Source of the DNA: a bacterium
GTDB taxonomy: Bacteria > Patescibacteriota > Patescibacteriia > UBA1558 > S5-K13
Reading direction: 5' to 3'
DNA: 64,000 nucleotides
NCBI GenBank assembly: GCA_035356975.1
Contig: DAORGW010000001.1
Span: 4,951 to 68,950 of the forward strand
In this document: positions 1 to 64,000 of the stretch, piece after piece
Layout of the letters: every line of letters starts with the position of its first letter
Position numbering within the stretch: position 1 is the stretch's first letter
Position numbers and translations under genes: made by a program
Notes under the pieces: generated by a model
The model's database searches: none
The model's input: only the letters and a program-made list of their open reading frames with translations
What the model was told of the DNA's origin: nothing

Positions 1-1145
1 ATAACGAACTCAATAATACTGTAAATGCTTATGAAGACGAAGTATCACTAAATAATTCTTGGGATTTTAATAATCATGGAAATTATTGGTATGATTATGA
101 TTCTAATTCTGGCACTCCAAACAATTATGTAATTACAGGGTCTGGGAATGGAATTGATAATTTTCCAAAACCAAGAAAAATGAATTTAAACTGTGGAGAC
201 ACAATTAATCAAAGCGTAACACTTTCAAATAATATTACATGTGTAGCAGATCAATGGGTTTCGCTAAATGTTAATTCAAATAATATAACAATTGATTGTG
301 AGAATCATAGCATTACAGGAAGTCCCGGAATTGATGATTGGGGAATTAATATAATTGGAAGAGATAATATTATAATAAGAAATTGTAATTTTTATGCACT
401 AAATTTTCCAATTTATCATGAAGATGGAAGTTATAATGTAATAGAAAATAATACTTTTAATGCTACTCGCCATGGTCCAATACTTAGAAAAGGAAGTTAT
501 AATATTATAAAAAACAATACAATACTAAACACAGAAATGGATGGAATTGGAGTAATAGGATATTTAAATGATGGAATTCCATCTCATCATAATCAAGTAA
601 TAAATAACACAGTTACAAATTGTGGAAGTGATTATGCAAGTATTGATATAAGTTATGGGTGGAATAATTTAATTGATGGAAATATTGTTACAGGCACGGG
701 TCAGTATGATAATAGTATTATAATGGTAAACGCAGTATCAAATAATAATATGATTTCAAATAATTGGGGAACTGGTGGTGATTATGGTTTTTGGGTAACA
801 ACTGGATCAAGTATGAATACATTTTTTCACAATTATATTTCAAATTCTGCTTATGTTGGAATTTATATTGATTCAGAAACATCTTCTTCAACAATTTATC
901 AAAATACTATTCTAAATAGTACACAGAATAATGCTTATCAAGAAGTTGCTCCAAATGAAGTTCAGTGGGAGTTAAATGGAGTTGGTAATTATTGGAGTGA
1001 CCATAATTGTATAGATTCTGACAATAATGGAATATGTGAAAATCCATATAATTTTCCAGGAGATACAGATTATCATCCACTCCTCACCTCAACCTGGAAT
1101 ACAGGAACTATAAGAAGTTTTTATAAGATAAATAAAAGAGACTAA
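1..1145 (+). CDS. Right-handed parallel beta-helix repeat protein (NosD/pectin-lyase-like fold), 5'-partial. The frame is open from the window start, so the ATG at 180 may be internal.
   Basis: Repeated N-x-x-[IV]-x-x-N beta-helix rungs (NNITIDCENH, IIIRNCNF, IENNTF, IKNNTI, INNTVTNC). Translation upstream of 180 in the same frame (NYWYDYDSNSGTPNNYVITGSGNGIDNFP) has no stop and mirrors the protein's own C-terminal motif (GNYWSDHNCIDSDNNGICENPYNFPGD), suggesting tandem domains of a larger protein. Confidence 0.5.
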   Translation, partial: NELNNTVNAYEDEVSLNNSWDFNNHGNYWYDYDSNSGTPNNYVITGSGNGIDNFPKPRKMNLNCGDTINQSVTLSNNITCVADQWVSLNVNSNNITIDCENHSITGSPGIDDWGINIIGRDNIIIRNCNFYALNFPIYHEDGSYNVIENNTFNATRHGPILRKGSYNIIKNNTILNTEMDGIGVIGYLNDGIPSHHNQVINNTVTNCGSDYASIDISYGWNNLIDGNIVTGTGQYDNSIIMVNAVSNNNMISNNWGTGGDYGFWVTTGSSMNTFFHNYISNSAYVGIYIDSETSSSTIYQNTILNSTQNNAYQEVAPNEVQWELNGVGNYWSDHNCIDSDNNGICENPYNFPGDTDYHPLLTSTWNTGTIRSFYKINKRD

Positions 1146-1207
1146 AAACACAATAAATCAAATAAAATTTTAAAAATACCGTTCATTGAATTTTGTTTTT
1201 TGGCTTA

Positions 1208-1235
1208 TTGACACAAGAAAAAATAATAAGATAAT
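1208..1235 (+). promoter_or_regulatory. Sigma70-like promoter (TTGACA, about 16-17 bp, GATAAT/ATAATA) upstream of the 1262 gene. GGGGG Shine-Dalgarno at about 1254.
   Basis: Read directly: ttattgacacaagaaaaaataataagataatataac followed by ctagggggaataATG. Confidence 0.4.
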
Positions 1236-1261
1236 ATAACTAAAATATTCTAGGGGGAATA

Positions 1262-1807
1262 ATGATAAGTTTTTGTAAAGAGCTATTACAGTGCTTTTTG
1301 TGTTGGAGAGTTTCGTTTGCAACAGAAGAATTTATTAAAAAAGCACAAGTTGTAATTACTTTTTCATTTGGTGAAAGAGATGAAACCAAATTATATTGTA
1401 GATCTAATGTGTTTCTTGCACATATAACTGAATTTATATTTAAAGAATATCAGATACCCGTTATATCTCAGGGGGAAATAGTTAATTTGGTTACCGGTGG
1501 AATTATTTTCAAAATTGAGCACGCTCGTATATCTGAAAAATATTTAGATACTTACGAAGTCGCTATCCAGGCATATGAATTATGTAGGCAGTATGGTTTT
1601 AATAATGTATTAGTTGTAGCCCACCCACATCATATATGGCGGTGTAAAAAGGCATTACAGAAATTTGGCCTTAGTGTATATGCAATAGATACAAATGCGT
1701 GTCCATATGATAAATTATCTAATCAGATATGGACAAGAAGTGCTTGGATTTTTATTCCAAGAGAATTTCTTACAAGAATAATATATCTTTTTCAAAAAAA
1801 GATATAA
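1262..1807 (+). CDS. Hypothetical protein, possibly DUF218/YdcF-SanA-like
   Basis: 181 aa. The motif VVAHPHHIWRCKKAL resembles the DUF218 VTSxYHMxRA region, and a GG motif (NLVTGGIIF) is present. The match is weak. Confidence 0.3.
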   Translation: MISFCKELLQCFLCWRVSFATEEFIKKAQVVITFSFGERDETKLYCRSNVFLAHITEFIFKEYQIPVISQGEIVNLVTGGIIFKIEHARISEKYLDTYEVAIQAYELCRQYGFNNVLVVAHPHHIWRCKKALQKFGLSVYAIDTNACPYDKLSNQIWTRSAWIFIPREFLTRIIYLFQKKI

Positions 1808-1813
1808 AAGATA

Positions 1814-1846
1814 AAAGCGTTCCCTGAATTATTAGGAACGCTTTTT
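1814..1846. terminator. Bidirectional intrinsic terminator between convergent genes
   Basis: Perfect 10-bp stem aaagcgttcc / ggaacgcttt with an 11-nt loop, an A-tract before it and a T-tract after it. Confidence 0.5.
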
Positions 1847-1849
1847 GAT

Positions 1850-2311
1850 TTATAGGTTGATTTGAAGTTCTTCTATTGGATATTCTTTTTCACAATATTT
1901 ACATTGTAAAAATATTCCATCTTGTTTTTGAATTACTATGAATTCTGTTTCTGTTTCTTTGTCTATGCGAGTTATGCATTTTGAGTTGTTGCAGACAATG
2001 AGATTACGTATTGTTGTAGGGAGTTGAATTTTTATTTTATCACAAACCTCTTTGTCTCTTATGATTGAAACAGTCACATTTGGAGCCAAAAGAGCAAGTA
2101 TGCTTGTTTCTTTCTGAGACAGCTCTCTATCTTCGATTTTGATGATATCTTTTTTTTCACCAAAAACTTTACTACTTTTAAGTCCGCTTCCTATAAGATA
2201 ATTATAGTTGCCACTTAAGTATAATATTTTTACAAGTAGTTCAGCTTTACCGTATGGAATATGATCAATTACAGTGCCGTTTGTTATAGCCTTTACTTTA
2301 TCGTCTTTCAT
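1850..2311 (-). CDS. pyrI: Aspartate carbamoyltransferase regulatory subunit
   Basis: N-terminus KVKAITNGTVIDHIPYGKA is typical of PyrI. C-terminal Zn ribbon CNNSKC...CKYCEKEY. Overlaps pyrB by 4 bp. Confidence 0.85.
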   Translation of the reverse strand: MKDDKVKAITNGTVIDHIPYGKAELLVKILYLSGNYNYLIGSGLKSSKVFGEKKDIIKIEDRELSQKETSILALLAPNVTVSIIRDKEVCDKIKIQLPTTIRNLIVCNNSKCITRIDKETETEFIVIQKQDGIFLQCKYCEKEYPIEELQINL

Positions 2312-3219
2312 GATTTTCCCTCCAATAATAAATGGTAAAGTATAGCCTTTCTTACTGTTATTCCCCCCTCTGCTTGTTGCCAGTAATAGGCATACGGGGT
2401 TTCATCTATTTCCCTGGGTATTTCCCCTCTTCGTGGCATTGGGTGGAGAATTTTTAGGTTTGGTTTTACGTTTTTGAGCATTTTTTGTTCAAGCACATAG
2501 AAACCTCTGACCTTGTTGTATTCATCTCCATCTGGTGGAAATCTTTCTTCTTGAATTCTGGTCATGTAACAAACATCAAGTACTTCTATAGCATCTTCAA
2601 TTTTTATGAGTTCTTCGAATTCAATACCCTGTTCTTGTAGATCCCTTATAAATGATTCTGGGATTTTTAAACTTGGTGGTGAAATGAGTTTGAATTTAGG
2701 ATTAAAAAATGACATTGACTTGATAAGCGAATGAACGGTTCTGCTGTATTTTAGATCGCCAACAAAACCTATTGTAAGATTTTCAAGTGTATTTTGAGTT
2801 TTTTTAATTGCATACATATCCAGCAATGCTTGTGTTGGGTGTTGATTAGATCCATCTCCACCATTTATGACTGGAACGTTAACTATTTCTGATGCAAGTC
2901 TCGCTAGGCCTTCTTCTGGCACTCTTAATACAATGAAATCCCCGTATATCCCCATTGTTTTAATAGAGTCATAGGCGCTTTCTCCTTTTTTGATAGAATT
3001 GTTTTCTGTTCCAGGAAAATCAATTGTTTGACCATTAAGTCTTTTAATGGCATATTCGAAAGATCCAAATGTTCTTGTAGATGGTTCTAAAAATGGCACA
3101 ACACCAATTTTTCCAGATAAGTCTGGTTTTAGTTTGCCGTTTTCAATTTTATGAGTAAGTTCAAGAATATGTAAAATATCTTCTTTACTTACATCGCTCA
3201 TTGAAATAAGATGTTTCAT
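2308..3219 (-). CDS. pyrB: Aspartate carbamoyltransferase catalytic subunit
   Basis: STRTR carbamoyl-phosphate binding motif (EPSTRTFGSFEYA) and an HPMP(R) motif. 303 aa. Confidence 0.9.
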   Translation of the reverse strand: MKHLISMSDVSKEDILHILELTHKIENGKLKPDLSGKIGVVPFLEPSTRTFGSFEYAIKRLNGQTIDFPGTENNSIKKGESAYDSIKTMGIYGDFIVLRVPEEGLARLASEIVNVPVINGGDGSNQHPTQALLDMYAIKKTQNTLENLTIGFVGDLKYSRTVHSLIKSMSFFNPKFKLISPPSLKIPESFIRDLQEQGIEFEELIKIEDAIEVLDVCYMTRIQEERFPPDGDEYNKVRGFYVLEQKMLKNVKPNLKILHPMPRRGEIPREIDETPYAYYWQQAEGGITVRKAILYHLLLEGKS

Positions 3220-3315
3220 TTTTCCTCCTTTTTGAAAAAAAGTTCCCCCCGGGAGCTTTTCTTTTTTGTTTATTTTCTGTTAAAAAGTATAACAGGTTTT
3301 AAATTTTTTGCAAAT

Positions 3316-4785
3316 TTATTTCAATTTGTCTCTAAGAATTTTTTCTATAATTTCAGGATTTGCACGACCACCCGTTTCTTTCATCGCAACCCCCACAAAA
3401 TATTTCATTAGATTTTCTTTTCCAGATTTATATTCATTTACCTGAATAGTATTTTCATTAATAATTTTTTGAGCTAATTTTTTAAGTTCATTTTCATTAT
3501 TAATTTGAGTAAAATTATTTTCTTTTATTATATTTTCTGGGTCAGTTCCTGTGTCAAACATTATTTTTAAAACTCTCTGAGCATTTGAACTGTTTATTGT
3601 ATTTTTATAAATTTCAAATATAAATTTAGAAAAATCATTGGGGCTAATTTTTATATTTTCTATGCTAGTGTTTTCTTTGTTTATTAATTTGAATAATTCA
3701 GAAGTAATCCACCCAGTTATTAATTTTGTAATTTTAGATTTTTCTTTTTTGTAATCATTTTGTGAGATAAGTGTTTGAAATTCAGATACAGTATTTTCAA
3801 AAAATTCAGATATTTCTATGGTGTTAGATAAAATCTCTGCATCGTTTATGCTAATTTCAAATTCATTAATAAATCTTTTTATTTTTTCATCTGCAAGTTC
3901 TGGAATTTCAATTTGTAATTTATCAATTTTTTCATCTGAAATAAAAATTTCAGGAATATCTGGTTCGGGGAAATATCTATAATCATTTGATTCTTCTTTT
4001 TCACGTTGTAATTCTGTAATCTGTTTTGCGTCTATATATCCACGAGTAGTTTGTATTTCTGGTTTTTCATTTTTTTCCCATAATTCAGTTTGTCTTTTTA
4101 TCTCGTATTCAAGTGCTTTTTCTACTGATTTAAATGAATTTAAATTTTTAATTTCAGTTTTTGGATAAAGTTTTAGATCTCCATTTGGACGAAGTGAAAT
4201 ATTTACATCACATCGTAGGTTTCCTTTCTCCATGTCAGCATCTGAAATATTTAAATATCTGCAAATTTGGCGTAGTTTTTGTAGAAATAATTTCGCCTGC
4301 CCAGGTGATCTAAAGTCAGGACAAGTTACAATTTCAGCAAGTGGAGTTCCCGCTCTATTAAAATCAACAAGAGTTTCCCCATCTATGTGCATACTTTTTG
4401 CACTATCATTTTCTATGTGTAATCTCTCAATCCCAATTCTTATTTTTTTATCATTTTCTTCTATGATAAAAAATCCATTTTGCGACAGTGGATACTCAAA
4501 TTGAGAAATTTGATAACCATGTGGTAAATCTGGATAAAAATAATTTTTTCTTTCAAAAACACTTCTGTGATTTATTTTTAAATTTAGCGCAAGTGCTAAT
4601 TTTATGGCATAATTTATAACTTCTTCGTTTAAATCGGGTAGTGTTCCGGGGTGACCCAAACAAATTGGACACACAACGCTATTTGGTTTTGTGTCATCAG
4701 AAATATTAGAACAACTACAAAACATTTTACTTTTTGTCTTTAATTGTACATGAATTTCTAATCCTATAATTGGTTCAAGATTCAT
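3316..4785 (-). CDS. gatB: Asp/Glu-tRNA(Asn/Gln) amidotransferase subunit B
   Basis: N-terminus EPIIGLEIHVQLKTKSKMFCSC and overall GatB architecture. 489 aa. Confidence 0.9.
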   Translation of the reverse strand: MNLEPIIGLEIHVQLKTKSKMFCSCSNISDDTKPNSVVCPICLGHPGTLPDLNEEVINYAIKLALALNLKINHRSVFERKNYFYPDLPHGYQISQFEYPLSQNGFFIIEENDKKIRIGIERLHIENDSAKSMHIDGETLVDFNRAGTPLAEIVTCPDFRSPGQAKLFLQKLRQICRYLNISDADMEKGNLRCDVNISLRPNGDLKLYPKTEIKNLNSFKSVEKALEYEIKRQTELWEKNEKPEIQTTRGYIDAKQITELQREKEESNDYRYFPEPDIPEIFISDEKIDKLQIEIPELADEKIKRFINEFEISINDAEILSNTIEISEFFENTVSEFQTLISQNDYKKEKSKITKLITGWITSELFKLINKENTSIENIKISPNDFSKFIFEIYKNTINSSNAQRVLKIMFDTGTDPENIIKENNFTQINNENELKKLAQKIINENTIQVNEYKSGKENLMKYFVGVAMKETGGRANPEIIEKILRDKLK

Positions 4786-4789
4786 AATT

Positions 4790-6478
4790 TTACATTTTGT
4801 TAACAGTATTTATTCCAAGTAAATTTAATCCATTTTTAATTACTTGTGATACGCAGAATACTAGAGCAATTTTTGCTTTTGTAGAGTTTGTATCATTTGT
4901 TATTACTCTAATGTTATTATAAAACTCATTAAAATCTTTTGCTAGATCAATTAGATAATTTGCTACTATATTTGGTTTATAATTCTCTGCTGATTTTATA
5001 AGCACATCTTTAAAATTACTTAAATCTTTTATAATTTTTATTTCTGAGTCTTCTTTTAATAATTTATAATCAATATTTGTTTCGGGTTTTAATTTATATT
5101 CTTTTTTAGCTTTTTCCAAAATACTTAAACACCTTACATAAGTGTATTGTAAATATGGAGATGTGTCTCCATCAAATGCCAGTACCCTATTCCAGTTGAA
5201 AATTATATTTTTGTTTCTATCATTTGATAAATCAGCAAAAATTACAGCACCAAGTCCAATTTTTTTGGCTATTTCTTGATCATCTTTTGCAATTGATTTT
5301 TTGTCTGTCATTATTTTTTTTGCTAAATTGATAGATTTATTCAAAACATCTTCTAGAAATATTATATTTCCTTCACGAGTAGACATTGTGTTATCAGAAA
5401 AACTGAACATTCCAAAATTTACATGTATAAATTTATCTTTATTGAGTTTCATCAAATCTAAAACGGTGAATAATTGTTTAAAATGTAATTCTTGTTCACA
5501 CCCCACAACATATAAAATTTTGTAGGGTTTGTATTTTTTTAATCTATAAATTGCCGCAGATAAATCTCGCAAGTGATAAGAACTTGTTTCATTTGATTTT
5601 AGTAAGAAAAATGGTGGCATTTTAAATTTTTCTAGATCAACTATAAGAGCCCCTTCAGATATTTTTGTATCTAATGATTTTTTTGCTAATTTTAAAGTCT
5701 CTTCTAGATGAGAATTATAAAATGCTTCTCCATCATATGAATCAAATTTTATATTTAAAATTTTATAAATTTTTTTGAATTCTTCAAGAGATAACGATCT
5801 GAAGCTTTTCCATAATTCTAAATTTTTCTTATCATGCTTTTCTAGTTTTTGAAATTGATCGCGCGCCGCATCATCAAGTTTTGGATTTTGTTTTGATTCT
5901 TTGTGAAATTTTACATATAAATCTAGTAAATGTTTTATTGGTTCTTTTTTTAATTCCATAGAACTTCCCCATGTTTTATAAGCATAAATTAATTTTCCAA
6001 ATTGTGTTCCCCAGTCACCCAAATGATTTATACCAATAACCTTATATCCCAATGATTTATATATTTTGTATAATGAGTTTCCTATCACAGTGCTTCTTAA
6101 ATGTCCAATATTAAGTGGTTTTGCAATATTTGGAGATGAAAAATCTATTACAATGACTTTGTTTTTTCCAACACTCTGTTTTCCGAAATTATTTTTTTCT
6201 TTAAAAATTTCATTTATAATATTTTTTGAAATTGAACTATAATCAATAAAAAAATTTACATAAGGACCAATGGCTCTTATTTCTTTTACAAAATTTGGTT
6301 TTTTTATTTTTTTAACTAAATCGTTTGCAATTTCCTGAGCTGATTTATTTAATTTTTTTGATAATTCAAAACATGGAAAAGCATAGTCACCCAATTCTTG
6401 TTTTGGTGGAATTTCAATTTCTGGATTTTTAATTCCGATTGTTTTTGAAATTAAATCTTTTATTTTTTTTTCAAACAT
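4790..6478 (-). CDS. argS: Arginine--tRNA ligase
   Basis: Class I HIGH-type motif PLNIGHLRS, followed by GDWGTQFG, which is typical of ArgS. 562 aa. Confidence 0.85.
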   Translation of the reverse strand: MFEKKIKDLISKTIGIKNPEIEIPPKQELGDYAFPCFELSKKLNKSAQEIANDLVKKIKKPNFVKEIRAIGPYVNFFIDYSSISKNIINEIFKEKNNFGKQSVGKNKVIVIDFSSPNIAKPLNIGHLRSTVIGNSLYKIYKSLGYKVIGINHLGDWGTQFGKLIYAYKTWGSSMELKKEPIKHLLDLYVKFHKESKQNPKLDDAARDQFQKLEKHDKKNLELWKSFRSLSLEEFKKIYKILNIKFDSYDGEAFYNSHLEETLKLAKKSLDTKISEGALIVDLEKFKMPPFFLLKSNETSSYHLRDLSAAIYRLKKYKPYKILYVVGCEQELHFKQLFTVLDLMKLNKDKFIHVNFGMFSFSDNTMSTREGNIIFLEDVLNKSINLAKKIMTDKKSIAKDDQEIAKKIGLGAVIFADLSNDRNKNIIFNWNRVLAFDGDTSPYLQYTYVRCLSILEKAKKEYKLKPETNIDYKLLKEDSEIKIIKDLSNFKDVLIKSAENYKPNIVANYLIDLAKDFNEFYNNIRVITNDTNSTKAKIALVFCVSQVIKNGLNLLGINTVNKM

Positions 6479-6507
6479 ATTATTAAAATATTTTAGAATT
6501 TATAGTT

Positions 6508-7695
6508 CTATAGTAATGTTTGTATGTGATTTAACATTTGATCAACTTTTTTTTCCCAAGTATGATCTTTTATAAATTTTATTCTGTTTTCTATTTTTTC
6601 TTGTGAATTATTATTTAATTCTTCCTGAATTAAAATATTAAATTTTTCAAAATCATTTGCAACAGAGACAATATTTTTAAATTGTTCTACTCCGGGTGCA
6701 TCAGTTGTAACAACCGGAACTCCACAAGCCAAATATTCATAAATTTTCATGGGGCATGTATATTTTATAAAATCATTTAGCAAATGTGGAATGATTCCCA
6801 CATCAAATTGATTTATGTAATCAGGGGTTTCTTTATAACTTTTTTTACCGAGTAGATATATATTTGAATATGCTTTTAATAATTTTTCGTGTTCTTTGTC
6901 CCATATCGGACCAATTAGAACTATTGATTTATCTAGATTTTTTTTAGCAATGTATTCAATTAAATCAAGATTTATTCTGTTTTCTTGAATTATTCCTACA
7001 TATCCAATTATAGGATGATGAATTTTAGCTATATCATTGTTTATTAATTTGCTTTTCATCATGTAGTGAGCCAAATCAACACCCTGGGTTATGTGAAATA
7101 TATTGTCTTTTCTTGGGCTAAAAATTTCTTCGCCACTTTTTGAAAGCACAAAAATTATATTTGCCCTTTCTTTGATTTTTTTATAATTTTCTTCTATTTT
7201 TATTTTGATTTTTTTATAACTTGCATGCTCACACCAATTATCAACAGTATCAAAAACAGACACAGAATATTCAATTCCATCAAAATATTCTACATTTATT
7301 GGATAATAGGACCACAGTATTATATTTTTATATCCATTTTTTTTCAAATATCTGTTTAGATTGCGAAGCATTTTTTTCATTGAGAAAATATTAAAAATAG
7401 TTGAGTAAACCGTGACTTTTTCTTCTGGTTGATAGATTTTTGTAAATCGTGATTTTTTTATTACAGTTCCTTTTGTGTTTTCTAATATATTTTCTTTATA
7501 ATTTCTTAAAGCCCTTTTTATGGTATATGGTAAATAATCAACAGTTAAAATTTTGTCGATTTTTGGATTATTTTTAAGTTGTTTAAAAATTTGAAAATTA
7601 CGATTACTTGTACCACTTTCCCATTCGCTGTAACTAGACATTGAAAACATAACTACATCAAATTTTTGTTCAGTTTTTTGTATTTTTTTAGGCAT
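6508..7695 (-). CDS. Glycosyltransferase, GT1/GT4-like
   Basis: C-terminal GT-B motif KIYEYLACGVPVVTT. 395 aa. Confidence 0.55.
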   Translation of the reverse strand: MPKKIQKTEQKFDVVMFSMSSYSEWESGTSNRNFQIFKQLKNNPKIDKILTVDYLPYTIKRALRNYKENILENTKGTVIKKSRFTKIYQPEEKVTVYSTIFNIFSMKKMLRNLNRYLKKNGYKNIILWSYYPINVEYFDGIEYSVSVFDTVDNWCEHASYKKIKIKIEENYKKIKERANIIFVLSKSGEEIFSPRKDNIFHITQGVDLAHYMMKSKLINNDIAKIHHPIIGYVGIIQENRINLDLIEYIAKKNLDKSIVLIGPIWDKEHEKLLKAYSNIYLLGKKSYKETPDYINQFDVGIIPHLLNDFIKYTCPMKIYEYLACGVPVVTTDAPGVEQFKNIVSVANDFEKFNILIQEELNNNSQEKIENRIKFIKDHTWEKKVDQMLNHIQTLL

Positions 7696-8767
7696 TTAAT
7701 TCTTTTATTAATTTCTGCGTAATTTTTCCCCAAGTAAAATTATTAATTGTTCTTTTGTATGCATTTTCTCCTAATTTTTCTCTTAAATTATCATCTTTTA
7801 ATAATTTTCTTATTGAATTTTTTAATTCTTCTAGATTTTCATCATTTATTAGTAGGCCGCTTACATTGTCAATAACAGCTTCTTTTGCACCACCTGAGTT
7901 TGAGGCTAAGCTTGGTTTTTTAAATAAGGCGGCCTCAAGATAAACTATTCCAAATCCTTCCGTATCATTTTTTGTCTCAAGGCTTACCATTGCAAAAATA
8001 TCACATATTGAATAAAAATAGGGTAATTCTTCATCTGTTACATCTTCTAAAAATATAATATTTTTGTTATCACGTGCTAAATTTTTCAAATATTCTAAAT
8101 TATCCCCAGTTCCAGCTATTAAATATATTAAATTTTGAAATTCATTTTTTAATTCATTTGTGGCTTTTATGATAAATTCGTGATTTTTTCTTTTTATAAT
8201 ACGCCCCACCGTTAAAATTATTTTTTTATTCTCCAAATTATATTTTTTGATAATTGCTAATTTTTTTTCTTCATTTATATTTTGAAATTTTTCATTTATC
8301 CCAGGATATAATATCTCTATAGGAGTTTTTGTTTTAATTATTGATTTAGTTGAATCACTATTTGCAAAAACAATGCGCGCATTATCTAAAATTTTCTTTG
8401 TTATAAATTTTTTGATGATTTTACTCTGAGCAAGTTTTATATCAAGTCCATGAATAAAAATATAATAATTTATTTTTAATGATTTTTTTATAAAATAAGC
8501 ATATTTTCCAATGGGCAAGATATTACCCACAATAATTTTTTCTATTTTTTCATCACTTACTATTTTTTTAATTTGATTTATGGTTGTAAAAAAATGGCAT
8601 ATTCCAAAATTTAAATCTTTTCTTATTATATTTTTTTCTTCTTCGCCTTTTACATTTGTAAGAACAACTAATTCATCATTAGGAAAATTTTTGAAAATAT
8701 TATAATAATAATTTGATATTCCACCACGATTTGGTAAAAAGTCAAGTGTTATTAAAAGTGTCTTCAT
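7688..8767 (-). CDS. Glycosyltransferase family 4
   Basis: EGFGIVYLEAALFKKPSLASNSGGAKEAV is the classic E-x7-E GT4 motif. 359 aa. Confidence 0.7.
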   Translation of the reverse strand: MKTLLITLDFLPNRGGISNYYYNIFKNFPNDELVVLTNVKGEEEKNIIRKDLNFGICHFFTTINQIKKIVSDEKIEKIIVGNILPIGKYAYFIKKSLKINYYIFIHGLDIKLAQSKIIKKFITKKILDNARIVFANSDSTKSIIKTKTPIEILYPGINEKFQNINEEKKLAIIKKYNLENKKIILTVGRIIKRKNHEFIIKATNELKNEFQNLIYLIAGTGDNLEYLKNLARDNKNIIFLEDVTDEELPYFYSICDIFAMVSLETKNDTEGFGIVYLEAALFKKPSLASNSGGAKEAVIDNVSGLLINDENLEELKNSIRKLLKDDNLREKLGENAYKRTINNFTWGKITQKLIKELNA

Positions 8768-8833
8768 AAATAAAAATAATATGCATTTATTGGTTTATTA
8801 TAGCATAAATACATATTTTTCGGAATTTGTAAT

Positions 8834-9454
8834 TTAAAAGTCGGAACGTGCTTTTTTAAGGAAATTTTTATATTCAGGATCGCTTGTCATGAGTTCTTCT
8901 AATACTTGTCTTACATATTCTGCTTTGGCTTTTTTTTCTGCCATTGATTTCCATGTTAAATATCTTTCTATTTTTGGTGAAATTCTTAGGGTAAATTTTA
9001 CATTCACTTTTTCTTTTATAAGAGAACCAGACTCAAGTAAATTTAGGAAATCAGAAATAATATTTTGATAAGTTAATTTTTCTTTATCATTTTTTGAATA
9101 AAATTTTAAGAAAAAGTTTTCTCCTAAATTAGGATCTTTTCTTATGTATTCAAGTTGTTCCGGAATTATGTGACCTTTTTCCATTAGATATAGTAATGGT
9201 TTTTTATAGGCAAGAGCTGTTGCTATAACATAAACCGAGTCAGGAGAAATATTTGTTCCCTCAATTATTACAGCCTCTATTTGATCATAGCTTATGCTTT
9301 TTTTTGCTTCATTTTCCCCTCGCGAAATTTTTTTCTCCAAATTACTTACTAAATTGATTCCGTTTTTTATTAAAAATTTATGAATATCAACGTATCTACT
9401 TTCCCAGTATTTGTCGCTTAATTTATCCAAATTTGTAAAATAATATATTTTCAT
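8834..9454 (-). CDS. Hypothetical two-domain protein. The N-terminus is a Rossmann-like (NDT/YtoQ/SLOG-like?) domain and the C-terminus is a ribbon-helix-helix DNA-binding motif.
   Basis: C-terminal KFTLRISPKIERYLTWKSMAEKKAKAEYVRQVLEELM fits the RHH beta-strand plus helix pattern (CopG/Arc-like). The N-terminus (MKIYYF..., VIATALAYKKPLLYL) loosely resembles nucleoside 2-deoxyribosyltransferase-like folds but lacks the catalytic Glu. Confidence 0.35.
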   Translation of the reverse strand: MKIYYFTNLDKLSDKYWESRYVDIHKFLIKNGINLVSNLEKKISRGENEAKKSISYDQIEAVIIEGTNISPDSVYVIATALAYKKPLLYLMEKGHIIPEQLEYIRKDPNLGENFFLKFYSKNDKEKLTYQNIISDFLNLLESGSLIKEKVNVKFTLRISPKIERYLTWKSMAEKKAKAEYVRQVLEELMTSDPEYKNFLKKARSDF

Positions 9455-9462
9455 TTAATTAT

Positions 9463-10446
9463 TTAGTTTTTATCGATTATATTTTCAAAAAATTCATTCA
9501 TTATTTCTTTTTTTAACATTTCTCTAATTTGGATTCTGTTTTTTGTTTGTCCTAGAATCCAGGAGAGTTTTGCATTTAAACACTCTGGTGTAATATTGCT
9601 TATTGTTACAATTGTGTGTTTGAAAAAATCTTTTGCAAAACCAACTTGATTATAAAAGATTATAATTTTATTATTTTTCTGACCCAATTTATACAGCTCA
9701 ATTAATTTACTTCTTTCTGTGATTTGATTTTCCCACGCTTCAAAAATTATTGCATTTAGTCCATTGTCTTTTTCAAGTAATTCTTCTAAAATTTTTATTC
9801 CTGGAATTGTTTTGAAAAAAACAAAATGTCTATCAAATTTTGAATAATATTCGCTTTCTTTTAACTTGTGATTTTTATCTTCAATTGATAATCCAAAATC
9901 AATTCTTGCAATATATTGTTTATTTACGGAATCAAAAATATTTAATCCTAATAATTCTGTTCTTTTTAGTCTTGTTGGACATATTACTCTACTTCCATAA
10001 ATTACACTAACCCTATTTATTTTACTCTCAACCAATTGAAAGGCATTTATCAGGTTTGCTTTAAATGACATATCGGGAATAATTTGAGTTTGTTTTTCAA
10101 TCGTATTTGCACCTGTTATTATTATTGGTTTTTCGGGAGATTGAATTTGCCAGAAAATTGTGTTTGCAAGCATTGGGATGGAGTCAACATCATGAAGAAT
10201 TATAATTCCATCATACTTTGGAAGATTTTCGGAAATTGTTATAAGTAGCTCTGTTACGTTTTCTTTTGAAAGTAGGTCTTTATTTTTGTCTATAACAGTA
10301 TAGTCAATGTCAGCCATAATTGATAATTCTGGAATTAATTTTAGCCAATCATATATATCTTCGTATTTTTCTACAAATTTAAGGTCAGTCTTTTTATCAT
10401 AAAGACCAGATCCTCCGTAAAATATTAAAAATACTTTTTTCACCAC
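9463..10446 (-). CDS. Asparaginase-fold protein with degenerate catalytic residues (probable pseudo-asparaginase)
   Basis: YDGIIILHDVDSIPMLANTIFWQIQSPEKPIIITGAN aligns to the type I asparaginase YDGFVILHGTDTM....KPVIVTGSQ region. The N-terminal FYGGSG sits in place of the TGGTIG nucleophile motif, so both catalytic Thr appear lost. Confidence 0.45.
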   Translation of the reverse strand: MVKKVFLIFYGGSGLYDKKTDLKFVEKYEDIYDWLKLIPELSIMADIDYTVIDKNKDLLSKENVTELLITISENLPKYDGIIILHDVDSIPMLANTIFWQIQSPEKPIIITGANTIEKQTQIIPDMSFKANLINAFQLVESKINRVSVIYGSRVICPTRLKRTELLGLNIFDSVNKQYIARIDFGLSIEDKNHKLKESEYYSKFDRHFVFFKTIPGIKILEELLEKDNGLNAIIFEAWENQITERSKLIELYKLGQKNNKIIIFYNQVGFAKDFFKHTIVTISNITPECLNAKLSWILGQTKNRIQIREMLKKEIMNEFFENIIDKN

Positions 10447-10538
10447 CCTAAATATTAATTTTTAAAATGTACCTATATTTTTTTATTATTTATTTTCCCA
10501 CTTTTTGTGAAATATTAAATAAACGACAAACTTCATTA

Positions 10539-11222
10539 TTAGTCTTTTTTGAATAATAAATAGGCAATTGAGAAATTCATTATTAGTATAAATATGGGCC
10601 CCAACCAGAAAAATTTAAATATATTTATATGTATTAAATACCAATCAAAGTAAAATCCCAAAATAAAAGACACCATTGTTCCAAATATTACAATAAATAC
10701 TCTTTTTTTATTAATACCTTGTGAATTTATATATTTCATAACTAAAATATAATACGCATAGAAAAGCATTAATGAAAATAAAATCCCATATATTAAATGC
10801 AATGTTGAATCTGGTATATATGATATTTGATTATTTTCTATGTAGATGTTTGTAACCATTTGATCAGAAAATAAAATATAAAGAGTTATTATAGATAGAA
10901 TAAATAATAATGCTTTAAACACTATTAAAATTTTATTTTTTACTGTATATAAAAAATAAACTGAAAACATAAAAAAATTTATTAAAATTAGTGTGCCCGT
11001 TGCATATGTTAGATTACTCAAAATTTTATAAATACTATTATTTTTTATAACAGAAAGTCCAGCTATATTAATTGACCAAAAAAAAGCACTAATACACAAC
11101 AAGGAAAAATACCTTGAAAATTTTTCCCTACCGTTATTTTTTTTCATTATTATAAATCCGATAGCAATATTTATTGTTGCAGTTAAGAAGATTACCCCAA
11201 ACTTTAACCATTGTATATTCAT
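10539..11222 (-). CDS. Polytopic membrane protein, hypothetical
   Basis: About 6-7 hydrophobic segments and no recognisable soluble domain. Confidence 0.4.
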   Translation of the reverse strand: MNIQWLKFGVIFLTATINIAIGFIIMKKNNGREKFSRYFSLLCISAFFWSINIAGLSVIKNNSIYKILSNLTYATGTLILINFFMFSVYFLYTVKNKILIVFKALLFILSIITLYILFSDQMVTNIYIENNQISYIPDSTLHLIYGILFSLMLFYAYYILVMKYINSQGINKKRVFIVIFGTMVSFILGFYFDWYLIHINIFKFFWLGPIFILIMNFSIAYLLFKKD

Positions 11223-11340
11223 ATTTTTAGAATAAATTTTAAATCGCTTTTTATATTAAACCGACGGCGTATAAATGCAAGACGGCTTATATTTTTAATT
11301 TACTGCTAGTAAAATTTTTTGTCAAGAAATGTTAATAATA

Positions 11341-11366
11341 AAAATAAGGCTTCAATGAAGAGCCCT
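11341..11366 (-). terminator. Possible intrinsic terminator downstream of serA
   Basis: Minus-strand hairpin agggctcttc-attg-aagcctt (1-nt bulge) followed by a U-rich stretch. Confidence 0.3.
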
Positions 11367-11389
11367 ATTTTATTGTATTTAATAAGAAA

Positions 11390-12310
11390 TTATTTATTTA
11401 CTTGAAATGTTGTATCTCCTGACTCAAAAAATTTTACAATTTGATTTGCAGAAGCAAGTCCAGCATTTATGTTTGCCTCAGATGTTTCAGCTCCCATTTT
11501 TTGTGGACTTGCAAAAACACGGTTTCCAAATTTTTCTTTGAGTTCACTGTAGTTATCTCCTGCAATATCAGTTATATATTTTAGATCATTTCTTTCTTCT
11601 AGGATCCTCATTAATTCTTCATCATTTATAACTTCTTTTCTTGCCGTATTAATTATACAAGCACCATTTGGTAATTTTGATAATATTTCATAGTCAATTG
11701 ATTTTTTTGTCTCATCATTTGCAGGAATATGAAGCGATAAATAATCTGATTTACTATAAAGTTCATCTACTGAGTTTGCAAATGTTACACCATCTTTTTC
11801 CATTACATCTATTGAAACATTTTTATCATATGCAATTATGTTCATTTGAAATCCTTTTGCAATGCGAGCTACTATTTTTCCAATATTTCCATAAGCATGA
11901 ACCCCTAATGTTTTTCCTTTTAATTCAATTCCCGTTCCTGGTGTAAAACAGTTTCTTGACATATAAATCATAAATCCAATTGCAAGCTCTGCAACTGCAT
12001 TAGAGTTCTGTCCTGGTGTATTCATTGCTACAATATTTTTTTCATTGCATGCATTTAAATCTAAGTTATCATATCCAGCGCCAGCACGAACTACAATCTT
12101 TAGATTTTGTGCGTGACTAATAAGTTCTTTTGTAACTTTATCGCTTCTTACAATTAAAGCATCTGTATCAGAAATTGCAGTGTACAATTCTTCTGGGTTT
12201 GTATATTTTTCAAGAAGAGAAAATTCATGGCCGGCATCAATTATAATTTTTTTAATTCCATCTACTGCAATAGGAGCAAATGGTTTTTCTGTCGCTACTA
12301 ATATTTTCAT
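11390..12310 (-). CDS. serA: D-3-phosphoglycerate dehydrogenase / D-isomer 2-hydroxyacid dehydrogenase (short form lacking ACT)
   Basis: NAD-binding GVHAYGNIGKIVARIA motif and the 2-hydroxyacid dehydrogenase family pattern. Adjacent to serC. Confidence 0.7.
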   Translation of the reverse strand: MKILVATEKPFAPIAVDGIKKIIIDAGHEFSLLEKYTNPEELYTAISDTDALIVRSDKVTKELISHAQNLKIVVRAGAGYDNLDLNACNEKNIVAMNTPGQNSNAVAELAIGFMIYMSRNCFTPGTGIELKGKTLGVHAYGNIGKIVARIAKGFQMNIIAYDKNVSIDVMEKDGVTFANSVDELYSKSDYLSLHIPANDETKKSIDYEILSKLPNGACIINTARKEVINDEELMRILEERNDLKYITDIAGDNYSELKEKFGNRVFASPQKMGAETSEANINAGLASANQIVKFFESGDTTFQVNK

Positions 12311-12314
12311 ATGT

Positions 12315-13388
12315 TTATGTGTTTAATTTTTCAAATTCTTGCATTGTTTCAATTAATGCTTTTACACTCTCAAGAGGACACGCATTATATAGTGAAGCAC
12401 GGAAACCACCAACTGATCTGTGGCCCTTTATTCCCACCATTCCACGTTCAGTTGCAAATTTTAAGAATTCCTCTTCTTTTTCTTTGTATTCATCAGCCAC
12501 TACAAAACATATATTCATTATTGATCTATCTCCTATCTCGGCTGTACCTTTAAACATTTTGTTTCTGTCAATTTCATTGTATAGAAGCTCTGCCTTTTCT
12601 TTGTTGATTTTCTGTATTTTTTCTAGACCACCAATATCTTTTAACCATTTTAATGTTTCGTTCATTACGAAAATTGAAAATACTGGCGGTGTATTAAACA
12701 TAGAGCCATCTTTAATGTGTGTTCTGTAATCAATCATAGCCGGGAGATGTCTGCTTACTTTTCCGAGTATTTCTTCTTTGATAATAACAAAAGTAACACC
12801 AGCTGGACCAACATTTTTTTGTGCGCCACCGTATATCATTGCATATTTTGAAACATCAACCGGTCTGCTCATTATGTCAGATGACATATCAGCCACTAAA
12901 TTACATGGAACGTTCATATCCTCATGAATTTCTGTTCCATAAATTGTATTATTTGTTGTTATATGAAAATAATCTAAATCATCCGCTACTTCATATCCTT
13001 TTGGAATGTATGAAAAATTTTTGTCAACTGATGTTGCAACACATATTGTTTCTCCTATTCCACTGGCTTCTTTGAGGGCTTTTTTTGCCCACTCTCCTGT
13101 TTCTAAATATCCAGCTTTTTTTTCAAGTAGATTCATCGCCAAATAGCTAAATTGTGTACTTGCTCCCCCACCCAAGAATAAAATTTTATAATTATCGGGA
13201 ATGTTTAACAATTCTTTCCATAAATTTCTACATTCTTCCATAACAGTTTCCCATTCTTTTGAGCGATGAGAAATTTCTATTACAGACATACCTGTTCCGT
13301 TAAAATCTTCTAGTGCTTGAATGGTGGCTTTTATGGCTTGTTTTGGAAGCACTGCCGGTCCTGCATTAAAATTATGAGTTACTTTCAT
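12315..13388 (-). CDS. serC: Phosphoserine aminotransferase
   Basis: N-terminus [11 protein letters not shown] is the SerC hallmark. 357 aa. Confidence 0.9.
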
Positions 13389-13490
13389 AAATTTTTTTTA
13401 TTTTTTAATTTTTATAAATTTTTAATCGCCTTTATTTTATTATTTATAGATTTTATTGTCAATAATATTTGTTTTCCGATTAACTTTAAA

Positions 13491-13506
13491 ATGGTATAAT
13501 AATCAT
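13491..13506 (+). promoter_or_regulatory. Extended -10 element (TGgTATAAT) ending about 6 nt before the radical-SAM ATG. The mRNA may be leaderless.
   Basis: aaaatggtataataatcATATG. No Shine-Dalgarno between the -10 and the ATG. Confidence 0.3.
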
Positions 13507-14532
13507 ATGCAAGAAGCATTATTATATAAAAAAAATAAAGATAAAAGCGTAAATTGTGAACTTTGTTTTCATTTTTGTAAAATCAGTGAATCTTGTACTG
13601 GAATTTGTGGAGTGAGGAGAAATATTGAAGGAAAATTGTATTCTTTAAATTACAATAAAATAATCGCAAAAAATATTGATCCAATTGAAAAAAAACCTTT
13701 TTTTCATTTTTTGCCAGGAACTTTATCATATTCAATCTCTGCAATTGGATGTAATTTTGAATGTTTAAATTGTCAGAATTGGCAAATCTCTCAAATCCAA
13801 AAAATTGAGAAATTGGACAATGAATTTCCAGGTGAATTAATAAAACCACAACAAATTCTTCAAGAAGCTATTAAATCAAACAGTGGTTCAATCGCATATA
13901 CTTATACTGAACCAACAGTTTTTTTAGAAACAGCGCTTCCGATAATGAAATTGGCTAAAGATAGTAATTTAAAAAATATCTGGGTTTCAAATGGATTTAT
14001 GAGTAAAAAATGTATTGATTTAATAATACCCCATCTTGATGCAATAAATATTGATTTAAAATTTTTTAATGATGAGAAATATAATAAAATAGCAAAAGCA
14101 AAACTAGATCCGATTTTAGAAAATTTAATTTATTTAAAAAAGAAAAAAGTTTTTATTGAAATTACAACACTTATTATTCCAGACGAAACAAATACACTAA
14201 ATCAAATTGAACAGATTGCAAAATTTATAAAAGAAAATTTAGGGGTAGATACTCCGTGGCATGTTTCAAGATTTTCCCCAGAAATTTCATATAAGCTATT
14301 GTCAAAATCCTCAACATCGTCAGAAGAATTAGAAAGTGTATATAAAATTGCTAAAAAAGTCGGATTAAATTATATTTATATTGGCAATATTGCAACAGAT
14401 TTGCGAGAAAATACTTATTGTCCTGAGTGTGAAATTTTAAATATAGAACGTCAGGGTTACATAATTTCAAGAAGTGATAAAAATGGACATTGTCAAAATT
14501 GTAATTATTATTTAAATATTATAGATAAGTAA
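13507..14532 (+). CDS. Radical SAM enzyme of the AmmeMemoRadiSam-system type (PFL-activase-like)
   Basis: MQEALLYKKNKDKSVNCELCFHFCKISESCTGICGVRRNIEGKLYSL followed by CNFECLNCQNW (CxxxCxxC). This matches the characteristic N-terminus of that family. The track ORF starts at 13456, but the family alignment suggests M18 (13507). Confidence 0.75.
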   Translation: MQEALLYKKNKDKSVNCELCFHFCKISESCTGICGVRRNIEGKLYSLNYNKIIAKNIDPIEKKPFFHFLPGTLSYSISAIGCNFECLNCQNWQISQIQKIEKLDNEFPGELIKPQQILQEAIKSNSGSIAYTYTEPTVFLETALPIMKLAKDSNLKNIWVSNGFMSKKCIDLIIPHLDAINIDLKFFNDEKYNKIAKAKLDPILENLIYLKKKKVFIEITTLIIPDETNTLNQIEQIAKFIKENLGVDTPWHVSRFSPEISYKLLSKSSTSSEELESVYKIAKKVGLNYIYIGNIATDLRENTYCPECEILNIERQGYIISRSDKNGHCQNCNYYLNIIDK

Positions 14533-14533
14533 A

Positions 14534-15955
14534 ATGAAGAAATTTCTATTAATTGTATTAATTGTTTTTACTTTTTGTATAATAAAAACATCTTCACAGG
14601 AATATGATTCTTTGTTTAATCCTAGTTTTATTATTTCTGATTATGAATTGGAAGATTATTCTTCAATGAATGTTTATGATATACAAGCTTTTTTAAATAG
14701 ACAAGCAGGACAATTAAAAAATTATATTACCAAAGATCCAGATAGTGGAAGATTGATTTCAGCGGCTGAAATAATTTACAACGCATCTCAAAAATATAAA
14801 ATTAATCCAAAGTATTTAATTGTTTTGCTTCAAAAAGAACAAAGTTTAATTACAGATCCAAATCCAACACAAAAACAATTTGATTGGGCAATGGGTTTTG
14901 CTATTTGTGATAGCTGTGCCATGAATGATCCAGCTTTGCAAAAATATAAAGGATTTTATAATCAGGTTTTTTATGCCGCACAAAGGAACAGATTTTATAT
15001 TGAAAATAAAGATCTTTTTTGGTTATTTCAAGTGGGTAGAGAATATAATATTGACGGAATAAAAATAAGTCCAATAAATCAAGCAACTGTTAATTTGTAT
15101 AATTATACCCCACACTACAATGGGAATTATAATTTTTGGAAAATTTGGCAGAAGTGGTTTACAAAAAAATATCCAAATGGTTCTATAATAAAAGCACACG
15201 GTTCTCCCGGTGTATGGATAATTGAAGAAGGCTATAAAAAACCATTTATAACGTGGTCGTCATTTATAAGTAGATATAAAAAATCTGATATAATTGATGT
15301 TTCATATAGTGATTTAGAAAAATATCCAATTGGTGATCCTATAAAATTTGAAAATTATTCATATCTTCGAACACCAGACGGAAGTTTCTATATGGTTGAT
15401 AATGATAAGTTAAGAAAATTTGAAACACGTGAAACCGCTAGATATTTTGGAGTCAATCCTGAAGAAGCTATAAATGTGTCTATCGATGATATTAATTACT
15501 ATCCAAAAGGAGAGAACATAACACTAAATAGTTTATATCCAAATGGAATTATTTTACAAAATATAAAAGATCAGCGGATTTATTATGTAAAAGATGGTAA
15601 AAAATCTTTAATATTAAACAATGATCTTTTAAAGATAAATTATCCAAATCAAGCAATAACAAAAGTAAGTGATGATGAAATTGATAAACTAGAGTCTGCT
15701 GACAATGTAATTATAAGGGATGGAGTTTTGGTAAAGTCACATAACAATAATGCAGTTTATTTTATATCAGATGGATTTAGAAAGCCCATTTTAAGTGAGG
15801 ATATATTTGAAAAATTAGGTTTTTCATGGGGAGATATAATTAGTATATCTGATAATATTTTAAATTTAAATAAATTGGGTGATGCAATAACAATTATCCA
15901 AGAAAATATAAACGAAAATGAACTTTTGCCAACACAAGAGTCTCATCCACTATAA
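14534..15955 (+). CDS. Secreted protein, hypothetical. Signal peptide, then a N-terminal domain with faint lysozyme/glucosaminidase-like resemblance and four repeats of about 22 aa.
   Basis: MKKFLLIVLIVFTFCIIKTSSQ signal. Repeats include GVWIIEEGYKKPF, SFYMVDNDKLRKF, RIYYVKDGKKSLI and AVYFISDGFRKPI. Starts 2 bp after the radical SAM stop. Confidence 0.5.
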   Translation: MKKFLLIVLIVFTFCIIKTSSQEYDSLFNPSFIISDYELEDYSSMNVYDIQAFLNRQAGQLKNYITKDPDSGRLISAAEIIYNASQKYKINPKYLIVLLQKEQSLITDPNPTQKQFDWAMGFAICDSCAMNDPALQKYKGFYNQVFYAAQRNRFYIENKDLFWLFQVGREYNIDGIKISPINQATVNLYNYTPHYNGNYNFWKIWQKWFTKKYPNGSIIKAHGSPGVWIIEEGYKKPFITWSSFISRYKKSDIIDVSYSDLEKYPIGDPIKFENYSYLRTPDGSFYMVDNDKLRKFETRETARYFGVNPEEAINVSIDDINYYPKGENITLNSLYPNGIILQNIKDQRIYYVKDGKKSLILNNDLLKINYPNQAITKVSDDEIDKLESADNVIIRDGVLVKSHNNNAVYFISDGFRKPILSEDIFEKLGFSWGDIISISDNILNLNKLGDAITIIQENINENELLPTQESHPL

Positions 15956-15960
15956 AAAAT

Positions 15961-16773
15961 ATGAAAGAAATTTATACAATTTTTTCACCACACAATCCTC
16001 TACTTATTTCTAAAATAGGTAAAGAGCACTCTGATAAGCTGAAAAAAACAATTACAGTATGGAAATATATAAGACAAAAAATTTACAGCATTGATCCTCA
16101 AAAAATTATTATAATAATGCCTGAATATAATAAGTTCAATAATATTTCCATAAATCAATGTGAGACATATAAAATAAATTTTAAAGAATTTGGTGATTTA
16201 TCTATTGAATTTGAGGTAAGAGGTGATTTAGATTTCTCAACTAGATTAAAATATTTTTTACGAAAAAATGATTTTCCTGTTTCTGTTTTTTCAGATACAG
16301 AAATAAATTATAAATCATTTGTTCCTTTGTATTATTTAAATAAATATCACACATCTTCTAAGGGCTTTGAAAAGGATATGAAGCACGAAGAAACAAATAC
16401 AGAGTTCGTTGTTATTAATTGTTCCCTAGGTGACACATCACAACACCTAAGATTTGGAGAATTATTATCAGATTTTATGGAAGAGACTAACGAGAGAATT
16501 GTTTTAATAGCTTGTGGAGATTTTGCTAAAGAAATAAAAGAAGAAAATATTTCAGAAGTAGATAGTTTATTACAAATTTTTATTGATTCTATCAAAAAGA
16601 GAAAATATGATAATATTTTTGATCATTATGAAAAATTTAAAAATGGAAACTACATGAGTCTTAAACCATTTGCTGTAATTTCACATAATTTATCTCACCA
16701 AAAATCAATACCAAAAATTTTATCACTCGACAGAGAGTTTAATGAAATTTATTTAACTTGTGAGTTCGAATAA
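15961..16773 (+). CDS. Hypothetical protein, weakly Memo/LigB-superfamily-like (possible AmmeMemoRadiSam protein-B homolog)
   Basis: IFSPHNPL resembles Memo IIAPHAGY, and IACGDFAKE resembles Memo SSDFCHWG. Several metal-ligand His residues appear absent. The match is weak. Confidence 0.3.
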   Translation: MKEIYTIFSPHNPLLISKIGKEHSDKLKKTITVWKYIRQKIYSIDPQKIIIIMPEYNKFNNISINQCETYKINFKEFGDLSIEFEVRGDLDFSTRLKYFLRKNDFPVSVFSDTEINYKSFVPLYYLNKYHTSSKGFEKDMKHEETNTEFVVINCSLGDTSQHLRFGELLSDFMEETNERIVLIACGDFAKEIKEENISEVDSLLQIFIDSIKKRKYDNIFDHYEKFKNGNYMSLKPFAVISHNLSHQKSIPKILSLDREFNEIYLTCEFE

Positions 16774-17591
16774 TTTTTAGAGCTGGGACAATTTTTTGGA
16801 AATTTAATGCCCCAATATTTTTTTGTATAATAAAGCCAGCTTTTTATATGAATTCGTGACAATTTATTTGTAAATATTGAAATAAATATATTTTTGTCAG
16901 CAGACATTTTTTGATGCAGATGAATTGCGCTTACTTCACCCGTATAATAAACGCTATATCCAGCACCCCAGACTCTGCGACATATATCCATATCATCTAA
17001 ATACATAAATATTTTTTCATCATATCCATTTATTTTATCAAAAACCTCTTTTTTTATCATAAAACAAGCGCCCTGCAACCAATCAACTTCAAAATTTTTT
17101 GTTCTGTCTTTATCTCTGAGTAAAAATTTATAAAGCCATTTTTGTCCTATTTTTGTTTCTCCTAAAAATGTTCTTCTAAATAATGGATAATAAATATCTG
17201 GAAAATTAAAGCTGGTTTCTTGTGTGGAACCATCTGCATTTATAAGGCGTGGGCCAATGATTCCAATGTCATTATTTAATTTTAGCGTTTCGCAAAGTTT
17301 TTCTATTGTAGATTGTTCTATTCTTATATCAGGATTCAATATCATTATATATTTTCCACCGCATTGTTTTACTGCTAAATTGTTTGCAGCACAAAGCCCT
17401 ATATTTTTTCCTGTTTGAATAAATTTAACATTAGGAAATTCTTTTACAATTTCTTGTATGTCATCCTGAGAATTATTATCAATAACAATAATTTCTGTAT
17501 CAAATTGAAAATTATAATTAGCCAATTTTTTTAACTGATATTTTATAAGTTTTGACGATTTATAGTTTAAAATTATTATTGATAAATCCAT
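16749..17591 (-). CDS. Glycosyltransferase family 2
   Basis: LSIIILNYKS...IIVIDNNSQD and a DxD-type region. Confidence 0.8.
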   Translation of the reverse strand: MDLSIIILNYKSSKLIKYQLKKLANYNFQFDTEIIVIDNNSQDDIQEIVKEFPNVKFIQTGKNIGLCAANNLAVKQCGGKYIMILNPDIRIEQSTIEKLCETLKLNNDIGIIGPRLINADGSTQETSFNFPDIYYPLFRRTFLGETKIGQKWLYKFLLRDKDRTKNFEVDWLQGACFMIKKEVFDKINGYDEKIFMYLDDMDICRRVWGAGYSVYYTGEVSAIHLHQKMSADKNIFISIFTNKLSRIHIKSWLYYTKKYWGIKFPKNCPSSKNYSNSQVK

Positions 17592-17596
17592 AGATT

Positions 17597-18613
17597 TTAT
17601 TTATACCAATTATACAATTCCTCGCTTTTAATATTTACTATGTTTTTAAATATATATTTTCTTTTTTGAAATATTTTTGAAATCAATTTTAAATTTTTAA
17701 AAAAGAAAGCAAGGGTTTTTGTCTCGAAAAATAATATATAAATAAATTTTTTAAATTCATAAATAAATAAATGAAAAAAACATTTTATAAAATTTGCGCA
17801 AAATTCATTTTTTATTAAAAGGTAAATATGATTTCTATATGAATATTCATTTACCCAAGAAGATCTATTTTTTCTATTTTTTATTGTATTTGTTCCCTTT
17901 TTTATAGATCTATCGTGATAAGCAATTACGTTTGGTAAAAAATAGCATTTATAGCCAGCTAGTTTCATACGAAATGCTAGATCAACATCTTCTTTGTAGG
18001 TAAAAAAATCTTCGTCAAAATATTCATTATTTATTTTTATGCTTTCAAGTGCCTTTTTAGAATATATGGGACACGCAGCTGATGTTCCAAAAACTTCTTT
18101 TACCTGATTGAATTCATTATTATTTTCTTCTAATTGTCCGATGTCTATAACTTTGTGATTTTTAAACACTTCAAATCCACAAGTATCAATTATATTTGTT
18201 TTCCCATATTTGTCTGCATTATATGGATCTTCATTATTAAATTCCCAATGAAATAATTTAGGAGCAATTACACCTATTTGATTTTTATTTTTATTATTAT
18301 CCAAGAAATTAAAAGCATTTTCTAAAAAATTAGGCTCCATTATTATATCTTGATTTAAGCACAATATATAATCAGATTTAGCCCAGGCAAATAATTTATT
18401 ATGAGCTGGTGCAAAGCCAATATTTTCTTTATTTTTAAATATTTTAAATTGCGGAAAGTTGTGTTCAATAATTTCAATTGTACTGTCATTTGAATTATTA
18501 TCAAAAATATTTACCTCATAATTTTTAAATGTTTGTTGTAATATAGAATTAATACAATGTTTAATGTATTTTTCTCCGTTCCACGTAACTAAATTTATGC
18601 TTATTCTAGACAT
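17597..18613 (-). CDS. Glycosyltransferase family 2
   Basis: ISINLVTWNGEKYIKHCINSILQQTFKNYEVNIFDNNSNDST. Confidence 0.8.
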   Translation of the reverse strand: MSRISINLVTWNGEKYIKHCINSILQQTFKNYEVNIFDNNSNDSTIEIIEHNFPQFKIFKNKENIGFAPAHNKLFAWAKSDYILCLNQDIIMEPNFLENAFNFLDNNKNKNQIGVIAPKLFHWEFNNEDPYNADKYGKTNIIDTCGFEVFKNHKVIDIGQLEENNNEFNQVKEVFGTSAACPIYSKKALESIKINNEYFDEDFFTYKEDVDLAFRMKLAGYKCYFLPNVIAYHDRSIKKGTNTIKNRKNRSSWVNEYSYRNHIYLLIKNEFCANFIKCFFHLFIYEFKKFIYILFFETKTLAFFFKNLKLISKIFQKRKYIFKNIVNIKSEELYNWYK

Positions 18614-18911
18614 ATAAATTTTTTATTTCTTCATAAAGATCTTTCCATTTAGGATTTTCTTTCCTAATTAGGCTAATTTTTTTCTCTCTTCTCCATCTTT
18701 TGATTTGTTTTTCTCTTTCTATCATCGCATATACATCGTTATCACTTTCAAAATATACTAATTTTTTGCATTTGTATTTTTGTGTAAATCCAGAAATTTT
18801 TCCAGATTTATGCTCTAATACTCTTCTAAAAATATCATTTGTGAAACCAACATACAATACTCCACTACGACTAGCCATAATATAAACAAAGTAATATTTT
18901 TCATACTTCAT
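18606..18911 (-). CDS. GIY-YIG nuclease superfamily protein (UPF0213-like)
   Basis: YFVYIMASRSGVLYVGFTNDIFRRVLEHKSG is the GIY-YIG motif. 101 aa. Overlaps the start of the GT2 gene by 8 bp. Confidence 0.8.
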   Translation of the reverse strand: MKYEKYYFVYIMASRSGVLYVGFTNDIFRRVLEHKSGKISGFTQKYKCKKLVYFESDNDVYAMIEREKQIKRWRREKKISLIRKENPKWKDLYEEIKNLYV

Positions 18912-18938
18912 AAATGCTTTTCTTATTTTTTATTCTTT

Positions 18939-19035
18939 GTCATTTCGACCGAATCCCGCATAGCGGGATGAGCGGAGAAATCTTGCTAGATCTCTCGACT
19001 CCGTCCCGATCAGCGGGACTGCGCTCGAGATGACA
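18939..19035. repeat. Hairpin-rich MITE-like element with TTGTCAT terminal inverted repeats (variant copy)
   Basis: tgtcatttcgaccgaatcccgcatagcgggat....cccgatcagcgggactgcgctcgagatgaca. The ends are an inverted repeat, and there are internal hairpins cccgc-ata-gcggg and cccg-atcag-cggg. Confidence 0.5.
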
Positions 19036-19038
19036 ATT

Positions 19039-20490
19039 TTATTTTATTTTATATTTTTCTATTATACAAATTAATAAAATTATAAATCCAAGTCCAAGTG
19101 GATGATCTAGATATGGTGAAAAAATATGAGTCACTAGTATGCTTATAAAAGAAAGTAATAATGAAATAAAAATTACATTATTACTATTTATCAATTTAAC
19201 AGAATCTTTGATTATTTTCAAGCTTAAAATTATATAAAATAATAGTCCAAAAATGCCTATTTTAAGCCAAAAATTGAGCCATCCCCACTCAAAGCTGTAA
19301 GTTGTAACTTGACCCGTGGGGTTGGTTTCGTTGAGATTTCTCGGATCTTTTGAGAAATATGTAATTTCATGAGCAAACCCATAGCCTAGTATAGGAGAAT
19401 TTTTTATATCACCTAACATAGGACTCAATAATTCCATTCTAGAATTACTACTTGCATCAGATTCACTAACTCTACCAGATAGCATATCAGCGAAATTTAT
19501 ATGAGTGTTTGGAATTTTTAATAAGATAAAAATAAAAACTACTGATGAAATTGTGATTACTAAAAATTTTAAATAATATTTTATAATATTTATAAATTTT
19601 TCTTTTTTGAAAATTAGTATTATAAATAAAATAAATAATGCACTAAAAATTCCAAGCCAAAAGCTTCTTGAGAAACTTATTATAATTGCACATAAATTTA
19701 AAATTAATAAGGTATAAAAAAATATTTTTTCATTTTTATTTAATTTTTGAAATATTAAAATTACGAAATTTATTATAAAAGCAATCATTAAATAGACTTG
19801 ACTCTGAAAAAATATACGATAAAAATGCTCATTCATTTTTGTAATTTCTCCTAGTCGCGTGTCACGAATCCACTTGTATAAAGTTGTAAAATCCAAGAAA
19901 TTAAAATGTTGAGAAAATAAATAAAAAGCAATTATTGTTTTAAGTGATAAAAAAAGTGTGGCAGAAATAAAAATATAAAATAAATTCATTAATACTTTTT
20001 TATCTTTTATAATTTGATAATAAATTGGAAGAATTAAGAAAAATATAAAATTATTTATATCTGAATATATATTTGAAATTTTTGTTTTATTAATTAGCGC
20101 AACAATTATTCCCAAAACAAGAATTAACATATAAAAAACATGAAACCACCTATAATTACTTTTTTTAAAATCAAATTTTTTGTTTTTTACAATATAAATT
20201 AATCCCGCAATAAATGAAATCAAGAAAATAAATATTCTAATTGATAGAGAGAATCCAAATAAATCAATACTTATTAATCTCCCAAAAGAACCAATAAATA
20301 ATTCTAAAAAACTAATGTAAATAATCCATTTTACATCGCGTGAAATTAGGTAAATTATTAAAATTGCAAGAAATGAAAATGCAATATAATTAAATATTGC
20401 AAATTCATGAGCAAAGAAAAAAATAACGTCTAATATTACAAGAGACAAAAATGTTACTGAAAAGCATTTATTTTTTAGAAAATTGAACAT
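19039..20490 (-). CDS. O-antigen ligase/polymerase-like polytopic membrane protein
   Basis: About 10 or more TM segments with a Wzy_C-like loop region (SFSRSFWLG). 483 aa. Sits in the glycosyltransferase cluster. Confidence 0.45.
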   Translation of the reverse strand: MFNFLKNKCFSVTFLSLVILDVIFFFAHEFAIFNYIAFSFLAILIIYLISRDVKWIIYISFLELFIGSFGRLISIDLFGFSLSIRIFIFLISFIAGLIYIVKNKKFDFKKSNYRWFHVFYMLILVLGIIVALINKTKISNIYSDINNFIFFLILPIYYQIIKDKKVLMNLFYIFISATLFLSLKTIIAFYLFSQHFNFLDFTTLYKWIRDTRLGEITKMNEHFYRIFFQSQVYLMIAFIINFVILIFQKLNKNEKIFFYTLLILNLCAIIISFSRSFWLGIFSALFILFIILIFKKEKFINIIKYYLKFLVITISSVVFIFILLKIPNTHINFADMLSGRVSESDASSNSRMELLSPMLGDIKNSPILGYGFAHEITYFSKDPRNLNETNPTGQVTTYSFEWGWLNFWLKIGIFGLLFYIILSLKIIKDSVKLINSNNVIFISLLLSFISILVTHIFSPYLDHPLGLGFIILLICIIEKYKIK

Positions 20491-21380
20491 TATAGATATT
20501 TCTTTTTTTTAGGTAATATGTGTAATTTTACACCGAGTATAACAAGTCTTACAATAAACCAATTTATTACAATAAAAAATCTTAAAATTAAAACTTGTAA
20601 TTTACTTTTATGTTTTTTAAAATATACTAGTAAACTATTATTAAAAGTTTTCTGATTTTTTAGGATTTTTTCTTGTTTAAAACTTTCACCTTTGTGATGT
20701 TTTATGCTTGTAATTGGCGTAAAAATTATGTCTAATCCATGTTTTCTTATTCTTGTACATAAATCAACTTCTTCAAATAAAAGCCAGTAATCCTCGTCTA
20801 ATAATCCGCCAACACTCTCTATTACTTTTTTGCTCGTTAATAAAAATGCACCCATAACTTGATCAACTTTTTTCTCACTATTATAGTCAAAATCTAACAT
20901 ATAATATTTTCTTATTGCAGGAATTAATCGTGGAAAAAAATTGTGTAATTTTAAAAGAATAAAAATTTGTGATGATAAAGTTGGTAATCTTCTACATGAT
21001 GGTTGAAGTGTAGAGTCACTATTTAATAATTTACATGCAATTGCTCCAATATTTTCGTGCGAGTCAAAAATTTCAATTAATTCTTTAAGTGAATCAAATT
21101 CAATAAATTCTGTATCAGGATTTAGAAGTAAAATGTGATCGTATTTTGATAGTTTATAGCCTATATTATTTGCTTTTGCAAAGCCAAGATTTCCGCCCGA
21201 TGGAATATATCTAGCCTGTGGATATTTTGATTTCACCATTTCCTCGCTTCCGTCATTTGAATCATTATCAACTACAATAACGTCTAAATCAATATTTTTG
21301 TTAAATTCAAAAAGCGAAGATAATGTTTTATCAAGCAAATCTTTTACTTTGTAATTTACGATTATGATTGAGATTGACAT
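20490..21380 (-). CDS. Glycosyltransferase family 2
   Basis: ISIIIVNYKVKDLL...DVIVVDNDSNDGS. Confidence 0.8.
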   Translation of the reverse strand: MSISIIIVNYKVKDLLDKTLSSLFEFNKNIDLDVIVVDNDSNDGSEEMVKSKYPQARYIPSGGNLGFAKANNIGYKLSKYDHILLLNPDTEFIEFDSLKELIEIFDSHENIGAIACKLLNSDSTLQPSCRRLPTLSSQIFILLKLHNFFPRLIPAIRKYYMLDFDYNSEKKVDQVMGAFLLTSKKVIESVGGLLDEDYWLLFEEVDLCTRIRKHGLDIIFTPITSIKHHKGESFKQEKILKNQKTFNNSLLVYFKKHKSKLQVLILRFFIVINWFIVRLVILGVKLHILPKKKKYL

Positions 21381-21381
21381 G

Positions 21382-21639
21382 CTAATTAAATTTACACCCT
21401 TCTTTTCTTAAAATTTCAATTTTTTTCATCTCTCCCCTGTTATATCCGCCAATTTTTCCATCAGATCTTATTACTCTATGACATGGAATTTTTGGATCAT
21501 AATTTTTATTTAAAATATTGCCTACAGCTCGGTAGGCTCGAGGCTTACCGACTGCAATAGCGACTTCTTTGTAAGTCATTACTTCTCCTTTTGGAATCTT
21601 GGAAACAATTTTATATACTTCTTCAGAAAATTTGGACAT
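21382..21639 (-). CDS. Methylated-DNA--protein-cysteine methyltransferase (MGMT/Ogt) DNA-binding domain protein
   Basis: IPCHRVIRSDGKIGGY contains the PCHRV active-site Cys motif. 85 aa. Confidence 0.8.
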   Translation of the reverse strand: MSKFSEEVYKIVSKIPKGEVMTYKEVAIAVGKPRAYRAVGNILNKNYDPKIPCHRVIRSDGKIGGYNRGEMKKIEILRKEGCKFN

Positions 21640-22635
21640 TTAAATTTTTTGACATAGTTCTATCATTCTATTTGAAAAACCCCATTCATTGTCATACCAA
21701 GAAACAAGTTTTATTAAATTTCCATCCATTACATTTGTAAGTGATAAGTCCAAAATTGATGAATGTGGGTTTCCTATTATATCGCATGATACAACTGGAT
21801 CGTTTGTTGTCATTAAAATTCCTTTGAATTTTTTATCTTTTGAGCATTTCACAAACAATTCATTGATTTGTTCTACTGTAACTTTTTCTTTTAATTTTAT
21901 TGTTATATCTGATAGCGATCCATCAACAACAGGAACTCTGATTGCAAATCCATCAAATTTTCCTTTTAATTTTGGAATGGCACGGGTTACAGCAATTGCT
22001 GCTCCAGTTGAAGTTGGAATAATATTCATGGCAGCAGCGCGGGCTCTTCTTAGGTCGCTGTGTGGGCCATCCATGAGGTTTTGATCTGCAGTGTAAGCAT
22101 GAACTGTAGTCATAAGAGCTTTTTCTACTTCGAAATTATCACTAATTATTTTCATAACTGGTGCAATACAATTTGTTGTGCACGACGCTAAATCATAAAC
22201 ATTTGTAGATTTTTTAATTTTTTCTTCATTTACGCCTAAAACTACTGTTTCTACATTTTCACCTTTTGCAGGAGCAGAAATTATAACTTTTTTGGCCCCT
22301 GCCTTCATATGCTTTTGTGCATCTTCATAAGTTCTAAAAATTCCAGTACATTCTAAAACTACATCAACTTTTAAATCTTTCCAAGGTAATAATGTTGGAT
22401 CTTTTTGAGCATATACTGGATATGCAATTCCATCAACTACAATTCCATTTTTATTGGCTGTTACCTTATTCTCGATTCTTTTTTGAGCACTGTCATATTT
22501 TAGTAAGTGTGCTAGAGTAGCTGAATCAGCTAAATCATTAATTGCAACAACTTCAACATCTTTTTTTGTAAGTGCTACTCTAAATGCCATACGGCCAATA
22601 CGACCGAAACCATTTATTGCGATACGTTTTTTCAT
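21640..22635 (-). CDS. gap: Glyceraldehyde-3-phosphate dehydrogenase
   Basis: INGFGRIGR Rossmann motif and the SCTTNCIAP catalytic Cys motif. Confidence 0.9.
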   Translation of the reverse strand: MKKRIAINGFGRIGRMAFRVALTKKDVEVVAINDLADSATLAHLLKYDSAQKRIENKVTANKNGIVVDGIAYPVYAQKDPTLLPWKDLKVDVVLECTGIFRTYEDAQKHMKAGAKKVIISAPAKGENVETVVLGVNEEKIKKSTNVYDLASCTTNCIAPVMKIISDNFEVEKALMTTVHAYTADQNLMDGPHSDLRRARAAAMNIIPTSTGAAIAVTRAIPKLKGKFDGFAIRVPVVDGSLSDITIKLKEKVTVEQINELFVKCSKDKKFKGILMTTNDPVVSCDIIGNPHSSILDLSLTNVMDGNLIKLVSWYDNEWGFSNRMIELCQKI

Positions 22636-22696
22636 ATTTTTTTATTATTAATTATTTATTAATTTAGAAAAATTTTTGCTTTATTAGCTATTAAAC

Positions 22697-22790
22697 AATT
22701 TTGTCATTCTGAACTTGATTCAGAATCTCAAAATTGTTTTGTGTTCTGGATTCCGGATCAAGTCCGGAATGACAAAGAGCAAAAATTTCT
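22697..22790. repeat. MITE-like inverted-repeat element, copy A
   Basis: ttttgtcattctgaacttgattcagaatctcaaaattgttttgtgttctggattccggatcaagtccggaatgac. Two hairpins (ttctgaa/ttcagaa and ttccgga/tccggaa) and TGTCATT/AATGACA termini. Near-identical to the copy at 24279-24374. Confidence 0.6.
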
Positions 22791-22792
22791 AT

Positions 22793-23578
22793 TTATTTTT
22801 TTACTTTTAAATCATTAAAGACGCCTCTTTTGTCTAATTCATCGTAATATCCACGTGGATCATGTAATAAAACCCTTGTTATTATTCCGTTTATATTATG
22901 TGTTTTTTGTTTTTGTATATTTTTACGTCCAAAAAACATAATAAAGACAAGTATTGGAATCATAATTAACATAAAAATTATTGCAGTAAAATCTTTAAAC
23001 AACACTGCAAATACTAAAAACATTATTACGATTATCAATGGTCCAAATAGTGTCCATGTTAATATTTCTTTTTTATTAAATTCTAATGTTCCCCATTCTT
23101 TTATTGTTGTTTTATTATCTAATATTTTTTTTATTAAATTAGTTGGTAAATAGCCAAATATTGAACTATAGTATGGTTTACCGTTTATAAAAGTAACATT
23201 TGCTTTTGTTAATGGATCAAATTTTTCAAAAATTAAACTTCTATAGTAATGAAATGGATCTGTAACAAAAGAATTAAAATCATATATTTCTATTTGTTTC
23301 CCATTGTAAGTTCCTTTTATAATATTTTTCTTTTGTGAAAAATCTAACTTTCTAAATTTCTTTTTTTCATCTTCTAGAAGCTGTAAATTATATTTTTTTG
23401 CAAATTTTTTTATTTCTTTTTTTCTAGAAAAAAGTTTTGAGATATTCCAAGCTATAATAACTATTAATGCAATTATACATATTATTAATAGCCAAAAAGA
23501 AGAGCCATTTGTAAATATTTCTTCTTTTATGATATCTAAAAAACCTTTTATATCACCCCAAAAACTATAATCTTCCAT
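22793..23578 (-). CDS. Membrane protein, hypothetical
   Basis: N- and C-terminal TM segments. 261 aa. Confidence 0.4.
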   Translation of the reverse strand: MEDYSFWGDIKGFLDIIKEEIFTNGSSFWLLIICIIALIVIIAWNISKLFSRKKEIKKFAKKYNLQLLEDEKKKFRKLDFSQKKNIIKGTYNGKQIEIYDFNSFVTDPFHYYRSLIFEKFDPLTKANVTFINGKPYYSSIFGYLPTNLIKKILDNKTTIKEWGTLEFNKKEILTWTLFGPLIIVIMFLVFAVLFKDFTAIIFMLIMIPILVFIMFFGRKNIQKQKTHNINGIITRVLLHDPRGYYDELDKRGVFNDLKVKK

Positions 23579-23589
23579 ATTTTTAAAAA

Positions 23590-24246
23590 TTATTTTATTA
23601 AATTAACTTTTTGAATCTTTTTATAATATAAGATAAATAATATGCCTCCTATTAATGTTATTAATGAAAGAATTATAAATATTGGTTCTTGTATGGACTT
23701 AATTCCATTTCCAATATAGGCCAAGCTTAAACTTCCGCTTACTTGTCCTATAATCACTAATGTTAAGAAAATTTTTGGAGAAATTTTTGAAAAACCAGCA
23801 AGATATGATATCTCGTCATCTGGAAATAAGGGTAAAAAGTAAGCTAAAAATATTAATAATTTTCCTTTTTCAAAGAAATAGTCATATTTTTCAATGGTTT
23901 CTGTTTTAATAACCCTTTTTATTATTTTTCTACAAAATATTCTTCCTAAATAAAATGCAATTGCCGTTCCCATCACTCTACCAATAAAATTATAAATAAA
24001 ACCCCACCAAAGTCCAAAAATAAATCCACCCGCAATTGATATTGTATAATGGCTAATCGGAGTAATTACTACTTGCAATATTTGAATCAAAATAAATATT
24101 ATTGGTGCAAAAATACCAAATTGATTTATAAAAGTTCTAATTGATTCTTGGTTAGAAAAGAATTTAATAGGAAAAATATAACCAAGTATTAATAAAATAA
24201 TGGGAATGAATGTTAGTAAATACCAAAATAATTTATTTTTTTTCAT
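23590..24246 (-). CDS. TVP38/TMEM64 (DedA-related) family membrane protein
   Basis: GGFIFGLWWGFIYNFIGRVMGTAIAFYLGR is the SNARE-associated/DedA-type motif. Confidence 0.6.
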   Translation of the reverse strand: MKKNKLFWYLLTFIPIILLILGYIFPIKFFSNQESIRTFINQFGIFAPIIFILIQILQVVITPISHYTISIAGGFIFGLWWGFIYNFIGRVMGTAIAFYLGRIFCRKIIKRVIKTETIEKYDYFFEKGKLLIFLAYFLPLFPDDEISYLAGFSKISPKIFLTLVIIGQVSGSLSLAYIGNGIKSIQEPIFIILSLITLIGGILFILYYKKIQKVNLIK

Positions 24247-24278
24247 TCTACTTTCTTGGAAATTTTTGCTCTTTTAGT

Positions 24279-24374
24279 CTTCAAACTATTTTGTCATTCT
24301 GAACTTGATTCAGAATCTCAAAATTGTTTTGTGTTCTGGATTCCGGATCAAGTCCGGAATGACGGGGTGCAAAA
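24279..24374. repeat. MITE-like inverted-repeat element, copy B
   Basis: Identical core to copy A over about 80 bp. The flanking gcaaaaattt is also shared. Confidence 0.6.
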
Positions 24375-24378
24375 ATTT

Positions 24379-24924
24379 TTATTTTATTAAAGTATATCCA
24401 AGTTCAAGCGCTTTTTCATTTAAAATTTTCAAATTCGGATTTTTTATATATTTATCTTCAAAAACATGATTTATTGAATTTTTTGCATCGCTCAAATTTA
24501 TAAAATCTTTTATTGTTTTCATAATTGCGCCAAGTACTAACATGTTCATAACACGCTGAGAGCCAATTTCTTTTGAAAGTGTATCAAATGCAAAACCATG
24601 TGAATTTTTTATTTTTTTAATATCTGGATCATTTATCAAATCAGTATTATAAATTACAATAGAATCTTTGTTGATATAATCATTTGCACGTTTAAAAGCA
24701 CGTTCTGATAAAATTACCATAATATCTGCTTTTAGAAATTTTGGATAATAAATAATTTCATTTCCGAATTGAATATACCCCATAGATACTCCCCCACGTT
24801 GTTCTACTCCGTAATTTGGTACAAAGCTTATGTGAAAATCTTTATTATTTAAAATATCCAATAAAATTTTACTAAGTGATTGAACTCCTTGACCGCCCTC
24901 ACCCGCTATTAATATTTTTTTCAT
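24379..24924 (-). CDS. 2-oxoacid:ferredoxin oxidoreductase, gamma subunit
   Basis: N-terminus KILIAGEGGQGVQSL is the PorC/KorC-type start. 181 aa. Confidence 0.8.
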   Translation of the reverse strand: MKKILIAGEGGQGVQSLSKILLDILNNKDFHISFVPNYGVEQRGGVSMGYIQFGNEIIYYPKFLKADIMVILSERAFKRANDYINKDSIVIYNTDLINDPDIKKIKNSHGFAFDTLSKEIGSQRVMNMLVLGAIMKTIKDFINLSDAKNSINHVFEDKYIKNPNLKILNEKALELGYTLIK

Positions 24925-24925
24925 A

Positions 24926-25657
24926 TTATTTGTTCTCCTTTGTAAATTCCTTAACCGGATATATTGATTTTAATTTATTCATAAATTCAATTGTGGCTTT
25001 TGCGTCTGTTTTCCAGTTTGTAGGACAAAATGATAAGACTTCTACAAATGAAAATCCCTTTCCTTGCATTTGCCATTCAATTGCTTTTTTAATAAATCCT
25101 TTGAGTTGAATTGGATTATCTACTGATCCACGAGCAATATAAGCTGGTAATTCACTTGCATTTGATAATAATTCAGGGCCTTGTATAAAAAATTCATCAG
25201 CCCCTGACTGAGTTGTTGCTGTAATTTGCTGAGGTATTGTTGTCGGTGCTTCCTGACCTCCTGTCATTCCATAGTTTGCGTTATTTACAATAATAACAGT
25301 AATATTTTCATTTCTTATTCTTGCGCTTATTAAATGTTGCATTCCTATTGCATAAGCACCACCGTCTCCTAAATATGCAATTGCAACCATATTGGGGCGA
25401 GACCTTTTTGCGCCCGTTACAACGGGAATTGTTCTTCCATGGTGAGTTTGCATTGTATCAACATTGAAAAAATTCCAAGCCAACAGTGAGCAACCAATAT
25501 CAATTCCAAATAGTGTATTACTTTGAATTTCTAATTCATCAACTATATAACCCAATTGTTTAAGTAGTATTGGATGACCACAACCAGGACAAAAATTATG
25601 AGGTTTAGATGAGTGTTTCCAACATTTTGGCCAAGAAAGATTATTTTTATTTTCCAT
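24926..25657 (-). CDS. 2-oxoacid:ferredoxin oxidoreductase, beta (TPP-binding) subunit
   Basis: CPGCGHP and the GDGG TPP motif. Confidence 0.85.
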   Translation of the reverse strand: MENKNNLSWPKCWKHSSKPHNFCPGCGHPILLKQLGYIVDELEIQSNTLFGIDIGCSLLAWNFFNVDTMQTHHGRTIPVVTGAKRSRPNMVAIAYLGDGGAYAIGMQHLISARIRNENITVIIVNNANYGMTGGQEAPTTIPQQITATTQSGADEFFIQGPELLSNASELPAYIARGSVDNPIQLKGFIKKAIEWQMQGKGFSFVEVLSFCPTNWKTDAKATIEFMNKLKSIYPVKEFTKENK

Positions 25658-25662
25658 ATATT

Positions 25663-26718
25663 TTATTTATTCTTTTTAATTAACTCAATAATTTCTTCGG
25701 GTGTTATTCCAAGTGCTGGTTTATTGTAAGTAATTATTGGAATATTTAATCCGTATAAATTTTCCTTTACAAGTTTTAACAACTGATTATATGCTGATTC
25801 AGTTACAATTATCTGTTTGATTCCCTTTAATTCTTTTTTAAGTGCAGAATTAGGAAATGGATTTATTGTAATTGGACGAAATAATTTTACAGATTTTTTC
25901 TTTGTATCATATAATGCCTGTTTTACAGATGAAGCAACATTTCCATGAGCAATTATAAGAGTATCTTTTTTGGATTTATCAAATTCATAGACTTCATGCT
26001 CTTCAATTTGAGATCTTATTTTATTCCATTTTTCAATTAAAATTTTATTGTTTTCAAAGCATTCTTCTTCAACTGAATAAGTATTTCTTAAATTTATATA
26101 TTCTTTTTCATCATTTCCCCTTTTATCTGATTTTAAAATTAAAGGAAAACTTTTTTCTAAATTTTTTGCTTGTTTGATTTCTACATTTGTTCTTGTCTTT
26201 AGTGTGTATCCATCAGTTAAAACAAAAGTTGGGGTCGTGTATTTCCAAGCTGTGTTAAATGCTTTTATTGTGTAATCATATAATTCTTGAATTGTTGATG
26301 GACTGTAAACGATTCTATAACCCTCTCCATTTCCTCCGAATGCTGTTAATGTTAATTCTTGCTGGGAGTAAATAACCGAAGCAGTTGATGGTCCCCCACG
26401 TTGGCCTATAATAGCAACAATCGGAATTTGCATTGCTTCGGCCATTGAAAATGCGTCTTGCATTAAGATATTCCCAGGTCCAGCAGTAGCTGTAAATGCC
26501 TTTTTTCCTGTCATAACCGCTCCTATTGTTGTAAATCCAGCAGACATTTCATCTTCTGTTTGAAGAAAAATCAAGTTTTTTTTATTCTTCTCATAAATAG
26601 TGTCCCATCCCGCCATTATTTCCGTTGCTGGAGTAATTGGATAACCAAAAAAAGCCGTTGCACCAGCATTTAGTGCGGCATGCACAACAATTTCATTTCC
26701 TGTTAATAATTCTTTCAT
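25663..26718 (-). CDS. 2-oxoacid:ferredoxin oxidoreductase, alpha subunit
   Basis: PorA/KorA-like domain order. Immediately upstream of the beta and gamma subunits. Confidence 0.8.
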   Translation of the reverse strand: MKELLTGNEIVVHAALNAGATAFFGYPITPATEIMAGWDTIYEKNKKNLIFLQTEDEMSAGFTTIGAVMTGKKAFTATAGPGNILMQDAFSMAEAMQIPIVAIIGQRGGPSTASVIYSQQELTLTAFGGNGEGYRIVYSPSTIQELYDYTIKAFNTAWKYTTPTFVLTDGYTLKTRTNVEIKQAKNLEKSFPLILKSDKRGNDEKEYINLRNTYSVEEECFENNKILIEKWNKIRSQIEEHEVYEFDKSKKDTLIIAHGNVASSVKQALYDTKKKSVKLFRPITINPFPNSALKKELKGIKQIIVTESAYNQLLKLVKENLYGLNIPIITYNKPALGITPEEIIELIKKNK

Positions 26719-26746
26719 TTTATTTAAAATTTATTAATTAATTATT

Positions 26747-27322
26747 TTATTCTTCAAATATGTAATCATCATCTTCATCTCTTTCCTTTTTTTGAGTATC
26801 AATTTCTTCTTTAGAATTATCTTGTATGTAAATTTTTTGAGGTTGTTTTTCTAAATTTTCTGAATCAATTTTAATTTGTTTTTCTTCGCTTTCTTCTATG
26901 GTGGGTTTTATTTCATTTGTGTCATTTACAGAATAAATAATTTCATCATTTTCAGACACCTCTTTGTCTTTTGATTTTATTTTATTTTCATATATCTTAA
27001 ATTCTCTATCCATGCGGGATAATTTTTTAAATAATCTTATTAAAATTCCTAGAATTAAAATTAAAGAAAAAAGTAGAGCCCAAAAATAAGGTTTTTTGTA
27101 ATTTATTATATTTATTGAGGTAGATTCTTCATCATCTATTCCGCTTATTTCATTTGCAAGTTTTCCCGCTTCACGCTCTGGAAATGTTAATTCAAGTTCT
27201 TGTGCTGTGCTTGTAGTTATTTCTGTTCCATCTTCATTTACCTTGTGGTATTCAGCAAAACAAATATTTATTGCAAATATATTTATAAACACCAAAAAAA
27301 TTATTGTTTTTATTTGTTTCAT
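26747..27322 (-). CDS. Hypothetical exported/membrane protein with an acidic tail
   Basis: Signal peptide, a single TM (FWALLFSLILILGILI) and a D/E-rich C-terminus. Confidence 0.4.
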   Translation of the reverse strand: MKQIKTIIFLVFINIFAINICFAEYHKVNEDGTEITTSTAQELELTFPEREAGKLANEISGIDDEESTSINIINYKKPYFWALLFSLILILGILIRLFKKLSRMDREFKIYENKIKSKDKEVSENDEIIYSVNDTNEIKPTIEESEEKQIKIDSENLEKQPQKIYIQDNSKEEIDTQKKERDEDDDYIFEE

Positions 27323-28437
27323 TGTATTTTTGATAACATTAACATGTATTTTTCTTCATTGGATTTTACAACTAGAGTTTTTACATGACGCAATATTTTT
27401 AAATCTTTTAGAATTAAATTTCTAATATCAGAATTTCTTTCTCCAATTCCACCGGAAAAAACTATTGCATCAATTTTATTATCAAATAAAGTGATGTAAC
27501 TTGAAATTTGTCTTTGAATGCTATAAATAAACATATTTAATGCTAATTTAGCAAGATTTTTTAATTTATTATTGGGTTTTATTTTTGATTTATATCCAGG
27601 AATTTTATAGCCACATAAAATCATAATATCTCTTAAATCTTTTATTTTTGTAATTCCATATAATCCAGAACCAAAATTTAAAATATCTTTTATCTCTTGG
27701 TTTTTTAATCCGAGATTAGAAAGATAAAAAATTATTTCACTATCAATTGTCCCAGATCTACTCATCATCATTAAACCTGAATTTGGTGAAAATCCCATTG
27801 AAATTTCAATTGCTTTACCATTTTTTATAGCACTTATACTTGCTCCTCCACCAAGATGACAAGTAATCAAATTTAAATCACCTATTTTTTTATTTAATTT
27901 TTTACTAGCTTCTTTCAGCATTCCATAATGAGAAAATCCATGAAATCCAAATTTTCTGATTTTATATTTTTTTGCAATTTCATAATTTATTGGATATAGA
28001 TATGTTTTTTCATCTAGTGTTTTAAAAAACATTGTATCAAAAACTCCAACATGATCACATTTTTTCCATAAATTTATTGCGGATTTTACCGTTTTTAGAT
28101 TTATAGGGTTGTGAAGTGGAGCAAGCGGACTAAATTTTTCAATTTGTTTTATAATAGTAGAATTTAATTTTATTGGTTTTTGAAATTTATCTCCGCCGTG
28201 AACAATTCTATGAATTATTGATTTAATTTTTATTTTTTTAAAATTTAGATAATTATTTACAATTTTAAGTGCTTCATCGTGAGAAGAAATATTTTTAATT
28301 TCTTTTTTATTTTTAAATTCAATAATTGAATGTTTGTCTCCTATTTTTTCTATAATACCAAAATCTAATTCCTGATATTTTTTATCAAAAACTTTGAATT
28401 TTAATGATGTGCTCCCACTATTTATTACTAAAAACAT
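27319..28437 (-). CDS. ackA: Acetate/butyrate kinase family protein
   Basis: N-terminus FLVINSGSTSLKFKVF is the ASKHA acetate-kinase phosphate-1 motif. 372 aa, which is short for AckA. Confidence 0.7.
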   Translation of the reverse strand: MFLVINSGSTSLKFKVFDKKYQELDFGIIEKIGDKHSIIEFKNKKEIKNISSHDEALKIVNNYLNFKKIKIKSIIHRIVHGGDKFQKPIKLNSTIIKQIEKFSPLAPLHNPINLKTVKSAINLWKKCDHVGVFDTMFFKTLDEKTYLYPINYEIAKKYKIRKFGFHGFSHYGMLKEASKKLNKKIGDLNLITCHLGGGASISAIKNGKAIEISMGFSPNSGLMMMSRSGTIDSEIIFYLSNLGLKNQEIKDILNFGSGLYGITKIKDLRDIMILCGYKIPGYKSKIKPNNKLKNLAKLALNMFIYSIQRQISSYITLFDNKIDAIVFSGGIGERNSDIRNLILKDLKILRHVKTLVVKSNEEKYMLMLSKIQ

Positions 28438-28439
28438 CT

Positions 28440-28556
28440 TGTTAATTTATTATTTATTATTTTCAATTTATAATTGATTTATTATTTGGCTATTTTTAAT
28501 TCAATAGTAAATTATTAAATAGTAAATGAATTGAAAATTGCAAAATAGTAAATTGA
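28440..28556. repeat. AT-rich ~115-bp intergenic repeat element (family 2), copy 1. Contains three AATAGTAAAT motifs.
   Basis: About 75% identical to the reverse complement of 36396-36510. Shared blocks: aatttattatt, attgatttNNtatttggctattt, aatagtaaat. Confidence 0.5.
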
Positions 28557-28558
28557 AA

Positions 28559-29125
28559 TTAGATTATGAGCTCTCCCTCATCGTTTTGATTAATGTTTAA
28601 TGCATTTGCCTCATCCATGTCTAAATGAACCCTTAATTGAAAACCTTCGCCTATTCTTACAATTATTTCATCAAGTATTCCCGCCCTATCACCTTCAAAC
28701 TTCAATTTTACAACTTGTCTATCTTTTAAATTGAGTTCTTTGGCTTCTTCAGGAGAAATATGTAGGTGTCTTTTTGCTATAATTACACCTTTTTCTAAAT
28801 TAACTTCATTTAATTCATTTATAATTTTAATCCCAGGGGTGTTTTCAATGTCCCCAGATAATTTAATAGGAGCGTTAATTCCTAATTTATATGCATCAGA
28901 TTTTGATATTTCAACCTGAGTTTGATTTCTATATGGACCAAGAATTCTTACATTTTCTATTGATGTTTTTGGTCCCATTATTGTTACTGTTTCTTGAGCT
29001 GCAAAATCATCATTTTGTGATAATTTTTTAAAGAAATTTAATTCGTATCCCTCTCCATATAATTGCTCTATTAATTCCTTTGTTGGGTGAATATGTCTGT
29101 TTGAATACTCTATTTTTACTTTCAT
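28559..29125 (-). CDS. pduL: PduL-type phosphate acyltransferase (phosphotransacetylase function)
   Basis: Two RHxH repeats (SNRHIHP and AKRHLHISPEEA) typical of PduL/EutD-II. 188 aa. Confidence 0.8.
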   Translation of the reverse strand: MKVKIEYSNRHIHPTKELIEQLYGEGYELNFFKKLSQNDDFAAQETVTIMGPKTSIENVRILGPYRNQTQVEISKSDAYKLGINAPIKLSGDIENTPGIKIINELNEVNLEKGVIIAKRHLHISPEEAKELNLKDRQVVKLKFEGDRAGILDEIIVRIGEGFQLRVHLDMDEANALNINQNDEGELII

Positions 29126-29136
29126 GTTTTTTATAG

Positions 29137-30153
29137 TTAAAGTTTAATGTGATTTTTTGTTAAAAGTCCAGATTGTGCACCAATGTTTGATACAACGCCT
29201 CCACTTCTAAGCATTGCTAGTTTTAAAGATTTTTTAATATCATTATTATAAATAATAAGTCCCGCGACAAAACTCGAATTAAATGCATCACCCGCTCCTG
29301 TTGTGTTTATTGATTTTTGTTTTGTGGCTTTTTCAAAATATATATTTTTTCCATCATAGACGTATGCGCCTAAATGTCCATAAGTTATAACACAGGTTTT
29401 TAGTCCCCACGAACACATTGTTTTTAATAATTTTTCTGCATTATCGGTTTTTATACCACTACTTTTTACTAAATCAATTGCTTCGGATTTATTTAAGCAA
29501 AAAATTTCTATATTTTTAAAATATTTTTTAAAAAATTTATAACCCAAGTTTAATTGTGGAACACCGGGATTCCAGGCTATTTTTATATTTTTATTTTTAG
29601 CAACTTCAAAAATTGTATTTATGTTTTTTGTAAATAAATTTTGTTTTCCACCAAGTGACGCAATATAAAACCATTTGGAATTTATGTTAGATAATTTTTG
29701 TTTTGAAATATTAAGTAGTGAATTTGCTCCACGATGTGTGAATAAAATGTGCTCATTATAATTTCCAAAATTTATAATAAAAGAAAATCCCGCATGAATT
29801 TTCTGTGATTTTGTAATATTTGATATGTCAATTTTTTTATTTTTAAGTTCTTTCATGATTGCATCAGAAAACCAGTCATCACCTAAATTTGTGAATATTG
29901 AAGTTTTGAGCTCTAAGTTTGAAAAACTTACAGCTGTATTCATACCACCACCTCCAAATGTCATATGAACATCATCCGAATTTATTTTTCCACCATATTC
30001 AAATGCTAAAAGTTCTGGTGCTAAAATATTTTTTTTATTCTTTATAATTATAGCTTCTTTTGTGTAGTACATTATATCTTGAGTTGCTCCACCAAAAGTT
30101 ACCATATCAAATTGTTTTTTCATAAAATAAATAAAATTAGTTTCTAAAACCAT
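29137..30153 (-). CDS. PfkB-family carbohydrate kinase (ribokinase-like)
   Basis: TGAGDAFNSSFVAGL matches the PfkB signature. The true start is probably M17 (about 30105). Confidence 0.75.
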   Translation of the reverse strand: MVLETNFIYFMKKQFDMVTFGGATQDIMYYTKEAIIIKNKKNILAPELLAFEYGGKINSDDVHMTFGGGGMNTAVSFSNLELKTSIFTNLGDDWFSDAIMKELKNKKIDISNITKSQKIHAGFSFIINFGNYNEHILFTHRGANSLLNISKQKLSNINSKWFYIASLGGKQNLFTKNINTIFEVAKNKNIKIAWNPGVPQLNLGYKFFKKYFKNIEIFCLNKSEAIDLVKSSGIKTDNAEKLLKTMCSWGLKTCVITYGHLGAYVYDGKNIYFEKATKQKSINTTGAGDAFNSSFVAGLIIYNNDIKKSLKLAMLRSGGVVSNIGAQSGLLTKNHIKL

Positions 30154-30381
30154 TATTATTATAGCACAATATTTTGATTGAGAAAAATTACAAAATATAA
30201 AAAAATAGCCAATAATTGACCATTTTTTATTTTATTATTTGCCTTTTTGTTGTGTGCCAATGCGTGGAGTTTTTATTAATACTAATTGTTTTATTTAAAA
30301 TTGTATTTATTTATTACCTACTCAATCACACCTCCCTCTGTATAATCAGAAAACAATGACTCATCTAGATCATATACTAAC

Positions 30382-30678
30382 TTATTCCAAATTATTGTCA
30401 TAATCTCCTATAGGAAGCCAACCAGTTCCTGTTGTCATTGCTGTTTTGAATTCAGAAACACTAGAATATCCATCTGGAATTGTTAAGTCATAACTATTAT
30501 CATCATTGAAATCTAGATCTGTAACTAGTTCATAGTTGCCATTTAATGTACTTCTTACATTATATAGATCTTGAATACTACTTATTGTAGTTGTTGCTGC
30601 TTTTGTGGTATTTATACTTATTATAAAGAATAAAAATACAACACAAAAGAAGATTAAATATTTGTTTAGTTTATTCAT
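30382..30678 (-). pseudogene. Truncated N-terminal fragment of a large surface protein (signal peptide plus start of a repeat/GLUG-like region)
   Basis: Signal peptide, then ISSIQDLYNVRSTLNGNYELVTDLDFNDD, a motif that usually opens much larger adhesin-like proteins. The ORF stops after 98 aa. The +1 frame continues for about 20 more codons before stopping. Confidence 0.35.
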
Positions 30679-30720
30679 AAAAATTAATATTATTATTTAA
30701 TAATATTATTATAACATAAA

Positions 30721-30960
30721 TTACATGGGGGGGTAGATATTCCCCCAACCTCGCAGGTTGGCAACCTCGAAGGTTGAAAATATATAAATAATAAAAACCG
30801 GGCCATAAACCCAGTTTTTGCAATATCTGAAAGTCCAGTGTGGAAAGACTCCAAACATTAATTTTGGGTTGAGTTCTGAGATTAGCACCATGGTGCTAAA
30901 ACTACCCGAGCTCCCAACGTTGTAGATGTAAAGTTCCAAATTCTGAACCATCAGACAATT
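30721..30960. ncRNA. GC-rich structured non-coding region, class unassigned (candidate ncRNA or leader)
   Basis: Non-coding GC island in an AT-rich genome. Hairpins gggggg-tagatatt-ccccc, caacctcgcaggttg, caacctcgaaggttg and agcacc-atg-ggtgct. The 76-aa track ORF here looks spurious. Confidence 0.25.
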
Positions 30961-31040
30961 TAATTATATCATGAATGAAAATAATTAAAAAACGGGTTTC
31001 CTGCCCAGAAAACTCGTTTACTATTTTATCAAAGATAAAA

Positions 31041-31634
31041 TTAATCTAAAATTCCATCAAGATTTACATCGTAAAGAATTTTTTCATTTAAGTGTGTGTA
31101 TTTTATAATCTCATAATCTTTAAACCAAACATTTATTTCTCTTTGTGCTTCTTCTACTTCATCGGAGCAATGAACTAAGTTTCTTACACATCTTGCATCA
31201 ATATTCGCTAGCTCATATGAATCAATTGTATAATCACTTCTTATTGTTCCAACGTCTGATGTAAGTGGTTCTGTGCCACCAACTAGTTTTTTAACAATTC
31301 CAATAGATTTGTTTCCCTCGAAAACCATTACTAATATTGGCCCAGCTGTTATAAAAGAAACATTTCCTTCTAACATATCTTTACCATATTCTAATTCCGT
31401 TTTTTCAATTGGTAGATTTTTATTTTTTCTATTTTCTACTGTTTTAGTGCCAACTTTTAAAAACCAAGCTTCATCTTTATTATAATGGGCTAGTGCTTGT
31501 TCTCTTGTTGCTACTGTAAATTTTGCTGCAACCATTTTTAGACCAGTTTTTTCAATTCTAGATATTATTTCACCCATTAGACTTCTTTGTATTGAGTCCG
31601 GCTTTAGAATAACTAATGTTCTTTCGTTTTTCAT
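31041..31634 (-). CDS. ndk: Nucleoside diphosphate kinase with a 30-45 aa internal insertion
   Basis: ERTLVILKPD, GTIRSDY and NLVHCSD (active-site His) are conserved. An extra segment sits between the helix-hairpin and the Kpn loop. Confidence 0.75.
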   Translation of the reverse strand: MKNERTLVILKPDSIQRSLMGEIISRIEKTGLKMVAAKFTVATREQALAHYNKDEAWFLKVGTKTVENRKNKNLPIEKTELEYGKDMLEGNVSFITAGPILVMVFEGNKSIGIVKKLVGGTEPLTSDVGTIRSDYTIDSYELANIDARCVRNLVHCSDEVEEAQREINVWFKDYEIIKYTHLNEKILYDVNLDGILD

Positions 31635-31678
31635 GATTTTGTTTGGAGTTTGATCGAGTTAAACCCGATTAGCTCGTA

Positions 31679-32086
31679 TTATTTTAATATTTCTTTAACT
31701 TTATCAACAACTTGAGCTGGAGTAAGATTTGCTTTAACTAGATAATCTTTCGCACCCAACTCATTTCCTTTTTTAATATCTTCGTCTTGACCTAGATTTG
31801 TAAGCATTATAACTGGAATATTTTTGGTCTTTGCGTCTGATTTTAATTCTTTTAAAACCATAAACCCGTCCATTTCAGGCATTATTACATCAAGTAAAAT
31901 TATGTTTGGATTTTCTTTTTGCGCTAATTCTAAACCAGTTTTTCCATTTGATGCTTTCATTGGTTCAAATCCTTCTTTTTCAAATTTAGAAATATACATA
32001 TTTACCAACATTTCCTCGTCTTCCACTATTAAAACTTTAATTTTTTTATTTGTCATAGCTTTTATTTTAACATTAAAAAATCCCAT
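31679..32086 (-). CDS. Single-domain response regulator (CheY-like receiver)
   Basis: KVLIVEDEEMLVNMY...ILLDVIMPEMDGF. 135 aa. Confidence 0.8.
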   Translation of the reverse strand: MGFFNVKIKAMTNKKIKVLIVEDEEMLVNMYISKFEKEGFEPMKASNGKTGLELAQKENPNIILLDVIMPEMDGFMVLKELKSDAKTKNIPVIMLTNLGQDEDIKKGNELGAKDYLVKANLTPAQVVDKVKEILK

Positions 32087-32125
32087 TAGAGATTGTTTTT
32101 ATTATATATTAATCAATTAAAAAGG

Positions 32126-33001
32126 TCAATTTTTATATTCTGTATAATAATTTTCTCCGTCTGATTTTATTATAATATTTCCCAGCTCATCATTTCTTAA
32201 AATTTTTGAGCCATTTTTTATAATTCTATCAAGTGCTTCTTTATGTGGATGTCCAAATTTATTATCAGATCCAGATTGAATTATTGTAATTTCTGGCTTT
32301 ATTGTATTTAATAAATTGTCACAATTTGAATATTTTGAGCCATGGTGAGATGCTTTAAAAATTTCTGATTTTAAATTCGTATTATCTTTTAAAATTATAT
32401 TTTCAATTTCACACGATGCATCTCCATTAAAAATAGCATCAAAATTTTTGTAAGTTAATTTTATTGAAACACTTGCATCATTTAAATTTTCTACTGTTTT
32501 TGTTTTTGGCATATAAATAATAGACAAATATAAATTTTCATCAATTTCATATCTGTCTCCTAGTTTTGGTTTTGTAATTTCTAAATTATAATCATTTATA
32601 ATTTTTTTCATATAATTATAATCAGATAAATTAACATCAATCCCTGAATAAATTATTTTTTGAGTTTTGTATTTTTTAATTATGGGAATTAGCCCATAAT
32701 AATGATCTTTATGTGGATGGGTAATAATTATTAAATCAATTTTATTATTTCTATAAGCTATGAATTTGTTTATTTTTTCTGGTAAATCTGAGTCGGGTCC
32801 ACCATCAATTAAAATATTTTTTCCGGTTTGAGTTTTTATTAAAATCGCGTCACCTTGACCAACATCAATGAAAATAATATTTAATAATTTGTCATTTTTT
32901 TCGTATGTATAATAAAATCCTAAAATCAAAACTATAATTATTATAAAAATTATTTTTTTAGTCATATTGTTTTTTAGATTTTTTAAAAACAAAATAAACA
33001 A
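32126..33001 (-). CDS. comEC: ComEC C-terminal metallo-beta-lactamase domain protein
   Basis: DVGQGDAILIKT and HPHKDH (HxHxDH). Overlaps the upstream competence-domain ORF by 44 nt in a different frame. Confidence 0.7.
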   Translation of the reverse strand: MFILFLKNLKNNMTKKIIFIIIIVLILGFYYTYEKNDKLLNIIFIDVGQGDAILIKTQTGKNILIDGGPDSDLPEKINKFIAYRNNKIDLIIITHPHKDHYYGLIPIIKKYKTQKIIYSGIDVNLSDYNYMKKIINDYNLEITKPKLGDRYEIDENLYLSIIYMPKTKTVENLNDASVSIKLTYKNFDAIFNGDASCEIENIILKDNTNLKSEIFKASHHGSKYSNCDNLLNTIKPEITIIQSGSDNKFGHPHKEALDRIIKNGSKILRNDELGNIIIKSDGENYYTEYKN

Positions 33002-34427
33002 TCACAACATATGAAAAAAACATAAAAAGCAATGAAAAATTATTTATCGAAATACTCGCAAAAGTTATTTTTGATAATTCATTTGCTGTTTTTATCATTA
33101 ATTGTAAATTTGCATAATTAAAAAATCCAATTATTTTGGCAAAATCTAAATTTATATAAGAAAAAACAACAGCAAAAAACGAAACCAACATATTAATTGA
33201 AATAAGTGGCAAAATTAAAAGATTTGATATAGGAGAAATAATTGATAATTGTTTGAATTGATAAATCAAAATTGGTGTGGTTGTAATTATTGCAGAAATA
33301 CTTGATGTAAGCGATGAGCGGATTTCAAGTGATTCTGGTAAAAATTCGAAATATTTTTCTATAAGTGGACTTATATAAATTAATCCATAAGTTGCAAAAA
33401 AACTAAGTTGAAATCCCACGTCATAGAAAATTGTATATGGGTTTATCATAGCAATTATAAATGTGCTGTATGATAAAAGTAGTGAATTTTTCATTATTTT
33501 TCCAATGTTTTGAGAAAACATAAGGATTATTGCCATAATTGCTGCTCTTATTGTCGAAGCACCGAGTCCTGATAAAAACACGAATCCAATTACAATAAAG
33601 CAAATTATTATAAATGATTTTTTTCTGTTTACCCCAGCTGATATAAGTAAATTTAAACAAACCAGGGAAATTATACTTACATGCATTCCAGAGACAACAA
33701 TTATGTGACTTATTCCAATTCTTTTGAAGTCGTTTTTTATTCCTTCTGACACGATATTTTTTCCAAATAATAATCCGTTTATAAAAGATGAATATGGCTC
33801 GGGCCAAATTGAATCAGAGTGGTCAAATAAATTTTTTCTAAGTTTATAAATTAAACCTATGATTTTGTTTCCATTGTTGTGTGATATAATCTCTATATTT
33901 CTCGATGAACAAATTGAATAAATGTTTTGTTTCATTAGGTATTTGTCATAAGAAAAGTTTTCAATTTTTTCGGGGCGCTTCAGCTCACAATCAAAGACTA
34001 TTTCATCCCCGTAATTATATTGTGGATATAAATCTGTTGTTACAAGTAGGTTTCCAGAGATTTCTTTGTTTTCCTCAATAATTGCCTTTGTTTCTATGGT
34101 TAATTTTTGATAATTGATTCTTTCATCTGGAAGCGCCCCCACAACGCCTTTTATTTTTAAAAATTTCCCAGTATAAAACCAGATTTTTGTGTTATCATTT
34201 CTTTCAATTTTTAAAACATTAGTTCTATAAAATCCAAGAATTAAAAAAATAAATATTAAAAAAATAATACTTATTTTAAATTTATTTAAAGTTACAAATA
34301 ATACAAAAAATAGTATTATTGCATATATAAGATAGTTTTTTTCAATTGAAATATTAGAAAAACATGAAATCGCGATTCCAATTAGAAATGTAATGCAGAG
34401 TATTATATTTTTTAATGTTTTGTTCAT
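32958..34427 (-). CDS. comEC: ComEC/Rec2 competence membrane channel domain protein
   Basis: GISHIIVVSGMHVSII is the competence-domain motif. Polytopic. Confidence 0.7.
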   Translation of the reverse strand: MNKTLKNIILCITFLIGIAISCFSNISIEKNYLIYAIILFFVLFVTLNKFKISIIFLIFIFLILGFYRTNVLKIERNDNTKIWFYTGKFLKIKGVVGALPDERINYQKLTIETKAIIEENKEISGNLLVTTDLYPQYNYGDEIVFDCELKRPEKIENFSYDKYLMKQNIYSICSSRNIEIISHNNGNKIIGLIYKLRKNLFDHSDSIWPEPYSSFINGLLFGKNIVSEGIKNDFKRIGISHIIVVSGMHVSIISLVCLNLLISAGVNRKKSFIIICFIVIGFVFLSGLGASTIRAAIMAIILMFSQNIGKIMKNSLLLSYSTFIIAMINPYTIFYDVGFQLSFFATYGLIYISPLIEKYFEFLPESLEIRSSLTSSISAIITTTPILIYQFKQLSIISPISNLLILPLISINMLVSFFAVVFSYINLDFAKIIGFFNYANLQLMIKTANELSKITFASISINNFSLLFMFFSYVVIVYFVFKKSKKQYD

Positions 34428-34482
34428 ATTTTAGGAATTAGGAACTGGGATTTAGGATTTGGGAACCGGGAATTGGGATGCG
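34428..34482. repeat. 7-mer tandem array (about 7 units, GGRWYYR) abutting the comEC start codon
   Basis: ggaatta ggaactg ggattta ggatttg ggaaccg ggaattg ggatgcg. On the coding strand this gives TCC every 7 nt, directly 5' of the ATG. Confidence 0.45.
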
Positions 34483-34486
34483 CAAT

Positions 34487-34855
34487 TCATTTTGTTCTTA
34501 AAGAACTTATTAATTTATTTAGCATTTTATGAATTATCACTATCTTTTCTATTATTTCTTTTAACTTTTCTCGTGTTATATAATTTAAATCCATTGATAC
34601 AAAAACTTGACTTTGTAATTCTATTTAAAGAACCAAGTGCTATTCTATAAAAATATATCTTATCTCTGTGTGATATTCTTCCAAATCCTTCTCTTATGTT
34701 TGATATTATAGATCCGAAGATCTTCTCATTTGATTTTTTAATGAAAATAATTCATCTTTTGGAAAGTTTTTGGTTATTTTGTAAATTTCTAAAACTAAAA
34801 CTCTCCCATGTTTCCAAACATTGAAGTTTTCAAAATTCAAAAAATCGCCTTTCAT
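34487..34855 (-). pseudogene. Four-helix-bundle protein (23S rRNA intervening-sequence protein family, TIGR02436-like) disrupted by about two frameshifts
   Basis: Three frames together give MKGDFLNFENFNVWKHGRVLVLEIYKITKNFPKDELFSLKNQMRRSS / SIISNIREGFGRISHRDKIYFYRIALGSLNRITKSSFCIN / DLNYITREKLKEIIEKIVIIHKMLNKLISSLRTK. This matches the family consensus (FPKEE.Y.LTSQLRRAA.SI.SNIAEG....IA.GS..E..TQL.IA..LGYI...E......I.KML..LI.SL). No minus-strand ORF of at least 60 aa is listed here. Confidence 0.55.
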
Positions 34856-34996
34856 ATTATTTAAAATTAGTTATTAACCCTATGCATGTCCTGAGTCCTA
34901 AATCTCAATAAAAAAAGCCACCTGCTCGTATTCTACGCAAAGCGTTGTAAACGAGATTGGCGACCTATTTGTATATTAGAACTATTATTTAAAAAG

Positions 34997-36046
34997 TCAA
35001 ATTTTATTTTTCAATACACTTTCAATAAAATTCAATATTTCTCCATCAAGTACTCTTTGAGTATCACTTGTTTCATATTTACTGCGTAAATCCTTTACCA
35101 TTTTGTATGGATGAAGAACATAAGATCTAATTTGATTTCCCCAGGCAGCTTGTTTTATTTCTCCCTTTATTTTTTTCTTTTCTTCGTCTGATTTTTCTTC
35201 GTAATATTTTGCAAGTTTAGATTTCAAATATTTCATTGCAGTTTCTTTGTTTTGTGATTGAGACCTTTGGTTTTGACATGTTACAACAATTCCAGTTGGA
35301 ATATGTGTGATTCTAACCGCAGAATCAGTTGTGTTTACATGTTGACCACCTGCGCCGGATGCTCGGTAAGTATCAATTTTTAAATCCTTTTCATTTATTT
35401 CTACTTCGATATCTTCAATTTCGGGAAAAACATTTACCATTGCAAATGAAGTGTGCCTAGCATTGTCAGCGTCAAATGGTGAAAGACGAACTAATCTGTG
35501 AACCCCATCCTCGGCTTTTAGATATCCATAAACATAATTACCTGTAATTTCTATTGTTATACTTTTATATCCAGCTTCTTCGCCTTTGTTTTCATCAATA
35601 ATTTGCGTATCCCAATTCATTTTTTCTGCGAACCTTAAATACATTCTAAGCAACACTTCTACCCAATCTTGGGATTCTGTGCCACCCGCTCCCGCAAAAA
35701 TATTTATAATTGCATTTTTGTCATCATATTTATCTCTAAAAAGTAATTTTATTTCAAATGATTTTAATTTTTTTTCTAAATCATAAATTTTTTGTATTTC
35801 AGTTTTTTCTGAGAGTTCATTAATTTCTTTTTCTAGTGAATTAATTGTTGTAATTTCACTTTCCAAAAATTTTAATTTTTGTGATAATTTTTTTGCATTT
35901 TCTTGATTAGTCCAAAAATTAGAATCAGACATTTTATTTTGAATTTCACTAATTTCTTTTTCATATTTTTTTAAATCAAAAAATGGTTTTAGTTTTTCGA
36001 AGCCAATTTGTAATTGTTTAATTTTGTCTTGCAATTCTTGATCCAT
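34997..36046 (-). CDS. prfB: Peptide chain release factor 2, uninterrupted ORF
   Basis: SPF tripeptide and GGQ motif (GAGGQHVNTTDSAVR). 349 aa with no in-frame UGA. Confidence 0.9.
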   Translation of the reverse strand: MDQELQDKIKQLQIGFEKLKPFFDLKKYEKEISEIQNKMSDSNFWTNQENAKKLSQKLKFLESEITTINSLEKEINELSEKTEIQKIYDLEKKLKSFEIKLLFRDKYDDKNAIINIFAGAGGTESQDWVEVLLRMYLRFAEKMNWDTQIIDENKGEEAGYKSITIEITGNYVYGYLKAEDGVHRLVRLSPFDADNARHTSFAMVNVFPEIEDIEVEINEKDLKIDTYRASGAGGQHVNTTDSAVRITHIPTGIVVTCQNQRSQSQNKETAMKYLKSKLAKYYEEKSDEEKKKIKGEIKQAAWGNQIRSYVLHPYKMVKDLRSKYETSDTQRVLDGEILNFIESVLKNKI

Positions 36047-36157
36047 TGATTTTTTGATTTAAAAGGGGTTATGATTAAATTATAAAGCATGTTTGTAATT
36101 TATCATAGATTTTTTTTGGTAGCAACTGAGTGGAGTCAATGCTCAGTAGGAGGAAAA

Positions 36158-36331
36158 ATGGGAGAAAACAGAAACAGAGACAGGAGGAACAACAAGAGAA
36201 AGCGCGAACAGAGAAAAGTGTTTGGTCACAGTTCAAATGAAACAAAGACCAATCAAGTGAGAATTCACAAACAGAAAAAACACAGACACAATAAGAGTGA
36301 TAAAAAATATCACCAAGGAGGCACACATTGA
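36158..36331 (+). CDS. Candidate small, highly basic protein (57 aa, R/K/H-rich)
   Basis: gtaggaggaaaaATG is a perfect Shine-Dalgarno at ideal spacing. MGENRNRDRRNNKRKREQRKVFGHSSNETKTNQVRIHKQKKHRHNKSDKKYHQGGTH. A strong hairpin terminator follows immediately. Confidence 0.35.
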   Translation: MGENRNRDRRNNKRKREQRKVFGHSSNETKTNQVRIHKQKKHRHNKSDKKYHQGGTH

Positions 36332-36352
36332 AGACTTATTTTAATCCCAACT

Positions 36353-36392
36353 AAAAAGGGTTTGCTATATTTAACAAAGCAGACCCTTTTCA
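36353..36392. terminator. Intrinsic terminator hairpin (11-bp stem, one G-U pair)
   Basis: aagggtttgct-atatttaacaa-agcagaccctt, flanked by A-run and T-run. It could serve the small plus-strand ORF and the minus-strand hydrogenase operon. Confidence 0.45.
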
Positions 36393-36395
36393 TTT

Positions 36396-36510
36396 ACCAT
36401 TTTCTATTTTCAATTTCCAATTGATTTACTATTTATAAATTTTTCAATTGTAAATAAATAATAAATAGCCAAATAGAAAATCAATTCAAAATAAAAAATA
36501 ATAAATTGAA
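36396..36510. repeat. AT-rich ~115-bp intergenic repeat element (family 2), copy 2, in inverted orientation
   Basis: Its reverse complement aligns at about 75% identity with 28445-28556. It abuts the hydrogenase stop codon. Confidence 0.5.
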
Positions 36511-36512
36511 AA

Positions 36513-38207
36513 TTATAGACTGCATTTGGATTTATCAGAATACTTTGTGTGCAATAATTTTTTTGATAATTTTCCAAGTGGTTTTCCCAAAAATTCCATG
36601 TAAATTTTTATAATATTTGGGTTTTTATGGGCTTGTCTGAATTCCAAAGATTTATCTTCTTCATAAGTTGCTTTTGCTCTTTTTCGTATTATTTCCATGG
36701 TTGTTGGCTTTGGTTGTCCTCCACCACCTATGCATCCCCCTGGACATGCCATAATTTCGATAAAATGATACTTTTTAGGCATTTTCTTTATGATTTCAAG
36801 TATTTTACGGGCATTTGATAAACTGTGTATTACAGCTAAATTTAGGGTTGTATTTCCGATTTTTATACTTGCTTCTCTGAATCCTGAATCACCTCTTAAA
36901 ATTTTAAAATCTATCTTTGAATATTCTCTGCCAGTCATAAAATAATGAGCTGTTCTTATGGCTGATTCCATAACTCCGCCAGATGAGGCAAAAATTGCTC
37001 CTCCACCAGAACCCGGCCCCATTGGATTATCAAATTGTAATTTCCTTTCATCTTTTAGATCAATTCCAAAACTTTTTATGAGTTTCGCGCACTCTCTTGT
37101 TGTTATTACAAAATCAACATCACGGACTCCGTCAACCGACATTTCATCACGACATGATTCATATTTTTTTGCTGTGCATGGCATTATACTTACTAGTATA
37201 ATATCGCGTGGATTAATTTTTGCTTTTTGTGCATAATAAGTTTTTATTAGTGCACCAAACATTTGGTGGGGTGACTTACAGCTTGATAAGTGATTTAATA
37301 ATTCAGGATAAAATGTTTCAATAAAATTGACCCAGCCAGGACAGCATGATGTTATAAGTGGCAAATATTTATTTTGTTTGATTCTCTCAATTAATTCACT
37401 GGCTTCTTCCATTATTGTAAGATCAGCTCCGAAATTTGTATCAAAAACTTTTTTAAAGCCAGCCTTTTTAAGTGCGCCTACCATTTGTCCGGTTACGGAA
37501 ATCCCAGGCTCTAATCCGAATTCTTCTCCCAGTGCAACTCTAATTGAGGGAGCGGTTTGTGCTATTACATGTTTCTTTGGATCTTTTAATAATTCTTTAA
37601 TTTCTTTATAGAATTCTTTTTCCCTGATTGCATTTGTTGGACAAACTAGTGAACACTGACCACAACCAACACAGTTTGTGTCAGCCAATTTTTTATTTAA
37701 TGATTTTGAAACAACGGTTGCGTTAGCTCTGTTTTTATAAGAAATTGCATTTACTGTTTGAAGTTCCCTACATTTTTGTATGCATCTTCCACATAAAATA
37801 CATTTTTCAAAATCCATTACAATATCATGAGAAGAGTCGTCTAATTCTTCTGAAATATGTGGTTTAAATTTTAATTCCTCAATGTCTGGTAAATTTTCTA
37901 ATTTTAACCATTTTCTAAATTCTTCTTCTTTTTCAAAATTACATCCTATTAATTGAGCATTTATTTTTCTTTGTTTCTGTATCTCAGGATTATTTGTCTC
38001 AATTATCATGCCCTCACAAATTTCGTTATTACAACTCGTTATAAATTTTCCGTTAGCCATAACTACACATATGCCACATCTCCCCTCTGACCTTAGATCT
38101 GGATGGTAACAAAGAGTGGGAATTTTTATTCCACTTTTTAGAGCCGCTTCAAGTATCGTGCATTTTTTATTTATTTTTATTTTTTTACCGTCAATCGTTA
38201 TTTGCAT
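36513..38207 (-). CDS. [FeFe]-hydrogenase catalytic subunit (HndD/HydA-like) with N-terminal 2Fe-2S and 4Fe-4S domains
   Basis: H-cluster motifs TSCCPGW, MPCTAKKYE and EIMACPGGCIGGGGQP. Confidence 0.85.
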   Translation of the reverse strand: MQITIDGKKIKINKKCTILEAALKSGIKIPTLCYHPDLRSEGRCGICVVMANGKFITSCNNEICEGMIIETNNPEIQKQRKINAQLIGCNFEKEEEFRKWLKLENLPDIEELKFKPHISEELDDSSHDIVMDFEKCILCGRCIQKCRELQTVNAISYKNRANATVVSKSLNKKLADTNCVGCGQCSLVCPTNAIREKEFYKEIKELLKDPKKHVIAQTAPSIRVALGEEFGLEPGISVTGQMVGALKKAGFKKVFDTNFGADLTIMEEASELIERIKQNKYLPLITSCCPGWVNFIETFYPELLNHLSSCKSPHQMFGALIKTYYAQKAKINPRDIILVSIMPCTAKKYESCRDEMSVDGVRDVDFVITTRECAKLIKSFGIDLKDERKLQFDNPMGPGSGGGAIFASSGGVMESAIRTAHYFMTGREYSKIDFKILRGDSGFREASIKIGNTTLNLAVIHSLSNARKILEIIKKMPKKYHFIEIMACPGGCIGGGGQPKPTTMEIIRKRAKATYEEDKSLEFRQAHKNPNIIKIYMEFLGKPLGKLSKKLLHTKYSDKSKCSL

Positions 38208-38208
38208 T

Positions 38209-39288
38209 TTATTCTATTAATTTATCAAACTCATTTTTAAAATATTTTATTGCTGATTTTAGTGTTGTTGTTGAACTTTTTCCCAGCCCGCATTGAGATC
38301 CATTTGGAATAAAATCAATTAAATCTTCTATTATTTGAAATTCTTCTTTGCTCCATTTGCGTTCTAGTATAACTTGAAATAACTGCAATAATCTAAAATT
38401 TCCCTCTCTACATGGAAGACATTTGCCACAATTTTCATCATTAAAAAATTGAGTTATTGATCTACATATATCAGGAATACTTTTTTCATGATTTACAAAA
38501 ACTATTCCTGTTTGAAAGTAATTTCCTGTTTTTGATATTTCTTTGCATGAAAGAATTAAATCTTTTTGAAATGGAAGACAGCCTCCTGATGCACAAAAGA
38601 AAATTGCTTTTGGATCTATTGCCCCCACTTTTTCTGATAAATATTCTAATGTAATACCTTGCTTTTCTTCGTAAACTCCAGGATTTTGAACATCACCAGA
38701 AATTGAAAAAAGCATGTTATCATTTTCATAATCATCTTCGAAAACTAAACTAGCTCTACATAAAGTTTCAATATTATTTATACAGGTTTTTTCTCCATAT
38801 AGACCAAATTCACTTGGATATGGAGGTTTATGTCTAGTCTCTGCTCTTAAACCTTCAATACTATTTAGAATTGCTGTTTCTTCACCACATATATAAGAAC
38901 CAGCACCAATTATAATCTGTATGTCGTATTTTGATTTTTCTTTTATGATTTTTTCTAAAACTGTTTTAAATTTTGAATATTCTTCTCTTAAATAAAAAAA
39001 ACATTGTTCTGCTTTTAATGCATACATGGCAATATTAATACCCTCTATTGCAAGTTCAGGATTATTTTCTAAGATAAATTTGTCCTTAAATCTTCCCGGT
39101 TCACTTTCATCAGCATTACAAATTAAATATTTTGCAGGTTTACACATTTTCCATTTGAGTCCTGTAGGAAAATTAGCACCTCCGCGACCACAAAGACCAG
39201 ATTTTTCTATTTTTTGTATTACTTTTTCTGGTGATATTTTTTTGGCTTTTTTGAGATTTTCAAAATTTGTTTTTCTTTTTATTTGCAT
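38209..39288 (-). CDS. NuoF/HndC-like flavoprotein subunit (NADH-binding, FMN, 4Fe-4S)
   Basis: GLCGRGGANFPTGLKW motif and a C-terminal cysteine cluster CGKCLPCREG. 359 aa. Confidence 0.8.
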   Translation of the reverse strand: MQIKRKTNFENLKKAKKISPEKVIQKIEKSGLCGRGGANFPTGLKWKMCKPAKYLICNADESEPGRFKDKFILENNPELAIEGINIAMYALKAEQCFFYLREEYSKFKTVLEKIIKEKSKYDIQIIIGAGSYICGEETAILNSIEGLRAETRHKPPYPSEFGLYGEKTCINNIETLCRASLVFEDDYENDNMLFSISGDVQNPGVYEEKQGITLEYLSEKVGAIDPKAIFFCASGGCLPFQKDLILSCKEISKTGNYFQTGIVFVNHEKSIPDICRSITQFFNDENCGKCLPCREGNFRLLQLFQVILERKWSKEEFQIIEDLIDFIPNGSQCGLGKSSTTTLKSAIKYFKNEFDKLIE

Positions 39289-39332
39289 TGTGTTAAATAA
39301 GCTGTCAGCTATCAGCCCCCAGCATCGGAAAA

Positions 39333-39737
39333 TTATATTAATTTTTGTTCTTTTAGTATTTGTTCTAATTTTTTTTCCGTTAAATTTGTAAATAGCTCAT
39401 TGTCTATCATCATGACAGGACCCCTATCACACTCACTTAAACATTGGCAAGATTCTAGTCTAAATTTTTGTTCGTTTTGTCCTATTTTTGTTTTTAATAA
39501 TTTTTCTGCAATACGTAACAATTTTTCCCCATTTTTTATGTGACAAGTTGGGCTATCGCAAATTTTGATTATTTTTTTAGGACCATTAAATAGATTAAAT
39601 TTAGAATAAAAAGAAATTACTTCATAAATTTCAGCCGGTGATTTAGAAAATTTTGAAGAAGTTTTTATAATATCTTCTTGAGCAATGAATCCATTTTTAT
39701 CTTGAATTTTTTGTAGGTGTTGTAATAAAATTTCCAT
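39333..39737 (-). CDS. NuoE/HndA-like thioredoxin-fold [2Fe-2S] subunit
   Basis: CDSPTCH...CQCLSECDRGPVMMID cysteine pattern. 134 aa. Confidence 0.8.
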   Translation of the reverse strand: MEILLQHLQKIQDKNGFIAQEDIIKTSSKFSKSPAEIYEVISFYSKFNLFNGPKKIIKICDSPTCHIKNGEKLLRIAEKLLKTKIGQNEQKFRLESCQCLSECDRGPVMMIDNELFTNLTEKKLEQILKEQKLI

Positions 39738-39814
39738 ATTAATATTTTGTAATTTTATTGTATCATAAAACCCAGTTTTTTATAATAACTGGGTTTTATT
39801 CTGTTAAGTTTTGT

Positions 39815-40849
39815 TTATTGTGTGGCTCGACAGCGTTTTAAAATATACTTTAGATATCTATTGGCATCTCTTGCAGACTTACTTACTAATTTTAATTCAT
39901 CAGATGTTGGTTTGTAGTTGAATGAATATTTATCTGGATCTCCTGGATTAGTCCATGCTGTTGATATAAGATTTTCTGATCTTTCAAGGTGTTGCCTTAA
40001 ATTAGTTCTCGCAAGTTCTAGTGCATCCCACTGATCTTTGCATTGATTATTGTAATGAAAATCCTGAAGATTTTTGTTAATTACCACCTCAATATCTCTA
40101 AAGCCTTTAATTTTTTTGTAATACGGAATTTCTTTATATACTCCTTTAATTCTGTCTTTAATCCACTTTACTCTCTTTTTTAATTGTGCTTTTAGTGTGT
40201 TATATTCCTCAATTGTATTAACTGTGACATTATCGGCTATAAGATTTTTTGCTTCAGTTACATTTCCTCTAATTTGTACAACTCTTTGTAATAGCATAGT
40301 TGAATCAGATTCTCTCATTTTGGATTTGTCTTTATTTATTTTAATTACTGCTTTTCCTTCATCAGAAAGTTGTGTTTCTAGTTTTGTAAAAGATTTAGAG
40401 TAGCTTTTTTTTAGAGAATTAAGTTTTTTAATAAGCGAGCTATTGGTTGTGCTTGCCGAAACTGTTTGAGAGTAACGAGATTCTCCATTTTCATTAACTG
40501 CCGTTACATAATAATATTTAGTTGTTCCTTTTGGAAGACCCGTATTTTCATATGAAAGTTCTGAGAGTTGTTCCAAAGTATATATTTTTACAAATGATCC
40601 GTCTCTTGTGTCACTACGATAAATGTTATATGATGTAGCTCCAGTAGAAGCATGCCAGGATATTTTTATTGTTGAATCATTGATGCCCGAAGCGGTAACG
40701 GATGTTGGTGGTGTTGGAGGAACTTCATTTATTTCATCTGCTGGTATATCACCCGTTGGGGGATGAATTTGGGCCAAAACACTCGTAATAAATATTACTG
40801 GCAACAATATTGTGAGAAATATTATCACTAATAAATTAATTTTTTTCAT
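39815..40849 (-). CDS. Secreted fibronectin type III domain protein, hypothetical
   Basis: Signal peptide, then an FN3-like segment (PTSVTASGINDSTIKISWHASTGATSYNIYRS...YYYVTAVNENGES) and a helical C-terminal half. Confidence 0.5.
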   Translation of the reverse strand: MKKINLLVIIFLTILLPVIFITSVLAQIHPPTGDIPADEINEVPPTPPTSVTASGINDSTIKISWHASTGATSYNIYRSDTRDGSFVKIYTLEQLSELSYENTGLPKGTTKYYYVTAVNENGESRYSQTVSASTTNSSLIKKLNSLKKSYSKSFTKLETQLSDEGKAVIKINKDKSKMRESDSTMLLQRVVQIRGNVTEAKNLIADNVTVNTIEEYNTLKAQLKKRVKWIKDRIKGVYKEIPYYKKIKGFRDIEVVINKNLQDFHYNNQCKDQWDALELARTNLRQHLERSENLISTAWTNPGDPDKYSFNYKPTSDELKLVSKSARDANRYLKYILKRCRATQ

Positions 40850-40899
40850 GGTTTTATTTTTAATTATTTATAATAATAGATATTTTTAGTTTTTATAAA

Positions 40900-41226
40900 T
40901 TATTCTTCGTCTGCAAAATCTTCTTCTATTGAATCAACATCTTTTATGTCAGCATCATTTTCATTATCAATGTTATCAATATTAGATAAAAGTTTGTCAA
41001 TGTCATCAAAGTCTGAGGTTTTATTAATTTCATCTATTTCGCTTTCATTTAGTCTTTCCCCGATTTCATTATTTTCATTAGGGGTTCCATCACCACTTTC
41101 CGGAAAACCCATATTTTGCTTTTGTTGTATTAAGTCTTGTTGTTCTTGTGTTTTGTTTTGTTTTGTACACCCAGTAATCGTGAAACAAAATAAAACAATC
41201 AGAAATAAATAAAAAGCTTTTTTCAT
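40900..41226 (-). CDS. Small acidic lipoprotein, hypothetical
   Basis: Lipobox LFCFTITGC, then a Q/D/E-rich low-complexity tail. Confidence 0.4.
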   Translation of the reverse strand: MKKAFYLFLIVLFCFTITGCTKQNKTQEQQDLIQQKQNMGFPESGDGTPNENNEIGERLNESEIDEINKTSDFDDIDKLLSNIDNIDNENDADIKDVDSIEEDFADEE

Positions 41227-41343
41227 TTTTTTGTTTTTTTAATTATTATTTTAATATATATTTAATTATAATACTTTTAAAAATTTACACAAATTATTGA
41301 CTATTGATTATTTATATTGTAAGATGTCATATAATCGATATCC

Positions 41344-41892
41344 ATGGGAGGAATCATGATTGAACAAGTAAAAGTTGGGACTGATAATGTCCTATCGCTC
41401 GAAGATCAGGCTGAAATTTATGTACAATTAGGCCAATTATTAAAAAAATCCAATCTCTCAGCATCAAAGTCCTTTAAGAGGTTAATTAATGAAATGATCT
41501 CGGACTTCAAGGGCTTTAAACCATGTGGAAATATGGGAGATGTTGTTGTTTGGCCCAAGATGCCATTAAGGTTTCTCAATTTTCGTGAGATTGGATTATT
41601 TCAACACTATTTTTATGTTGAACAAGATGTTGTTTTAAATTCCATCCAGGAAATGAGCCAAGTAAAAATAGAACCCTATGTTCTACGTATGAATAGTCAC
41701 GAAACAATGGGAACCCTCATTGAACTGGCAACCGCAATTCAATTCGGAATTATTAAATATTTTCCAGGAGACTGCATATCGGTATCCGGGGATATATATT
41801 TTTATTTGTCTAATTGTAATACTAATCCATGCTGGAGAATTCACAATGGTCTTCCAAGCACAGCGTTTCAAAAATTTAGAGTGGGACGCTAA
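41344..41892 (+). CDS. Hypothetical protein (orphan plus-strand gene with higher GC than its surroundings)
   Basis: GGAGG Shine-Dalgarno 6 nt upstream and its own hairpin terminator. 182 aa with no recognisable motif. Cys, Trp and Met residues and G/C codons are noticeably commoner than in neighbouring genes. Confidence 0.5.
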   Translation: MGGIMIEQVKVGTDNVLSLEDQAEIYVQLGQLLKKSNLSASKSFKRLINEMISDFKGFKPCGNMGDVVVWPKMPLRFLNFREIGLFQHYFYVEQDVVLNSIQEMSQVKIEPYVLRMNSHETMGTLIELATAIQFGIIKYFPGDCISVSGDIYFYLSNCNTNPCWRIHNGLPSTAFQKFRVGR

Positions 41893-41908
41893 GAAAAAAT
41901 ATTTATCT

Positions 41909-41945
41909 ATAGCTGGTCTTGTAGGGACCAGCTATTGTTTTTTAA
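41909..41945. terminator. Hairpin terminator (9-bp stem tagctggtc/gaccagcta) overlapping the stop codon of the convergent CYTH gene
   Basis: tatagctggtc-ttgtagg-gaccagctat followed by tgtttttt. Confidence 0.45.
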
Positions 41946-42456
41946 ATTTTTTAAGTAACTCAACTGTCGATATTAAAAGACACTTATTCTTTTTTATTCC
42001 TAGTAATTTTGCATATTCATAAATCATATCTAAATCATTTGCCTGAATTTCAAAAAATTCCGGAACAGATTCATATTTATCGTAATATTTATCAAATTTA
42101 AAGGTTAAATCTTTTAATGTATAGATTGCTCTATGGAATCTAGTCGATTCATACTCTACCAGCCCCAATGATTTAATTATATTTTTTGTTTCATGAAAAT
42201 CTGAGGTTGAAAAGCTATATTCCTCACGAAATTCAACAGCAGAATTTGTAATAGGTTTTTTAACAGTTATAAGAGTTTTATTTTCTATTTTTCTTACAAT
42301 TAATTTTGATTCATTGTTTTTATCTTGACCTTCTTTTATGTCAAAAAAAGATGCACATATTTCACCTTCAAAAGTTTTTATAGCACCAAGGGCTAAAAGT
42401 TTTTTTTCTATTTTATCTCTTTTTATTTTTAGAACCTTTACTCTTACTTCTTTCAT
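41932..42456 (-). CDS. CYTH-domain protein (CyaB/thiamine-triphosphatase-like triphosphate tunnel metalloenzyme)
   Basis: N-terminus MKEVRVKVLKI fits the ExExK start of CYTH. 174 aa. Confidence 0.55.
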   Translation of the reverse strand: MKEVRVKVLKIKRDKIEKKLLALGAIKTFEGEICASFFDIKEGQDKNNESKLIVRKIENKTLITVKKPITNSAVEFREEYSFSTSDFHETKNIIKSLGLVEYESTRFHRAIYTLKDLTFKFDKYYDKYESVPEFFEIQANDLDMIYEYAKLLGIKKNKCLLISTVELLKKFKKQ

Positions 42457-42493
42457 ATTTAGAGATTGTCAATTATTTTTTAGTTGTTATTGT

Positions 42494-43378
42494 TTACCAA
42501 CCACCAGATGCACCTCCTCCTCCAGATCTTCCGCCACCAAAGCCTCCAAAACCACCTCCGAATCCACCTCCAGATCTTCCGCCACCCAAGAACCAAAATC
42601 CACCACCAGTTCCAGGTTTACCATTATTTTTTGAAACAGCATAATCAAATAATAGTCCTAGTATTGTTAAAATTATAGTAATTATTGTTCCTATTAATAA
42701 AGTACCAATTATTAATCCAATTATTGCGCCCAGTATCCCACCAATTACACCACCCAGCCAAAACGATTTTGTTTTACCAAGTAATCTAGCGAAAATATTA
42801 AGAAAAAAAATGAATATAGCAATAAAGAAAGATATGGTATTTTCTGTTATTTTTGAGTTTACTTTTGTTTGTGATGTTAGTTCTATTCCTTGTGTTGAGG
42901 AAATTATTTGATCAACGGCTTTATCTATGCCGCCATAATAATTATTGTTTCTAAATTCTGGCTTCATGGTTTCATCTATTATCCAAAAAGATTGCGCATC
43001 TGTTAAATACCCCTCCATTCCATAGCCGGTTTCAATTCTTATTTTTCTATCCTCTATTGAAATTAGAAGCAAAACTCCATTATCATTATTTTTTTTACCT
43101 ATTTTCCAGTCTTCAAATAATTTTACAGCAAAATTTTCTATTGTATCGCCCTCTAGACTTTGAATTATTACTACACTAATTTCATTTGTTGTTTGTTTTT
43201 CAAAATCAGATAATTTTTGCTCTAAAGATTGTTTTTCTTGTGTGGTTAATGTATTTGTATAGTCATTAACAAACCCAGTTGGATTTCCTGGGTTTTGATA
43301 TGCATGTGTCTTATTAAAAATTATCAAAATAAAGATACACAAAAAATATATATTTATTTTGAAAACATTTTTTATCAT
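42494..43378 (-). CDS. TPM-domain (YgcG-like) membrane protein with a Gly-rich C-terminus
   Basis: TPM phosphatase-like fold region (VNDYTNTLTTQEKQSLEQKL...VLLLISIEDRKIRIETGYG), a TM segment, then GGGFGGGFGGFGGG. Confidence 0.7.
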   Translation of the reverse strand: MIKNVFKINIYFLCIFILIIFNKTHAYQNPGNPTGFVNDYTNTLTTQEKQSLEQKLSDFEKQTTNEISVVIIQSLEGDTIENFAVKLFEDWKIGKKNNDNGVLLLISIEDRKIRIETGYGMEGYLTDAQSFWIIDETMKPEFRNNNYYGGIDKAVDQIISSTQGIELTSQTKVNSKITENTISFFIAIFIFFLNIFARLLGKTKSFWLGGVIGGILGAIIGLIIGTLLIGTIITIILTILGLLFDYAVSKNNGKPGTGGGFWFLGGGRSGGGFGGGFGGFGGGRSGGGGASGGW

Positions 43379-43384
43379 AAAATA

Positions 43385-43939
43385 TTATAATTCAACTTTT
43401 GGAGCATTTTCTGTGCCCTCTTGTGCCTCAAAATATGTTTTTTCCGAAAATCCCATCATATTTGAGATTAAATTTACGGGAAGTTTTTTTATCAGTATAT
43501 TAAATGATTTTACTGTATCGTTGTATCTTTGTCTTTCTACTGCAATTCTATTTTCTGTGCCCTCTAATTGAGTCATCAGTGTTTGTACATTTTCTGCTGA
43601 TTTTAATTGAGGGTAATTTTCCATTATAACTAATAATCTAGATAACGCACCGTCAAGTTGAGTGGCTGCTTGAATTTTTTGATCAGTTGTTTGTGCTCCG
43701 GAATACTGTGTTCTTGCTTCTGCGATTTTTCCAAACACTTCTTGTTCTTGTTTCATTATTCCTTTTACAGATTCAACTAAATTTGGAATTAGATCAAATC
43801 TTCTTTGATATTGACTTTCTACTTGTGCCCATTGATTAGTGACTCCTTCGTTTGCATTTACAAGTTTGTTATATGTTGTCCAAAAGAATCCCGCTACCAA
43901 GACAACAAGAATTAAAATAATTAATAGTGTTTTTTTCAT
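43385..43939 (-). CDS. lemA: LemA family protein
   Basis: N-terminal TM, then NKLVNANEGVTNQWAQVESQYQRRFDLIPNLVESVKG. Confidence 0.85.
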   Translation of the reverse strand: MKKTLLIILILVVLVAGFFWTTYNKLVNANEGVTNQWAQVESQYQRRFDLIPNLVESVKGIMKQEQEVFGKIAEARTQYSGAQTTDQKIQAATQLDGALSRLLVIMENYPQLKSAENVQTLMTQLEGTENRIAVERQRYNDTVKSFNILIKKLPVNLISNMMGFSEKTYFEAQEGTENAPKVEL

Positions 43940-44007
43940 TTGTTTTTTATTTATTGATTAAAATATTTATATAGTATATCAAATTTTTGAGAATTTAGAA
44001 ATAAAAT

Positions 44008-44643
44008 TTAAAATTTTTCAAATATAGATTTTTTTCTTTTTTTCTTTTTGTATAAGATGAAAAATATGATGATTATAAATATTATAATCGAACCATAAGA
44101 AATTTCTCTATAATAAGTTTTAAAAATTCCACTATTTGCTCCCAAAAAATATCCCAATAAAGCTAGAATAATATTCCATATTAAAGATCCAAGAGTTGTA
44201 AAAATTATAAAATTTCCGATGTTCATTTTTGAGAGTCCCGCTGGAATAGAAATTAATTGCCTTATTTCAAAAACTAATCTACCAATAAAAGTCGCTAATT
44301 TATCATATTTGAGAAAATAATCCTCTGCTTTTTGAATTTTATGTTCATTTATAAGAAGTAATTTTGCAATTTTTGTATTTGCTAATTTATAAATAATTGC
44401 TCGACCAAGTGTCAGTGCAAGAAAATAATTAAATAGAGCACCAATTAAACTTCCCAATGTGCCACACAAAATTACTAAATATAGGTTTAATTTTCCTTGG
44501 GCTGCTAAATATGCCGCTGGAGGAATTACAATTTCAGATGGAAATGGAATAAAAGAACTCTCAATAGCCATAAGAGCGGTGATGTTAAAATAATTTAACT
44601 GTGAGAAAATTGTTGTAAAGAATGAGGTGATGGAGTGAATCAT
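44008..44643 (-). CDS. DedA/VTT-domain family membrane protein
   Basis: FIPFPSEIVIPPAAYLAAQGKLNLYLVILCGTLGSLIGALFNYFLALTLGR. Confidence 0.7.
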   Translation of the reverse strand: MIHSITSFFTTIFSQLNYFNITALMAIESSFIPFPSEIVIPPAAYLAAQGKLNLYLVILCGTLGSLIGALFNYFLALTLGRAIIYKLANTKIAKLLLINEHKIQKAEDYFLKYDKLATFIGRLVFEIRQLISIPAGLSKMNIGNFIIFTTLGSLIWNIILALLGYFLGANSGIFKTYYREISYGSIIIFIIIIFFILYKKKKRKKSIFEKF

Positions 44644-44664
44644 AGTTTTATAATTTATAAATTT

Positions 44665-45357
44665 TTATTTACCGAGTCTTCTTTGTCTTTTGTTATATTC
44701 TAAAATTGCTTTATCTAATTCTTTTTCATCAAAATCTGGCCAATGTACTTTTGGAAAATAAAGCTCTGCATATGAAGATTGCCATAATAAAAATCCAGAA
44801 AGTCTTTTCTCACCAGATGTTCTGATCATTAAATCAGGATCTGGTAGCTCACCAGTGTCGAGATTTTTAGATATTAAATTTTCCGTGATTTCGGTTTCTT
44901 TTATTTTTTGTTTAATTATTTTTTGAATAGCTCTCTTTATATCATCTCTCCCACCATAATTAAGTGCTATTTGAATAATCATTTTTCCATTGTGTTTGGT
45001 TGTATTTATTGCACTTTTAATTTTTTTTTGAAGAGAAATTGGTAGTTTTTGTAAATCACCGATGTGTCTAATTTGAATTTCTTTTTTATGGAGTTTTTTA
45101 GTATTTTTATCTAAAAATTTTTCAAAAAGCATCATGAGGTTTTTTACTTCTTTTTCGGATCTTTTCCAGTTTTCAGTTGAAAAAGCATAGATTGTAACAA
45201 TTTTGATTCCTAATTTTTGCGCATAAAGACAAATTTTTTTTACATTCATTATTCCTTTTGTATGCCCAATCAGAGTTGATAATCCTTTATTTTTTGCCCA
45301 ACGGCGATTTCCATCAATTGTAATGCTAATATGATTAGGTATTTTTTTTGTTTTCAT
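44665..45357 (-). CDS. uppS: Isoprenyl transferase (undecaprenyl-diphosphate synthase)
   Basis: HISITIDGNRRWAK motif. 230 aa. Confidence 0.85.
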   Translation of the reverse strand: MKTKKIPNHISITIDGNRRWAKNKGLSTLIGHTKGIMNVKKICLYAQKLGIKIVTIYAFSTENWKRSEKEVKNLMMLFEKFLDKNTKKLHKKEIQIRHIGDLQKLPISLQKKIKSAINTTKHNGKMIIQIALNYGGRDDIKRAIQKIIKQKIKETEITENLISKNLDTGELPDPDLMIRTSGEKRLSGFLLWQSSYAELYFPKVHWPDFDEKELDKAILEYNKRQRRLGK

Positions 45358-45409
45358 TATTTGTGATTTAATTTTAAATAATTATAATCTAATTTTTATA
45401 AATCAAAAT

Positions 45410-46156
45410 TTATACTTGAATTTTTGAAAATAAATAAGATCCAATTAAAAATAATAAAAAAGTTATTATTAAAAGTACTATTAAATCAGTTGTGAATGTA
45501 AATTGATAGAATCCTGTAAGAGAGCCTCGTAATCCGTCAACTCCATAAGATAATGGATTTATTTTTGAAACTATTGCAATTGATTTGGGGAGCCCATTTA
45601 ATGGAAAAAGTGCGCCTGATAAAAAAAAAGTTGGCATTACTAAAAAATTCATAATTAATTGAAATCCTTGCATGTCTTCTAAAACAGATGCAATAGCTGT
45701 TCCAAGTGCTGTGAATAAAACAGCGATCATAAAGATAAAAATAAATGCACCAAACAATAAAGAAAAAGAATTAATTTTAAATCCTATTAAAAGTGAAATT
45801 AAAAGAACTAAAATTCCCTGTAAAATTGAAGTTGTCGCACCTCCCAAAGTACGACCTATCATTATTTCAAATCTTGAAACTGGGGCAGCAAGCGTTTCTT
45901 TTAAAAATCCAAATTGTTTATCCCAGATAATATCCATTCCTGAAAAAATTGCAGAAAATAAAACACTCATTGCGATTACACCTGGTGCAAGGAATTGAAT
46001 ATAATTTCCCTCGCCAGCTTTTTGAAAAGTTGGTCCAAGACCATAACCCAGAGCAACTAAAAATAAAATTGGTTGTGAGAGAGAACCTATCATTCTAGAC
46101 TTTGAACGTAAATATCTTTTTATTTGTCTTAACCAAAGTATATATATTGTATTCAT
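45410..46156 (-). CDS. ABC-2 type transporter permease
   Basis: Six TM segments in the ABC-2 pattern. Immediately downstream of the ATPase gene. Confidence 0.65.
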   Translation of the reverse strand: MNTIYILWLRQIKRYLRSKSRMIGSLSQPILFLVALGYGLGPTFQKAGEGNYIQFLAPGVIAMSVLFSAIFSGMDIIWDKQFGFLKETLAAPVSRFEIMIGRTLGGATTSILQGILVLLISLLIGFKINSFSLLFGAFIFIFMIAVLFTALGTAIASVLEDMQGFQLIMNFLVMPTFFLSGALFPLNGLPKSIAIVSKINPLSYGVDGLRGSLTGFYQFTFTTDLIVLLIITFLLFLIGSYLFSKIQV

Positions 46157-46160
46157 ATTT

Positions 46161-46955
46161 TTATCTTTTAATTCTTCGATTATGTCTCATTCTCATTCTA
46201 TCAATACTGTTAGCAGATTCTTCTCTTAAATTATATCCGGTAAAATGTAGAAAAGCATTTTCTAATGAATTTGTATTTGCTTTTTGATTTAGTTCTTCAA
46301 CAGTTCCCAGAACTATGATTTTCCCATGATCAATAATCGCCACTCTATCAGCGACTTTTTCTGCTTCTTCCATGTAATGAGCAGTAAGAAGAACTGTGAT
46401 TTTTTCCTCTTTATTTAGTTTATTTATATAATCCCAGATATGATTTCTTGTTTGAGGATCTAGACCTATTGTTGGCTCATCTAGAAAGAAAATTTTTGGG
46501 TGATGTAATAATCCTCGAGCTATTTCTAATCTTCTTTTCATTCCACCAGAAAAAGTTTTTACAAGATAATTTCTTCTATCCCAAAGCTCAACAATATTTA
46601 AAAGTTTCTCTATGCGCTCTTTTCTTGTTTTTTTTGGAACTTTATAGAGAGCCCCATGAAATTCCATATTTTCGTAAGCTGTTAATTCATCATCTAAGCT
46701 ATAATCTTGAAAAACTATCCCAAATGAATGTCTTACTTCATCTGATTGTTTTTCTGTGTCATATGAATTTACAATAATTTTTCCACTTGTTGGTCTTAGA
46801 AGCGTCGTTAACATTTTAATAGTTGTAGATTTTCCAGCTCCATTTGGTCCTAAAAATGCAAATATTTCACCCCCATTTACACTAAAAGAAATATCATCAA
46901 CGGCTTTTATTTCTTTAAAATATTTTTTTAAATTTTTTACTTCTATTATTGTCAT
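46161..46955 (-). CDS. ABC transporter ATP-binding protein
   Basis: Walker A GPNGAGKSTT, signature LSGGMKRRLEIARGL and Walker B IFFLDEPT. Confidence 0.85.
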   Translation of the reverse strand: MTIIEVKNLKKYFKEIKAVDDISFSVNGGEIFAFLGPNGAGKSTTIKMLTTLLRPTSGKIIVNSYDTEKQSDEVRHSFGIVFQDYSLDDELTAYENMEFHGALYKVPKKTRKERIEKLLNIVELWDRRNYLVKTFSGGMKRRLEIARGLLHHPKIFFLDEPTIGLDPQTRNHIWDYINKLNKEEKITVLLTAHYMEEAEKVADRVAIIDHGKIIVLGTVEELNQKANTNSLENAFLHFTGYNLREESANSIDRMRMRHNRRIKR

Positions 46956-47108
46956 TTATATTTAGATTTTTTTTGTGTAACTTTAAATATTTTGATGTTT
47001 TTTTATATTATTTAATTTAAGTATATAAAAAAACATTATTAAAATCGAATAATGTTTTTGATTTCAGTTTTAAGACTATAGGAATATGGATTATCATGCT
47101 CTTATGAT

Positions 47109-47199
<91 letters not shown>

Positions 47200-47238
47200 G
47201 TGTTTTATATTTAATTTATTTTTTAAAGAATTTTTATT

Positions 47239-47313
47239 TGGCTGGGGAGGTAGGGTTCGAACCTACGAATGTCGGCTTCAAAGGCCGATGCCTTACCACT
47301 TGGCTACTCCCCA
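47239..47313 (-). tRNA. tRNA-Gln (anticodon UUG), U1-A72, CCA encoded
   Basis: The reverse complement reads TGGGGAGTAGCCAAGTGGTAAGGCATCGGCCTTTGAAGCCGACATTCGTAGGTTCGAACCCTACCTCCCCAGCCA. Anticodon stem TCGGC/GCCGA with loop CUUUGAA. Confidence 0.8.
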
Positions 47314-47376
47314 ATAAAAATGATAGACGTAAAATATTATCTCTCATTTTTTGGGAAATGTCAATATTTATTATAT

Positions 47377-49074
47377 TTATTCAAATACTTTTTCTTGTTT
47401 GCTTCCAAATTTTTTGGCTGACTGTAGGAATTCTATAAAAAGTGGATGTGGATTTAGGGGGCGTGATTTGTATTCTGGATGACCCTGCGTCGCTATAAAA
47501 AAAGGATGAATATTGCGCGGAAGTTCTATAATTTCAACAAAAAAATCATCAGGAGATGTTCCAGAAAAAATCATGCCACTATATTCCAATTGTTTTCTGT
47601 AATCATTATTAAATTCATATCTATGTCTGTGGCGTTCTGATATTTTTAAATTTCCATCTGATAATTTTTCACCAATTCCATATTTTTGATAAATAGAGTA
47701 AGCATAGGTATTTTTTTTTACAATACAATCAAATTTACCAAGACGCATTGAAGTTCCCTCGCCTTTTATTTTTTGATATTTTTCATCCATTGGGATATCG
47801 TGAATAATTTTGTATTGCGTTTTTGGATTTAATTCTGTTGAATTTGCATTTTCAAGTCTTAAAACATTTCTTGCAAACTCTACACATGCTAATTGCATTC
47901 CAAAACACAATCCTAAATATGGGATTTTTTTCTCCCTAGCGTGTTTTATTGCCATTATTTTTCCTTCTGATCCGCGCTCACCCCAACCAATAGGGACTAT
48001 AATTCCATCCATGTTTTCAGGAATTAAATTAATTCCATGTTTTTCAATATTTTCGCTATTTACAAATTTAATATTTGTTTTAAATTTATTTTTCCAAGAA
48101 GCATGTTTTATTGCCTCAATTAAAGAAGCATAAGAGTCAAGTAATTCAAAGTCGCCAGTTGCAATATATTTTCCCACAATACAAATATTTATTTCTTTAT
48201 TAACTTTTTGTTTTATTGATCTATTAAATTCGCGCCACTTATTTAATTGCAATTTATTAAAATTTAATTTTAACTTTTTAAGAATTTTTGTGTCAAATAA
48301 TTGTTTTTCAAATAGTAATGGTAATTCATAAATATTTTCTAAATCTGGCGCCATTATAACATTTTCGCCTTCAATTCCACATTTTAATCCAAGCAGATAC
48401 CTTCTCCTTTTGTCTATTTCCATGTTTCCTCGAAGAACTAGAAAATCAGGCATTATTCCCATGGACATTAGAGTCCTTACGGACATTTGGGTTGGCATTG
48501 TTTTTGGTTCACCAAGGTGATTTGGAATTGGAACATAGGTTGCGTGAATATTTATAACATCATTTGGCATTTTTGTTTTCATAATTCTACAGGCCTCATA
48601 ATATAACATGTTTTGATATTCACCGGCGGTTCCACCCAACTCTATTACAACAATATCTTTTTCTTCTCCAGCTTTTTTAATTCTTTTTATAATTTCGTCA
48701 GATACGTGGGGAATTGCCTCAACATCCTCACCGTCGTATCCAAAATTTCTTTCTCGTGTTATTACTGAATTATAAATTTGGCCCATTGTTGTAAAATTAC
48801 GATGCCCCATATCTTCATTTAAAAACCTTTCATATGTGCCTAAATCCATATCAGCCTCTAATCCATCTTCACATAAAAAAGGATCCCCATGTTCTATGGG
48901 GTTAATTGTGCCCGAATCTATATTTATATAGTTTTCACACTTTAAAACACCGACTTTATATCCCCTACTTTTTAGTAATAATCCAACTGAAGCAGCTATA
49001 ACACCCTTGCCTAATCCAGAAAGAACTCCACCTGATACGAAAATATATTTTACGTTTTTATTTTTTTTTGCCAT
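47377..49074 (-). CDS. pyrG: CTP synthase
   Basis: N-terminus KYIFVSGGVLSGLGKG. C-terminal glutamine amidotransferase domain with GLCFGMQ and HPE. Confidence 0.9.
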   Translation of the reverse strand: MAKKNKNVKYIFVSGGVLSGLGKGVIAASVGLLLKSRGYKVGVLKCENYINIDSGTINPIEHGDPFLCEDGLEADMDLGTYERFLNEDMGHRNFTTMGQIYNSVITRERNFGYDGEDVEAIPHVSDEIIKRIKKAGEEKDIVVIELGGTAGEYQNMLYYEACRIMKTKMPNDVINIHATYVPIPNHLGEPKTMPTQMSVRTLMSMGIMPDFLVLRGNMEIDKRRRYLLGLKCGIEGENVIMAPDLENIYELPLLFEKQLFDTKILKKLKLNFNKLQLNKWREFNRSIKQKVNKEINICIVGKYIATGDFELLDSYASLIEAIKHASWKNKFKTNIKFVNSENIEKHGINLIPENMDGIIVPIGWGERGSEGKIMAIKHAREKKIPYLGLCFGMQLACVEFARNVLRLENANSTELNPKTQYKIIHDIPMDEKYQKIKGEGTSMRLGKFDCIVKKNTYAYSIYQKYGIGEKLSDGNLKISERHRHRYEFNNDYRKQLEYSGMIFSGTSPDDFFVEIIELPRNIHPFFIATQGHPEYKSRPLNPHPLFIEFLQSAKKFGSKQEKVFE

Positions 49075-49519
49075 TATCTTTTATAATATTAACCACTAAG
49101 AAGGGTTCATTTTTTTGTCCTAATTTTATTGCTATTTTATGTTCACCCAGTGTTTTTAAGTGATGTTCTAATTCAATTTTTAAGGGGGAAATTTCTATGT
49201 TGTGTTTTTCTTTTAAAATTTTAGATAAATCCTGTGGCGTTATTCCGCCAAATAAAATCCCCTCTTCATTTGCTTTTGCAGGAATTGTAATTTTTATTTT
49301 TGAAATTCTATTTGATAAAAGATCTAAGTTTTTTTCATGCTTTATTTCTTTCTGTTTCGCATTGTGGATTTGTTTTTCTAATTCTTTTATTTTTTTGTCA
49401 TCAGCTGGTTCTGCTAATTTTTGTGGAAATAAATAATTTAAAGCATATCCATTGGATACCTCTTTTATGTCATCTTTTTTTGCTACATTTTTTACATCTT
49501 TTAAAAATATTACTTTCAT
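49058..49519 (-). CDS. rplI: 50S ribosomal protein L9
   Basis: MKVIFLKDVKNVAKKDDIKEVSNGYALNYLFP is the L9 N-domain. 153 aa. Overlaps pyrG by 17 nt. Confidence 0.85.
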   Translation of the reverse strand: MKVIFLKDVKNVAKKDDIKEVSNGYALNYLFPQKLAEPADDKKIKELEKQIHNAKQKEIKHEKNLDLLSNRISKIKITIPAKANEEGILFGGITPQDLSKILKEKHNIEISPLKIELEHHLKTLGEHKIAIKLGQKNEPFLVVNIIKDNGKKK

Positions 49520-49559
49520 ATATTTCCAATTTTAATATTCTAAAATTAAGAGTTTTTAG

Positions 49560-50834
49560 TTATTTCAATAATTCAATTGCTTTGTCTAGTTGTGGATCTC
49601 TATCTTTATTGTAGTCATCATCAGATAATTTTATTTCAATGTCTGGTTTAATACCTTCTTTGTCTATTGCTCTATCGTATGGAGTTAGCCATTTTGCAAT
49701 TGTTAGTTTAATTGAAGATCCATCTGGGAATTTTGTTAAATCTTGTACGCTTCCCTTTCCAAATGTTGTTTCTCCAATAATTGTTGCAATTTTATAATCT
49801 TGAAGTGCGCCAGCAACTATTTCTGATGCACTTGCTGATCCTTTATTTACCAAAACTACGGTTTTTTTATCCTTTAATTTTGCAAAACCAGCAGATGAAT
49901 AATTTTGTGTTTTTTCTTTATTCTTTGAAGTCTCTTTTACTATTATATTATTATCTATCCAATAACTTGAGATTTTTATTGCTGTTGTCAGATATCCACC
50001 CGGATTATTTCTTAAATCTAATATTATATATTTTTTGTTTAGAGAATTATTTACAGCTTTTTCAAATAAACTCTCTGTGTCTTGATTGAAGTGAGTTATT
50101 CTAATATAGGCGACACTCCTATCGTTTAAAAGTTTATCTATTTCTGGTTTTCCAGTATTTGTTTTTATGCTTTCATAATGAATTTCATCTCTTGTAATGA
50201 CTATATCTTTTTCTTTGTCGGTGCCATTTTGTATTGTAAGTGTTACTTTAGTTCCTTTTTCTCCTCTTATCATTTCTACAGCATTGTTTAGGCTTATATA
50301 TGATGCATCAATCTTATCTATTGCAATAATTATATCTCCAGCCTTGAGACCAGCTTTTTCTGCAGGAGAATTTGGAAGAGGGGCTATTATTGTTAGCTTA
50401 TCATCTTTTATGCCAAGTTCCGCACCAATTCCATTAAATTTACCCTCTAACTCACTGTTAAATTCTTCTGATATGTCTGGTGGTAAAAATATTGAATATG
50501 GGTCATTTAAAGATGCCACTAATCCAGACAAAGCTCCGTAAAACATTTGAGAATCTTTGGTTCCGCCAGAGTCAATATATTTTTCTCTAATTGTATCCCA
50601 TGTTTTCCAAAATAATTTAAAGTCAACATTTTTTGATAAATAACTTGGAGTTTCTGCGTCTTTATTTTTTAATTCACCCTGATTATTTTTGATTATAAAA
50701 TTAGAATTTTCAGATCCAGATACTCCAATTAAAAGCCCAACAAAAAAACTTATTATTATAAGAACAGCAATAAAAATTATTTTTTTTGTTTTTTTTGTCT
50801 CTGAGTTTTGATTGTGTATTATTGTTTCTTGCAT
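49560..50834 (-). CDS. ctpA: Carboxyl-terminal processing (S41) peptidase
   Basis: PDZ region plus the S41 catalytic region (NKGSASASEIVAGAL, TFGKGSVQ). N-terminal TM. Confidence 0.8.
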   Translation of the reverse strand: MQETIIHNQNSETKKTKKIIFIAVLIIISFFVGLLIGVSGSENSNFIIKNNQGELKNKDAETPSYLSKNVDFKLFWKTWDTIREKYIDSGGTKDSQMFYGALSGLVASLNDPYSIFLPPDISEEFNSELEGKFNGIGAELGIKDDKLTIIAPLPNSPAEKAGLKAGDIIIAIDKIDASYISLNNAVEMIRGEKGTKVTLTIQNGTDKEKDIVITRDEIHYESIKTNTGKPEIDKLLNDRSVAYIRITHFNQDTESLFEKAVNNSLNKKYIILDLRNNPGGYLTTAIKISSYWIDNNIIVKETSKNKEKTQNYSSAGFAKLKDKKTVVLVNKGSASASEIVAGALQDYKIATIIGETTFGKGSVQDLTKFPDGSSIKLTIAKWLTPYDRAIDKEGIKPDIEIKLSDDDYNKDRDPQLDKAIELLK

Positions 50835-50838
50835 TTTT

Positions 50839-52095
50839 TTATTCTTCTCTTTTTATGTTTGCACCTAATTTATTTAATCTTTTTTCTATGTCTTCATATC
50901 CTCTATCTATTTGTTGAATATTATCAATTTGTGTTGTTCCTTGTGCTATTAATCCCGCTATAAGCATTGCAAGTCCAGCTCTTATGTCAGGACTTTCCAT
51001 TTTTTTACCAGATAGTTTAACCGGGCCATTTATTACAACTCTGTGTGGATCACATAAAACAAGTTTAGCACCCATTCTTGATAAAAAATCAGTAAAAAAT
51101 AGTCTACTTTCATAAATTGTTTCATGCATCATACTCATTCCGTTTGCTTGCGTCAAAAGAACAGTATAACAGCTTTGTAAATCCGTAGGGAATCCAGGAT
51201 ATTCATGTGTTGTGATATCTGCATGTTTTAATTTTTTATAATCCTTTATTTGTATATGATTTTTTCCTATTTCTAAATTGACACCCATATTATGTAAAAT
51301 TTTTATAGGAATATCTAGGTGATTAGGATCACATTTTGTAATTTTTATATTGCTTTTAGTGGCTATTCCAATACATAAAAAGCTCCCAGCTTCAATTCTA
51401 TCTGGAATAATTGTAAATTCCGTTCCCTTTAATTTTTTAACTCCATTTATAATTATATTGTGAGTTCCTGCTCCTTTTATATCAGCGCCCATTTGATTTA
51501 ACATATTTGAAAGCGCTGTTACTTCTGGTTCGCATGCTGCATTTATTATTTCAGTTTTTCCACTAGCTAAAACCGCCGCCATAATAATAGCTTCTGTTCC
51601 CGTGTGGGAAATTTTTGGAAACACATACTTACATGCTCTTATGCCACTATTTGTAAATCTATATAAACCATTTTTAATTTCAATTTTTATGTGCATGTCT
51701 TTTAGAAAATCCAAAAAGAAATCAATGGGTCTTTTTCCTATTACACAACCACCTGGATGAGGAATTTCTACAACTTTAAATCTATGAAGTAGTGGCGGAA
51801 CAAACATAAGAGATGTTCTGATTTTTTTTGCCGTATCAGAATTTAATTTTTTTGGATTTAAATTTTTTGCAGTTACCGCTATTGAATCTTTACTTAATTT
51901 CTCTACTTTTGCACCCAGGTCTTTCAAAATTTCTATAGATAGGTTAACATCAATAATATTGGGTAGATTTTTTAGAACAATTCTTTCTTGAGTTAAAAGT
52001 GTTGCGGGTATTGCTTTTAGGGCATTATTCTTGGCTCCTTTTACATCAATTGAGCCGTGTAATTTTACGCCACCTTGAATAATAAATTTTGACAT
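50839..52095 (-). CDS. murA: UDP-N-acetylglucosamine 1-carboxyvinyltransferase
   Basis: N-terminus KFIIQGGVKLHGSIDVKGAKNNALK and length are typical of MurA. Confidence 0.9.
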   Translation of the reverse strand: MSKFIIQGGVKLHGSIDVKGAKNNALKAIPATLLTQERIVLKNLPNIIDVNLSIEILKDLGAKVEKLSKDSIAVTAKNLNPKKLNSDTAKKIRTSLMFVPPLLHRFKVVEIPHPGGCVIGKRPIDFFLDFLKDMHIKIEIKNGLYRFTNSGIRACKYVFPKISHTGTEAIIMAAVLASGKTEIINAACEPEVTALSNMLNQMGADIKGAGTHNIIINGVKKLKGTEFTIIPDRIEAGSFLCIGIATKSNIKITKCDPNHLDIPIKILHNMGVNLEIGKNHIQIKDYKKLKHADITTHEYPGFPTDLQSCYTVLLTQANGMSMMHETIYESRLFFTDFLSRMGAKLVLCDPHRVVINGPVKLSGKKMESPDIRAGLAMLIAGLIAQGTTQIDNIQQIDRGYEDIEKRLNKLGANIKREE

Positions 52096-52185
52096 ATTAT
52101 TATTATAATTAGGTTTCTTATATCAGATATTTTACCCGAAATTTACGCCTTATGCAACTTTTTAATTTTATAATTTTTAAAATTT

Positions 52186-53505
52186 ATGCACATTATTTTT
52201 AGAAGATTTTTGACTTATTTTGCAATAGCAATTTTTGTTATTGCATCTTCTTTTTTTGTATTTATATCTTTTGGTTACAGATATAATTTTACAAAGAATA
52301 AATTTGAAAAAACCTCTGTTTTGTATATTAAGTCATATCCAAGAGAAGCAAGTGTTTTGTTAAACGATAAAAAATACAAAAAAACAACCCCAACTCAGAT
52401 AAATTATTTAAAACCAGATGTTTATAAAATTGAAGTAGGAAAAGAAAAATATCAAAACTGGGAAAAACAAATTAATATAAGAGTTGATGAAACTGTTTTT
52501 CTTGAAAATATTTCTTTATTTTTTAGTGAGCCAAAAATTACAGTAATTAAAGACGGGAATTTTCAAGAGATTTCAATATCACCAAACAAAGAAATGATAT
52601 TATTTTATGATAACAACAATAAGAGTTTAAATATTTTTGATATTAAATCAAACAATATTGCAAATATTGAAAAAAATATATCTGAAATAAATTATTCTTT
52701 GTGGTCTTCTGATAATCAGAAAATACTTTTTGAATCAAATAATAAATATTTTGTTTCTTTTCCCTACTTAAATAAAGATATATTGGATTTGTCAAAACAT
52801 ATAAATTTTAAAATAAAAAGTTTCGCCTGGGATAAGTTTAATTCCGATATCCTTTATATAATTGATTTTTCGGATAATTTATATAAATTTGATGTTGTTA
52901 ATATAAAATTAGAAAATACAGAATTGAAAAATATTTTAGCCATTAAGCCAGAAGGAGATAAAATATTTTATGTTCAAAAACAAAAAGATCACACAATTTT
53001 TACATTTTATAGAAAAAACTCCAAAGATTCTGATTTTATTGTTATCCCACATAGCAGTAATTATAAATTTTTAGAACCATATAGGGATTATTTTTGTCTC
53101 TTAGATGGTAGCTCTAATAAAATGTATTTAATGGATCCAAATCAAAAAGATTATATACTAAAAACAATTTATAATATAGATGATGTGTCTTGGGATTTAT
53201 ATAATAGAATTTTATTATTAGAGAATGATTTTGAAATAAGAATTTATGATATAAAAACTCAAGAAGAGAAAACTATATTAAGGTCAAGTCAAAAAATAGA
53301 TACAGCTTTTTGGCATAGAAATAATAATCATGTTTTTTATAAATTAAATAATGAATTAAAGGTTTTAGAATTAGATGATAGATGGGGAAGAAATGAATTT
53401 TTAATTCAAAAAGATATGATTTCAAATAATATTTTAGCAAATAGGAGAGGAAATATAATTTATTACATCACAAAAGAAGGATTAATAAAAAATACTATTC
53501 AATAA
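52186..53505 (+). CDS. Membrane-anchored PEGA-domain protein with a probable beta-propeller C-terminal region, hypothetical
   Basis: N-terminal TM. PEGA-like segment (SYPREASVLLNDKKYKKTTPTQINYLKPDVYKIEVGKEKYQNW). The remainder is repeat-like and beta-rich. Confidence 0.4.
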   Translation: MHIIFRRFLTYFAIAIFVIASSFFVFISFGYRYNFTKNKFEKTSVLYIKSYPREASVLLNDKKYKKTTPTQINYLKPDVYKIEVGKEKYQNWEKQINIRVDETVFLENISLFFSEPKITVIKDGNFQEISISPNKEMILFYDNNNKSLNIFDIKSNNIANIEKNISEINYSLWSSDNQKILFESNNKYFVSFPYLNKDILDLSKHINFKIKSFAWDKFNSDILYIIDFSDNLYKFDVVNIKLENTELKNILAIKPEGDKIFYVQKQKDHTIFTFYRKNSKDSDFIVIPHSSNYKFLEPYRDYFCLLDGSSNKMYLMDPNQKDYILKTIYNIDDVSWDLYNRILLLENDFEIRIYDIKTQEEKTILRSSQKIDTAFWHRNNNHVFYKLNNELKVLELDDRWGRNEFLIQKDMISNNILANRRGNIIYYITKEGLIKNTIQ

Positions 53506-53527
53506 TTAGTTTGAGCCACAAGAAAAT

Positions 53528-53562
53528 TTTTAAATAAAAAACAACGATTTTTTATAAGTCGT
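53528..53562. terminator. Bidirectional terminator between convergent genes (12-bp AT-rich perfect stem)
   Basis: aaaaaacaacga ... tcgttgtttttt. Confidence 0.4.
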
Positions 53563-53589
53563 TGTTTTTTATAGATTAAATATATTTTT

Positions 53590-54561
53590 TTAATCTTTTT
53601 TGTAATAATTATTTATATCAAATGGTGCATCTTCTTCGTCATTGGCTATGCTTTTGAAAAGATTTTCTTTTTCTGGCTCTTCGGTTTTGTCTTGCGTTGG
53701 TTCATAAATTTTTTTATATTTTGAAGAAAAATCATTTATTGTGTCATTTGCCTGAGATTTCATTAGTTTCATTGTCTCTTTTACTATTTTTTCGGTTGTT
53801 TCTCTTATAATTAATTCAATATCCTCCGGAATTGATGTTTTGCTTTTTCTTGCAAGTAGGTTATTTGCCTCAAGCCATGTATCAATTGATTCTCCACCAT
53901 CAGCCCACCATCCAGGTAATATATCAAATTTCATTGTGCCCTGTTGTACATAAAAATTATTAACATCTGTTATTTCTAGTTCTCCACGACCAGATGGTTT
54001 TAAATTTTTTATTACATCCCAGACTTGATTATCATATAAATATAGTCCTGTGACAGCTAAGTTTCCCATGAATTGTTTAGGTTTTTCAACAATTTCTAAA
54101 ATTTTATCTCCATCAATACGAGCAATTCCATAATGTTCCGGATGTTCAACTTCTTTTAAAAATACTCTTGCACCAATTGGTGTTTTTTTAAATTCTTCTA
54201 TGGCTTCAGATAAATTATCTTCAAAAATATTGTCCCCTAGTATTACAACCATTTTATCATTATCAACAAATTCTTTTGTAAGAGATAGGGCTTGGGCAAT
54301 TCCACCAGCCTCTTCTTGAATTGCATAAGATAAATTAACACCAAATTCTCTTCCTGAGCCAAGTAATTCTAAGAAATGTCCTGCGTGCCCTTTTCCAGAT
54401 ACAATCATTATATCTTTGATTCCAGCATCACGAAGAGTTTCTATTGGATAATAAATCATAGGTCTGTCATAGACAGGAAGTAAGTGTTTGTTTGTAACTT
54501 TTGTAAGTGGAAATAATCTTGAGCCGGTTCCACCCGCTAAAATAACACCTTTTAATTTCAT
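53590..54561 (-). CDS. rfbA: Glucose-1-phosphate thymidylyltransferase-like sugar nucleotidyltransferase with a C-terminal extension
   Basis: MKLKGVILAGGTGSRLFPLTKVTNKHLLPVYDRPMIYYPIETL matches the RmlA N-terminus. 323 aa. Confidence 0.75.
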   Translation of the reverse strand: MKLKGVILAGGTGSRLFPLTKVTNKHLLPVYDRPMIYYPIETLRDAGIKDIMIVSGKGHAGHFLELLGSGREFGVNLSYAIQEEAGGIAQALSLTKEFVDNDKMVVILGDNIFEDNLSEAIEEFKKTPIGARVFLKEVEHPEHYGIARIDGDKILEIVEKPKQFMGNLAVTGLYLYDNQVWDVIKNLKPSGRGELEITDVNNFYVQQGTMKFDILPGWWADGGESIDTWLEANNLLARKSKTSIPEDIELIIRETTEKIVKETMKLMKSQANDTINDFSSKYKKIYEPTQDKTEEPEKENLFKSIANDEEDAPFDINNYYKKD

Positions 54562-54715
54562 ATTTTTTTAGTTTTTAGTAATTATTTTGCCCAGAGATAG
54601 TCATCCCTCGAAATAAGGCAATTATTAATTAGCTAAAGAATTATTTTTTAATTTAATATATCTTAAGTTAATATTTATAAATTTGCAAGTGAATTTTTAA
54701 CATTTTTTACACACT

Positions 54716-54743
54716 TGACTTTTTTTAATTTTTGTGTAATATA
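54716..54743 (+). promoter_or_regulatory. Sigma70-like promoter TTGACT-16-TAATAT for the small zinc-ribbon gene
   Basis: cacacttgactttttttaatttttgtgtaatatataatc. GGAGG Shine-Dalgarno at about 54755. Confidence 0.4.
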
Positions 54744-54766
54744 TAATCATATATCAATTCTAGTTT

Positions 54767-54967
54767 ATGGAGGAAATCATGAAAGTTTATCCAGGTTTGA
54801 GTCAAACATCTCCAAGAGTTATTTGCCCTGTTTGTGGAGTTGTTTTAGATGATGGTGGTACAAAGACTCAATCCGAAACGACCGAAGTGTGTTCGGAGTG
54901 CAAAAAAAAACAAACAGAAAAAATCCCCAGGGTTAGTTTGGCCCCGGAAAGTAATAAAAACATTTAG
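54767..54967 (+). CDS. Small zinc-ribbon protein (66 aa), hypothetical
   Basis: CPVCG...CSECKK cysteine pairs. Own promoter, Shine-Dalgarno and a strong terminator. Higher GC than its surroundings. Confidence 0.45.
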   Translation: MEEIMKVYPGLSQTSPRVICPVCGVVLDDGGTKTQSETTEVCSECKKKQTEKIPRVSLAPESNKNI

Positions 54968-54971
54968 TATT

Positions 54972-54999
54972 GGCGCATTGTGCGCCTTTTTTATTTTTT
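54972..54999 (+). terminator. Intrinsic terminator ggcgca-ttg-tgcgcc plus a T-run
   Basis: GC stem followed by ttttttattttttg. Confidence 0.6.
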
Positions 55000-55001
55000 G
55001 T

Positions 55002-55844
55002 TTAAGAATCTAGGTAATCTTTTAATGCTTCTTTAAAACTACGAAGTTTTGGAAATTTTGTGTTATTTAATATAGCATTTTTTGGTCTTTTTGCTTTTGT
55101 GTGAAAATCGGAAGAGCCAATTTGATTTAGCTTTATATTTTTAATATTTTTTATTTTAAAGATTTCTTGTGCGAATTCATGTGGGGTAACAGCATCTTCG
55201 TTTGTAAGATGATAAATTCCAAAAGGATAATTTTCTTCTATTAATTGTTTTATTGCAAGACTTAAGTCTTTTGTATATGTTGGTTTAGAAATTTGATCTA
55301 TGATTAAATTTAATTCATCTTTTTCAGTGGCTAATTTTAGCATTGTTTCTACAAAATTCATTCCCCTTTCTTTTCCTTTTTGAGGATTTTTTCCATAAAG
55401 CCATGAACTTCTTATTATATAAAAATTATTTAAATTTTTTTGTAATAATCTTTCTCCATCAGCTTTTGATTTTCCATAAATATTTATTGGGTTAGTCGGA
55501 GAGTCTTCATTATAACCAGATTTATTTTCCCCATCAAAAACATATTCAGTGCTTATGTGTGCTAATATACAGGAATTATTTTTACAAATTTTTGCTAGAT
55601 TTAAAACCGCTTCTGTGTTTATTTTACTTACAATTTCTTCTTCATTTTCAGCTTTTTCAACATCAACAAAAGCAGCACAATTTATAATAACATCAGGATT
55701 TAGTTTAATAATTTTTTTGTTCAATTCTTCTAAATTTGTGATATCTAATTCTTCTTTGTCGGTCAAAATTAAATCATGATTGGAAAAAGCTATGGCAATA
55801 TCTTTACCGAGCATGCCATCTGCACCAGTTATTAGAATTTTCAT
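55002..55844 (-). CDS. rfbD: dTDP-4-dehydrorhamnose reductase
   Basis: MKILITGADGMLGKDIA Rossmann start. Length 280 aa. Within the rhamnose cluster. Confidence 0.7.
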   Translation of the reverse strand: MKILITGADGMLGKDIAIAFSNHDLILTDKEELDITNLEELNKKIIKLNPDVIINCAAFVDVEKAENEEEIVSKINTEAVLNLAKICKNNSCILAHISTEYVFDGENKSGYNEDSPTNPINIYGKSKADGERLLQKNLNNFYIIRSSWLYGKNPQKGKERGMNFVETMLKLATEKDELNLIIDQISKPTYTKDLSLAIKQLIEENYPFGIYHLTNEDAVTPHEFAQEIFKIKNIKNIKLNQIGSSDFHTKAKRPKNAILNNTKFPKLRSFKEALKDYLDS

Positions 55845-55885
55845 AGTATTTTATATTGTTATTTTATCAATATGAAAATATTTTT

Positions 55886-57361
55886 TTATTTTCTATTTAT
55901 GTATTGCTCTTCGTAGTATCTTTGATAATCACCGGATTTTATTTCTCTCCACCATGATTCATTATCTTTGTACCACTGTAGGGCTTGTTTTATCCCATCT
56001 TCAAATTTTATTTTTGGTTCCCAACCAAGTTCATTTTTAATTTTTGAAAAATCAATTGCATAGCGTCTATCATGACCACGTCTATCTGGAACACGTTCTA
56101 TCATTTCCTCTCCTTTTCCAAAATATTCTAATACTAAATTTGTTATCTCTAGGTTTGTTTTTTCACTATCACCTCCAACACAATATGTTTCTCCTATTTT
56201 TCCGTTGTGTAATATTGTATCAACGGCATTTGAGTGATCATCAACATGAATCCAATCTCGAATATTTAAGCCATCTCCGTATAGAGGAACTTTTTTACCC
56301 TCGATTAAATTTGTTGCGAAAAGTGGGATTAATTTTTCAGGAAATTGATATGGTCCATAGTTATTTGAACAATTTGAAATAGTAATAGGAAGTCCAAATG
56401 TATGAAAATAGGCTCTTACTAGATGATCTGATGCTGCCTTTGAAGAAGAATACGGACTTCTTGGATCATATGTTGTGTTTTCTGTGAATTTTCCTGTTGG
56501 CCCCAAGGCACCAAAAACTTCATCAGTTGAAATATGATGAAATTTTTTTATACCAAGTTCATTTGCTATGCGAAGTAATACATTTGTGCCTAGTATATTT
56601 GTTCTTATAAAGGTATCCGGATCCATAATGGATCTATCAACATGAGATTCTGCCGCAAAATGTACCACCCAATCACACCCAGTCATCGCTGTTTTTACTA
56701 TTTCCTCATCACAAATATCTCCCTTTATAAAAGTGTAATTCGGATTATTTTTTAATAATTCTAGGTTTTTTAAATTTCCAGCATAAGTTAATTTATCAAG
56801 ATTTATAATTTTATAATCTGGATATTTATTTAGCATATAATAAATAAAATTTGTTCCTATAAATCCAGCTCCACCAGTTACAAGTATTGTTTTTGAAGTT
56901 AATTCTTTTCTTAACTTCATCCAAATTTTTCCAAGTTCATTTCTGCCATCTTTATTCTCTCCCCAACCCCAAAAATCATCATAAGGAGAATCTTCAATTA
57001 TTAATTTATGGCCAGTTTGTAAAAGTTTGTGTTTTATGTATGGATTTTGTTCTAATTTACATCTTATTATCTCCTCCATCATTTCAACTTTTATATTTTC
57101 CCAATTTTTAGGTATTTTATCTGCATTTTCCCTGGCTAATTTATAGGCATCATGAGCAGATTTTGCATTATAAATTTTTTCTACTAAATCCGGTGCTGTT
57201 TCGAAAAAATGAGAAGCCTGATATGCGTGTTCAGATGTTTGCCACAATTTTCCCCTCCACTCAAGCTGAAAACTTGAAAAATTAGAAAAAACAAAGAATT
57301 CTCTTTCATAAAATCCTATTATATTTCCAGATGTTTCAAGTAATGGGTCTCTAAATTGCAT
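55886..57361 (-). CDS. rfbB: Fusion protein: N-terminal NADAR (YbiA/DUF1768) domain plus C-terminal dTDP-glucose 4,6-dehydratase
   Basis: N-terminal domain FYEREFFVFSNFSSFQLEWRGKLWQTSEHAYQASHF is the NADAR signature. C-terminal domain ILVTGGAGFIGTNFIYYMLNKYPDYKIINLDKLTYAGN is RmlB. Confidence 0.75.
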   Translation of the reverse strand: MQFRDPLLETSGNIIGFYEREFFVFSNFSSFQLEWRGKLWQTSEHAYQASHFFETAPDLVEKIYNAKSAHDAYKLARENADKIPKNWENIKVEMMEEIIRCKLEQNPYIKHKLLQTGHKLIIEDSPYDDFWGWGENKDGRNELGKIWMKLRKELTSKTILVTGGAGFIGTNFIYYMLNKYPDYKIINLDKLTYAGNLKNLELLKNNPNYTFIKGDICDEEIVKTAMTGCDWVVHFAAESHVDRSIMDPDTFIRTNILGTNVLLRIANELGIKKFHHISTDEVFGALGPTGKFTENTTYDPRSPYSSSKAASDHLVRAYFHTFGLPITISNCSNNYGPYQFPEKLIPLFATNLIEGKKVPLYGDGLNIRDWIHVDDHSNAVDTILHNGKIGETYCVGGDSEKTNLEITNLVLEYFGKGEEMIERVPDRRGHDRRYAIDFSKIKNELGWEPKIKFEDGIKQALQWYKDNESWWREIKSGDYQRYYEEQYINRK

Positions 57362-57367
57362 ATATTT

Positions 57368-57778
57368 TTATTTTAAATTTTTAATAATCTCATTATAAGT
57401 TTCCCCTACTTTTGATTTTTCATTTTCATTGGCTTTCCACAATTTTAATCCGTCACCATCAAATCTTTGAACAATATGAAAATGTGTATGCATTATTTCT
57501 TGACCAGCATATTTATCATTGTTAATGTTTATATTAAAACCATCTGATTTTAATATTTTTCTGATTTTTTTTCCTAAATTTTTTGAAACTACAATCATTT
57601 TCTCAAGTATTTCATTATCAGTATTTTCTGTCATATCAAAATGTTTCTTTGGTAATACCAAAACATGACCACGTGATGTTGGATTTATATCAAGAATTGC
57701 AAAAGTAAATTCATCATCATAAATTTTATATGAAGGAATCTCACCATTTATAATTTTACAAAAAATACAATTTTTCAT
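57368..57778 (-). CDS. HIT-family (histidine triad) protein
   Basis: HTHFHIV histidine triad. 136 aa. Confidence 0.85.
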   Translation of the reverse strand: MKNCIFCKIINGEIPSYKIYDDEFTFAILDINPTSRGHVLVLPKKHFDMTENTDNEILEKMIVVSKNLGKKIRKILKSDGFNININNDKYAGQEIMHTHFHIVQRFDGDGLKLWKANENEKSKVGETYNEIIKNLK

Positions 57779-57782
57779 AATT

Positions 57783-58355
57783 TTATTCCCACTCAGGCTT
57801 AAATGTTTTTATAAACCATTTGGTTACTAATGTTAAAATAATTATTGTTATAAAAAATGTAAACCATTCTTTAATATAATTGGGATTAAAAAATTTATCA
57901 TTTATAAATGCTAATATTAGTGATATTGCAATAGCACCCCAGTAATCTGTTGGTAAATTTAATAGCCACTTACTGTGCCAAAAAATATGATCTCCTTTAA
58001 AATCTTTGATTGTAAAATGCGGGTTTATTACAAACCATAAATAATCCCAAGTTATTATAAATATTAAAAAAATACATAATATATTTAATTCCTGAGAAAT
58101 ATTCCATTTTAAATTAAAGAAAAATGATAAATGAAATATTAAAAAAACAAAACTAAATATAAAAAAGTGATAACCTGTTAATTCTTTTCCGCCCATTATT
58201 TTTTTATACAATTTTGAATACCATTTATTTGGATCTGGGCGCCAGGTTGGAATGTTTTTGGCCCAACCATTACCAGCCTCAATTTGCACTTCTAATGCCG
58301 CTAAAACAACAGCCATTACAAATATATACATTGTTCTTATAATTATCACGCTCAT
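57783..58355 (-). CDS. Polytopic membrane protein, hypothetical
   Basis: About 5 TM segments and many Trp residues. Within the rhamnose/glycan operon. Confidence 0.4.
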   Translation of the reverse strand: MSVIIIRTMYIFVMAVVLAALEVQIEAGNGWAKNIPTWRPDPNKWYSKLYKKIMGGKELTGYHFFIFSFVFLIFHLSFFFNLKWNISQELNILCIFLIFIITWDYLWFVINPHFTIKDFKGDHIFWHSKWLLNLPTDYWGAIAISLILAFINDKFFNPNYIKEWFTFFITIIILTLVTKWFIKTFKPEWE

Positions 58356-58371
58356 CTTATTTGATTTTTAT

Positions 58372-58869
58372 TTAATTAATTTTAAATGGTGAATTTTCAA
58401 CCTGTTCCCATCTTATTTCATCAACTTCCTCTGTTTTGCCAGGACCTTTGTATAGTTTATCTGGTAAATTTATTGACCAAGCAGGAACATCTGAAATGCA
58501 TTTATAACCATGTACTATTCCAGGAGGAACAATTACACACATTGGGTTGATTTCCCCCACCTTCATTTCAATGTATATTCCGTATGTTTCGCTATCTTTT
58601 CTGTTGTCCCAGAGGCAAAGTGAAAAGTTTCCGGGTCCAGTAAAAACAAAACAATCTGATTGAAATTTATGTTCGTGAGGACCGCGAACTATTCCAGGAT
58701 TTGTTACAGAAACATAAGTCATAACAGGTTTATAAGTATCAAATTGTGAATTTTCATTTTTTGAAATTATATTTTTTATCTCATCTTCTCTGTATACCTC
58801 ACAAAGCCATCCACGATCATCATGATATTTTTCTAGTTTTTTTATAATTAATCCATTAAATAATTCCAT
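58372..58869 (-). CDS. rfbC: dTDP-4-dehydrorhamnose 3,5-epimerase-like cupin
   Basis: DDRGWLCEVYR and GPHEHKFQSDCFVF...VPPGIVHGY fit the RmlC pattern. Confidence 0.55.
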   Translation of the reverse strand: MELFNGLIIKKLEKYHDDRGWLCEVYREDEIKNIISKNENSQFDTYKPVMTYVSVTNPGIVRGPHEHKFQSDCFVFTGPGNFSLCLWDNRKDSETYGIYIEMKVGEINPMCVIVPPGIVHGYKCISDVPAWSINLPDKLYKGPGKTEEVDEIRWEQVENSPFKIN

Positions 58870-59138
58870 AATTTTAGAATTTATATATTATTTATTCTTG
58901 ATTTTTAAGTATATAACTATAATTATTTTTAATCAATAATTGACTAAATAGTCAAAATATTATGTAATTTTTTTAATTTGTGAAACCAATGTTGTGAAAA
59001 TAATTACTCCAAATAAAATTAAGAATAATTTATTGAGGTCAATATAGTTTGAAACAAGCCCGGGCTTTATAAATTCAAAAATAAAAAACACTACATAAGA
59101 AAATGTACAAAAAATTGTAAAATCTAGTAACAATATTT

Positions 59139-60671
59139 TTATTTTATGTGCCATATATTGGGAATTTTATTTACTAAATTATTATAATTTGTTGATATTT
59201 TTTTTAAAATTGGGTCAAGTAGTTTTTTATACGCCTCATGTTTTGAAATTTTTTCATCATTTATTAATTTTACGGAAATATTTTTTATTTTTATGAATCC
59301 TTTGTTGAATTTTAATTTAGGAGAGGAAATTATGAATTTTAAATTTCCGTTTTCTATTTTTGCATCATCTAAATCAAAATACACAGTGTTTTTATACCAA
59401 TTATCTTTTGTTTTTTCAGGTATTTTATATTGAGCAATTAAATATTTTATATCATGTGATTCAGAATAATTTTCTAGATTTATTATTTCTGGATTAAAAT
59501 ACGTGTCTTTTGAAAATGACATAACTCCACGGGTTGAAATTTTTATATCATTTTTTGGAATAATAATTTTTGCCATTTGTGAACCATTTTCAAAATTATA
59601 CCAATTGTGTTGTTTTGTAACAGATAGATTTTTTCCGTTTATAGAAATATTTTGTAGGCCATTTTTATGTGCGGTATAGAATGATAAAGTATTTCCTACA
59701 GCATAAAGCTCGGTTGTTTTAAATCCCAAATTAAAAAATTTATATGCATATTCTGGATTATCACACAAATAAACCACGTCTATTATTGAAAATAGGTTTT
59801 GCGATGTTTTAATGTTTCTTATTATATTGTCATCATTTGTTAAAAATTCTATTTTATACGCACCCTCCTTTAAATTGGGTATTAAAATTGATATATATTT
59901 TGCGTTTTCATCCGCCCCATCTGTTTTTTTATTTGGATCTTCAATCATTTTTGAATAAATTACTTTATTCATGTTGTTGTAAACTTTGATAAATATATTA
60001 TCACTACCATTTGTTCTGTTTATATCATAAACTGTAAATGTAAAATCCAATGGCTCGTCTTTTATGTATGTATAAAATTTTAATTCTCCACGCAAACAAT
60101 TATTTATTTCAATTTGTTTTTGGGATTTTTTATAATCTTTTATATAAAAATGTTCCCCAAGATTAAAATCATGAGCAGCAACTCCATCTAATTTTTGTAG
60201 TTTTTGATAAAAATCATCTATTGATTTAAAATTTTCGTCTTTTTGCCATAAAGTGTTTATTTCATCAGTTAGTGTGGGCCACTTTATATTATTTAATGTT
60301 TCATTATAAAGAGTGTGTATTTTATAGCTCCAACCCTCTTTATTATCCGCATATCCTAGGGAAATTGATTCCTGTTCTCCCGGATCAAATTCAATATTTA
60401 CTTCAGCCCTATTAAAATTTATAGGACTTCTAACCGTGAAATAAACAGGTTCATCATTTATTTCATAGTAATTATCTTTTTTTATAGCACGGTGTTCGGG
60501 GAATATTACAGATATAAAAGGATTTTGTTTGTTTAGACTTGATACAATTTCCAATTTTCCGTCTAGAGTTAGGTCTTTTTGTATTAGATTGTATATAATA
60601 ACAGAAAAAATTCCTAAAAGTATGGCATTAAAAAATATTCTAAAAATTAAAAATTTTGTATTATGTTTCAT
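59139..60671 (-). CDS. Membrane-anchored protein with a large extracytoplasmic domain, hypothetical
   Basis: Single N-terminal TM, then about 480 aa with no recognisable motif. Overlaps the upstream GT-C gene by 11 nt. Confidence 0.4.
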   Translation of the reverse strand: MKHNTKFLIFRIFFNAILLGIFSVIIYNLIQKDLTLDGKLEIVSSLNKQNPFISVIFPEHRAIKKDNYYEINDEPVYFTVRSPINFNRAEVNIEFDPGEQESISLGYADNKEGWSYKIHTLYNETLNNIKWPTLTDEINTLWQKDENFKSIDDFYQKLQKLDGVAAHDFNLGEHFYIKDYKKSQKQIEINNCLRGELKFYTYIKDEPLDFTFTVYDINRTNGSDNIFIKVYNNMNKVIYSKMIEDPNKKTDGADENAKYISILIPNLKEGAYKIEFLTNDDNIIRNIKTSQNLFSIIDVVYLCDNPEYAYKFFNLGFKTTELYAVGNTLSFYTAHKNGLQNISINGKNLSVTKQHNWYNFENGSQMAKIIIPKNDIKISTRGVMSFSKDTYFNPEIINLENYSESHDIKYLIAQYKIPEKTKDNWYKNTVYFDLDDAKIENGNLKFIISSPKLKFNKGFIKIKNISVKLINDEKISKHEAYKKLLDPILKKISTNYNNLVNKIPNIWHIK

Positions 60672-62265
60672 TTGTAAAATTTATTTTATATAAAAAATAT
60701 TCATCACTTATAAAAACCGATTCTAATTCTATATTTTGTTTTGTATTTTTTAATTCCTTTTTATTATCAAAATAATATATAGGAATTTTTAGATCTTTAA
60801 ATTTTTTTAAATTTTCATAATTGTAAATATCATAATCATATAAAAATACGACATTTCTTTCAGGGAATATAAATTTATCAGATCTATTAGTAAATATTAT
60901 TGCATTATCCTCTGTTTTTGTAATAATTAATTTTTTTAAATTATAAAATTTACTAATATTTTTACTTATCATTTTTTCTCCTTCAATTTTAGAATTATAA
61001 ACCATTGAATAGGAAATATTTGCAAATATTGCTATTAAAATGCCTATAATTAGCGCTGTTAATTTGTTGTTTTTTAATTTATTTATTGATATTGCTATTA
61101 GAATATTTGATAAAACAAAAAATATTAATAAGTATCTTATATAGGAACTTCCAACTGTAACAGAATTTATTATTGCCGTATCAGATATTTTCCAACTGCC
61201 GTAGTAAATAAATAAATAGCTGTTTATTAAAAACCATAAAATTATAAATCCAAACTCTTTTTTTGTAATATTTTTTCTTTTTATAAATAAAATTATAATT
61301 CCCAAAAATAATAATAAACAAAAAATCCAGTTTAATTTTAGAAAAAAATTATAGATTACATAAATGATGTTTTTAATATTTATTCCAAATGGAAAAATAA
61401 TATTAATTACTCTTGTTGGTATATTTGTTTTTGTGTTTGATATTTGTGAAGAAACAACGTTTGTATCAATGTTATTGGCATAGGAAAATTCAAAATAAGA
61501 TGAATTGTGTATTTTATTAAAATAAAAGACCGGAATAAATACAAAAATAAATATCAAAAAAGTTAATAGAATTTTATAATTTATTTTTACTTTATAAAAA
61601 ATTAAAATAAGTATTATGCTTAATAAAACCCATAAAAATTCAGAAGTTCTGGTGATAAGTGATAGTCCAAGAAAAAATCCCCATAAGATAAAGTTTATTA
61701 TTTTTTTATTTTGTATTGATAAAATTAAAAAATAATAAGAAATAATTAAAAGTGAAATAAAAAGTATATTATGCATTAAAAGTTTTGATGAAAAATACCA
61801 AAATCCAGGATTTATTAGAGTTAAAATTGAAGAAATTATAGCAATTTTTTTATCAAATAATTTCTTTATTAATAAATAAAGAAAAATTACAGCAATTATT
61901 GAAAAAATAGGAGTTAAGTATTGTATAATCCAGACCCCAAAAATTTTTGCGATTAGACCATAAATTAAAATAAGACCTATAAAACTAATTGGAATTAAAT
62001 TGAAATTATTTACTGCTATACTTCTGGGGTGAATTAAATCAGAAACATTTGAAATTTCATTTGAGCTATAGCTTAATTTTCTAGATATTGAATTATTCTC
62101 AGTAAAATTTTTAATAAAAAAATAATTAGAAGTTTCATCGGGTGAATTAAAAATAGGCGGATTATAATTATTATTAATATTGAAATAATTGTAAAAACAG
62201 AAAAATAGGCCAAGTATAAATATGGCTAAAATAAGCGAAATAATCTGATATTTGCTAAAATTCAT
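60661..62265 (-). CDS. GT-C fold membrane glycosyltransferase (ArnT/PMT-like, GT39/GT83-type)
   Basis: About 12 TM segments. The first loop motif SPDETSNYFF resembles the DE-x-x-Y motif of ArnT/PMT family enzymes. Confidence 0.5.
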   Translation of the reverse strand: MNFSKYQIISLILAIFILGLFFCFYNYFNINNNYNPPIFNSPDETSNYFFIKNFTENNSISRKLSYSSNEISNVSDLIHPRSIAVNNFNLIPISFIGLILIYGLIAKIFGVWIIQYLTPIFSIIAVIFLYLLIKKLFDKKIAIISSILTLINPGFWYFSSKLLMHNILFISLLIISYYFLILSIQNKKIINFILWGFFLGLSLITRTSEFLWVLLSIILILIFYKVKINYKILLTFLIFIFVFIPVFYFNKIHNSSYFEFSYANNIDTNVVSSQISNTKTNIPTRVINIIFPFGINIKNIIYVIYNFFLKLNWIFCLLLFLGIIILFIKRKNITKKEFGFIILWFLINSYLFIYYGSWKISDTAIINSVTVGSSYIRYLLIFFVLSNILIAISINKLKNNKLTALIIGILIAIFANISYSMVYNSKIEGEKMISKNISKFYNLKKLIITKTEDNAIIFTNRSDKFIFPERNVVFLYDYDIYNYENLKKFKDLKIPIYYFDNKKELKNTKQNIELESVFISDEYFLYKINFTNET

Positions 62266-62313
62266 TATTTTTATTATATCATTTAAGTATATATAAAAAA
62301 AGTTAAAGTATTG

Positions 62314-62841
62314 TTATATTTTGTAGAAGTAAAACTTACTATTTCTGAAATTTATAGTTTTTTCTAATTTGATATTTGGTATTGAAAATCTGTAGCTAAT
62401 AATCAATGTATTAATTTTACATTCATTTTTTAATTTTTGACTTAATTTTTCCATTACATCTGGTATGAGATAACAATAAATTATGTCTGCATCTTGTAAA
62501 TTAGTTTTCAGAAAATTTTCACAAACAATTTTTATTTTACTTTTAATGAGCTTAAGTTTTATTTTCGTAAGTAGATATGGTAGAAATGAATATTCTATGC
62601 CAATATATTTTGAATTAGGCAGAATTTTCTCAGCCATTATTAAAAATTTGGCAAATCCACACCCAAGTTCATAAATATTATAGATTTGATTTTTTTCTAT
62701 TTCCCCTAGTATTTTTTTAATAAAAATTTTATTTGTCGAAAAAAGTGGAGCATATCCACGAAATAAAATATTAAAAAATTGAATAACAGAGAATACAAGC
62801 AAAATAAAAACTATTATTAATATTGGTATTGTTAAAATCAT
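62314..62841 (-). CDS. Class I SAM-dependent methyltransferase-like protein
   Basis: YELGCGFAKFL resembles motif I (E/DxGxGxG). N-terminal TM. First gene of the minus-strand glycan operon. Confidence 0.45.
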   Translation of the reverse strand: MILTIPILIIVFILLVFSVIQFFNILFRGYAPLFSTNKIFIKKILGEIEKNQIYNIYELGCGFAKFLIMAEKILPNSKYIGIEYSFLPYLLTKIKLKLIKSKIKIVCENFLKTNLQDADIIYCYLIPDVMEKLSQKLKNECKINTLIISYRFSIPNIKLEKTINFRNSKFYFYKI

Positions 62842-62939
62842 AATGTAAAATTATATTTATATATTCTCATTTTTTTAATTAAAAGTAAATATGAGAATTT
62901 ATTTAAATATGCTATTTTTTGTGTTAAAATAATTGTATC

Positions 62940-64000
62940 ATGACAATCAATTGGAAAACGTATTATATAATTTGTGTTGTGCTGCTTTTAGCCCTAATTT
63001 TTAATTTTTTTTATTTCCAGGGTCAAATTTCATCAATTATAATAGGGGTTTTATATTTTTTGTTTTTTGGGTTATTTTTCGGACATTTATTTTTTAGAAA
63101 ATACAATATACTATCAAAGCTTGTTTTTGGTATAATACTTCTTGTTTCATATATAATGATTTTGGGAGGTATTTTTTATTATTTATGGGGAATTTATAAT
63201 ATTTCAATAGTAATTATTTGTGTTCTCGCCCCTTTATTTTTAGGGTTTTCTCTGATTCACCACCCACTAAAAATCAAGTTTAATATTAAAAAACCAACAT
63301 ATTTATTAATTGTTAAAATAGTACTAGCTATAATTTATTTGATTTTGTTTTATTTTCAAATTAAATATTTATATTCAAAGGGTACAAGTGATTCAATAAA
63401 TACTCCCTGGAAAATTATTTCTAGTAATTTTTTTATATCCTATTTTATAGGAACAGTTGTTTTATTTTTGCTTTTTTTGGTTAGTAAACAAAGAATTTTT
63501 TTAATATTTGCAAGTATTCATTATTTTTTGTCTTTTTCTGTTATTTTATTTATTTATAAGCTTGGTTTTGGTTATGATCCTTATTTACATCAAGCATCTG
63601 AAAAAATGATTTTTAATAATGGAATCTTTTTACCAAAACCTTTTTATTATATAGGTCAGTATAGTTTAGTCGTGTTTTTATCAAAGATTTTTATGTTTCC
63701 CGTTCAATTTTTTGATAAAATTTTACTTCCACTGCTATCCTCAATTTTTTTACCAATAGTTGTGTTTCAATCACTTAAAGACAATTTAAATATAAATAAA
63801 AAAGTAATTTTTTCTTGTGTTTTGATATTTTTAATTATTCCTTTTTCAAATTTTACCTATACTACCCCCCAAGCACTCGCCAATTTACTTACAATAGTTT
63901 TGATATTTTTATCAATTTCTTATGTTAATAGAAAATTATTTAGTATTATACCTCTTTTTATAATTGCAATTTCAATTTGTTTTATTCATCCAATAAGTGG
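62940..64000 (+). CDS. Polytopic membrane protein, 3'-partial (runs off the window). Possibly another GT-C/membrane glycosyltransferase.
   Basis: ATG at 62940, then at least 350 codons with 10 or more hydrophobic segments and no stop before the window end. Divergent from the methyltransferase operon. Confidence 0.4.
   Translation, partial: MTINWKTYYIICVVLLLALIFNFFYFQGQISSIIIGVLYFLFFGLFFGHLFFRKYNILSKLVFGIILLVSYIMILGGIFYYLWGIYNISIVIICVLAPLFLGFSLIHHPLKIKFNIKKPTYLLIVKIVLAIIYLILFYFQIKYLYSKGTSDSINTPWKIISSNFFISYFIGTVVLFLLFLVSKQRIFLIFASIHYFLSFSVILFIYKLGFGYDPYLHQASEKMIFNNGIFLPKPFYYIGQYSLVVFLSKIFMFPVQFFDKILLPLLSSIFLPIVVFQSLKDNLNINKKVIFSCVLIFLIIPFSNFTYTTPQALANLLTIVLIFLSISYVNRKLFSIIPLFIIAISICFIHPIS

Follow-up and report, generated by a model that had tools for sequence, protein, structure and literature searches.

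Ssn nucleases, which act on single-stranded DNA, recognise the NTS of Neisseria and the Ssn-related motif (SRM) (Chenal et al., Nat Commun 2025; PMC11893778). The NTS is defined as CGTCATTCCCGCGMAVGCGGGAATCYRG; of the bases around its palindrome, the three on the 5' side chiefly influence cleavage, and for binding none matters more than the C on the 3' side (PMC11893778). Characterisation of Ssn/NTS has not gone beyond Neisseria and a handful of other Pseudomonadota; the role of the system outside Neisseria and the suggestion that NTS-ssnA-NTS forms a mobile element were left open, and a parallel was drawn with REP/BIME repeats and their RAYT partners (PMC11893778). In the case of the related dRS3/NIME repeats and minimal mobile elements, Bentley et al. 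(2007; PMC1797815) put forward chromosomal arrays as places where genes flanked by arrays can insert, and stated that no NIME arrays had been seen outside Neisseria.

The 64-kb stretch of DNA analysed here (the window) comes from a 27%-GC Patescibacteria-type MAG, a group absent from PMC11893778, and by motif and gene content is an instance of the known Ssn/SRM system. Six modules in three pairs, all intergenic, are visible in the window, and the genes of the region form a co-directional array on the minus strand (Table 1).

Table 1. Repeat units, predicted genes and their positions in the window.
Feature	Position	Strand	Description and basis
ssn	18606-18911	-	101-aa single-domain GIY-YIG nuclease, predicted Ssn family
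Element C	18937-19036	.	Inverted pair of SRM-type modules, nested GC-rich hairpins; sequence and fold
Element C modules	18939-18982; 18989-19034	+; -	Module detection
gap (GAPDH)	21640-22635	-	Conserved gene, one side of insertion site; Pfam
Unit A	22667-22789	.	Outer inverted-repeat arms 22667-22679 and 22779-22789
Unit A modules	22703-22727; 22749-22773	+; -	Predicted SRMs, 21-nt spacer
Cassette gene 1	22793-23578	-	261-aa predicted membrane protein; ORF call
Cassette gene 2	23590-24246	-	218-aa VTT/DedA-TVP38-type membrane protein; Pfam VTT_dom, E = 4.7e-27
Unit B	24259-24379	.	Architecture as unit A
Unit B modules	24293-24317; 24339-24363	+; -	Predicted SRMs
OFOR gamma subunit	24379-24924	-	Conserved gene, other side of insertion site; Pfam POR, E = 1.6e-29
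ComEC-type DNA-uptake channel	32126-34427	-	Split, two overlapping ORFs

Units A and B form a direct repeat of 125 nt (22670-22794 vs 24260-24384, 90% identity in a repeat search of the window), in which a 71-nt core between the terminal GTCAT/ATGAC motifs is identical and the flanking arms share only ~70% identity. The near-identical bracketing copies of the original prediction, with inverted termini and two internal perfect hairpins, are borne out: each unit contains two perfect 8-bp hairpins, ATTCTGAA-CTTGA-TTCAGAAT and ATTCCGGA-TCAAG-TCCGGAAT, although the right terminus of B, first given as GAATGACA, actually reads GAATGACG. The true bounds of both units are set by an outer inverted repeat, (G)AAATTTTTGC / GCAAAAATTT(C), on which that prediction was silent. 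As it described, A and B enclose exactly two ORFs, with the left copy on the gap side and the right copy on the OFOR side; A lies between the stop of the 261-aa ORF and gap, and the right arm of B abuts the OFOR-gamma stop codon with a 1-nt overlap. Element C, located 2 nt past the Wzy_C stop and 25 nt 5' of the ssn start codon, has the predicted shared termini (TTGTCAT...ATGACAA) and an interior of GC-rich nested hairpins; it had been placed downstream of the GIY-YIG gene, but because all genes here run on the minus strand it is upstream.

In A, B and C alike, two hairpin modules, each built as GTCAT-palindrome-C, lie in inverted orientation to each other. The three elements fold with energies of -41 to -58 kcal/mol and z-scores of -6.2 to -8.6 on both strands (-7.1 on the plus and -8.6 on the minus strand of C), with 0 of 200 shuffles as stable. 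Module structure is kept among aligned sequences, with pairing in 104 of 104 cells and compensatory changes at five pairs (four sequences), and slid controls show none. The heptamer TTGTCAT on its own shows no enrichment in the window (19 found vs 17.07 expected); since the modules fold beyond shuffles and the heptamer shows no excess, the whole module, not its terminus, is the signal. This layout resembles the dRS3-RS-dRS3 arrangement of NIME, with inverted hairpin repeats around a short spacer (21 nt here) beside variable, often surface-related genes. It differs in that the dRS3 consensus ATTCCC-N8-GGGAAT is replaced by ATTCCGGA-N5-TCCGGAAT or ATTCTGAA-N5-TTCAGAAT, and in that single units take the place of long arrays.

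The functional determinants of the SRM, namely GTC, a hairpin-forming palindrome (perfect at its start) and the trailing C, are present in all six window modules, and an alignment that adds the gonococcal NTS and the NTS copies beside two homolog genes shows GTCATTC and GAATC to be invariant. Read on the minus strand with its flanks (24336-24364), the right module of B, CGTCATTCCGGACTTGATCCGGAATCCAG, equals the NTS consensus except in the inner stem and loop, agreeing at CGTCATTCC...GGAATC and at the CAG tail. The module flanks (C/T)GTCATTC...GAATC(YRG) are thus common to the N. meningitidis system and the window, whereas the inner stem and loop differ and the window modules form fixed inverted pairs inside a bigger unit that has an outer inverted repeat of its own. 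The published SRM search pattern, HGTCWYN(0-2)YYVSBRHN(0-5)WNVSBRGN(0-2)RNCYNB, gives 0 matches in the window, with a script control that accepts two NTS sequences, and none of four representative modules tried singly (both of A, identical to those of B, and both of C) fits it. The pattern fails because the inner stems (GGAC/TCC, GAAC/TTC) and the nested hairpins of C lie beyond its limits on composition and length. At least 120 metagenome contigs, with GC contents of 26-62%, contain the exact 25-mer module, usually with an inverted partner module 10-40 nt away; a search of the genome collection gave no match to the spacer specific to A and B. Taken jointly with the Ssn nuclease and the model of cassette entry described below, it is highly probable that A, B and C are SRMs, of the kind shared with the Neisseria NTS/dRS3.

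The original prediction also raised a structured intergenic RNA, or terminators only. Acting on RNA, the units would be terminators, attenuators or REP-like 3'-end stabilisers of a polycistronic transcript, and would persist for that reason; their location directly past stop codons in a co-directional array, their very stable folds, the compensatory changes that maintain hairpin pairing and the T5 run ending an outer arm of A in gene orientation all suit such a role. Yet an Rfam search of the elements returned no match, the two terminator-like sites called in the region both lie outside A, B and C, and three relatives lack any element at the OFOR-gamma/gap junction. Hairpin formation in RNA also leaves unexplained why the GTC and C flanks, which are those of the DNA motif, are invariant and strand-asymmetric, and why a DNA-nuclease gene is so tightly linked; SsnA shows no RNA binding (PMC11893778). 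An RNA-level explanation is accordingly very improbable in our assessment; the units may have a side effect on transcripts.

The DNA-motif assignment is matched by the gene beside element C, whose 101-aa product is, by homology, an Ssn-family nuclease. A Pfam GIY-YIG domain covers residues 6-78 (E = 3e-13), with no further domain, and BLASTP yields 42% identity (E = 3e-26) to the 94-aa gonococcal SsnA ortholog, used as the comparator in place of the N. meningitidis 8013 protein. Against N. gonorrhoeae NZ_CP119140.1, tblastn gives E = 2e-16 (7.3-Gb database), so that the gene passes, via a gonococcal genome, the published threshold for SsnA homology (tblastn E < 1e-10; PMC11893778). Residues Y10, Y20 and E67, invariant among 15 homologs, align with Y6, Y17 and E64 of SsnA, which are those mutated in PMC11893778; the gonococcal ortholog carries the same three residues and is itself NTS-flanked. 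The only PDB relatives are UPF0213 proteins at E = 2.5e-6, consistent with a subfamily other than UPF0213; a place in CDD cd10448 (GIY-YIG_unchar_3) is a further mark of the Ssn family. As in the SsnA system, the partner is a ~100-aa single-domain GIY-YIG enzyme with conserved catalytic residues, a motif adjoins its gene, the motifs lie between genes, on both sides of membrane-protein genes, and a DNA-uptake gene is present; the window system differs in being known from sequence alone and in lacking a motif downstream of ssn. REP/BIME repeats with RAYTs (IS200/IS605-like Y1 transposases) are likewise short, palindromic, intergenic and recognised as single-stranded hairpins by the product of a small nuclease gene that looks domesticated and is flanked by the repeats, but RAYTs are HUH tyrosine transposases, whereas Ssn is a GIY-YIG hydrolytic nuclease of another fold and chemistry. 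We know of no strand-transfer activity of Ssn. The first reading of the window had missed this link between the neighbouring GIY-YIG gene, a putative Ssn-family nuclease, and the motif class that it partners.

The association of gene and motif extends across 77 ssn-homolog loci from many phyla, with a forward module within 200 nt upstream at 38 loci, a reverse module within 200 nt downstream at 43 and modules on both sides at 34. The corresponding counts are 3, 5 and 1 of 140 at decoy positions and 4, 3 and 0 of 385 at shuffled loci. Taken literally, the published regex matches 15 of 80 ssn-homolog loci vs 15 of 400 shuffled; at the ten loci matched on both sides, the modules lie at -39 to -88 (+) upstream and +7 to +64 (-) downstream. 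SRM-ssn-SRM is the commonest layout, from which the window departs in having an SRM pair upstream only: no module is found in the window 3' of the ssn stop, which overlaps the next gene. Variants that are AT-rich or have long hairpins escape the published pattern, so surveys relying on it would undercount the system.

The bracketed cassette joins the VTT/DedA-type protein to an orphan. For the product of cassette gene 1, only the identical protein matched among 5.8 billion sequences, and no curated Pfam, NCBIfam or PADLOC entry matched. Among relatives fetched via OFOR-gamma homologs (75-87% identity), gap adjoins OFOR-gamma in L218, L219, L221, L223, L225, L227 and L229. The junction measures only 17-22 nt and holds no unit in L218, L219 and L227; in L221 and L223 it carries a single homologous unit, which shares the outer inverted repeat. 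Unit-cassette-unit is confined to the window, and the cassette is present in none of the relatives compared. Six close relatives have OFOR-gamma followed directly by gap, with or without one unit and without the cassette, so the bracketed cassette is an insertion, as had been suspected. Similarly, ssn and element C are missing from an overlapping Wzy_C/GT junction in L219, L227 and L229. This new comparative evidence identifies the SRM units, ssn and the SRM-bracketed cassette as insertion polymorphisms, from which we infer that units and cassette are mobile.

The earlier suggestion of a MITE family stands as far as a dispersed palindromic repeat family is concerned. In its classical form, a ~122-nt non-autonomous transposon would have its outer inverted repeat, GAAATTTTTGC, bound by a transposase encoded elsewhere, and the cassette would lie between two independent insertions or form a composite element with them. 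Small size and palindromic structure, presence or absence of the unit at one intergenic site among close relatives, an outer 10-16-bp inverted repeat conserved in A, B, L221 and L223, and the many ssn homologs on very short contigs, as is usual for repeats, fit this description, and bacterial MITEs such as Correia elements share the length of ~100-150 nt, terminal inverted repeats, intergenic location and variation between strains. Here, however, conservation centres on a nuclease recognition hairpin in place of the termini, the inner GTCAT...ATC modules, with their cross-phylum distribution and nuclease partner, being better conserved than the outer arms. No transposase is seen near the elements of the window, nor beside any of the 120 module-bearing metagenome loci, which were scanned for ssn. 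Comparison of filled and empty junctions, with AT-rich flanks, reveals no unambiguous target-site duplication, and identical A/B cores combined with diverged, cross-matching arms are not expected from two independent transpositions. Transposase-driven spread, for the units and the cassette alike, is therefore distinctly improbable.

The SRM reading builds on the observed motif identity, nuclease homology, gene-motif association and insertion polymorphisms. By analogy with characterised enzymes, Ssn would bind the hairpin solely as single-stranded DNA and solely on the GTCAT...ATC strand, then cut a few nucleotides 5' of the motif. Because every unit has one module per strand, a cleavable site would be available on each side of the cassette, whichever strand is single-stranded. 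Single-stranded regions may arise by exposure in replication or repair, or by ComEC import; the ComEC ORFs (Pfam Competence, E = 1.7e-49, with DUF4131; Lactamase_B, E = 2.9e-16) encode the expected route by which single-stranded DNA enters the cell. The ~122-nt unit, comprising the outer inverted repeat and the SRM pair, would act as a recombination-prone intergenic element, and a lone resident unit at OFOR-gamma/gap may have been the entry point for the VTT and orphan membrane-protein cassette. Entry would be achieved most simply by a single crossover with circular DNA bearing the cassette and a unit, leaving hybrid direct repeats. This model is based on a few bases of arm complementarity: the left arm of A pairs best with the right arm of B (16 bp, perfect), and the left arm of B with the right arm of A (12 bp), while pairing within a copy reaches 11 and 10 bp. 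Ssn cleavage at the units may now modulate replacement or loss of the cassette via incoming homologous single-stranded DNA, probably reducing it, as in N. meningitidis. The A/B palindromes differ in sequence from those of the ssn-adjacent C modules, and an altered palindrome abolishes SsnA activity (PMC11893778), so the Ssn of the window may not act on A and B.

A more far-reaching proposal, which we regard as unlikely, goes beyond mere restriction of single-stranded DNA and treats SRM-pair units as attachment sites of gene-cassette capture. Ssn nicks in the linkers outside the hairpin pair would start unit-unit recombination with a circular or linear donor carrying the cassette and one unit, giving integron-like integration and excision, and the same units would be a vehicle for the spread of ssn between phyla.

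The locus places a clear Ssn and SRM pair in a Patescibacteria-type genome that is ultra-small and AT-rich and has a ComEC channel. Together with its relatives it also offers, at a single site, the three states empty, one unit and unit-cassette-unit as a natural series, alongside presence and absence of ssn inside an operon, the type of comparative evidence needed to test hairpins as recombination or insertion sites. The cassettes in neighbouring slots vary between relatives; L229, for example, has DpnII restriction-modification genes there.

Units A and B, two near-identical hairpin repeats, are real as the original prediction had claimed, with their boundaries and orientation now corrected: a repeat search of the 27%-GC window returns one strong direct repeat, and its two copies enclose exactly two ORFs, as proposed, one encoding a 261-aa membrane protein, the other a protein of the VTT/DedA type. 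From 16.7 to 28.4 kb every gene is on the minus strand. The window is part of a 102-kb metagenome contig (ERZ795044 NODE_42), and close homologs of its proteins carry the label Patescibacteria in public records. Each unit is composed of an outer inverted repeat and two inverted modules, single hairpins that are variants of each other whose stems differ by compensatory substitutions (TGAA/TTCA versus CGGA/TCCG). Element C follows the same plan. Its position beside a GIY-YIG gene, here termed ssn, holds, but it lies 25 nt upstream of that minus-strand gene and 2 nt past the Wzy_C stop, not downstream as had been stated.

Features of the window and of related loci (positions are those of the respective sequence)
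Feature	Position	Description
Unit A	22667-22789	direct-repeat unit
Unit B	24259-24379	direct-repeat unit
Strong direct repeat	22670-22794 / 24260-24384	125 nt, 90% identity
Outer inverted repeat of A/B		(G)AAATTTTTGC ... GCAAAAATTT(C), sequence reading
Forward module of A/B		TGTCATTCTGAACTTGATTCAGAATC, sequence reading
Spacer of A/B between the two modules		21 nt, sequence reading
Reverse module of A/B		complement (C/T)GTCATTCCGGACTTGATCCGGAATCCAG, sequence reading
Element C	18937-19036	modules GTCATTTCGACCGA[ATCCCGC-ATA-GCGGGAT]GAGCGGAGAAATC plus inverted partner, nested GC hairpin in each
ssn	18606-18911	GIY-YIG gene, 101 aa, minus strand
Slot between gap and first glycosyltransferase	21382-21639	85-aa MGMT-like DNA_binding_1 protein
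gap	21640-22635	one side of the insertion site
Cassette gene 1	22793-23578	261-aa membrane protein
Cassette gene 2	23590-24246	VTT/DedA-type protein
OFOR-gamma	24379-24924	other side of the insertion site
ComEC-type uptake channel	32126-34427	overlapping ORFs 32126-33001 / 32958-34427
AT-rich palindromic repeat	28443-28544, 36407-36515	intergenic; arms up to 85 nt, 73-86% complementary
Short tandem-like repeat	42515-42610	CCTCC/CCACC-rich units, 48-nt copies, 63-77% identical to reference copy
ssn homolog, L008	3001-3291	between COX2 and COX1, within oxidase operon
SRM within ssn homolog, L004	3250-3291	terminal codons (WKDLSTSLEMT*)
Paired GC-rich hairpins of relatives	L221 6680-6720; L229 ~895-935; L223 ~5030-5075	type ATTTCCGCCAAAGGCGGATCCGCCTCCGGCGGAAAT, intergenic
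25-mer repeats, L029	9751-9936, 10932-11117	segment encodes sortase-like 238-aa protein (TLVTC motif)
25-mer repeats, L051	7938-8040, 12223-12325	around repeat-rich surface-protein-like genes
25-mer repeats, L067	6454-6494, 9305-9345	

On either strand, A, B and C fold far more stably than shuffled sequences (z -6.2 to -8.6), and the heptamer TTGTCAT by itself is not enriched in the window. Across a small sample of four units (A, B and those of the relatives L221 and L223), pairing is kept at all 26 proposed pairs, with both-sided changes in 5 pairs versus 0 when partners are slid. A structured RNA element was also part of the original prediction. A role in RNA, as terminator or stabiliser, gains no support from Rfam, whose hits at gathering and permissive thresholds were limited to tRNAs and to microRNA-like hairpin noise below threshold, or from a terminator scan, which called nothing at A, B or C, and such a role would have no need of the asymmetric GTC...C flanks of the modules. 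The units may still influence transcripts as a side effect.

These flanks resemble a published system. Chenal et al. (Nat Commun 2025, PMC11893778) reported that the Neisseria dRS3 repeat belongs to a longer motif with a set orientation, the NTS, CGTCATTCCCGCGMAVGCGGGAATCYRG; across phyla, homologs of NMV_0044 (ssnA) have NTS-like motifs on their flanks, termed Ssn-related motifs (SRMs). SsnA, a 94-aa protein with a single GIY-YIG domain of the cd10448 family, binds the hairpin in single-stranded DNA only and on one strand only; its cut falls a few nucleotides upstream. The three bases on the 5' side of the palindrome chiefly determine cleavage, and binding depends most on the C directly after the palindrome, whose sequence also matters (PMC11893778). 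Transformation of N. meningitidis by NTS-gene-NTS DNA is lower with SsnA present (PMC11893778).

The window protein matches two N. gonorrhoeae chromosomes (tblastn, E 2e-16; PLSDB, where they are filed as plasmids) at a 94-aa ORF that carries Y6/Y17/E64 exactly as published and is surrounded by canonical NTS copies. By BLASTP the two proteins are 42% identical, with 65% positives (E 3e-26), and window residues Y10/Y20/E67, invariant among 15 homologs, align to the gonococcal triad. Direct comparison with SsnA led us to drop a Slx1/UPF0213-type structure-specific nuclease as the identity of this protein; NCBIfam and PADLOC match neither ssn nor the cassette genes. Relatives of the protein number 3381 at E <= 1e-5, many on contigs shorter than 1.5 kb. 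The three homologs examined (L003, L004 from Berkelbacteria CP011213, and L008) are all flanked by like modules, GTCATTCC...GGAATC or AGATCTCTCGAC...CTCGAGATGACA, and in L004 the last ssn codons themselves form an SRM. Two other homologs, P0102 and P0107, carry N-terminal extensions of ~28 residues, which may stem from start codons called within upstream repeat DNA.

The literal published SRM pattern gives 0 matches in the window, both as a scan and per representative module, although NTS sequences pass the same script; the pattern fails because it fixes inner-stem composition and permits short loops only, and it thus misses variants such as those in the window. Alignment of the window modules with the gonococcal NTS and the NTS beside two homolog genes shows no variation in GTCATTC and GAATC, and the B right module also has the CAG tail. 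A generic detector (GTC, 5-7-nt arm, complement, C) finds 15 hits in the window versus 13.0 expected from shuffles and so cannot serve there to count further copies; in the ssn-homolog loci, which are richer in GC, it is specific. Association was assessed at 80 homolog loci from named genomes, with 49-64% identity in the best-matching segment. The literal regex is found in 15/80 loci versus 15/400 shuffled loci, in genomes including Saccharibacteria, Acidobacteriota, Burkholderiaceae, Chloroflexota and Omnitrophota, and ten loci are matched on both sides, upstream at -39 to -88 (plus strand) and downstream at +7 to +64 (minus strand). A structure-aware detector, requiring a module on each side of the gene (forward upstream, reverse downstream), accepts 34/77 loci, 1/140 decoy positions and 0/385 shuffles, and many remaining loci have long nested hairpins as in element C. 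From sequence, we conclude that A, B and C are SRM pairs and that the GIY-YIG gene encodes an Ssn-family nuclease of predicted enzymatic specificity, a further case, in a Patescibacteria-type genome, of an already known kind of system. The A/B palindromes are unlike those of the ssn-adjacent C and, as palindrome sequence matters for SsnA, the window Ssn may serve both module types or only one of them.

The 261-aa protein has no relatives among 5.8 billion proteins, so the origin of the cassette is not traceable by homology. The cassette GC of 20-25%, against 29-36% in gap and OFOR, was rejected as a sign of foreign origin because glycosyltransferase genes are equally low. Seven syntenic loci of relatives, fetched via OFOR-gamma homologs of 75-87% identity, provide a clean comparative series. 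The OFOR-gamma/gap junction is empty, at 17-22 nt, in L218, L219 and L227 (OFOR-gamma identity 87%, 83% and 79%), holds an unrelated 113-nt AT-rich palindrome in L225 (84%), and consists of one unit in L221 (79%) and L223 (77%); only the window has the two genes there, between units B and A. The L221/L223 unit shares the outer inverted repeat of A/B and has a pair of inverted modules; its junctions to OFOR-gamma and gap are conserved. At the Wzy_C/GT junction, ssn and C are missing in L219, L227 and L229, where Wzy_C and GT overlap. These differences establish the repeat unit, the nuclease gene and the repeat-bracketed cassette as insertion/deletion polymorphisms among close relatives, and bear out the earlier suggestion that the cassette was inserted.

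A separate, hypervariable cassette site lies beside this one, between gap and the first glycosyltransferase: relatives have an AAA-type kinase (L218, L219), ORFs of unknown type (L221, L227), an N6/N4 methylase with DpnII (L229) or nothing (L223, L225).

A transposase-driven MITE, as first proposed, would account for both the outer inverted repeat and the presence/absence polymorphism. It leaves unexplained the inner modules conserved across phyla, their nuclease partner and the hybrid arms of A and B, and no target-site duplication is readable at the junctions. The 71-nt core is identical in A and B, but the arms around it are only ~70% identical; the A left arm pairs best with the B right arm (16 bp perfect) and the B left arm with the A right arm (12 bp), versus 11 and 10 bp within one copy. 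Such cross-matching is the outcome expected from a single crossover inside the core, between a resident unit and one on incoming cassette-bearing DNA; recombination of A with B would reverse it to the single-unit state of L221/L223. The sites at which Ssn is predicted to cut are located in the linkers, which differ between A and B. From these few bases we tentatively infer that the cassette may have entered by crossover; other routes, such as allelic replacement by transformation, are possible. The crossover model echoes the proposal that genes flanked by arrays are insertable into chromosomal dRS3 arrays (Bentley et al. 2007, PMC1797815). The window encodes a ComEC-type uptake channel split over two overlapping ORFs, with DUF4131 and Competence domains in one and a metallo-beta-lactamase domain in the other; the channel makes imported ssDNA a plausible Ssn substrate, and by analogy the Ssn/SRM system may act in transformation in this host.

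At least 120 metagenome contigs (GC 26-62%) contain the exact A/B 25-mer module; among the matches listed, a second module in inverted orientation, often the canonical GGATTCCCGCTTTCGCGGGAATGAC, usually lies 10-40 nt away. No ssn lies near the modules in the 120 loci listed; these modules are scattered at a distance from the ssn gene. The A/B-specific spacer has 0 matches in a genome collection of species representatives, from which the source genome is absent. Among putative viral IMG/VR contigs (L230-L287), 13 carry the exact 25-mer and 45 encode Ssn relatives, seven at 50-56% identity.

Several further repeats were observed. The AT-rich palindromic repeat of the window is unrelated to A, B and C, and several intergenic gaps of L225 are occupied by similar AT-rich inverted repeats; other relatives have paired GC-rich hairpins. 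The tandem-like repeat encodes, at a guess, a Gly-rich stretch on the minus strand. In three metagenome contigs, repeats with the same 25-mer flank 1-4-kb segments in inverted orientation. Around the 25-mer match in L045, L053, L060, L068, L075, L086, L090 and L124, a larger element, tagtgtactgt...ctttac...(SRM pair)...gtaaagaag, is conserved in many unrelated metagenome contigs, so that other lineages, too, have SRM pairs enclosed in larger MITE-like repeats.

Follow-up and report, generated by a model that had tools for sequence, protein, structure and literature searches.

What is encoded in the GC-rich, hairpin-dense DNA that lies downstream of ndk in a 64,000-nt stretch of a Patescibacteriota genome (hereafter the window)? 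The initial annotation, made from the sequence, marked about 240 bp here as a candidate structured RNA, which on the minus strand would lie after the ndk terminator and ahead of a truncated surface-protein gene and may be a long 5' leader. To answer the question, we compared the locus with related ndk loci, folded the conserved part, built covariance models and weighed the possible identities of the RNA.

A small-RNA gene predicted downstream of ndk

The GC content is 41.5% in 30793-30956 and 60% in 30727-30776, compared with 27.2% for the whole window and with 12% (30600-30720) and 24% (30957-31040) for the low-GC flanks. Just 1.1% of 164-nt windows match the GC content of 30793-30956. Additionally, the palindrome pattern CAACCTCGNAGGTTG is confined to the island, with 4 strand matches versus 0.03 expected by chance. 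The island and all of the hairpins named in the initial annotation exceed chance. The earlier description of a high-GC, hairpin-dense island is thus borne out by the GC values and by the four named hairpins, all of which are present in the sequence. The extent of about 240 bp is correct as regards the rise in GC but not as regards a single element: judged by the alignment of homologous loci, the island is made up of two separate elements, a conserved RNA gene (30793-30971, including the promoter) and a non-conserved hairpin cluster (30727-30776). The features of the locus are listed in Table 1.

Table 1. Features of the ndk-downstream region, in window coordinates
Feature	Position	Strand	Basis or remark
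Intrinsic terminator of ndk, AAACGAGUUUUCUGGGCAGGAAACCCGUUUUUU	30987..31019	-	Read directly; hairpin kept, with changes, in all homologues
Extended -10 box (putative promoter of the small RNA), TGATATAAT	30963..30971	-	6-nt spacer to the first conserved RNA base
Predicted small-RNA transcript, 164 nt, rod plus terminator	30793..30956	-	Conserved block in alignments
Closing arm, 5' strand, UGUCUGAUGGUUCAGAAUUUGGAACUUUA	30929..30957	-	Consensus fold
Central bubble, 5' side, CAUCUACAACG	30918..30928	-	Unpaired in consensus fold; nearly invariant
Apical arm, starts UUGGGAGCUC, ends GAACUCAACCCAA	30864..30917	-	Consensus fold
Hairpin AGCACC-at-GGTGCT	~30884-30897		Read directly in sequence
Central bubble, 3' side, AAUUAAUGUU	30854..30863	-	Consensus fold
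Closing arm, 3' strand, UGGAGUCUUUCCACACUGGACUUUCAGAUA	30824..30853	-	Consensus fold
Intrinsic terminator of the small RNA, AAAAACUGGGUUUAUGGCCCGGUUUUU	30793..30819	-	Terminator scan: 12 pairs, then T run
Hairpin cluster: G7/C5 hairpin and two tandem 15-bp palindromes, CAACCTnnnAGGTTG	30727..30776		Between small-RNA terminator and next promoter
Palindrome CAACCTCGAAGGTTG	30762-30776		Read directly in sequence
Palindrome CAACCTCGCAGGTTG	30746-30760		Read directly in sequence
Hairpin GGGGGGG-tagatatt-CCCCC	30727-30746		Read directly in sequence
Extended -10 box of inserted ORF, TGTTATAAT	30708..30716	-	TGATATAAT at the equivalent place in L002
Inserted 98-aa signal-peptide ORF	30382..30678	-	Only in the window and L002, between small RNA and pfkB

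The scan for ndk relatives returned 80 loci, of which L001, L002 and L005 alone share the intergenic DNA of the window. A further variant, L114, was added by contig look-up with ndk relatives, and L085, identical to L002, by a metagenome scan; in all, the small RNA is represented by five Patescibacteria variants. The covariance model of the window's RNA, R1, scores 181-198 bits on the window and on L001, L002, L005, L085 and L114-L117. When R1 was run on all 80 ndk loci, and without filters on the nearest 7, it found nothing beyond the five variants, and its weak matches in L003 and L010 fall over the gene of an RRM protein and the terminator of that gene. Similarly, an exact 19-mer scan of metagenome contigs gave one true match only, identical to L002, and viral-contig scans and phage BLAST gave no match. 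The contig look-ups also yielded RRM-type loci and loci of the family type described below (L118, L119, L122, L124 and L126). Many TPA MAG records with a clearly Patescibacteria-type ndk (L003, L005, L008, L009 and others) are titled 'uncultured Gammaproteobacteria', 'Bdellovibrionales' or 'Saccharibacteria', and the taxonomy assigned to them seems unreliable.

On the minus strand, the conserved block has a constant order: a TATAAT box, a 6-nt spacer, about 139 nearly invariant nucleotides and the terminator, which is invariant except for one C/U change that preserves pairing. The TATAAT hexamer occurs at a fixed distance in all five homologues, within TGATATAAT, TGGTATAAT, TGTTATAAT or AGTTATAAT, and the spacer around the box is not conserved. 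The putative promoter call rests on position and conservation because TGNTATAAT is not significantly enriched within the window (14 found versus 9.5 expected). A sigma-70-type extended -10 promoter at this site would drive a transcript of about 164 nt ending at the intrinsic terminator; the promoter box and the terminator together thus predict transcription of the RNA, whose 5' end, placed relative to the -10 box, is uncertain by about 2 nt.

The block is sharply bounded, and the spacers on either side are unconserved and cannot be aligned. Within it, the five variants are 87-96% identical, compared with 65-83% at the third codon positions of ndk and 79-93% over ndk as a whole. The identity above that of the third codon positions, together with the unalignable spacers, indicates that selection acts on the RNA. 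The initial annotation had seen no credible ORF here, and we agree: the five homologous copies differ by 1- and 2-nt indels inside the 76-aa ORF. The ORF was ruled out as a coding sequence because these indels break the frame between variants, and the small RNA at 30793-30956 accordingly reads as non-coding.

Known families gave no identity for the RNA. With Rfam 15, searched on both strands at E<=10 with lax filters, there was no credible match on the island (30300-31400; 30785-30965), and the hits that were listed, rli52, STnc260 and TD-2, were due to chance or driven by terminator hairpins. At gathering level, the whole window gave two tRNAs only. The copy in L002 had no 6S match at E<=10, and ARAGORN found no tmRNA in the region. 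The initial annotation had proposed such a scan of both strands and had counted the lack of an Rfam match against a structured RNA; we nevertheless hold the RNA to be real, because it is conserved and forms a discrete unit from promoter to terminator. Taken together, the minus-strand segment 30971->30793 is, with a probability of about 0.9, a real, stand-alone and previously unannotated small-RNA gene, and the proposal that a structured non-coding RNA follows the ndk terminator on the minus strand, ahead of the next gene, is upheld.

Predicted fold of the RNA

In the consensus fold of the five sequences, about 139 nt form a single imperfect rod that is opened by a large internal bubble and followed by the terminator. 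The closing arm has about 29 nt per strand, the apical arm about 54 nt, and the bubble measures about 11 x 10 nt. The apical arm is capped by an AGCACC-AU-GGUGCU hairpin, and a GGG/CCC clamp (UUGGGAGC…CAACCCAA) bounds the bubble on the apical side. In the consensus rod, 97.9% of the cells are paired, versus 29-50% with partners slid.

The initial annotation had also suggested folding the region and looking for covariation among homologues. The minus-strand fold of 30715-30965 has a z of -4.15, with 1 of 200 shuffles equally good, and the plus-strand fold is weaker than that of the minus strand (z = -2.57). Because the variants are so similar, compensatory changes occur in the capping apical hairpin only; they involve 3 pairs and 5 cells, a level that 9-18 of 500 shuffles attain. 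Elsewhere, the rod stems show a few G-U to A-U changes; in the 5' strand of the closing arm, these changes preserve pairing, and there are no double changes. The modelled rod is thus plausible and consistent with the alignment, while covariation proves the apical hairpin only.

The consensus fold leaves 11-13 nt unpaired on the 5' side of the bubble and 10-11 nt on the 3' side. Single-sequence minimum-energy folds pair part of these nucleotides, the sequence of which is invariant; across the variants, the unpaired regions are as invariant as the stems. Moreover, an alternative hairpin, CCAAA/UUUGG, can arise between the 3' side of the bubble and the first nucleotides of the closing arm's 3' strand; it is formed when the 5' strand is masked. 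In L002, two changes extend this hairpin to CCCAAAA/UUUUGGG.

The ndk-linked rod RNAs and the relation to 6S RNA

Loci with 71-78% ndk identity (L004, L006, L118, L119, L122, L124 and L126) carry a different RNA gene directly after ndk. Its layout is that of the window's gene, with a TGCTATAAT or TGTTATAAT box followed by a rod of 138 nt and then a terminator. Models built from the near loci found distant members after ndk in L056, L015, L031, L051, L077, L080, L071, L064 and L075. The resulting family comprises 15 loci (L004, L006, L015, L031, L051, L056, L064, L071, L075, L077, L080, L118, L122, L124 and L126) with 13 distinct RNA sequences. The rods are 127-167 nt long and lie on the same strand as ndk and directly after it, and each member has its own -10 box a few nucleotides before the RNA and its own terminator.

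The family is described by the covariance model R3, which was based on the model-based alignment A8 (MAFFT misaligned the arms). The 15-sequence alignment contains 40 pairs with 96% of the cells paired, and double changes are found in 32 of the 40 pairs versus 9-14 in slid controls, a value reached by 0 of 500 shuffles. A proposed helix inside the bubble was poorly supported, with 71% of cells paired. In the family, the central bubble stays open between GGGAG… on one side and …(C)ACCCACCU on the other, and the core of the Rfam 6S consensus, GGGAG…CCCACCU around the bubble, is present in it. Two divergent members, L118 and L056, each match positions 41-146 of the Rfam 6S model below threshold, at 18.3 bits and E = 0.07, L064 has no match, and none of the 11 family loci searched with Rfam 15 at gathering level reaches the 6S score. 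In many members, a small hairpin on the 3' side of the bubble competes with the top of the closing arm; a 3'-bubble hairpin competing with the closing arm has been described for 6S RNAs (PMC8876501). The ndk-linked family is probably an unannotated 6S RNA of these Patescibacteria. It has no Rfam 15 annotation, and we found no publication on it and no description of a 6S RNA in the Candidate Phyla Radiation in the literature.

The surroundings of ndk vary among these relatives. Both L124 (68-1497) and L118 (1319-2497) have a reverse transcriptase gene (RVT_1) immediately before ndk, and in L124 a bAvd-family gene stands beside it, a gene pair typical of a diversity-generating retroelement. In the RRM-type sister loci (L003, L010, L120, L121 and L125), the slot after ndk holds a gene for a small RRM_1 RNA-binding protein, and the 5' region of this gene is long and looks structured. 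Because these loci have no RNA gene there, the slot is not fixed.

We tentatively read the RNA of the window as a divergent 6S-like regulator of RNA polymerase, an identification to which we give a little less than an even chance. The RNA would then be a strongly diverged version of the 6S-like RNA that relatives carry in the slot after ndk. Its slot, its strand and its own -10 box and terminator match the layout of the ndk-linked family, and it resembles the family in size, in the rod-with-bubble geometry and in the GGGAG/CCC flank of the bubble. In the ndk tree, the clade of the window is sister to the L118-type members and is nested among other carriers of the family; therefore, an ndk-linked RNA of this kind is probably ancestral. 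In contrast, the window's RNA lacks the conserved UUGCGGACACCCACCU block and the small hairpin that many family members have on the 3' side of the bubble; its closing arm is longer and its bubble shorter. With filters off, the RNA region was not among the matches of R3 to the whole window at E<=10, and on the 196-nt RNA region alone the best local fragments of R3 scored 4 bits or less. Homology to the ndk-linked family is not demonstrated, because R3 gives no match.

Compared with 6S RNA itself (SsrS; RF00013), the RNA of the window is likewise a stand-alone gene for an abundant-type small RNA, and likewise a rod of closing and apical arms that are both interrupted by small loops; in the consensus fold, less fully in single-sequence folds, it also leaves a large central bubble open. 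The 6S consensus reads 'GGGagccc…CCCACCU', and the window's RNA has a GGGAGC…CCC clamp on the apical side of the bubble. However, CCCACCU is absent: the RNA reads CCCAAAAU, with AAAU in place of ACCU after CCC. Furthermore, its rod is 139 nt long, whereas 6S rods are about 180-200 nt; its bubble, at about 11 x 10 nt, is smaller; and it keeps the intrinsic terminator as a 3' hairpin. The Rfam model RF00013, with a gathering threshold of 46.4 bits, gave no match to it at E<=10. The short rod is not disqualifying, because 6S RNA truncated to the bubble and short arms still runs the 6S cycle in vitro (PMC8876501). In the model fold, the alternative CCAAA/UUUGG hairpin appears to resemble the release hairpin of E. 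coli-type 6S RNA (PMC8876501).

If the RNA works like 6S, the open bubble would let the rod mimic an open promoter and occupy the housekeeping RNA polymerase holoenzyme. The 5' strand of the bubble and the adjoining strand of the closing arm would template a short product RNA, and the freed 3' strand (UUUGG…) would pair with the 3' side of the bubble and CCC (…CCAAA), releasing the RNA. Binding of RNA polymerase, synthesis of the product RNA and orthology with the ndk-linked family are what we infer under this identification. A partial precedent is Ms1 of Actinobacteria, likewise a 6S-like rod missed by sequence models, recognised mainly by synteny and shape in the outline that PMC9130861 gives of it. 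Ms1, however, is about 300 nt long, binds core RNA polymerase, occurs in Actinobacteria only and has no sequence relationship to the window's RNA. Genomes with the window-type RNA could also carry a canonical 6S RNA elsewhere.

It is quite possible, though short of probable, that the RNA is instead a lineage-specific structured small RNA unrelated to 6S, either a trans-acting regulator or the partner of another protein, which sits in the slot after ndk or replaced an earlier RNA there. The lack of statistical similarity to the Rfam 6S and R3 models fits this explanation, as do a very narrow distribution of five sequence variants and a slot that RRM-type sisters leave without an RNA. The unpaired regions, invariant like the stems, would fit specific contacts, and the invariant loops GAAUU, CAUCUAYAAC, GUAGUUUU and UCUCAGAACUCAA would then be protein- or RNA-binding sites. 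Against an unrelated RNA, the nearest relatives have ndk-linked RNAs of the same position, strand, promoter and terminator layout, size and rod-with-bubble shape, both kinds carry the GGGAG/CCC clamp beside the bubble, and no candidate partner gene is linked to the RNA across the loci.

For the Patescibacteria at large, one scenario, quite possible though short of probable, is that Paceibacteria-type lineages have an ndk-linked 6S-like gene missed by Rfam, which in one subclade has diverged beyond recognition or been replaced in its slot by a new class of structured small RNA. If it was replaced, the RNA of the window would be the founding member of an RNA family specific to ultra-small bacteria with reduced genomes. 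If the ndk-linked rods are the 6S RNA of the Candidate Phyla Radiation, they would make global transcription control more accessible in these host-dependent, genome-reduced bacteria. Should the window's RNA be 6S, it would illustrate the extent to which a 6S RNA can drift, with a 139-nt rod and no CCCACCU but the shape retained; should it not be, it would represent a strongly constrained new class of small RNA. Either way, the two covariance models, R1 and R3, could serve to annotate these genomes.

Downstream DNA and readings other than a free-standing RNA

The gene on the 3' side of the small-RNA terminator differs between loci: it is pfkB in L001, L005 and L114, while the window and L002 have an inserted small ORF there. 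This variation bears on the proposal of a long 5' leader, by which the minus-strand RNA would be a cis-regulatory leader or riboswitch whose terminator serves as the expression platform for the surface-protein ORF or for pfkB. The order of promoter, structured domain of about 135 nt, terminator and gene is indeed laid out like a transcription-attenuation riboswitch. However, a separate TGnTATAAT box precedes every downstream gene on the far side of the terminator, the constitutively strong terminator of 12 pairs shows no evident conserved anti-terminator alternative, the rod shape is atypical of aptamers, and no Rfam riboswitch matched. Cis-regulation is distinctly improbable, because the downstream gene varies and has its own promoter box. 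The leader of the initial annotation is thus replaced by a unit with its own conserved TATAAT box and perfect terminator, and the TGTTATAAT promoter of the next gene lies downstream of it.

Even less likely is a non-functional stretch, in which the decayed remains of a gene, or of GC-rich foreign DNA, would fold by coincidence. The 76-aa ORF does overlap the RNA, and the GC content departs from the genome average; however, conservation exceeds that of the synonymous sites of ndk, a neighbouring essential gene, indels break the overlapping ORF, the changes in the stems are compensatory or G-U to A-U, and the promoter box and the terminator are both conserved. A plus-strand relic of RNase P RNA or of a TPP riboswitch, resemblances to which the initial annotation had pointed out in the strings GAAAGUCCAG, CAGAAAACUCGUUUAC and CUGAGA…ACCC…UGAACC, can be dismissed: neither family scores in Rfam at E<=10, the two 'P4' strings are not complementary (AAGUCCAG would need CUGGCUU), CAGAAAACUCGUUUAC belongs to the ndk terminator (31019->30987, minus), of whose hairpin it forms an arm, the plus strand is the wrong one given that the promoter and terminator assign transcription to the minus strand, and no plus-strand gene lies downstream.

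The hairpin cluster has a history separate from that of the RNA. Three of the four hairpins on which the earlier structural claim drew, the G/C hairpin and the two palindromes, are missing in L001, L005 and L114, where the whole cluster is absent. L002 has three related palindromes (~3896-3945) together with the same inserted ORF as the window. The palindromes, of the form CAACCT(nnn)AGGTTG, number two in the window and three in L002, and the G7/C5 hairpin is found in the window. They lie at about -15 to -75 upstream of the TGTTATAAT/TGATATAAT box of the inserted ORF and are present only with that ORF. Because the cluster is absent without the ORF, it was assigned to the insertion; going by this co-occurrence, it belongs to the inserted small ORF and lies outside the RNA. 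The palindromes may act as operators to which a dimeric DNA-binding protein binds, or as additional insulators of transcription. The 98-aa product of the ORF has an N-terminal signal-peptide-like segment and no Pfam match, and the ORF is followed by about 230 nt with no ORF (30154-30381); the region looks like an insertion or a truncated surface-protein gene.

Another hairpin-forming stretch of the window, about 73 nt long, occurs twice on the plus strand, at 22701-22773 and 24291-24363, with the copies 1590 bp apart. Compared outside the 11 central nucleotides, the two copies have the same arms, and they have an equal R3 score, which is at chance level. The two copies may stem from a repeat element or from duplication of a gene end.

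Follow-up and report, generated by a model that had tools for sequence, protein, structure and literature searches.

Introduction

RMF, Sra/bS22 and bTHX are small basic ribosome-associated proteins that are restricted to particular lineages and have no hydrophobic core. ArfA of E. coli and BrfA of B. subtilis are RF2-dependent ribosome rescue factors of about 55-70 aa with positively charged regions; they are lineage-restricted, small orphan families without mutual sequence similarity, and their mRNAs are non-stop messages that are truncated inside the open reading frame (PMC6881298). In Bacteroidia, the autoregulation of rpsU (bS21) involves a strong Shine-Dalgarno (SD) sequence on the gene of a small basic protein in a genome in which SD sequences are rare (PMC9976891, PMC13000453), and a survey of CPR ribosomes found bS21 to be frequently absent and the anti-SD to be missing in about half of Parcubacteria (PMC9297842). 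The programmed +1 frameshift cassette of prfB comprises an SD-like element, CUU and UGA (PMC10798248).

In Patescibacteria the ribosome is reduced and biogenesis factors are few, and most small proteins specific to the lineage are unannotated or listed as "hypothetical". Here we describe a mini-gene for a 57-aa basic protein that lies beside prfB in a 64-kb stretch of Patescibacteria DNA, the whole of which is referred to below as the window. Our preferred reading, to which we assign a probability of roughly 0.55, is that of a genuine prfB-linked gene encoding a ribosome- or RNA-binding, lineage-specific accessory protein whose synthesis is tied to SD pairing and RF2. A product that is ribosome-associated or RF2-linked would be a new component of the CPR translation apparatus; otherwise, the locus documents a new small-protein family with a structured mRNA that is useful for annotation.

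Results

A Purine-Rich Mini-Gene for a Strongly Basic Protein

34997-36046, minus strand: prfB (RF2, with the SPF motif), a single open reading frame without programmed frameshift and without SD, stop TGA.
36158-36331, plus strand: mini-gene for a 57-aa basic protein, recognised from homologues and a coding signature; AlphaFold2 gives two low-confidence helices.

The mini-gene occupies the spacer between prfB and an [FeFe]-hydrogenase gene (36513-38207, minus strand), and its 57 codons run from the ATG at 36158 to the TGA at 36329-36331. The original prediction of a 57-aa ORF with SD, ATG, stop and a following hairpin is borne out by the sequence, with a correction to the left-hand boundary of the feature, which had been given as 36089-36400: position 36089 is an upstream in-frame ATG that would open an 80-aa ORF, and the conserved start is the SD-led ATG at 36158. 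The extreme basicity also stands (pI 11.5, net charge +14), although the number of basic residues is 25 of 57 (10 K, 9 R, 6 H) and not the approximately 23 counted at first. The protein is without a hydrophobic core, in agreement with the hydrophobic stretches having been reported absent, and the coding strand, noted earlier as strikingly A/G-rich, proved to be the most purine-rich 174 nt within the window (0.75 vs. a median of 0.44). The G+C content of the mini-gene is approximately 0.4, which is the coding level, with adjoining spacers at 0.14-0.24. Because T-poor DNA has few stop codons, the ORF by itself is weak evidence of a gene; it is taken to be more than chance because it is conserved in other genomes.

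Searches with the product returned no known family. Pfam gave no match at E<=10 with all 11 members, NCBIfam gave none with the single protein or with all members, and a profile search of PDB sequences produced only a spurious match to mS89 (E=4.6). The ArfA and BrfA chains in the PDB and the Pfam ArfA family showed no sequence similarity to the 57-aa protein, BLASTP against the S21 proteins of E. coli and B. subtilis gave nothing meaningful, and BLASTP against E. coli RMF and Sra gave no similarity. Across Pfam, NCBIfam, the PDB and these reference sequences, there was no similarity to ribosomal proteins, rescue factors, hibernation factors or other families, and in the literature on small basic or ribosome-associated CPR proteins we found no description of the family. 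By these comparisons the product represents an undescribed small-protein family of 51-61 aa with about 44% Lys/Arg/His. The AlphaFold2 model consists of two helices at low confidence (pLDDT 61, pTM 0.23), and the protein is probably disordered or helical until bound.

Homologues and Linkage to prfB

A word-indexed protein search provided the first homologue, a "hypothetical protein" of 57 aa and 77% identity from a Patescibacteria MAG, whose locus (L001) has the same order of prfB, mini-gene and hydrogenase as the window. An RF2 scan of species-representative genomes then yielded L003, where RF2 is 85% identical and the mini-gene product has 58 aa and 60% identity with one in-frame extra codon. 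Once 1.84 billion representatives had been searched exhaustively with HMMER, a profile search had been added and mis-called N-termini had been trimmed, the family comprised ten clusters of 51-61 aa, annotated in their sources as "hypothetical protein" only.

Wherever the upstream side of a locus is visible, the mini-gene is divergent from prfB, which was identified in related loci by its PCRF and RF-1 Pfam domains; L092 and L093 (P0002 lineage) start too near the mini-gene to show that side. The neighbor on the other side varies: some loci have the hydrogenase there, some an uncharacterised gene of 73-98 aa, and others a different gene again. Across the family loci, RF2 ranges from 90% down to about 50-66% identity with that of the window. 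None of 79 more distant prfB loci (RF2 <=54% identical) has a small basic ORF adjoining prfB, and these next-nearest genomes, which include Komeilibacteria, Paceibacteria, Moranbacteria and others, are without a comparable ORF near prfB. A metagenome scan with a DNA pattern (hairpin plus GGAGGC) recovered only the lineages already known, and a scan with back-translated peptide patterns was swamped by low-complexity matches and added no new lineage. On this sampling the family is rare and confined to one narrow Patescibacteria clade, mostly from anaerobic digesters. Within so narrow a clade, the linkage to prfB could equate to inherited synteny without functional meaning.

The surroundings of the mini-gene differ among these genomes in several respects. 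The prfB stop codon is TGA in the window, L003 and L091, and TAA in L001, L083, L086 and L090. In L089 (3850-4900), prfB is found in several fragments on a contig of about 1.5 coverage, most likely a sequencing error; the mini-gene there is intact and identical to that of L086. The 73-98-aa gene located between the mini-gene and the next gene (L001 10197-10660, L094 1173-1469, L086 5369-5590) has a CPxC motif and no Pfam match, the L001 and L094 versions being 60% identical and that of L086 more weakly similar. In L001 the terminator hairpin occurs on either side of it in nearly identical form, with matches at 10202-10228 and 10625-10651, and because these two copies bracket the gene, the arrangement in the window may derive from a deletion between them. 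On the far side of prfB, the 570-nt prfB-comEC spacer of the window holds a 49-aa ORF (34706-34855, minus strand) whose match to the 23S rRNA-intervening-sequence protein family (PF05635, E=2e-11) is limited to positions 1-39 of 106 and which is probably a truncated remnant; the same spacer contains GIY-YIG and 304-aa genes in L086 and a 76-aa gene in L001.

Evidence for Translation and Purifying Selection

The reading frame is kept in 10 of the 11 loci through indels which are several, independent, all multiples of three and bounded by homology on both sides. Among the 10 distinct sequences, mean pS was 0.68 and mean pN 0.29 in the mini-gene frame (pN/pS 0.42), whereas pN/pS was 1.27 and 0.91 when computed for the two alternative frames. 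The mean pairwise difference by codon position was 0.29, 0.28 and 0.48, and invariant columns were distributed 22/22/5 over the three positions. Pairwise Nei-Gojobori estimates for the window against L001 and L003 gave a dS for the mini-gene close to that for prfB (0.54 and 0.56 vs. L001; 0.76 and 0.81 vs. L003), with dN/dS of 0.20-0.43 for the mini-gene; prfB stood at about 0.10 and the hydrogenase at 0.14. The ATG is conserved. An 83-aa ORF antisense to the mini-gene (36075-36326, minus strand) is broken up in L003 and not conserved there.

Since an in-frame synonymous excess, third-position variability and indels of 3n are the signature of translation, we conclude that the mini-gene is translated. 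By these measures of sequence evolution it is a genuine protein-coding gene, under purifying selection and vertically inherited. The homologue search with dN/dS analysis that had been proposed as a check thus supplied 10 distinct homologues in which synonymous change far exceeds non-synonymous change, and the small-protein alternative of the original prediction holds as to coding status. Loss of the frame in close relatives, or absence of the region from them, had been named as the observations that would speak against it; the relatives have the region and keep the frame. The strict linkage to prfB, the covarying hairpin at the 5' end, the invariant GGAGGC and TGA and the scarcity of SDs in the genome, all described here, had no place in the original prediction.

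Locus L091 (4880-4960) presents a separate case. Its N-terminal stretch, MGENRS, is out of frame with the remainder owing to a 1-nt length difference in an A-run, and its SD and 5' hairpin are degraded as well. The contig comes from a single run, and the locus represents an assembly error or, alternatively, a copy in decay.

Promoters, 5' Stem-Loop, and Shine-Dalgarno Sequences

36046-36106, both strands: interdigitated divergent promoter region, from a consensus scan, with blocks conserved across loci.
36125-36147, plus strand: stem-loop of 7 bp with a 9-nt loop in the 5'-UTR, from covariation and RNAalifold, ending 1 nt before the SD.
36148-36153, plus strand: Shine-Dalgarno AGGAGG, 4 nt before the ATG; GGAGG present in 10 of 11 loci.
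36182-36187, plus strand: internal AGGAGG at codons Arg9-Arg10 (AGG AGG), kept in 6 of 10 distinct homologues.

The candidate prfB promoter on the minus strand has ATGATA as -35 (36106-36101) and TATAAT as -10 (36084-36079). The candidate mini-gene promoter on the plus strand is TTGATT (36046-36051) and TATGAT (36070-36075), with TATCAT (36101-36106) as an alternative candidate -10. These candidate promoters interlock, each -10 lying in or next to the -35 or start site of the other gene, and because they interdigitate, prfB and the mini-gene may compete for RNA polymerase. On the minus strand the start context of prfB (region 34997-36072), AAAAAAUCAAUG, is conserved across the clade and has no SD; in the window the prfB start is preceded by AAAAAAUCA.

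In the 5' stem-loop, 6 of the 7 pairs have changes on both sides, as seen in the stem variants CUGAG/CUCAG, CCAAG/CUUGG, ACAAGC/GCUUGU, UCGAG/CUCGA, UCAGAC/GUCUGA and AGAGC/GCUCU. Overall, 91% of alignment cells are paired, compared with 24-36% when the partner is slid, and the U.G pairs fit the plus strand only. A covariance model of this element detected no second copy within the 64-kb window. We considered whether its loop, AAUCAAUG in most homologues, and the prfB start AAAAAAUCAAUG form a shared operator, and rejected this: the shared 8-mer occurs at chance level (8 found vs. 8.8 expected), the window's own loop reads GUCAAUG, unlike that of most homologues, and the loop and the prfB start region do not co-vary.

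Of the window's four AGGAGG hexamers on the plus strand, three fall within the approximately 170 nt of the mini-gene. The overall count of GGAGG in the window is at chance level (38 observed vs. 29 +/- 6 expected), and an SD-like motif of any kind precedes a plausible start in only about 10 of its 61 long ORFs. Among the genes with a clear SD are pyrB, pyrI, one for a PFOR subunit, a 65-aa gene resembling MGMT (21382-21579) and a 62-aa ORF that resembles a zinc ribbon (54779-54967). The internal copy in the mini-gene is of uncertain significance; its two AGG codons differ from the usual Arg codon of the gene, AGA. Elsewhere, on the minus strand at 42494-42600, six GGAGG in 60 nt encode the Gly-rich C-terminal tail GGGFGGGFGGFGGGRSGGGG, which comes after a hydrophobic segment in a 294-aa protein (42494-43378), and this local cluster is accounted for by the coding of the tail.

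An Intragenic Hairpin and a Conserved 3' Module

36297-36313, plus strand: intragenic hairpin GUGAUA-AAAAA-UAUCAC at codons 47-52, from covariation and RNAalifold.
36317-36322, plus strand: GGAGGC at Gly54-Gly55, a second SD-like element with invariant third positions.
36328-36354, plus strand: candidate coupled micro-ORF of 8 codons (MKTYFNPN) with a TTGA overlap, from reading-frame conservation; its translation is inferred.

The intragenic hairpin has 6 bp, and pairing is complete (100% of cells) in the ten sequences compared. In three loci a G-C pair is swapped to C-G, so that Asp48/His52 becomes His48/Asp52, and the third positions of its AGT and TAT codons are invariant. The swap is a single event and could equally be a protein-level exchange of Asp and His at i, i+4.

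The GGA and GGC codons that follow are found in every member and provide 2 of only five invariant third positions; the codon of Gly23, in contrast, varies among GGT, GGC and GGA. Exactly two variable codons separate GGAGGC from the TGA (TH, SH, KA, MH, IK, TK, TR, SK, NK). GGAGG thus lies 7 nt before the UGA, and its spacing to an NTG that overlaps the stop is 6 nt in 11 of 11 loci. The stop itself is TGA in all 11 loci, compared with 55 TAA, 4 TGA and 2 TAG among the window's 61 long ORFs; the coordinates place two of these four TGAs in ATGA-type overlaps with the next gene (2308/2311 and 27319/27322). Because synonymous sites are near saturation and an unconstrained stop would drift to TAA, we conclude that the TGA of the mini-gene is selected.

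The overlapping start of the candidate micro-ORF is TTG, GTG or ATG in 11 of 11 loci and never CTG. The terminal His codon of the mini-gene is always CAT; elsewhere in the gene CAC is favored over CAT by 23 to 12. The micro-ORF has 8 codons in nine of the 11 loci, 9 codons in L003 and an open end in L083, and its frame is free of premature stops throughout, while the +1 frame is interrupted early in 7 of 11 loci. In the window its TAA overlaps the first base of the terminator stem, and across loci the TAA lies 0-3 nt from that stem. The peptide sequence is not conserved. The micro-ORF may be incidental, given that its TAA is in an A-tract doubling as the minus-strand U-tract and that L083 is without a stop.

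Terminator and Overall RNA Structure

36354-36390, both strands: intrinsic terminator hairpin of 13 bp with an 11-nt loop, 90% paired in 11 loci.

The terminator that had been predicted after the ORF is present, with a stem of 13 bp where 11 bp had been stated. Positions 36354-36366 pair with 36378-36390, including four A-U pairs and one G.U, and the tails are U-rich on the plus strand and UUUUUA on the minus strand; across loci the G.U wobbles fit the plus strand. The hairpin has the features of a Rho-independent terminator, namely a G+C-containing stem-loop, a U-tract and a conserved position, and was missed by the consensus terminator scan because this allows loops of <=8 nt and the loop here has 11. 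With T/A runs on both sides, it can serve the convergent hydrogenase operon as well. The terminator sequence is unique within the window, and the TGA of the mini-gene precedes the stem in all 11 loci, with 22 nt between them in the window. From promoter and terminator together, a self-contained transcription unit of approximately 250-310 nt is predicted.

RNAalifold on the family returned three small hairpins only, the RNA being otherwise unstructured. Searches of Rfam 15 (the region at E<=10 and the whole window) gave no family at gathering threshold, the best match being a miRNA model on the terminator hairpin with 22.6 bits against a threshold of 120. A leader peptide or attenuator was rejected, as no regulated gene lies downstream on the same strand: the gene after the mini-gene is the convergent hydrogenase in the window, L003, L083 and L090. 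In L001, L086 and L094 the next same-strand gene has its own SD, accompanied in L001 and L086 by a TTGACA promoter-like hexamer.

Discussion

Proposed Role in Translation

We infer that the 57-aa product binds RNA, most likely the ribosome or rRNA, because it is highly charged, has no hydrophobic core and is modelled, at low confidence, as two helices, and because its gene neighbors a translation gene. In the proposed mechanism, the mini-gene would be transcribed from a promoter interlocked back-to-back with that of prfB and would end at the hairpin terminator. The 5' stem-loop would protect the 5' end and present the SD at the foot of its stem, and initiation would depend on SD/anti-SD pairing, which most genes of the organism appear not to use. 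Release would depend on RF2 alone because the stop is UGA. With a second SD and an NTG overlapping that UGA, terminating ribosomes would probably reinitiate on the 8-codon micro-ORF, which would carry them into the terminator stem, where they could affect read-through or 3'-end stability. The protein itself would bind RNA electrostatically and act as a lineage-specific accessory factor of translation.

Alternative Explanations

An RF2-linked factor is the alternative that survives best, although we consider it unlikely. It could be a convergent analogue of ArfA/BrfA that recruits RF2 to stalled ribosomes via the empty mRNA channel, or else a regulator of prfB, in which case the requirement for RF2 in its own release would create a feedback loop in a clade without prfB frameshift autoregulation. 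The size and positive charge of the product do resemble those of ArfA and BrfA (PMC6881298), but the absence of similarity to their PDB chains or to Pfam ArfA argues against a rescue factor, as does a Lys-His pair that is not conserved across the family; furthermore, with its stop 22 nt before the terminator, the mini-gene does not give a non-stop message, unlike arfA and brfA (PMC6881298). A factor of either kind finds encouragement in a mini-gene that always adjoins prfB divergently with interlocked candidate promoters, and in a prfB that lacks the frameshift in the window, yet no cis mechanism joins a divergent gene to prfB. Similarly, an RF2-only UGA that is invariant where 90% of window stops are TAA, together with a GGAGG 7 nt before it that approximates the frameshift cassette geometry (PMC10798248), would suit an RF2 link, but an NTG start that overlaps the UGA accounts for it just as well.

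A bolder version, in which an undescribed Patescibacteria translation factor acts via RF2 or the anti-SD and a sensor composed of SD, UGA and micro-ORF replaces the frameshift autoregulation of prfB, is in our judgment speculative and improbable. Such a factor might resemble ArfA/BrfA by convergence and assist rescue or termination, or it might be a modulator like bS21; if true, this would be another small orphan protein tuning termination or rescue.

We give still less weight to the proposal that the product is a bS21-like occluder of the anti-SD, which on the 30S platform would mask the 16S 3' tail and render ribosomes SD-blind, its own SD-led mRNA being preferred by ribosomes that lack it, as in the rpsU loop of Flavobacterium johnsoniae. 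In F. johnsoniae a strong SD precedes a single gene, rpsU, whose product is a small basic protein (PMC9976891, PMC13000453), and the mini-gene likewise has a perfect AGGAGG and further copies in an SD-poor genome. In Parcubacteria, bS21 is often absent (PMC9297842). However, pyrB, pyrI, the PFOR subunit and others have good SDs, indicating ribosomes that are not SD-blind, and the protein has no match to Ribosomal_S21.

Equally doubtful is a DNA-binding protein, either nucleoid-associated or a regulator of the shared prfB/mini-gene promoter region. The extreme positive charge would suit DNA as a ligand, but no DNA-binding fold or family is recognisable, and whereas the divergent layout with its strongly conserved intergenic region of approximately 110 bp resembles that of regulator/target pairs, the only conserved palindromes are the stems, which covary as RNA and contain G.U pairs.

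Finally, a purine-rich non-coding or regulatory RNA with an incidental ORF, for instance a sponge that titrates the anti-SD or a GGA-binding protein, which was the other alternative of the original prediction, would account for three AGGAGG within 170 nt and for RNA-level constraint on GGAGGC and two hairpins, but is rejected as very improbable in view of the coding signature (in-frame synonymous excess, third-position variability, 3n indels), the lack of an Rfam match, and an RNA that is predicted to be mostly unstructured and is poorly conserved in nucleotide sequence outside the codon pattern. We retain the accessory translation protein as the preferred reading, and note that a 57-aa gene under purifying selection was recognisable from sequence alone.

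Comparison with Known Systems

Judged by sequence and gene organisation, the mini-gene family belongs to none of the systems with which we compared it, although it shares features with each. The 57-aa protein is similar to ArfA and BrfA in size, charge and a connection to RF2; it differs in that its gene keeps a UGA stop upstream of the terminator and in that its basic residues occur all along the chain and are not gathered in a C-terminal tail. No linkage of arfA or brfA to prfB is known. The likeness to rpsU, a strong SD in an SD-poor genome, is one of logic and not of membership, as the protein is not homologous to bS21 and other genes of the window also use SDs.

The mini-gene recalls the prfB frameshift cassette in having GGAGG a few nucleotides upstream of an in-frame, RF2-only UGA at the RF2 locus. 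It is without the slippery CUU, however, the last sense codon being CAT, AAG, AAA, AGG or GCG; its +1 frame closes early in 7 of 11 loci; and the element lies outside prfB, at the 3' end of a gene that is distinct from it and divergent. The protein also resembles RMF, Sra/bS22 and bTHX in size, charge, absence of a hydrophobic core and lineage-restricted distribution, but has no match in Pfam, NCBIfam or the PDB, databases that would include them. Although the downstream ORF of the mini-gene has only 8 codons, encodes an unconserved peptide and ends at the terminator stem, the closest formal match for the 3' module is provided by ATGA-type coupled genes, in which, as here, an SD lies inside the 3' end of the upstream ORF and the next start overlaps its TGA.

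Follow-up and report, generated by a model that had tools for sequence, protein, structure and literature searches.

A hypervariable orphan gene in a fixed slot of a Patescibacteria clade, with alleles that are probably old and exchanged by recombination

We found that the coding sequence of an orphan gene on the plus strand of the window (the whole 64,000-nt stretch of Patescibacteria DNA analyzed here) is a sharply bounded hypervariable cassette within conserved regulatory flanks. The explanation that we favor overall, and consider probable, is that deep allelic lineages of a clade-specific gene have been exchanged in a fixed slot by recombination. Such allele replacement would explain the foreign look of the window's allele despite a gene that is ancestral to its clade.

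An independently transcribed gene of atypical composition

The GC content of the window is 27%. Its ORFs of at least 100 aa number 63, of which 56 are on the minus strand and seven on the plus strand. The original prediction had singled out a 182-aa ORF among these few as GC-richer than its neighbors, and both points held up. The ORF (41344–41892, plus strand, with the stop codon TAA at 41890–41892) ranks at the top of the 63 in GC (0.359 vs. a mean of 0.275, z = 2.3) and in third-position GC (GC3; 0.317 vs. 0.167 ± 0.028, z = 5.3), with third-position C and G each at about twice the genome value. Its codon usage is the most atypical in the window (mean log synonymous-codon probability, z = −3.9), and its composition is clearly outside the window range. 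A protein rich in Cys, Trp, and Met had also been described. Met is indeed enriched (second among the 63 ORFs, z = 2.2), Cys is only mildly raised (z = 0.9), and Trp is close to the mean (z = 0.1); the contents of Lys and Ile are low. By our own arithmetic, the chance of a 182-codon open frame at this composition is about 2e-6.

The predicted GGAGG ribosome-binding site is present as a Shine–Dalgarno sequence, GGGAGG (41346–41351, plus strand, read from the sequence), and lies inside the 182-aa reading, which makes the second ATG, at 41356, the likely start (CDS 41356–41892, 178 aa). An ENA gene call of 178 aa and an alignment of five lineages back this choice; in the alignment an invariant GGAGGAA stands 4–6 nt ahead of a conserved start ATG. 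The "MGG" N terminus of several gene calls is this conserved Shine–Dalgarno sequence translated as protein, and the ATG at 41356 is most likely the real start.

A near-consensus, sigma-70-like promoter was found by promoter scan on the plus strand. Its −35 hexamer is TTGACT (41297–41302; TTGAC is invariant in the five aligned lineages) and its −10 hexamer, after a 17-nt spacer, is TAAGAT (41320–41325; invariant in the five). Much of the DNA of the 5′ UTR is kept in all five lineages, alongside the promoter hexamers and the Shine–Dalgarno sequence. At the other end, a terminator scan recovered the clean hairpin that had been predicted, at 41909–41943; a 12-bp hairpin (41909–41935) is followed by a T-run and is the sole terminator-like site in 40800–42600. 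The hairpin overlaps the stop codon of a convergent CYTH-domain gene, and its inverted repeat runs into an A-tract and a T-tract; it probably serves both genes as a bidirectional terminator. All five lineages have a hairpin at this position, but its stem sequence differs from one to the next. The orphan gene is an independently transcribed unit, with its own sigma-70-type promoter, a strong Shine–Dalgarno sequence, and a terminator in common with the CYTH gene.

The CYTH gene (41932–42456, minus strand; Pfam PF01928, E = 1.2e-9; 66%–84% amino acid identity across lineages) forms the 3′ boundary of the variable cassette. Beyond it, Pfam identified TPM-domain and LemA genes, confirming the convergent placement against a CYTH–TPM–LemA run that had been read from the sequence. 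Relatives of the TPM-domain protein, like the records in which the orphan homologs lie, assign the organism to the Patescibacteria (CPR). The 5′ boundary is a divergent gene for a small acidic lipoprotein with an ITGC lipobox (40900–41226, minus strand, from the ORF translation), syntenic in all lineages. This gene heads a block that encodes an fn3-like secreted protein, NuoE, NuoF, and the [FeFe]-hydrogenase large subunit (HydA).

Two further features of the neighborhood are recorded here as observations. The C terminus of the TPM-domain protein (42515–42610, minus strand) is a Gly-rich low-complexity tail (GGGFGGGRSGGG...) encoded by imperfect direct repeats with 12/36-nt spacing; the length differs between lineages, at 294 aa here and 300 aa in a related contig (L003, below). 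At 36089–36331, between release-factor and hydrogenase genes, an 80-aa plus-strand ORF is extremely rich in Arg, Lys, and His. It is called as a gene in a JGI record, has no Rfam match and no Pfam match on record, and falls in a 600-bp bin where both GC skew and AT skew are reversed.

Homologs in the same slot of six lineages

The original prediction had called the gene a singleton. Contigs anchored on TPM and CYTH contradicted this, with homologs in the identical slot and orientation in five other lineages: L003 (JAQVMR01, Patescibacteria STF1_138), L036 (GCA_019248475), L041, L037–L040 (GCA_964386425 and Logan assemblies), and L051. The comparison thus covers six lineages, all of them MAG or metagenome contigs. 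Homologs are collinear across the six and have 178–200 aa; the protein of L037–L040, only 17%–21% identical to that of the window, is collinear over its full length and has residual motifs in common with it. The order CYTH–orphan–lipoprotein–hydrogenase is constant across the window, L003, L036, L037–L041, and L051. Upstream of CYTH, gene content varies: TPM and LemA are found in the window (41932–43939), L003, and L036; NUDIX precedes CYTH in L037–L040 and L051, with VTT further upstream; and VTT precedes CYTH in L041.

Larger collections added little to this picture. A word-indexed search of 5.8 billion clusters returned the orphan protein itself as the sole match, and phmmer, run exhaustively on 1.84 billion representatives, brought up two further relatives at 36%–37% identity (three clusters in total). 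Homologs outside the clade were absent from a 15-billion-protein collection and from phages, plasmids, and viral contigs (tblastn against phages and plasmids had no match, and a scan of viral contigs was negative). A family HMM detected no further copy in the fetched loci beyond the known slots, nor elsewhere in the window. The gene was also absent from more distant CYTH contexts (L042 and L047–L050) and from the 33 Patescibacteria loci besides L003 that were anchored on TPM. The family is confined to one small Patescibacteria clade, always between CYTH and the lipoprotein/fn3-like/NuoE–NuoF–HydA block.

A sharply bounded hypervariable cassette

Against the window, amino acid identity of the orphan gene is 35% in L003, 38% in L041, 37% in L036, and 17% in L038. 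The corresponding values are 84%, 84%, 66%, and 83% for CYTH and 93%, 87%, 79%, and 80% for NuoF, giving an overall range of 17%–38% for the orphan gene vs. 66%–93% for the flanking genes. The boundaries are abrupt at the nucleotide level. Between the window and L003, identity drops from ∼0.9 in the flanks to ∼0.5 exactly over 41300–41930 and climbs back to 0.84–0.94 within CYTH, directly past 41950.

Synonymous positions of the cassette are saturated between these two genomes, unlike those of the flanks. Where a residue of the orphan protein is conserved between the window and L003, the codon is identical in 23 of 58 cases (0.40, where 0.49 is expected if saturated), vs. fractions of 0.79 in CYTH, 0.81 in NuoE, and 0.78 in NuoF (0.58–0.63 expected at saturation). 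By our own arithmetic, the difference between the orphan gene and its flanks is ∼6.6 standard errors.

Another variable block is the gene for the fn3-like secreted protein (39815–40849, minus strand), two genes from the orphan gene. Its amino acid identity to the window is 34%–36% in L003 and L036 (with a different length), 82% in L041, and 72% in L038, a pattern that is likewise discordant with the flank phylogeny.

Evidence on the history of the alleles

Trees of the cassette and of its surroundings disagree. A quartet tree of the orphan gene groups the window with L036 and L003 with L041, and one of concatenated CYTH, NuoE, and NuoF groups the window with L003 and L041 with L036, each in 1000 of 1000 bootstraps; these quartets are distance-based and, at 30%–40% identity, exposed to long-branch effects. 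The alleles of the window and L003 are about equally distant from the outgroups (37% vs. 33% identity to L036; 17% vs. 18% to L038). With no excess distance for the window allele, a long window-specific branch is unlikely.

The one unsaturated pair, L051/L038, allowed rates to be compared directly. The dS of the orphan gene (0.179) is close to that of CYTH (0.154) and the fn3-like gene (0.129), suggesting an ordinary mutation rate. Its dN/dS is 0.22, above the 0.02–0.13 of housekeeping genes and below the 0.31 of the fn3-like gene. The orphan protein is constrained yet fast-evolving.

The same pair carries a trace of recombination. Across the block fn3-like–lipoprotein–orphan–CYTH–VTT, dS is 0.07–0.21, vs. 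0.37–0.46 in the flanking HydA, NuoF, NuoE, NUDIX, and GNAT genes; synonymous differences per site are 89.5/646 in the block vs. 275/840 in the flanks, ∼8 standard errors apart by our own arithmetic. The pattern indicates that a ∼4-kb block was moved by recent homologous recombination between two Patescibacteria lineages. The low-dS block extends over ∼3300–7300 in L051 and ∼4800–8800 in L038. This directly seen event spanned the 4-kb block, not the orphan gene alone, and no near-identical orphan allele common to distant genomes was found among the six lineages. We therefore infer replacement of the orphan gene itself from the tree discordance together with the synonymous saturation.

Variation within species is slight. 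Within a species, contigs from several samples carry a single orphan allele, with zero to one differences. Two strains of the window organism differ once in 6.5 kb, and this single event is V27I in the orphan gene. L037 and L039 differ from L038 in short tracts, none of them inside the orphan gene. These tracts lie at 7254–7273 (the orphan–lipoprotein intergenic region), 7799–7820 (fn3-like), and 11040–11100 (HydA); the intergenic one, within a palindrome that resembles a hairpin and lies upstream of the orphan promoter, has the appearance of a replaced or inverted segment.

Targeted hypermutation of a DGR-like or phase-variable kind was rejected as a source of the diversity, given that dS equals that of the neighbors, that same-species copies are identical or nearly so, and that no reverse transcriptase is found within ±10 kb of the orphan gene. 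Saturated divergence between close genomes, combined with normal dS in L051/L038, instead points to old alleles that were swapped. In the mechanism that we propose, the protein would evolve fast while still under purifying selection (dN/dS about 0.2), with an ordinary mutation rate; allelic lineages would greatly predate the genomes in which they now reside; and homologous recombination in the conserved flanks would carry alleles between lineages, one replacing another.

Third-position GC and mRNA folding

GC3 is high in all five alleles measured (0.25–0.40 vs. locus means of 0.17–0.23), and elevated GC3 would seem to be a trait of the orphan family. Since it is raised in all alleles although they are mutually synonymous-saturated, it is not the mark of un-ameliorated foreign DNA. 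GC-biased gene conversion was also considered and proved insufficient, as GC3 is unremarkable in the neighbors that belong to the same recombining block. The excess is thus accounted for neither by recombination nor by recent import.

The mRNAs of all five alleles are more stable than dinucleotide shuffles, with z from −2.3 to −5.7. CYTH has a folding z of about 0, and genes of the window have a mean of −0.4 (SD 1.07), with the window's orphan allele at rank 8 of 63. Structure is hardly conserved across alleles; the alifold consensus is almost nil (−5.5 kcal/mol), and the few consensus helices coincide with conserved peptide motifs. Stable folding may be linked to the GC3 excess; candidate causes are selection on mRNA stability and a stay of the alleles in a gene pool of higher GC. 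As a separate observation, a 181-aa plus-strand ORF at 1262–1807 has a folding z of −2.5 to −3.7 and a GC3 of 0.198, at the upper end for the window.

Alternative explanations

The original prediction had taken the gene for a recent acquisition, a foreign toxin, immunity, or phage gene. Its atypical composition stands, with GC, GC3, and codon usage the most extreme in the window, and so does a horizontal component among the alleles; placement on the minority strand, the self-contained promoter–gene–terminator unit, and the lack of homologs outside the clade also suit a newcomer. The recency does not stand. All related lineages that were recovered have a syntenic ortholog (L003, L041, L036, L037–L040, and L051), and a slot, promoter, Shine–Dalgarno sequence, and terminator that are conserved in six lineages whose flanks diverge to 66%–80% amino acid identity argue that the gene is neither a recent foreign insertion nor a singleton. 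Nor do its surroundings suggest mobility: The flanking repeats are only low-complexity, AT-rich matches at chance level, no integrase or transposase occurs within ±10 kb, no tRNA adjoins the gene (the nearest tRNAs are 5 kb off, at 47110–47313), and the phage, plasmid, and viral-contig collections held no match. We consider recent acquisition very improbable; from its conserved position, the gene is ancestral to its clade. A still weaker candidate is a structured noncoding RNA, or another element with an incidental open frame, in place of a protein gene. GC-richer patches in AT-rich genomes often are RNAs, and the alleles do fold more stably than shuffles, unlike CYTH. Rfam, however, has no match at the orphan gene, a frame of 178–200 codons stays open in six lineages at ∼50% nucleotide identity, amino acid motifs are conserved, and indels are whole codons. 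Selection acts on the protein (dN/dS of 0.22 in L051/L038; pN of 0.26 vs. pS of 0.75 in L003–L041), and what consensus structure there is falls on peptide motifs. An RNA gene is, in our judgment, extremely improbable.

Strictly vertical descent deserves more attention, as extreme gene-specific acceleration, through relaxed or positive selection together with a locally raised mutation rate, could also leave a divergent gene in a conserved slot. Mutations might come, for example, from head-on transcription–replication conflict at a strongly expressed minority-strand gene, and the orphan gene alone faces the other way within a long run of co-oriented genes and has a near-consensus promoter and Shine–Dalgarno sequence. 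Consistent with acceleration, divergence is confined to the transcribed coding sequence and, broadly, grows with genome distance between alleles. The rates do not follow suit: In L051/L038 the gene has the dS of its neighbors, and same-species contigs (L037 and L039 vs. L038) have no SNPs in it. The orphan quartet conflicts with the flanks in 1000 of 1000 bootstraps while the relative-rate comparison shows no long window branch, and faster AT-biased mutation would push GC3 down, not up. We regard acceleration as unlikely, although less so than the two alternatives above, and exchange of old alleles in a fixed slot remains the explanation that we prefer.

The orphan protein and its possible role

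The protein has no signal peptide or transmembrane segment. An AlphaFold2 (AF2) model of low confidence (pLDDT 31–43) has N-terminal helices and C-terminal strands, and fold searches with this weak model gave no informative match. The product would be a soluble cytoplasmic α+β protein. Four closer alleles have the motifs WPxLPLxFLN, LFxHxFYxExDV, PYxxxM, (E/D)LAxAxQFG, and WR(I/V)H in common; conservation does not extend to the cysteines.

Searches of Pfam, NCBIfam, PHROGs, and PDB with the single sequence found no match, and searches of Pfam, PADLOC, PHROGs, and PDB with five members or a profile returned nothing significant. Pfam had no family at E ≤ 10 for any of the five members, the PADLOC defense models had zero families for them at the same threshold, and the best PHROG E-values were 0.03–0.18, each for a different family and a single member. 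The suggestion of a toxin, immunity, or phage-related gene drew no support from PADLOC, PHROGs, or the phage, plasmid, and viral-contig searches.

We also considered a very divergent member of the SUKH (SMI1/KNR4/Syd) superfamily, in which case the gene would be a lone immunity gene directed against a polymorphic toxin. The orphan protein has two features loosely reminiscent of SUKH proteins, "LPxxFLN" following the N-terminal helices and "DGGxxF" in a strand; its size, predicted α+β content, rapid divergence, and hypervariability fit as well. The profile evidence is contrary. Pfam-A, which is assumed to hold models for the SMI1_KNR4, Syd, and SUKH families, has no match at E ≤ 10 for the five members, and a PDB profile search returns no SUKH structure. 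The motifs are absent from the L038 allele, and no toxin gene adjoins the locus, the neighbors being CYTH and the small lipoprotein. SUKH proteins have been described as versatile binders of diverse toxins whose core fold comprises four helices and six strands (PMC3113570). Membership of the orphan protein in this superfamily is not supported, and we judge it improbable.

Conflict-related binding proteins, such as immunity proteins, sensors, and decoys, evolve in a way that resembles the signature seen here. We tentatively adopted this class as the most likely one, on the basis of the constitutive-looking strong promoter, the fast surface evolution on a conserved core, and the ancient exchanged alleles. 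Most plausibly, the surface of the orphan protein would be under diversifying pressure, with the protein acting as a binding, immunity, or sensor part in conflict with a phage, a competitor, or a host. A more specific proposal is a conflict-system protein with a new fold in episymbiotic Patescibacteria (for example, a stand-alone immunity factor, a phage sensor in defense, or a host-interaction factor), whose ancient alleles would be kept under balancing or frequency-dependent selection and shuffled among species, the GC3 excess and over-structured mRNA reflecting selection at the RNA level. We put this forward tentatively, as a possibility that we regard as unlikely in its full form.

Discussion

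The phenomenon is of a known kind, that of a hypervariable replacement locus or a taxonomically restricted gene; the orphan family itself is undescribed. Replacement-type flexible islands and other hypervariable loci, such as O-antigen or capsule clusters, occupy fixed positions and are subject to negative frequency-dependent selection. The orphan locus is like them in its fixed slot between conserved flanks, in homologous but extremely divergent alleles with sharp boundaries, in an allele history discordant with genome history, and in the recombination seen in its flanks. Unlike them, it is a single cytoplasmic protein of 178 aa and not a multigene cluster for a surface structure, and same-species contigs show one allele rather than several that coexist.

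Patescibacteria ORFans (CPR) offer a second comparison. The orphan gene resembles them in being small, in lacking a domain match, and in having no homologs outside a narrow clade. It differs in being syntenic and not a singleton, in its purifying selection and conserved regulatory signals, and in a codon usage that is anomalous in every allele. With phage "moron" units it has in common a self-contained, opposite-strand organization that includes a promoter and a terminator, but no prophage surrounds it and it has no homologs in phages or viruses. From SUKH/SMI1-KNR4 proteins (PMC3113570), which it resembles in size and divergence, it is set apart by the lack of a profile match and of an adjoining toxin.

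A foreign-looking composition thus need not mean recent acquisition; here the gene is ancestral to its clade, and its alleles appear old, fast-evolving, and exchanged. Patescibacteria have tiny genomes, and little is known of their accessory biology. Should the function prove mundane, the gene would merely be one for a lineage-specific hypothetical protein. The family is a small, defined target for work on structure and binding partners, with about 180 aa, six alleles, and conserved motifs. As a single-gene hypervariable locus that is predicted to be strongly expressed, it is a candidate marker of conflict with phages, competitors, or hosts, and of recombination between lineages.
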